Part shown: one piece after another, positions 1-5,829 of the stretch | How the letters are laid out: each line of letters starts with the position of its first letter | Numbering within the stretch: position 1 is the first letter of the stretch | IMG/VR virus record: IMGVR_UViG_3300000297_000070 | Coordinates: 1-5,829 of that record | Length of the DNA stretch: 5,829 nt | Strand: one strand, 5' to 3' | From: a virus | Translations under genes and position numbers: made by a program | The notes under the pieces: model-generated | Told to the model about the DNA's origin: nothing | The model's input: the letters and a program-made list of their open reading frames with translations, nothing else | The model's database searches: none

Positions 1-52
1 CGGGTTTGCGCTTCCGTCATGAAAGCTGTTTATATAGATGCTCGTTTTTTCT
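1..52. repeat. Terminal direct repeat, copy 1 (assembly overlap of a circular molecule)
   Basis: CGGGTTTGCGCTTCCGTCATGAAAGCTGTTTATATAGATGCTCGTTTTTTCT is identical to 5778-5829, compared base by base. Confidence 0.95.
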
Positions 53-768
53 GTGTAATTTTCGTCTGTGTATCCCGTCACCGTTGCATTACCTGTCAGG
101 TTGATTTCCACAGGATCAGATTTTAACGGCGAGGGCAAACAGGATGTGAAGTAGTCGTGGAATTTTCCAGCTTTTGCCGGTTTCATTCCGTATAGTGCTC
201 CTTCGTTCATGTTCGTTGTTTTTTCCGGGTCGTTGGCGCTATATTTGATGTCTGTCGTTCCATCTCCCGCTGGGATTCCGCCTTCGTCGGTTTTTTTATA
301 GCCTAGCATTAACGGTGCTTCAAGGTTTTCATCCCTGAACCACTCGTTATAGATCATTGCGTAGGCGCGTGCCGGTAGTGCGTTTGCGGTGATTGTTTTG
401 TCTATGTTCGTAGGCAGTCCGAAATAATCGCCGATGCTCCCGTTTTGGATTCCCTTTGCTACTCCAAATTGGCAAGTCGGCGTGCTGTATTCGGTTTTTT
501 CTGCCCAATAGTCGGTGTTATTTTCGCCGAACATATTTTCCCAGTGTTCCCACAGCAGACGGCACGGAACAAAGAAGAAATAGGTATCCATGTAGCAGTT
601 ATCCATGATAGGATAGATAGGCGTGCTCATACGGATAAGGCCGTTCAGGTGTACTTTTGCGGTATCGCCCGGCAACACTTCGTCGCAGTAGATGGGTACC
701 AGGTCGCCTTCGTTGATGGTCGTCAACAGCTGGTGACTTCTGTCAAATTTGCTTCGCGGTCGTTCCAT
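1..768 (-). CDS. VP1: Major capsid protein, N-terminal 256 codons (continues across the circular junction into 5777..4881; 554 aa in total)
   Basis: ATG at 768-766. I checked all 256 minus-strand codons down to base 1 by hand and found no stop. Translation: MERPRSKFDRSHQLLTTINEGDLVPIYCDEVLPGDTAKVHLNGLIRMSTPIYPIMDNCYMDTYFFFVPCRLLWEHWENMFGEN... This is the N-terminal signature of Microviridae F/VP1 capsid proteins (RSxFDxSH, TT, G-L-P, EVLPGDT). The ORF is missing from the track because it runs off the window edge. Confidence 0.95.
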   Translation of the reverse strand, partial: MERPRSKFDRSHQLLTTINEGDLVPIYCDEVLPGDTAKVHLNGLIRMSTPIYPIMDNCYMDTYFFFVPCRLLWEHWENMFGENNTDYWAEKTEYSTPTCQFGVAKGIQNGSIGDYFGLPTNIDKTITANALPARAYAMIYNEWFRDENLEAPLMLGYKKTDEGGIPAGDGTTDIKYSANDPEKTTNMNEGALYGMKPAKAGKFHDYFTSCLPSPLKSDPVEINLTGNATVTGYTDENYTEKTSIYINSFHDGSANP

Positions 769-793
769 TCGCGGCACTTGCGCGAAATGGTTC

Positions 794-1219
794 TCACTGT
801 TTCTGTTCGTTGTCCTTCACCTCCTCCTTTTTTTCTTCCTCTTTTGGCTTCGGCTGTTCGGTCTGCTGCATCTGTTTCAGCTGTTCCATTGTTTCGGCTG
901 CAGCCTCTACCTTTTCGTGCATCGTCATGATGTCCTTCGGCAGATTTTCGAAGTCAGTTCCTTCGGTGTACATCATGCTCTTTGCCTTGATACTGGTGTC
1001 TCCCGCTTCCAGCCGTGCGATTGCGCTTGCAAGGTCGTAGCCTTCGCCCGCTCGCTGGATTTTCTCGTATGTGTTTTCGTTCGGCTGTTTGATGTAGTCG
1101 GTAGTGCCGTTCGGTCGCTTGACTGCTTTCCACGTTGGTGCGGTCTTGCTACCCGGATTGTTTATCACTCGTTCTGTTGGTAGTCCGTAGTACCTTACCA
1201 GTGCATTAGGATTTAACAT
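794..1219 (-). CDS. 141-aa protein immediately upstream of the capsid gene; probable internal scaffolding protein (VP3-like), with a Glu/Lys-rich C-terminal tail
   Basis: ATG at 1219 is preceded by GAAGGAGACGACCA (strong SD, 7-nt spacing). TGA at 796-794. It overlaps the upstream gene by 14 nt. Every ATG on this strand inside it is in frame. Its size, position next to VP1 and acidic tail (EQPKPKEEEKKEEVKDNEQKQ) fit a microvirus scaffold. I cannot confirm homology by eye. Confidence 0.7.
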   Translation of the reverse strand: MLNPNALVRYYGLPTERVINNPGSKTAPTWKAVKRPNGTTDYIKQPNENTYEKIQRAGEGYDLASAIARLEAGDTSIKAKSMMYTEGTDFENLPKDIMTMHEKVEAAAETMEQLKQMQQTEQPKPKEEEKKEEVKDNEQKQ

Positions 1220-1460
1220 TGGTCGTCTCCTTCAGGTCGATGAGTCGTGCGATGTGTTCAGGCATTGCCTCGCTCATGTAGCCGTTTTCGGTGTCGAATT
1301 CGCCCAGTTCTACGAGTGAAATATCTTCGATTTCACTCGGTTTGCTTTCGTTGGCCTTCCATCGTGCCGTTCGCACTGCCTGTGCTCTGTTGTTCTGCAG
1401 AAACGGCTGTGAGTAGCCGTTGGTCAATGCATCGTGGAATGAATAGAATTTCAGTTTCAT
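1206..1460 (-). CDS. 84-aa conserved small microvirus non-structural protein (VP5-like family)
   Basis: ATG at 1460 is preceded by AAAGGAGAAAAAC. TAA at 1208-1206. The pattern MKLKFYSFHDALTNGYSQPF...A.R...... LVELGEFDTENG matches, from memory, the F-S-x-D...PF...LxELGxFDxxxG pattern of small proteins annotated as non-structural in gokushovirus-like genomes. Confidence 0.75.
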   Translation of the reverse strand: MKLKFYSFHDALTNGYSQPFLQNNRAQAVRTARWKANESKPSEIEDISLVELGEFDTENGYMSEAMPEHIARLIDLKETTNVKS

Positions 1461-1471
1461 GTTTTTCTCCT

Positions 1472-1588
1472 TTACTCTTTGTCTTTGCTTGCATCCTTCA
1501 GCGCGTGGTAGATTTCGTCGAGCTTTTCAAGGATATTCATCATTAGCGCGATTGCTTCCTTGACGTCCTTGACCTTGATCAGTGCCAT
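1472..1588 (-). CDS. 38-aa hypothetical protein (MALIKVKDVKEAIALMMNILEKLDEIYHALKDASKDKE), predicted helical
   Basis: Not in the ORF track because it is too short. ATG at 1588 is preceded by AAAGGAGATGAATTA (SD, 8-nt spacing). Its TAA at 1474-1472 sits inside the SD region of the next gene. It fills an otherwise empty gap in a tightly packed genome. Confidence 0.5.
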   Translation of the reverse strand: MALIKVKDVKEAIALMMNILEKLDEIYHALKDASKDKE

Positions 1589-1619
1589 TAATTCATCTCC
1601 TTTCTTTGGTTTGTGTCGC

Positions 1620-1736
1620 TTACAGCCGGATACCGCCCCGCGATACCTTCGGTCGTACGTTGATGTTTTTTACCCGCTTTGCAGTCTGGGTAAAGCGCTT
1701 CTGGTCGCCTCGACCCGCTCCGCTTCTGTGTGCCAT
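1620..1736 (-). CDS. 38-aa highly basic DNA-binding/packaging protein (phiX174 J / gokushovirus VP8-like)
   Basis: Not in the ORF track. ATG at 1736 is preceded by AAAGGAGTAAACAA. TAA at 1622-1620. Sequence: MAHRSGAGRGDQKRFTQTAKRVKNINVRPKVSRGGIRL. It has 11 Arg/Lys and 1 acidic residue in 38 aa, and the C-terminal RGGxRL-type ending is typical of small microvirus DNA-condensing proteins. Confidence 0.75.
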   Translation of the reverse strand: MAHRSGAGRGDQKRFTQTAKRVKNINVRPKVSRGGIRL

Positions 1737-1882
1737 TTGTTTACTCCTTTATGTGTTTTTTCTGTTTCGATCATCATTTGTTTTTTTGGTCTGGTCTCGT
1801 ACATTCCATGATTTCATTGTTGATTTTCCTTTCCAGATTATGGCGTCATTTGATTACCGCTTGATTCTGATACGTTCCATTG

Positions 1883-2275
1883 TTACATCCCCTTTCTGTA
1901 TTTTTTCCCGGTTCGCACATCAAAGTGCACCCAAGTGTTGTATACGATAATGCCGCATTCATCCGGGACGATATCATTCAGCTTGTTGGCAAGTTCTTTT
2001 GCGCTCATGCCATCGACTCGGATATCTGCTGCCATACCGCGCATGTGGTAGCTGTATTTTGCTCCGTTGCATTTTTTGTTCCACTCTGGTGTTCTGTATC
2101 CGCTGGTGATAATGACTGGTTTCCCTATTTTATGTCGGAGGATGTCCAGAACGTTATACAAGTAGTCATCTATGAATACTATCGGACTACCGTCTTTACA
2201 TGCAAATTCTTTTACTTTGAAGTGTCTTGCAAGTTGTACATTTCCGTCTGTGTTCATGATATAACTTTTAAGCAT
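1883..2275 (-). CDS. Zinc D-Ala-D-Ala carboxypeptidase-fold peptidoglycan peptidase (Peptidase M15A / M15_3-like), putative lysin
   Basis: Motifs read directly from the translation: FKVKEFACKDGS, then SGYRTPEWN...SYHMRGMAADI (H-x6-D zinc ligands), then WVHFDV (third His). This is the M15A/VanY-like signature. I prefer the ATG at 2275, with GAGGAG 11 nt upstream. The track's start at 2284 is a TTG that overlaps the stop of the preceding ORF (TTGA). TAA at 1885-1883. There is no N-terminal signal peptide or TM segment. Confidence 0.9.
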   Translation of the reverse strand: MLKSYIMNTDGNVQLARHFKVKEFACKDGSPIVFIDDYLYNVLDILRHKIGKPVIITSGYRTPEWNKKCNGAKYSYHMRGMAADIRVDGMSAKELANKLNDIVPDECGIIVYNTWVHFDVRTGKKYRKGM

Positions 2276-2280
2276 TTTTG

Positions 2281-2442
2281 TCAATTCTCCTCTATTTTAT
2301 TTATCTTCCATTGGCTTATAATGTCATTCTTGGTCCAGATAAGACACTTTGCAAGTTTTTTGCTTTCTGCTAGTGTGTGACGGATTTCCTTTTTGCCTGT
2401 TTTTTTGTTTGTCATTTCGATTTTGTAACTTTTTAGTGTCAT
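2281..2442 (-). CDS. 53-aa lysine-rich hypothetical protein (MTLKSYKIEMTNKKTGKKEIRHTLAESKKLAKCLIWTKNDIISQWKINKIEEN)
   Basis: Not in the track. ATG at 2442 is preceded by GCGAGGTGCTCAGA (SD GAGGTG, 7-nt spacing). Its TGA at 2283-2281 lies 5 nt upstream of the peptidase ATG. Its start overlaps the stop of the 60-aa ORF as ATGA. A strong promoter-like element sits about 30 nt upstream. Confidence 0.55.
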   Translation of the reverse strand: MTLKSYKIEMTNKKTGKKEIRHTLAESKKLAKCLIWTKNDIISQWKINKIEEN

Positions 2443-2621
2443 TCTGAGCACCTCGCTTTCTTTTCTGATTCTATTATATCACATGTCAATATGCTTTTCC
2501 ATGATTTTGCCGTTTTGTAATAAAATTGTAACCTTCTCTTGTAACCCGGTTTTGCTCCTTTGTTTTGAAAGCGCTTTAGCGCCTTGCCGTATGGAGCGCA
2601 GCGGAATACGGCTAAATCCAT
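2439..2621 (-). CDS. 60-aa basic hypothetical ORF between rep and the peptidase cassette (weakly supported)
   Basis: ATG at 2621, and its stop overlaps the next ORF's start as ATGA (2442-2439). Against it: AAGGA abuts the ATG, so SD spacing is poor, and the predicted promoter for the downstream genes lies inside it. It may be non-coding leader or regulatory DNA. Confidence 0.3.
   Translation of the reverse strand: MDLAVFRCAPYGKALKRFQNKGAKPGYKRRLQFYYKTAKSWKSILTCDIIESEKKARCSE
2449..2463 (-). repeat. 15-nt leader repeat, copy 1 (minus sense AAAGAAAGCGAGGTG)
   Basis: Plus-strand CACCTCGCTTTCTTT is identical to 3678-3692. This copy supplies the SD of the 53-aa ORF, downstream of the TATAAT box. 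Confidence 0.8.
2473..2501 (-). promoter_or_regulatory. Sigma70/SigA-type promoter with extended -10, driving the 53-aa ORF and the peptidase
   Basis: The minus strand reads TGGAAA-(17 nt)-TATAAT, and the spacer ends in TGa, giving TGaTATAAT (extended -10). The -10 maps to + 2478-2473 and the -35 to + 2501-2496. The SD and ATG of the 53-aa ORF follow about 25-30 nt downstream. Confidence 0.45.
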
Positions 2622-2642
2622 TCCTTTTTAGCGCTGTGCGCG

Positions 2643-3647
2643 TCATGCTTTTGGTTCACGCCACTTTTGCCTTAGCTTGTCCTTTTCTTTCTGAATGTTG
2701 AGATAGGTTTCATAATCTACGTTTGTGCTCTGTTCGAGATTGACTAAACTTTGTATTGCGTTGCGTCTGCGTCTGGCTCTAACCTCTCTCAGCTCGTCAG
2801 AATGTGCCTTAAAATAGCTTTCTGTGTCTTGGCTGGTATCCTTATCTAGAATCTTATCAAAATAGCGTGGAGGCCTTTTCTCGCGTCCTCCCGCGCATAT
2901 GATGCTATCTGTTTTCATGATTTCATCTTTGTGTTCTTTTAGATACTTTTCGCCGATACCTTTTGACATGATTCGGAACTCTGGCTCTCTTCCTTCCATC
3001 CAGTATTTTGCCGTTTGTTCTGCTCCTATGGCTTTTTTGTTGACGTACTGCGCTACGTATGCAAAACTTCCCGGTTGTGCTGGTGAAAAGTCGATCATGC
3101 CCTTTCCCCAGATTTTTTCTAGCCACTCGCTTTTAAAGTAGCTGTTGCCCTTTTGGTTTTTATACCATTGTGCGTCCGGTGGCTTCAGTCCAAATACTAT
3201 TGCATGGTAGTGCGGTCGTTTTGTTCTGTCACCATATTCGGCTGCTAGGAAATATTTTATTGGCTTCTTGTATGCTTTCCGTAGCCGTTTTAAAAATAGC
3301 TGCACGTCTCGTTTGCTCACTGTTTGGCTTTGAATGCTTCTGTATCCTTTAATGATCTCGCCGTATGGGATGTGCTCATCGTCATATGTCAGCGTTAGAA
3401 AAATTATATCGTCCCATTCTTTTGCTTCTAGCTCTATTCTGGTTGCCCATTGGTCAGCCATCTGTTTGCGGCAGTACTCGCATTTACCGCATGGTAATAA
3501 TGCGAATTTTCCTTTTTTGATTCCGTCCATGATGTCCGTTTGTAGTCCTTGCTTTGATAGGTTCTCCAGACTTCCCCATAGCTGTGGTTTTTTCGTGTCC
3601 ATCTGAAATACTAATGGTTTTGTACATGGCATTTTTGTTACCGGCAC
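2643..3647 (-). CDS. VP4: Rolling-circle replication initiator, HUH-Y2 endonuclease (phiX174 A / gokushovirus VP4)
   Basis: Motif 1 is FLTLTY. Motif 2 is RPHYHAIVFG (HUH). Motif 3 is YVAQYVNKK, nearly identical to the phiX174 A active-site YVAKYVNK as I recall it. A CGKCEYC cluster lies upstream. TGA at 2645-2643. The track's start at 3647 is GTG, with AAGGAAG 5 nt upstream. An alternative ATG at 3632 gives MPCTKPL... but has no SD. Confidence 0.95.
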   Translation of the reverse strand: MPVTKMPCTKPLVFQMDTKKPQLWGSLENLSKQGLQTDIMDGIKKGKFALLPCGKCEYCRKQMADQWATRIELEAKEWDDIIFLTLTYDDEHIPYGEIIKGYRSIQSQTVSKRDVQLFLKRLRKAYKKPIKYFLAAEYGDRTKRPHYHAIVFGLKPPDAQWYKNQKGNSYFKSEWLEKIWGKGMIDFSPAQPGSFAYVAQYVNKKAIGAEQTAKYWMEGREPEFRIMSKGIGEKYLKEHKDEIMKTDSIICAGGREKRPPRYFDKILDKDTSQDTESYFKAHSDELREVRARRRRNAIQSLVNLEQSTNVDYETYLNIQKEKDKLRQKWREPKA

Positions 3648-3674
3648 AAGCTTCCTTGTCTATCTTGTGCCGGT
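3640..3674 (-). promoter_or_regulatory. 11-bp perfect hairpin enclosing the rep SD (in the loop) and the GTG start (in the 3' arm)
   Basis: The minus strand reads ACCGGCACAAG-ATAGACAAGGAAG-CTTGTGCCGGT. The arms are + 3640-3650 and 3664-3674, with a 13-nt loop. I checked the arms base by base. Confidence 0.6.
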
Positions 3675-3677
3675 TGA

Positions 3678-3692
3678 CACCTCGCTTTCTTT
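3678..3692 (-). repeat. 15-nt leader repeat, copy 2 (minus sense AAAGAAAGCGAGGTG), just upstream of the rep hairpin
   Basis: Identical to 2449-2463. On the coding strand it is preceded by the AT-rich stretch GTTAATATATA (possible -10). Confidence 0.8.
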
Positions 3693-3727
3693 ATATATTA
3701 ACTTGTTGTAGTCGTAGTAGTAGTAGC

Positions 3728-3893
3728 GTTGAAAGTGTTGAAAACTCGTTTTTTTAACGTTACTATGTTTATTTATTGTCTTTTTGCTTGTTGAAAACTT
3801 TGTTGAAAACTTGTTGAATTGTTGAATGTTCGTCATTTTGACGAATTTCTTTGTGCAACTTGTTGTTGAAAACCTGTTGAAAGTGTTGAAAAC
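3728..3893. repeat. Iteron-like array: nine GTTGAA-core repeats (coding sense TTCAAC, mostly GTTTTCAAC) in three clusters
   Basis: GTTGAA starts at 3728, 3737, 3790, 3802, 3813, 3821, 3865, 3876 and 3885. Spacing within clusters is 8-12 nt. A perfect 20-bp direct repeat GTTGAAAGTGTTGAAAACTC occurs at 3728-3747 and 3876-3895. AACTTGTTG occurs at 3700, 3808 and 3857. Scanning by eye, I found no GTTGAA or TTCAAC elsewhere in the window. Confidence 0.85.
3829..3845. other. Small hairpin TTCGTCA-TTT-TGACGAA between iteron clusters
   Basis: 7-bp perfect inverted repeat with a 3-nt loop. A stem this short is expected by chance several times per genome, so only its position is suggestive. Confidence 0.35.
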
Positions 3894-3934
3894 TCAAGTT
3901 TTCCACATTCTCTATTTTTTGGATTATTGTTGCT

Positions 3935-3961
3935 AAAAAGGGGGATGTTTTGCCACCCCCC
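3935..3961 (-). terminator. Rho-independent terminator after the pilot gene (end of the main transcription unit)
   Basis: The minus strand reads GGGGGGTG-GCAAAA-CATCCCCC followed by TTTTT. In RNA this is an 8-bp stem with one G.U pair. It begins 8 nt after the TAA at 3972-3970. Confidence 0.75.
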
Positions 3962-3969
3962 TTCCTTTC

Positions 3970-4842
3970 TTAGTCTCCTGTGTATGCTTGTCCGGATTTG
4001 TACCCATCAATTAGTTTGCGTCTTCTTGCTGCTTTGTTGATGGTATCTTCGGCTACTTTGTCAACACCTTCTTTGGCTGCTTTACCAGCCTTTTTTACTG
4101 CTTCTTTGGCTTTTTCTCCCGCTTTTGTAAGGCCTGTACCTAACTTGTTGGCTGTATAGGCGTAATCGCTTGCTTGTTTTGCGCTCGAGGTTGCCAGCTC
4201 GCTCGCTGCCTGTTCCCAGCTTTTCGCACTCTTAAGTTGTTTTGCGCTGGTGGCCTGTTTTGCCAGCTGTAAGTATTTGTCTGCCAGCTCTGCCGTGTTG
4301 TTGCCGTATTCGTACATTGCGGATACGCTTGCAGCCTGTGCGCTCTGCTGGTTATAGTGCTGACTTCCAATGCTTGCAGATGATCCTGATGGTGTGCTTG
4401 TTGCTCCGTTGGTCGCTGCTAGAATAGGATTGATGCCCGCCGCTATCATGTCCTTTACGGTGTCTTGATAGGCTGTCCCGCGCATTTCCTTCTGAAACGC
4501 TCGTTCTGCTGCTGCTTCTGCGCTATTGTACTTCTTGGCGCTTGCTTGGCTTCCAGCGTTTGCGAGGTTGCTAAGTAGTCCGCTCATCATTTGCAGTGCG
4601 TTCGCGGTGTTTACGCTGCTCTGGTTGCCGAATGTGGCAATACCTGTCGGTGTGCTGATTTGTGTCGCACCGATTTGCTGTGGTGCTGTTACACTGCCGG
4701 TCGTGCTCTCGCTGCCGGTTGTGCTCTCGCTGCCTGATGCTTGGTTGTTCTTGGCGCTGCTCTGGTTGCTGTTCGTTATGATGCCTGTTAACATGCTTAG
4801 CCCTTGCATGAGAGATGGCAAAAGCTTTAATAACGTCTCCAT
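3970..4842 (-). CDS. VP2: DNA pilot / minor capsid protein (phiX174 H-like, gokushovirus VP2)
   Basis: 290 aa. The block AERAFQKEMRGTAYQDTVKDMIAAGINPILA matches the conserved (R/N)xFQxxMxxTAYQxxVxDMxxAGLNPxLA core of microvirus pilot proteins, from memory. The N-terminus is hydrophobic, the linker is rich in Ser/Thr/Gly/Gln, and the C-terminal region is Lys/Ala-rich and probably coiled. Confidence 0.9.
   Translation of the reverse strand: METLLKLLPSLMQGLSMLTGIITNSNQSSAKNNQASGSESTTGSESTTGSVTAPQQIGATQISTPTGIATFGNQSSVNTANALQMMSGLLSNLANAGSQASAKKYNSAEAAAERAFQKEMRGTAYQDTVKDMIAAGINPILAATNGATSTPSGSSASIGSQHYNQQSAQAASVSAMYEYGNNTAELADKYLQLAKQATSAKQLKSAKSWEQAASELATSSAKQASDYAYTANKLGTGLTKAGEKAKEAVKKAGKAAKEGVDKVAEDTINKAARRRKLIDGYKSGQAYTGD
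4694..4734 (-). repeat. In-frame 18-bp tandem duplication inside the pilot gene (encodes GSESTT GSESTT GS)
   Basis: The units are 4694-4711 and 4712-4729 (CTGCCGGT[C/T]GTGCTCTCG) and differ at one base. A partial third unit covers 4730-4734. Confidence 0.85.
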
Positions 4843-4844
4843 TC

Positions 4845-4870
4845 AAAAATAGCCCCGCTTTTGCGGGGCT
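4845..4870 (-). terminator. Rho-independent terminator/attenuator between the capsid and pilot genes
   Basis: The minus strand reads AGCCCCGC-AAAA-GCGGGGCT followed by ATTTTT. This is an 8-bp GC-rich perfect stem. The pilot gene's ATG (4842) starts 2 nt after the T-run. Confidence 0.7.
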
Positions 4871-4878
4871 TCCTCCTT
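4871..4878 (-). promoter_or_regulatory. Strong Shine-Dalgarno AAGGAGGA, separated from the pilot-gene ATG by the terminator hairpin
   Basis: The coding strand reads TAA-AAAAGGAGGA-[20-nt hairpin]-ATTTTTGA-ATG. The linear spacing is 28 nt, or 8 nt if the hairpin is folded out. No start codon lies 5-10 nt downstream of the SD in linear sequence. Confidence 0.5.
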
Positions 4879-4880
4879 TT

Positions 4881-5829
4881 TTAGATTCTTTCGATGCCGG
4901 GAATGCTGTAAATAGGCATTTCACGGTACCATTCTTCGGTGAAGTAGAAGTCACACAAGAACTGGTGACTTTTTGCGCTCGTCACTGCAATCGTTCGGTC
5001 AATGTTCTGTGTTCCCTCTTGGATCCACTCCGCAGAGAGATGCGGAAGCGCGTCATAATCGTCTGCATAGTGCCATGCGTCTAAACTCGTTTGGTAGTTA
5101 GAACGCATTTCACCGGTTACGTAAGAAGGCTTGTAGCGGTAATCCGCCCATGCTTCTTGATATCCGAAGATTTCGTTATCTTCGGCCGTGCCCTGTGCAT
5201 AGATTTCACGGTTATACACTGGCTGTTCGCCCAGTGCTGCAAGTCTCGGGTCGTAGTAGGTAAACCGTCCGCCACGTGTCCACTTGGTCGCAAGTCCTTG
5301 CTGGTAACTGTGCTCTACTCGTACCACTGCCAGACCGATGATGTAGCCATACTCAGTTGCTGCATAGTCTACCATTTCCTTGCTGCATGTGGTCAGGCTG
5401 TATGCTGCCGTATTGCCCAGTGCCTGCCCGGTTGTCTTGTCCGTTTGGCTCGTCTGCACGACCTGATTGACATTGATCGCGATGCGCTGTCCGCCGATGT
5501 ACTCAGGAATCTGTAGCCGGCTGTCCGGGCTTGTTACACCCCACGTACCAGACAGGAACTCACGGTATCGCGTGCCGTTGCGTGCATCTGCTTCAAAGAT
5601 GTGCTGCAAGGCAATTGCCATGCGCAAGTCTTGAATACTGATTGCGCTTACGCTGCTTAGGTCTGCACCAAGGTATGCTACTTTGTGGTCTGAGCCACTT
5701 CCGTCTCCAATGTTTAAGTATGTTGCACCGGTACCTCCGTCTTGTCCGATTGCATACAGTTTATTTCTGGTGTTGCCCGGGTTTGCGCTTCCGTCATGAA
5801 AGCTGTTTATATAGATGCTCGTTTTTTCT
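4881..5829 (-). CDS. VP1: Major capsid protein, C-terminal part (5777..4881 is unique sequence; 5778-5829 repeats 1-52)
   Basis: The minus frame is open from the window edge to the TAA at 4883-4881. The track's ORF (4881..5627) begins at an internal TTG, and I checked codons 5628-5777 by hand and found no stops. The sequence contains ...RLQIPEYIGGQRIAINVNQV... and ...YQEAWADYRYKPSYVTGEMRS..., typical of the C-terminal half of F/VP1. It joins in frame to 768..1. Confidence 0.95.
   Translation of the reverse strand, partial: EKTSIYINSFHDGSANPGNTRNKLYAIGQDGGTGATYLNIGDGSGSDHKVAYLGADLSSVSAISIQDLRMAIALQHIFEADARNGTRYREFLSGTWGVTSPDSRLQIPEYIGGQRIAINVNQVVQTSQTDKTTGQALGNTAAYSLTTCSKEMVDYAATEYGYIIGLAVVRVEHSYQQGLATKWTRGGRFTYYDPRLAALGEQPVYNREIYAQGTAEDNEIFGYQEAWADYRYKPSYVTGEMRSNYQTSLDAWHYADDYDALPHLSAEWIQEGTQNIDRTIAVTSAKSHQFLCDFYFTEEWYREMPIYSIPGIERI
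5778..5829. repeat. Terminal direct repeat, copy 2 (duplicate of 1-52)
   Basis: Identical 52-mer at the other end of the window. It lies inside the capsid reading frame. Confidence 0.95.

Follow-up and report, generated by a model that had tools for sequence, protein, structure and literature searches.

Lysis by the microvirus phiX174 depends on protein E, an overprinted single-gene lysis protein that acts as a membrane-anchored inhibitor of MraY. Another class of genes was described in human-gut gokushoviruses by Roux et al. (2012; PMC3394797), who noted an affinity to Faecalibacterium and proposed an endolysin role. The peptidases of this class from gut Gokushovirinae and Alpavirinae (PMC3394797; KX513876, annotated as 'peptidase M15'; MG945xxx, annotated as 'similar to peptidase') belong to the M15_3 family, are encoded downstream of VP4, show a Faecalibacterium/Clostridia affinity, and are not accompanied by a holin. 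In Ebor, a microvirus of the 'Tainavirinae' infecting Rhodobacter, the protein Gp7 is, according to its authors, the first verified peptidoglycan hydrolase of an ssDNA phage; it degrades crude Rhodobacter peptidoglycan and occurs in trace amounts in purified virions (PMC11980548). A further Ebor gene product, Gp1 (45 aa), is a predicted membrane protein (PMC11980548). Outside the microviruses, the closest described systems are the endolysin of Faecalibacterium phage FP_oengus (Caudoviricetes), a single-domain protein (about 135 aa) that ends in a basic C-terminus and whose gene adjoins and is followed by genes for a transmembrane protein and an annotated holin, and the secreted 213-aa zinc D-Ala-D-Ala carboxypeptidase of Streptomyces albus G (PDB 1lbu), the prototype of M15A.

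The whole stretch of DNA analyzed here, 5,829 nt and hereafter called the window, comprises the complete genome of a gokushovirus-type microvirus (~5777 nt) plus an assembly overlap of 52 nt, and all its genes are encoded on the minus strand. The gene under study is the following.

1883..2275, minus strand: predicted M15A/Peptidase_M15_3 zinc peptidoglycan peptidase, 130 aa (PF08291, PHROG 894)

The genome combines this PF08291 gene with VP1, VP2, and VP4, and the nearest homologues of the gene outside the microviruses are bacterial or belong to tailed phages. In Pfam family, neighbourhood, Clostridia affinity, and lack of a holin, the gene shows no essential difference from the gut Gokushovirinae and Alpavirinae peptidases; it is another member of the known microvirus M15 class and not a new discovery. 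The earlier note on this DNA thus overstated the novelty of an M15 gene in microviruses, a class described by Roux et al. (2012; PMC3394797), and its remark that no functional study was known is outdated by the work on Ebor Gp7 (PMC11980548). The likeness to Gp7 lies in the size (about 15 kDa) and in the role of an accessory microvirus wall hydrolase, whereas Ebor belongs to another subfamily, has a Gram-negative host, and encodes the predicted membrane protein Gp1. Protein E and the window peptidase would both be holin-free solutions to microvirus lysis, but the latter is an enzyme, and its genome contains no overprinted hydrophobic ORF on the coding strand. New here are the conserved promoter and junction upstream of the peptidase, the clade-wide absence of a transmembrane ORF, and a hypervariable upstream slot, with the adjacent 'unknown ORFs' interpreted as interchangeable cargo.

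The peptidase ORF reads from an ATG at 2275 to a stop at 1885-1883 and carries the motifs SGYR, H77-x6-D84 (in SYHMRGMAAD), and H117-F-D119 (in VHFD). It matches Pfam family PF08291 (Peptidase_M15_3) over profile positions 2-108 of 108 with E=1e-21 and 77.6 bits, against a curated cut-off of 23.2, so that the whole domain is present, and it matches PHROG 894 ('endolysin') with E=2e-42. In the alignment with 1lbu (E about 1e-4), which follows the pattern SxHxxGxAxD, H77 and D84 fall on the zinc motif SRHMYGHAAD; the alignment covers about 45 residues of the secreted Streptomyces enzyme. The residues H77, D84, H117, and D119 are invariant among 47 homologues, and H117 is presumably the third zinc ligand. 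The dN/dS values of 0.09-0.21 indicate purifying selection. Judged from its sequence, the 130-aa ORF is a single-domain M15A (Peptidase_M15_3, LAS-type zinc, clan MD) peptidoglycan peptidase, and the earlier reading of it as an M15A-like peptidase with a full zinc signature is borne out by the motifs, both family matches, and the 1lbu alignment. Structure prediction, a check that the earlier note had proposed, gave a mixed picture. The AlphaFold2 model had a pLDDT of 44 from the single sequence and a mediocre 72 with 47 close homologues. The latter model matched predicted M15A structures of viral proteins with E=5e-10 and TM-scores of 0.68-0.70, with matches that are partly sequence-driven, but a Foldseek search among solved structures found none at E <= 0.001; what it listed, arginine repressors and ribosome recycling factor among others, was noise and did not include an M15 fold. 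A profile search of the sequences of solved structures found nothing beyond 1lbu.

Homologues of the peptidase constitute 1370 protein clusters (at 90% identity), and the best 120 of these 1370 lie on contigs no bigger than one or two microvirus genomes. The gene is carried by all close VP5 relatives whose upstream sequence is long enough to show it; its alleles in these genomes range from 42 to 96% identity, and its position differs in some of them. The nearest GenBank records are 88-89% identical to the window genome at the nucleotide level and have the peptidase annotated. Over its full length the protein is 45% identical to the FP_oengus endolysin, and both are single-domain proteins of similar length with a basic C-terminus; however, the transmembrane protein and holin that follow the FP_oengus gene are both missing from the window microvirus. 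The best cellular homologues (37-44% identity) come from Clostridia metagenome-assembled genomes, and 185,579 reference genomes of bacteria and archaea contained neither a prophage nor a close homologue. These comparisons support the interpretation of the peptidase as an accessory, horizontally acquired gene for a plausible lysis enzyme, as the earlier note proposed; on the endolysin ancestry, Roux et al. (2012; PMC3394797) had arrived at the same view. A gut gokushovirus lineage presumably took the gene from a lysis cassette like those of Clostridia tailed phages, and the gene is now almost fixed in that lineage.

Neither the protein nor its surroundings offers a route across the membrane. 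The N-terminus MLKSYIMNTDGNVQLARHFKVKEF has no hydrophobic run and contains no signal peptide or signal anchor, which distinguishes the protein from secreted and SAR (signal-anchor-release) endolysins; longer forms of the peptidase in databases are upstream read-through and likewise have no hydrophobic N-terminal segment. On the coding strand of the circularised genome, the N-terminus of VP2 is the only ORF of >=20 aa with a Kyte-Doolittle(17) value >= 1.2, and no E-type hydrophobic ORF is embedded out of frame anywhere on this strand. In 82 related loci, the surroundings of the peptidase (-1100/+700 nt) likewise contained no transmembrane-like ORF, and transmembrane ORFs are absent from about 111 of 117 related whole contigs. 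As no small transmembrane protein is encoded beside the peptidase in this genome or the 82 loci, the locus is not a canonical holin-endolysin cassette. The earlier observation that there is no holin, signal peptide, or E-like ORF is confirmed and extended to the circular genome, the 82 loci, and the 117 contigs. Antisense to the peptidase itself, an ORF stays open in just 2 of 83 loci; another antisense ORF (749-1183, plus strand) is hydrophobic and intact in 61 of 85 relatives, a point that counts against the main reading given below, although we tentatively attribute it to composition.

Two small ORFs downstream of the peptidase are shared with genomes that have no peptidase.

1620..1736, minus strand: 38-aa very basic ORF (MAHRSGAGRGDQKRF...RGGIRL), probably a J/VP8-like DNA-binding protein (phrog_10695, E=4e-6)
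1472..1588, minus strand: 38-aa amphipathic-helix ORF with the core ILEKLDEIYHAL, conserved in relatives

The J-like ORF is the next gene of the operon after the peptidase, with 89-100% identity in close relatives and about 64% in peptidase-less genomes. The amphipathic-helix ORF, which in many relatives begins 5 nt after the peptidase stop, occurs in 79 of 82 loci. Scanning for its motif with a degenerate DNA pattern retrieved 117 contigs, 108 with the peptidase and nine without, thus the ORF is not peptidase-specific. The nine contigs, from a sister lineage, encode the 38-aa, J-like, and slot-type ORFs, and neither the peptidase nor any other enzyme-sized ORF, which suggests that the core lysis route is independent of the peptidase. 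Candidates for the lysis function are thereby reduced to the core genes that both groups share, namely those for VP2, the amphipathic-helix protein, and the J-like protein.

Transcription and translation signals around the peptidase include a promoter, a terminator-like hairpin, and a conserved junction.

2473..2501, minus strand: sigma-70/sigma-A-type promoter with extended -10, TGGAAA-17-TGaTATAAT (scan and conservation)
4851..4870, minus strand: GC-rich hairpin with a T-run between VP1 and VP2 (terminator scan)
2273..2290, minus strand: conserved junction GGAGAATTGACAAAAATG with the Shine-Dalgarno sequence, the TGA stop of the slot ORF, and the peptidase ATG (alignment of relatives)

The promoter (2501-2473) scores 10 of 12 matches plus the TG. 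Within the window alone, the number of promoter-like sites equals the chance expectation (7 found, 7.1 expected); among relatives, both boxes and their distance of 17 nt are maintained despite a variable spacer sequence, and the strict pattern occurs upstream of the peptidase in 37 of 69 loci and is absent from the other 173 kb of coding-strand sequence scanned. The earlier note had assigned the peptidase its own promoter. The extended -10 promoter is indeed real and conserved, but it is not private to the peptidase. The coding strand has no terminator-like site other than the hairpin, which likely marks the end of the late transcript; none follows the peptidase directly, and the next one in the direction of transcription comes after VP1. 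The promoter therefore most likely drives the whole late operon, with the peptidase as its first fixed gene, and the operon would be read in the order peptidase, J-like protein, 38-aa ORF, VP5, VP3, VP1.

The junction is conserved whichever ORF lies upstream, and the slot-ORF stop is usually separated from the peptidase ATG by 5 nt or overlaps the gene by 8 nt. In the window, as described earlier and confirmed by reading the sequence, the TGA of the upstream ORF (2283-2281) stands 5 nt before the ATG and within an in-frame TTG. This geometry points to translational coupling, such that translation of the peptidase may be coupled to that of whatever small cargo ORF fills the slot. The TTG (2284) was considered as an alternative start of the peptidase and rejected; in two relatives (L027 and L028) it has lost the reading frame through a 1-nt deletion, hence the ATG is the start codon. 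A promoter-like TTGACA-17-TATCAT (2284-2256) was also dismissed. With its -10 box the site reaches into the coding sequence of the peptidase, where the N-terminal sequence common to the aligned relatives would not preserve the box, and we treat the site as a chance match on the conserved junction.

The region between VP4 and the peptidase holds two small ORFs, which the earlier note proposed as partners of the enzyme, and a structured element.

2281..2442, minus strand: 53-aa basic ORF, predicted sporadic cargo gene in a hypervariable slot (dN/dS, homologues, gene caller)
2439..2621, minus strand: 60-aa ORF of the earlier note, open in this genome, not a conserved gene
2567..2643, minus strand: structured non-coding element (ACGCGCACAGCGC...GCCGTAT-loop-ATACGGC...GGCGCTAAAGCGC; conservation and covariation)

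The slot between the promoter and the peptidase contains at least 11 unrelated families of small ORFs in close relatives and no such ORF in 24 of 73 loci; the distance from the promoter to the peptidase ATG is 25-33 nt in loci with an empty slot and grows to about 200-275 nt in those with a filled one. These families were counted by strict clustering, as single-linkage clustering chained unrelated basic peptides and was discarded. At least two of the families also occur in sister genomes without the peptidase, and none of the slot ORFs in the 82 loci contains a hydrophobic segment. The 53-aa ORF of the window has a dN/dS of 0.05-0.13 and was called by the gene caller of the public assembly; it has no Pfam or PHROG match, its homologues form 32 clusters on contigs of <=7.4 kb, compared with 1370 clusters for the peptidase, and its family is found in 4 of 82 related loci. 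On this evidence we regard it as a genuine cargo gene of sporadic occurrence that is predicted to be unrelated to the peptidase. The promoter-proximal, gene-swapping slot may be a place to seek microvirus anti-defence or host-takeover proteins. The 60-aa ORF ends within an ATGA (2442-2439) that also holds the start of the 53-aa ORF; however, about half of the relatives have a 1-nt deletion that interrupts the 60-aa frame (TGGA-TTAGCC reads ATG GAT TAG), and the ORF was not called by the public assembly's gene caller. The amino-acid identity of this region to relatives is alike in two overlapping frames, which indicates conservation at the DNA level, and the ORF overlies the structured element. 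The survey of homologues and synteny suggested in the earlier note thus found purifying selection on the 53-aa ORF, but neither small ORF is conserved beside the peptidase, and both drop out as lysis candidates.

Thus, we propose, with a probability of roughly 60%, that the peptidase is a horizontally acquired cytoplasmic endolysin that reaches the wall via the core gokushovirus lysis route. Given the absence of both a signal peptide and a phage holin, the enzyme would accumulate in the cytoplasm, gain access to the wall only once the membrane is compromised by the core lysis function, which the peptidase-less sister genomes would use as well, and then speed up or complete wall breakdown. An abundant clade (1370 clusters) would in this way keep a holin-less, signal-less endolysin that sister genomes do without. 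Co-transcription with the structural genes is just as compatible with a role in the virion or in entry, and a low-copy enzyme in or on the virion could open the wall for DNA delivery through the VP2 pilot conduit. Such a role requires no holin, and M15A domains occur in large, probably virion-associated proteins of tailed phages, including a 1191-aa 'cell wall hydrolyse' and one protein with a Gp5 N-terminal OB-fold domain. We nevertheless regard it as rather unlikely, since the peptidase is collinear with a free, holin-associated endolysin, has no extra domain for docking to the capsid or pilot protein, and is absent from sister genomes with the same virion genes, and since the interior of a T=1 capsid leaves hardly any free space. 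The detection of Ebor Gp7 in purified virions speaks for entry, but the signal is merely a trace (PMC11980548). An entry role would matter most with a thick-walled Clostridium-type host.

It is also conceivable, though distinctly improbable, that the peptidase never crosses the membrane and acts as a cytoplasmic 'enzyme antibiotic', destroying peptidoglycan precursors and starving wall synthesis until growing cells lyse. Its substrates could be UDP-MurNAc-pentapeptide, at the D-Ala-D-Ala terminus or the L-Ala-D-Glu bond, or the inward-facing stem peptide of lipid II. The missing signal peptide and holin throughout the clade agree with this, as do the identity of the only solved-structure relative by sequence, a Streptomyces D-Ala-D-Ala carboxypeptidase, and the existence of VanX, a cytoplasmic enzyme of the M15 family; yet the closest homologues of characterised context are endolysins in holin cassettes, substrate specificity is not readable from sequence, and we know of no precedent for lysis by a cytoplasmic precursor-hydrolysing enzyme. 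If true, it would be an enzymatic form of single-gene lysis, functionally parallel to phiX174 E or Qbeta A2, and would explain why more than 100 related genomes carry the peptidase without holin or signal peptide. Still harder to credit is the model of the earlier note, in which the basic proteins of 53 and 60 aa serve the peptidase as non-canonical partners in release or regulation: purifying selection on the 53-aa ORF and its translational coupling, with the stop 5 nt before the peptidase ATG, are set against a broken 60-aa frame, a slot that is interchangeable or empty, slot families in peptidase-less genomes, and slot ORFs without hydrophobic segments. Equally improbable is a non-lytic role in wall remodelling for superinfection exclusion or in carrier-state wall turnover. 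It would leave the export problem in place, has no supporting precedent, and sits poorly with the strong homology to endolysins, although sister genomes manage without the peptidase and some microviruses show carrier-state life styles (PMC9753089).

The structured element upstream of the slot (~80 nt) is present in 78 of 83 loci and consists of nested helices, with four covarying pairs in the inner hairpin (2612-2586). Across the alignment 99.5% of cells are paired, the observed covariation score was reached by none of 500 shuffles, and three recurrent 1-nt indels all fall in unpaired positions. Folding of the single sequence gives no thermodynamic signal (z = -0.05), hence the structure rests on covariation. 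To our knowledge, replication origins of the gokushovirus-type group have not been mapped; the element may be a replication or priming cis-element, which makes it a candidate signal of this kind for the group. An alternative-frame ORF (2479-2646, 55 aa, ATGA-coupled to the VP4 stop) was considered as the 'real' gene of the element. In 20 of 26 relatives this frame stays open, and certain 1-nt indels are mutually compensating, but early stops occur in 6 of 26, the start is ATA in one relative and missing in the other genome group, substitutions such as K to I/T and R to M affect second codon positions, and every indel lies in unpaired positions of the predicted structure, thus we consider this ORF unlikely. 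An Rfam search of the whole window returned nothing on the element and, on the plus strand at 3782-3865, a weak match to U4 snRNA far under the family threshold.

The 130-aa ORF at 1883-2275 encodes an M15A peptidase and evolves under selection; it has no holin or signal and lies promoter-proximal in the late operon of a complete gokushovirus-type microvirus genome. Positions 1-52 and 5778-5829 form an identical 52-nt direct repeat at the window ends, so the contig is circular with a real length of ~5777 nt, and the repeat is an assembly overlap. All genes lie on the minus strand, as established by ORF listing and profile scans:

2643-3647, minus: VP4 replication initiator
2643-2567, minus: structured element of ~80 nt, recurring in 78/83 loci
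2439-2621, minus: 60-aa ORF of the earlier note
2281-2442, minus: 53-aa ORF
1883-2275, minus: M15 peptidase
1620-1736, minus: J-like ORF, 38 aa, extremely basic (MAHRSGAGRGDQKRFTQTAKRVKNINVRPKVSRGGIRL), matching phrog_10695 (E=4e-6)
1472-1588, minus: 38-aa ORF, amphipathic helix with near-invariant core ILEKLDEIYHAL, in 79/82 relatives
1206-1460, minus: Phage_ORF5/VP5
794-1219, minus: scaffold VP3 of the Chlamydia-phage type
from near 777 across the junction of the window ends to 4881, minus: major capsid protein VP1
4870-4851, between the VP1 stop and VP2 start: terminator-like, perfect 8-bp GC-rich hairpin followed by a T-run
3970-4842, minus: VP2 pilot protein

The closest GenBank genomes are gokushoviruses from human faeces with 88-89% nucleotide identity to the window, in one of which this gene is already annotated 'peptidase M15'; one public assembly contig of 5756 nt (run ERR3986700) contains the identical peptidase sequence. 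The J-like ORF, which is 89-100% conserved among close relatives, is probably the counterpart of the phiX174 J/gokushovirus VP8 DNA-binding protein. Within VP2, an 18-nt tandem repeat (4694-4734, 2.3 copies) encodes the repeated peptide SESTTG.

The coordinates and motifs by which the earlier note recognized the peptidase (SGYR, H77-x6-D84, and VH117FD) are all present in the sequence. The protein covers the full PF08291 Peptidase_M15_3 profile (77.6 bits vs the threshold of 23.2), confirming the proposed M15A-like family, and matches PHROG 894 'endolysin' (E=2e-42); at the level of sequence, the M15_3 assignment is solid. The sole solved structure found by sequence is the M15A prototype 1lbu (Streptomyces albus G zinc D-Ala-D-Ala carboxypeptidase), with an alignment that runs through the zinc motif, and the suggested catalytic residues H77, D84, and H117, together with D119, are invariant across 47 homologues. 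An alignment-based predicted model (pLDDT 72) had no credible match among solved structures; against predicted structures of viral M15A proteins, among them several peptidases of marine microviruses, it reached TM-scores of up to 0.70.

All close VP5 relatives whose sequence extends far enough upstream carry the peptidase, with alleles ranging from 42 to 96% identity. In most of these relatives the 38-aa ORF starts 5-6 nt after the peptidase stop. In several close relatives (loci L112, L132-L134, L137, and L138), a divergent allele of ~45% identity is located between the 38-aa ORF and VP5, in contrast to the usual place upstream of the J-like ORF, which points to repeated acquisition or cassette exchange. 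Thus, the peptidase behaves as a mobile module, yet one that is always retained in close relatives. Outside the microviruses, the best matches are endolysins from tailed phages of Faecalibacterium (44-45% full-length identity), and the peptidase is homologous to holin-dependent endolysins. Among reference genomes, the best matches were Clostridia metagenome-assembled genomes (37-44% identity), with no prophage and no close copy. Strong AAGGAG ribosome-binding sites precede most genes; going by established knowledge, these sites and the TGn extended -10 together fit a Firmicute host better than a Bacteroidota host. The same inferences on host and function were drawn by Roux et al. (2012; PMC3394797), where the gene class, its horizontal origin, the Faecalibacterium affinity, and the proposed endolysin role were all published. 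Since several microvirus clades are also now recognised to carry M15 peptidases (PMC11499846, PMC9865509), the peptidase described here is not new in kind. Another wall hydrolase carried by a microvirus, Ebor Gp7, has been shown to degrade peptidoglycan (PMC11980548).

To compare the upstream region, 80 related loci were gathered with the peptidase as query and aligned over the stretch between the VP4 stop and the start of the peptidase. The promoter TGGAAA-17-TGaTATAAT (2501-2473), previously assigned to the peptidase cassette itself, is present at a conserved position; however, it is best read as the promoter of the late operon, in which the peptidase would be the first fixed gene, given its conservation and the fact that the hairpin after VP1 is the only terminator-like site of the coding strand. 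Its -35, extended -10, and 17-nt spacing are conserved across relatives while the spacer sequence drifts. In the window alone, a promoter scan gave sites no more numerous than in shuffled sequence; across relatives, the strict pattern was found upstream of the peptidase in 37/69 loci, with no match in a further 173 kb of coding-strand sequence. Between promoter and peptidase lies a hypervariable slot, filled here by the 53-aa ORF. The distance from promoter to peptidase ATG is 25-33 nt when the slot is empty and ~200-275 nt when it is filled. Across other genomes, the occupants of the slot fall into at least 11 small-ORF families unrelated to one another; 24/73 loci have no such ORF there. None of the families could be tied to a function; one, a zinc ribbon, resembles Lar-like restriction alleviation proteins below the threshold.

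The 53-aa ORF is a real gene, as it is under strong purifying selection where present (dN/dS 0.05-0.13). Its distribution is narrow, with homologues in only 4/82 loci and, in a large protein collection, 32 clusters vs 1370 for the peptidase, all on contigs of at most 7.4 kb. Both its ATGA overlap with the 60-aa ORF (2442-2439) and its TGA stop, which precedes the peptidase ATG by 5 nt, are in the sequence as reported earlier. The junction GGAGnnTTGACaaaaATG is conserved regardless of the preceding ORF, and slot ORFs terminate either 5 nt short of the peptidase ATG or 8 nt beyond it, indicating translational coupling of the slot ORF and the peptidase.

The reported absence of a holin, signal peptide, or embedded hydrophobic ORF was borne out, and the search for hydrophobic ORFs also covered 82 related loci and 117 contigs. 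Among ORFs of 20 aa or more on the coding strand of the circularised genome, only the VP2 N-terminus has a moderately hydrophobic 17-residue window. No transmembrane-like ORF was found from 1100 nt upstream to 700 nt downstream of the peptidase in the 82 loci, whereas the endolysin gene of the tailed phage FP_oengus adjoins a transmembrane protein and an annotated holin. Small hydrophobic coding-strand ORFs occur in only ~6/117 related whole contigs, which are themselves oddly composed or oversized, and longer database forms of the peptidase are upstream read-through that contains no signal sequence. The T-rich non-coding strand is rich in hydrophobic ORFs, as expected from composition; the one spanning the peptidase is open in just 2/83 relatives. 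A very hydrophobic 144-aa ORF antisense to VP3 (749-1183, plus strand) is intact in 61/85 relatives. No other hydrophobic ORF shows notable conservation, and this one is probably a by-product of the A/G-rich VP3 sequence.

A scan with the 38-aa ORF recovered 117 contigs, 108 of which encode the peptidase. The remaining nine belong to a sister lineage (VP4 ~32% identical), which keeps the 38-aa and J-like ORFs along with representatives of two slot families. Neither the peptidase nor another ORF of enzyme size is present in them. This lineage, with genomes of 5.3-5.5 kb (loci L154, L161, L166, L173, L175, L252, and L257), also has no other recognisable wall enzyme. Gokushoviruses organised in this way can thus evidently achieve lysis with no wall hydrolase. 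As a candidate for a core function, the 38-aa ORF, which is also present in peptidase-less sister genomes, is the best conserved of the small proteins here. We propose as the most likely course that the enzyme would build up in the cytoplasm, reach the wall only once a core lysis function, common to the peptidase-less sisters, compromises the membrane, and then speed wall breakdown.

Less probable alternatives are that the peptidase is carried in the virion as an entry enzyme, that it hydrolyses precursors in the cytoplasm and so serves as an enzymatic single-gene lysis protein, or that its role is non-lytic. A further explanation, offered in the earlier note, makes the 53-aa and 60-aa products candidate release or regulatory partners of the peptidase. 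The close coupling of the 53-aa ORF agrees with it; its occurrence in so few loci and the lack of conservation of the 60-aa ORF speak against it, and the retention of slot families and of the 38-aa and J-like ORFs in the peptidase-less sisters shows that the small ORFs are not peptidase-specific. The modestly new features, as far as we found, include a hypervariable slot for cargo genes that is coupled to the peptidase, the lack of any membrane protein throughout the clade, and the sister lineage without the peptidase.

Modestly new in the same sense is the conserved structured element, which had been mistaken for the 60-aa ORF. The reading frame of this ORF is not conserved, as a 1-nt deletion in about half of the relatives makes it start ATG GAT TAG, and the gene calls of the public assembly include the 53-aa ORF and nothing in the 60-aa region. 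Two overlapping frames show similar amino-acid identity to relatives, indicating conservation at the DNA rather than the protein level. The element (2643-2567) consists of nested GC helices, including an inner hairpin (2612-2586) with four compensatory base pairs. In the alignment of relatives, 99.5% of cells are paired, and the covariation score was reached by 0/500 column shuffles; sliding the 3' partners by 1-3 columns lost all compensatory pairs and left pairing at 48% or less. Three recurrent 1-nt indels all fall at unpaired loop positions. The element matched no Rfam family, and its single-sequence folding energy is unremarkable. It also occurs in genomes with a different VP4 C-terminus; candidate roles are a signal for replication or for priming of the complementary strand. 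One group of relatives (e.g., L017 and L059) has TGTTGAAA iterons immediately upstream of the element on the coding strand. In the window, a cluster of TGTTGAAA/CTTGTTGAAAA iterons is located in the VP2-VP4 intergenic region (3736-3891, plus strand), on the strand opposite to the genes. As the iterons differ in place and strand between lineages, this intergenic module has been moved and inverted.

Follow-up and report, generated by a model that had tools for sequence, protein, structure and literature searches.

Which protein reads an array of short direct repeats that lies next to the replication gene of a single-stranded DNA phage? The window, i.e. the whole stretch of 5,829 nt analysed here, is a circular gokushovirus genome of 5777 nt with a terminal redundancy of 52 nt, and all of its coding genes lie on the − strand. 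The array is located between VP2 and rep. Microviruses are thought to replicate with an HUH Rep of their own and host elongation factors, not with the host initiator, and to our knowledge the origins of gokushoviruses have not been mapped. In the literature that we searched for iterons, DnaA boxes, DnaA or oriC in Microviridae or gokushoviruses we found nothing relevant, and text searches with the iteron sequence returned primer lists alone.

Anatomy of the intergenic module

An earlier note, made from the letters of the window, had described nine copies of GTTGAA in this region. An exact count gave the same nine, on the + strand at 3728, 3737, 3790, 3802, 3813, 3821, 3865, 3876 and 3885, five of them as GTTGAAAAC, and neither the hexamer nor its complement occurs elsewhere in the window. 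Whole-window shuffles contained 3.09 ± 1.65 copies and one of 200 reached nine, while the chance that all nine fall within 163 nt is about 4e-12 under random placement. The perfect 20-bp duplicate (3728–3747 and 3876–3895) and the low GC content (54/180, or 30%, in 3721–3900 compared with 46% for the genome) were also reproduced. Two statements needed amendment: AACTTGTTG does recur three times in the region, but a fourth copy at 4142 had gone unmentioned, and the region is not the only sizeable non-coding stretch, since a second one (2452–2642) lies immediately downstream of rep. The latter contains a promoter-like site and is shared with relatives at the nucleotide level.

Tandem Repeats Finder independently detected the iterons, as arrays whose periods are 12, 8 and 10 nt, and in addition a (GTA)6.3 run at 3708–3726. 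This (TAG)n run and an AT-rich block, both beside the last two iterons, had been overlooked, and with them the layout matches a DnaA-box/DnaA-trio unwinding system. The functional unit exceeds the iterons and is a conserved non-coding module of 222 bp (3693–3914). Its edges were set against a related genome, L009, which is without exactly that stretch at the corresponding site. On the − strand the module is ordered as box clusters A, B and C, a CTA run and an AT-rich end.

Cluster A (3864–3892) consists of three co-oriented 9-mers on the − strand, TTTTCAACA, CTTTCAACA and TTTTCAACA, with start-to-start distances of 11 and 9 nt and with positions relative to the CTA run that are conserved among copies. 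Cluster B (3789–3828) holds four 9-mers in the same orientation, spaced by 12, 11 and 8 nt. [quoted passage not shown] Most relatives have TTTTCAAC-TTTTCCACA at this site, followed by a 4-nt GC-rich spacer, and TTTTCCACA fits the DnaA-box pattern TTWTNCACA. The window therefore counts nine co-oriented 9-mers and most relatives ten, with the consensus (T)TTTC[A/C]ACA. A single strict DnaA box, again TTTTCCACA, is located on the + strand at 3899–3907, inverted compared with all other boxes and at the module end away from the AT-rich stretch; it is present in 43 of 44 window-clade cassettes (module copies) and in 7 of 58 distant-clade copies. The small hairpin of the earlier note, here placed at 3828–3846 with an 8-bp stem, occupies the variable spacer that separates clusters A and B and is only partly conserved.

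Next to cluster C the + strand reads TAG TCG TAG TAG TAG TAG (3709–3726), a DnaA-trio-like run that appears as CTA repeats on the − strand. It passes into an AT-rich end resembling an unwinding element (3685–3711), which contains the near-invariant block CTACAACAAGTTAATATATA (− strand, 3711→3692). The stretch that starts at 3685 is the least stable duplex of the genome at window sizes of 20, 40 and 100 nt.

Two further elements flank the module. A GC-rich hairpin followed by a T run (3938–3963, − strand) resembles a terminator of the VP2 (pilot) gene and marks the boundary of the intergenic region. Just upstream of the rep start codon and outside the module lies a perfect 11-bp hairpin with the loop ATAGACAAGGAAG (3640–3674, − strand), whose DNA fold has a z-score of −6.1 and which occurs in three stem variants with compensatory changes. 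We found it in all examined genomes with a Rep at least 79% identical to that of the window, L009 and L050 included, and did not find it in the distant clade. This hairpin tracks the Rep lineage and is inherited apart from the module.

Conservation and exchange among microviruses

A profile HMM built from 12 copies matched the window at 3694–3913 (E = 2e-51) and 121 loci overall. More than 110 distinct contigs from gokushoviruses carry the module, and some of them encode Reps that are only 35–40% identical to that of the window. Among 37 non-redundant copies, iterons are 90–99% conserved and spacers 40–60%; conserved iterons between drifting spacers are the selection pattern of protein-binding sites. 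Iteron number is nearly invariant and, measured from the first CTA, the iterons of nearly all copies start at 178/169/160/149, 105/97/86/74 and 20/12 nt; the cassettes are 178–226 nt long. At position 6, 89% of 330 iteron copies have A and 11% have C, whereas G and T do not occur. There are 28 instances of TTTTCCACA, and at least one strict DnaA box is present in 27 of the 37 cassettes. The CTA run, (CTA)3–5 across copies, is about 99% conserved and the block CTACAACAAGTTAATATATA at least 99%, while neither (CTA)3 nor (TAG)3 was found within 405 kb outside modules. The equivalent AT-rich window of relatives has a median rank in the top 2.8% for instability, and in a few relatives the flank reaches merely the top 10–22%.

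Relative to rep the module is found on either side, upstream or downstream, and in either orientation. In the distant clade it is inverted relative to the genes in 54 cases and oriented as in the window in 4. The AT skew of the coding strand at four-fold sites is +0.57 to +0.61 in every orientation class. Independence of orientation and position together with a constant strand skew fits an element that acts on double-stranded DNA. Each genome has one copy, and all 26 genomes of the window clade carry it.

In L009 the Rep is of the window type (97% identical), and the module is inverted, located downstream of rep, only 63% identical to the window module and 97% identical to that of a distant-clade genome. 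The match to the latter extends past the cassette, with 92.5% identity over 307 nt. L009 is a module swap that occurred in nature, and recombination with a genome of the distant clade, flanks included, explains it.

The module is lacking in 18 of 19 related gokushoviruses of one clade and 10 of 27 of another, and Chp2, phiMH2K and SpV4 are without box cluster, trio run or module. It is thus not a general requirement. An analogous module was not found in the cassette-less relatives, and the 14-mer was not above chance there or in reference gokushoviruses. Presence of the module follows neither VP1 nor Rep phylogeny. It tracks accessory genes, namely peptidase M15 and a 38-aa ORF (window 1588→1472) that is carried by 24 of the 29 distant genomes with a cassette and by none of the 28 without one. 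We found no phage protein conserved to a degree comparable with the iterons.

Outside microviruses, 72,556 plasmids contained no homologue. The sole match in 185,579 bacterial species genomes was a microvirus contig binned as 'Bacteroides sp. CAG:545', and three further pattern matches in bacterial genomes were coding Thr/Ser-rich repeats. Arrays of TTTTCAACA were also seen in large phage contigs (L202/L248/L193/L241, L235, L197 and L208), which by BLAST have weak matches to Firmicutes phages; one of these arrays lies between integrase and repressor genes and could be an attachment site. We did not count them as evidence, because the search pattern itself had selected them.

Host DnaA and the rival explanations

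The basal unwinding system (BUS) of bacterial origins is arranged as tandem DnaA boxes, a GC spacer, DnaA-trios and an unwinding element (PMC8287927; PMC8235120). By definition, a box that deviates from TTATCCACA, or from the box of the species itself, at two positions at most is located 0–16 bp from the trios, a second, co-oriented tandem box with at most four mismatches follows within 3 bp, and the trios are on the 5′ side of the strand that reads TGTGGATAA, box orientation being essential (PMC8287927). The trio consensus is 3′-GAT-5′, and a GC-rich spacer of about 4–5 bp separates the proximal box from the first trio. Homologous arrangements are known in C. difficile, H. pylori and others. 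The strand complementary to the trios is CTACTATTACTTCTACTA in B. subtilis, and the C. difficile trio is CACCTACTACTATTACTACTATGA.

The module matches this definition. In the window, TTTTCAACA has two mismatches and lies 9 nt before the first CTA, with CTTTCAACG (four mismatches) directly adjacent as the second box, and the trio-like run at 3709–3726 follows. In most relatives the proximal box is TTTTCCACA, with one mismatch and 4 nt away, preceded by nTTTTCAAC as the second box. A box with at most two mismatches and at least three exact CTA within 0–16 nt was found in 24 of the 37 non-redundant cassettes, all in the correct orientation and none in reverse, whereas a box followed by three CTA had no match in 405 kb outside modules. 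The spacer is 4 nt long in 19 of the 24 and reads GCCC, GTGC, ACCC and also TACT; the window clade is without a GC spacer, and its second box abuts the trios. Polarity agrees as well, since the + strand of the window reads 5′-(TAG)n-C-GTTGAAAG-TGTTGAAAA-3′; it was checked against the oriC of E. coli, in a sequence that is present at 100% identity in 5425 genomes. The AT-rich end coincides with the stability minimum of the genome. The neighbourhood is that of a phage genome, not of dnaA/dnaN; the module would therefore work in the manner of a BUS, or mimic one, and is not a chromosomal oriC.

From this origin-core-like layout, we consider it moderately probable that the module is an oriC-like element on the replicative form that depends on host DnaA, and that these phages recruit the host initiator and not their own Rep. 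The iterons would then be putative DnaA boxes of the TTATCNACA / TTWTNCACA type. TTATCNACA is the DnaA-box consensus of T. tengcongensis (Thermoanaerobacter, class Clostridia), for which TGTTGATAA served as a gel-shift box (PMC1888806); this consensus may not be that of the actual host. In the proposed mechanism, host DnaA-ATP would fill the box array on the double-stranded replicative form, oligomerise from cluster C onto the TAG strand (the + strand of the window) and melt approximately 3685–3726. The opened DNA could load host helicase and primosome for replication of the replicative form, or give Rep or host enzymes single-stranded access, or both, and either use would tie phage replication to the DnaA status of the host. 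A host partner fits better than a phage partner, given identical iterons beside divergent Reps and the swap in L009, and also because no phage protein is comparably conserved and the module tracks accessory genes.

Several observations count against DnaA. The A at position 6 breaks the high-affinity rule of E. coli, TTWTNCACA, and so strict a conservation could indicate another protein. The trio-proximal box of the window, CTTTCAACG, is weak, and a GC spacer is absent there. The 17-nt CTACAACAAGTTATATA is conserved beyond what an AT-rich element needs, which hints at a further sequence-specific factor, possibly Rep. Moreover, we know of no DnaA need in rolling-circle ssDNA phages. A stronger claim, that a large set of gut gokushoviruses has a functional mini-oriC which host DnaA fires and which couples replication to the cell cycle, is put forward only tentatively, and we regard it as rather doubtful. 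If so, the replicative form might replicate like a minichromosome, or rolling-circle replication by Rep might be licensed solely at high DnaA-ATP, and a plasmid-like carrier state would perhaps be coupled to the host cell cycle too. Recombination would exchange the module between very different microviruses, together with host-range genes such as peptidase M15.

The earlier note had proposed a multimeric protein-binding platform with an origin-like layout, and this part of its proposal is supported. Its idea of Rep-specific iterons is not. If the iterons bound the phage Rep (VP4), which we judge unlikely, the nick site would be expected in the conserved end, at either TACTACG/AC as in pMV158 or CAACAAG/TTATATA, which resembles CAACTTG/ATATTAATA of phiX174. 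The window does contain TACTACGAC, the exact 9-mer of the pMV158 RepB nick sequence, and the pMV158 origin likewise has direct repeats distant from the nick (PMC1851628). The near-invariant 17-mer beside the CTA run would suit the site of a sequence-specific enzyme, the AT-rich/trio end points toward rep in both arrangements, and Reps of cassette-less and cassette-bearing genomes are never more than 48% identical. Yet no dinucleotide of the block is less conserved than the G and A on either side of this presumed pMV158-type nick, which vary as GA, GG, GT, TC, TA and TT. A pMV158-type origin would place the nick in the loop of an inverted repeat and use a RepB-family initiator; here the motif is not in a hairpin loop, no inverted repeat was found around it, and Rep has PF23343 (REP_ORF2-G2P) as its sole Pfam match and the two-tyrosine motif YVAQY. 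Nor do the iterons co-vary with the cognate Rep, as those of a Rep-specific origin would and as the earlier note had itself proposed to examine: the same iterons stand beside Reps 35–40% identical, and in L009 the module that accompanies a window-type Rep is foreign, inverted and relocated. The element that does follow the Rep lineage is a different one, the hairpin at 3640–3674, and the chance-level frequency of the 14-mer in cassette-less relatives and reference gokushoviruses also speaks against Rep. A phiX174-type origin is not indicated either, as the element is intergenic and its orientation relative to the genes varies. With a nick inside the module, the packaged strand would need to flip with orientation, and such flipping was rejected on the coding-strand AT skew, which is constant across orientation classes and identical (about +0.57) in both orientations.

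Arrays of short direct repeats with 8–12-bp spacing are typical of ribbon-helix-helix, ParR and omega-type regulators. A small phage or host regulator of this kind could use the array as an operator or centromere-like site and control the rep promoter in the window clade and a late promoter downstream of rep in the other. The spacing suits such proteins, the module lies upstream of rep in the window, and in the other clade it is directly upstream of a promoter-bearing region homologous to 2452–2642. The 38-aa ORF, which the 28 cassette-less genomes lack, could supply the regulator, but it is acidic to neutral, 5 of the 29 carriers do not have it, and it also accompanies the peptidase M15 module; shared host range alone might explain the correlation. 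An operator leaves the (CTA)n run, the GC spacer, the AT-rich end and the fixed polarity unexplained; furthermore, the module is oriented oppositely relative to the genes that it would regulate, and no promoter enrichment was found in the region. We accordingly hold this explanation to be quite improbable. Still further from the data is a complementary-strand (minus) origin on the packaged ssDNA, another suggestion of the earlier note, modelled on the primosome sites of G4 or phiX, on single-strand origins of plasmids or on the hairpin with a DnaA box that serves the ABC primosome. ssDNA phages do require a priming signal, and in the window clade the inverted box TGTGGAAAA pairs with a neighbouring iteron into a hairpin with 13 of 16 pairs. 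This hairpin is missing in most copies, and the inverted box is present in only 7 of 58 distant-clade copies. The ssDNA fold of the module is no better than shuffled sequence (z = −1.65; 10 of 200 shuffles equally good), both orientations occur relative to the coding, presumably packaged, strand, and the conserved orientation-dependent ssDNA structure of a single-strand origin or primosome site was not found; such a function is very improbable. We give equally little credence to a selfish MITE-like element or hitch-hiking mini-replicon without a role for the phage. A discrete cassette at two sites and in two orientations would be compatible with it, as would the 3–4-nt duplicate (ACGC or CGC) that flanks the insertion in L009. 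On the other hand, terminal inverted repeats were not found, the ends vary between copies, every genome has one copy, all 26 window-clade genomes carry it, and the L009 case is a recombination that included flanking sequence.

Other candidates were tried and rejected. The module is not protein-coding, since open frames vary among copies, cassettes differ in length by amounts not divisible by 3 and the 'peptides' amount to translations of the iterons. The best Rfam match was a sub-threshold U4 (21.8 bits, gathering score 46). A promoter array was dismissed because there is one weak site and no excess over shuffles. For Spo0A boxes (TGTCGAA), the required G is never present at that position in 330 iterons, and CodY and CcpA (cre) sites, compared by eye, would need several mismatches.

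Significance and comparison with known systems

If host DnaA does use the module, it would be the first element of oriC type in an ssDNA phage, conserved and exchangeable in hundreds of gut microvirus genomes. It might explain how very abundant gut phages persist or replicate in step with growth, and the CAACA-type boxes and CTA trios could predict their hosts, probably clostridial ones. It would also mean that iterons near rep in an HUH-Rep virus are not necessarily Rep sites. The prediction is that DnaA binds 3727–3907 and opens 3685–3726.

Among rolling-circle replicons, pMV158 shares with the module direct repeats located tens of bp from a TACTAC block, the 9-mer TACTACGAC and an HUH Rep; it has 3 repeats of 11 bp, compared with 9–10 of 9 bp in the module. 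phiX174 and G4 belong to the same virus family. Their origin, a conserved site of about 30 bp, CAACTTG/ATATTAATAAC... (CAACTTGATATTAATAAC...), on the viral strand inside gene A, is similar to the module motif CAACAAGTTAATATATA in having CAAC...G and an AT-rich part. The module lies outside rep, the likeness is limited to a few bases, and phiX174 has no iteron array. Geminiviruses and circoviruses, ssDNA viruses with an HUH Rep, also have short direct repeats near rep. Their iterons are Rep-specific, co-vary with Rep and flank the hairpin with the nonanucleotide, whereas the module iterons do not co-vary with Rep and the sole strong hairpin (3640–3674) is outside the module.

Ordered host DnaA boxes are known from mobile elements. 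T5-like phages have eight in the injection-stop region, and their commonest variant box, TTATCAACA, has A at position 6 as in the module (bioRxiv 10.1101/866236). The origins of P1, F and pSC101 contain DnaA boxes too. All of these are dsDNA replicons for which no comparable trio/unwinding module has been described. The three plasmids also encode an initiator that has iterons of its own and acts together with DnaA, whereas no second, initiator-specific iteron set is visible in the module.

The closest likeness in the layout is with the bacterial BUS. Both have tandem, co-oriented 9-mers, here 1–2 mismatches from the DnaA box, at least three consensus trios with the same strand polarity and the least stable AT-rich stretch beyond them, as well as a 4-bp GC-rich spacer (in most copies) and additional upstream boxes, and the size of about 220 bp is close to that of a minimal oriC. 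The module differs in that it resides in a 5.8-kb ssDNA phage and not beside chromosomal dnaA/dnaN, its boxes are overwhelmingly of the CAACA variant, all ten boxes are co-directed in three rigidly spaced clusters, and the trios are followed by an extra near-invariant 17-mer, CTACAACAAGTTATATA.

The repeat array and the module around it

The window's 5829 bases represent a circular genome whose length is 5777 nt once a terminal redundancy of 52 nt is discounted, and its closest GenBank records are human-gut gokushoviruses with about 88% identity. All genes lie on the minus strand: VP1 (Phage_F; 777, through the wrap, to 4881), the pilot protein VP2 (4842 to 3970), Rep/VP4 (REP_ORF2-G2P; 3647 or 3632 to 2643), a 56-aa ORF, peptidase M15 (2284 to 1883), a J-like basic 38-aa ORF, an ORF5-like protein and the VP3 scaffold protein. 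Shine-Dalgarno sequences were read upstream of most of them. VP2 carries an 18-nt tandem repeat of 2.3 copies (4694-4734) encoding GSESTT GSESTT. Over the whole genome, A far exceeds T at four-fold degenerate sites of the coding strand (AT skew about +0.57). In phiX174, by contrast, the viral strand is T-rich; phiMH2K has an A-rich coding strand as well (35% A, 19% T).

A window-wide count found GTTGAA nine times, exactly where the earlier note had placed it, and no further copy on either strand. The chance of all nine copies falling within 163 nt under random placement is about 4e-12. The perfect 20-bp duplicate, the five copies of GTTGAAAAC, the GC count of 54/180 and the small hairpin between clusters were all found as described. 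AACTTGTTG had been reported three times and is indeed present three times in the region, but a fourth copy lies at 4142. The surroundings had been called the only sizeable non-coding stretch, which is wrong, as 2452-2642 is a second one. The array itself is genuine and plainly not a chance occurrence.

With the intergenic region alone as query, sensitive BLAST returned 43 gokushovirus records at 70-80% identity; the whole genome matched only 8 records in a high-stringency search. Loci were then collected via Rep, a conserved DNA pattern and VP1, and a subsequent profile HMM search placed the module in 121 loci, representing 111 distinct sequences. Its edges were set at 3693 and 3914 because the related contig L009 (IMGVR_UViG_3300045988_015275) lacks exactly that stretch at the same site. 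We derived a consensus, read on the TTCAAC strand, from 37 copies filtered so that no pair was at least 93% identical. It opens with two groups of four iterons, each group followed by about 45 variable nt (AT-rich after the second), and then has a pair of iterons, a GC-rich spacer of 4 nt and the end block CTACTACTAC-NN-CTACAACAAGTTATATA. Iterons and end block are 90-99% conserved and the spacers 40-60%, and the distances of the iterons to the first CTA are practically fixed (178/169/160/149, 105/97/86/74 and 20/12). Such conservation at constant distances would fit a nucleoprotein complex with fixed geometry, and the earlier proposal of an origin-like, predicted protein-binding platform is borne out by this conservation and layout. 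We rejected the module as a gene, since no ORF is conserved between copies, and as a known RNA family, since it matched none. The spacer separating box clusters B (3789-3828) and C (3727-3744) varies in general, but at about 3750-3775 the 37-copy alignment contains two CG dinucleotides roughly 7 nt apart that are 86-98% conserved (consensus aCGttntaaCGtTaaAaatT). This pair often lies in a small inverted repeat, e.g. GCGTATCAACGC in the contig L057, and an accessory protein, perhaps one that bends DNA, may bind there.

Relation to Rep, neighbouring elements and distribution

Members of the window's clade carry the module in the VP2-rep spacer, where the coding strand is the one that reads TTCAAC. 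A second clade (Rep 35-40% and VP1 40-50% identical) has it downstream of rep; of 58 distinct copies there, 54 are inverted and 4 share the window's orientation. The coding-strand skew at four-fold degenerate sites is equal in all orientation classes, about +0.57, and gives no sign that the packaged strand follows the module.

The iterons had been expected to co-vary with Rep. This was not the case in L009 (regions 470-600 and 1583-1810), whose Rep is 97% identical to that of the window and whose module is 97% identical to that of L133, a contig of the distant clade, and only 63% to the window module. The L009 module is inverted and downstream of rep, and is cleanly gone from the VP2-rep spacer. 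Together with adjoining sequence it matches L133 at 92.5% over 307 nt; it is inserted directly behind the stop codon of rep, between copies of a duplicated ACGC/CGC. L009 is an apparent natural recombinant, with VP2, Rep and VP1 of the window type and the module and adjoining sequence seemingly from the distant clade, though it may instead be a metagenomic assembly chimera. The module is independent of Rep lineage, and Rep as the leading partner of the array is unsupported.

Unlike the module, a hairpin at 3640-3674 (minus strand) follows the Rep lineage; its 11-bp stem is perfect and its loop, ATAGACAAGGAAG, is conserved. It directly precedes the rep ATG (3632) and shares sequence with the alternative GTG start (3647) and with AAGGAAG, which resembles a Shine-Dalgarno sequence; the z of its DNA fold is -6.1. 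Relatives show three stem variants with compensatory changes. The hairpin is present in every examined genome whose Rep reaches 79% identity, L009 and L050 among them, and is absent from the distant clade. Rep might nick the DNA at this hairpin, or the hairpin might act as an operator of rep translation. In L050, whose Rep is 80% identical, AAAAAAACTTGA is repeated three times in tandem at 1330-1400, shortly before a strong promoter-like site (TTGAAA, 17 nt, TAGAAT) that itself lies downstream of rep; the repeat module was not seen in the 4.7 kb examined, all of this contig but 1.3 kb.

The second non-coding region (2452-2642, minus strand), just downstream of rep, is 80-95% identical in nucleotides to its counterparts in gokushoviruses that otherwise differ greatly. 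It contains small GC hairpins and a promoter-like site (2501 to 2473, minus strand) of TGGAAA, 17 nt and TATAAT, the -10 being extended by TG. The equivalent region of the other clade directly adjoins the repeat module. Peptidase M15 with its upstream region (1861-2643), compared with L009, L062 and L133, is 80-85% identical in nucleotides to Rep-distant gokushoviruses (Rep about 36%), and this block looks horizontally exchanged.

The module was carried by 26/26 members of the window clade, 1/19 of the clade nearest by VP1 and 17/27 of a more distant clade. No such module was found in Chp2, phiMH2K, SpV4 or the examined cassette-less related gokushoviruses, and it is therefore an accessory solution and not a family-wide requirement. 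Carriers more often possess peptidase M15 (22/29 vs 1/28 non-carriers) and a 38-aa ORF (1588 to 1472, MALIKVKDVKEAIALMMNILEKLDEIYHALKDASKDKE; 24/29 vs 0/28). This distribution fits adaptation to a host group. Shine-Dalgarno sequences and the clostridial-type box and trio would suggest Firmicutes as hosts. L181 (CAVKUS010000079.1), a module-bearing microvirus contig of 5739 nt with a 93% identical Rep, was deposited within the metagenome bin 'Bacteroides sp. CAG:545'; as Shine-Dalgarno sequences precede the phage genes, the contig was probably binned there in error and is no evidence of host. A search pattern selecting exactly such arrays also found same-orientation (G)TTTTCAACA arrays with 9-13-nt spacing in non-coding stretches of unrelated viral IMG/VR contigs of 16-125 kb (L202, L248, L193, L241, L235, L197 and L208). 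In L235 the genes on either side of the array encode an integrase and an XRE-type repressor, and the array closes with tandem boxes and then an AT-rich run. These arrays might reflect a host factor common to many phages, but it was the pattern that singled them out.

An oriC-like reading of the module and its rivals

The 330 iterons compared give the consensus (T)TTTC[A/C]ACA, with A in 89% and C in 11% at position 6 and never G or T. The C variant TTTTCCACA conforms to the E. coli DnaA-box definition TTWTNCACA, and at least one strict box of this type occurs in 27/37 cassettes. An inverted box that is strict by sequence (3899-3907) is kept in 43/44 window-clade copies. Next to the last two boxes runs TAG TCG TAG TAG TAG TAG (3709-3726, plus strand); a scan of 405 kb from these genomes found this trinucleotide run only in modules. 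The basal unwinding system (BUS) of bacterial oriC is defined as a box with at most two mismatches and a tandem second box, a 0-16 bp spacer, which as a rule comprises the second box and 4-5 bp of GC-rich sequence, and at least three DnaA-trios (PMC8287927; PMC8235120). Scored more strictly than published, with exact CTA x3 required, the pattern was present in 24/37 cassettes, with a spacer of 4 nt in 19 of the 24, and had zero matches outside modules. Polarity was read against trios on the 5' tail (PMC8287927) and the E. coli oriC sequence (100% identity in 5425 genomes), one strand of which has TTATCCACA, a GC-rich sequence and the unwinding element in that order. All matches had the correct polarity and none was reversed. 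The least stable duplex stretch of the genome starts at 3685, beyond the trios; the equivalent stretch in relatives has a median rank in the top 2.8% for instability, some being less clear.

Judging from sequence comparison, we lean towards the module being an oriC-like DnaA/BUS element that recruits host DnaA. DnaA would bind the module on the double-stranded replicative form and melt 3685-3726. The opened DNA might then serve helicase/primosome loading in replicative-form replication, give Rep access, or serve to sense or titrate DnaA. Recruitment of DnaA would explain why the boxes are conserved and their spacing is fixed, and likewise the trio run with its polarity, the AT-rich end, the independence of Rep lineage, the tolerance of either orientation or position, and the absence of an equally conserved phage protein, as none conserved as strongly as the module was found. 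The strict preference for A at iteron position 6 means that the partner could be a protein other than DnaA, and the window's own trio-proximal box is weak and has no GC spacer. The 17-mer CTACAACAAGTTATATA is also more conserved than an unwinding element requires and could, in a combined model, be a Rep site inside the DnaA-opened region, a combination that would bring back the orientation problem. The window also contains TACTACGAC, the nick sequence of pMV158 RepB (PMC1851628). However, nowhere in the block is conservation lower than at the G and A flanking this supposed nick, the motif is not enclosed in a hairpin, and the window Rep belongs to another family than RepB.

In the literature searched we found no report of a DnaA-box/DnaA-trio unwinding module, as predicted here, in an ssDNA microvirus. 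The parts of the putative DnaA element have counterparts elsewhere. The A variant of the iterons is documented as a DnaA box in the clostridial Thermoanaerobacter tengcongensis, where the consensus is TTATCNACA and TGTTGATAA served as a box in gel-shift assays (PMC1888806), and in T5-like phages, where TTATCAACA is the commonest variant in the DnaA-box cluster (bioRxiv 10.1101/866236). The complementary strand of the trinucleotide run resembles CTACTATTACTTCTACTA of B. subtilis (PMC10201434) and the C. difficile trio CACCTACTACTATTACTACTATGA (PMC7561715).
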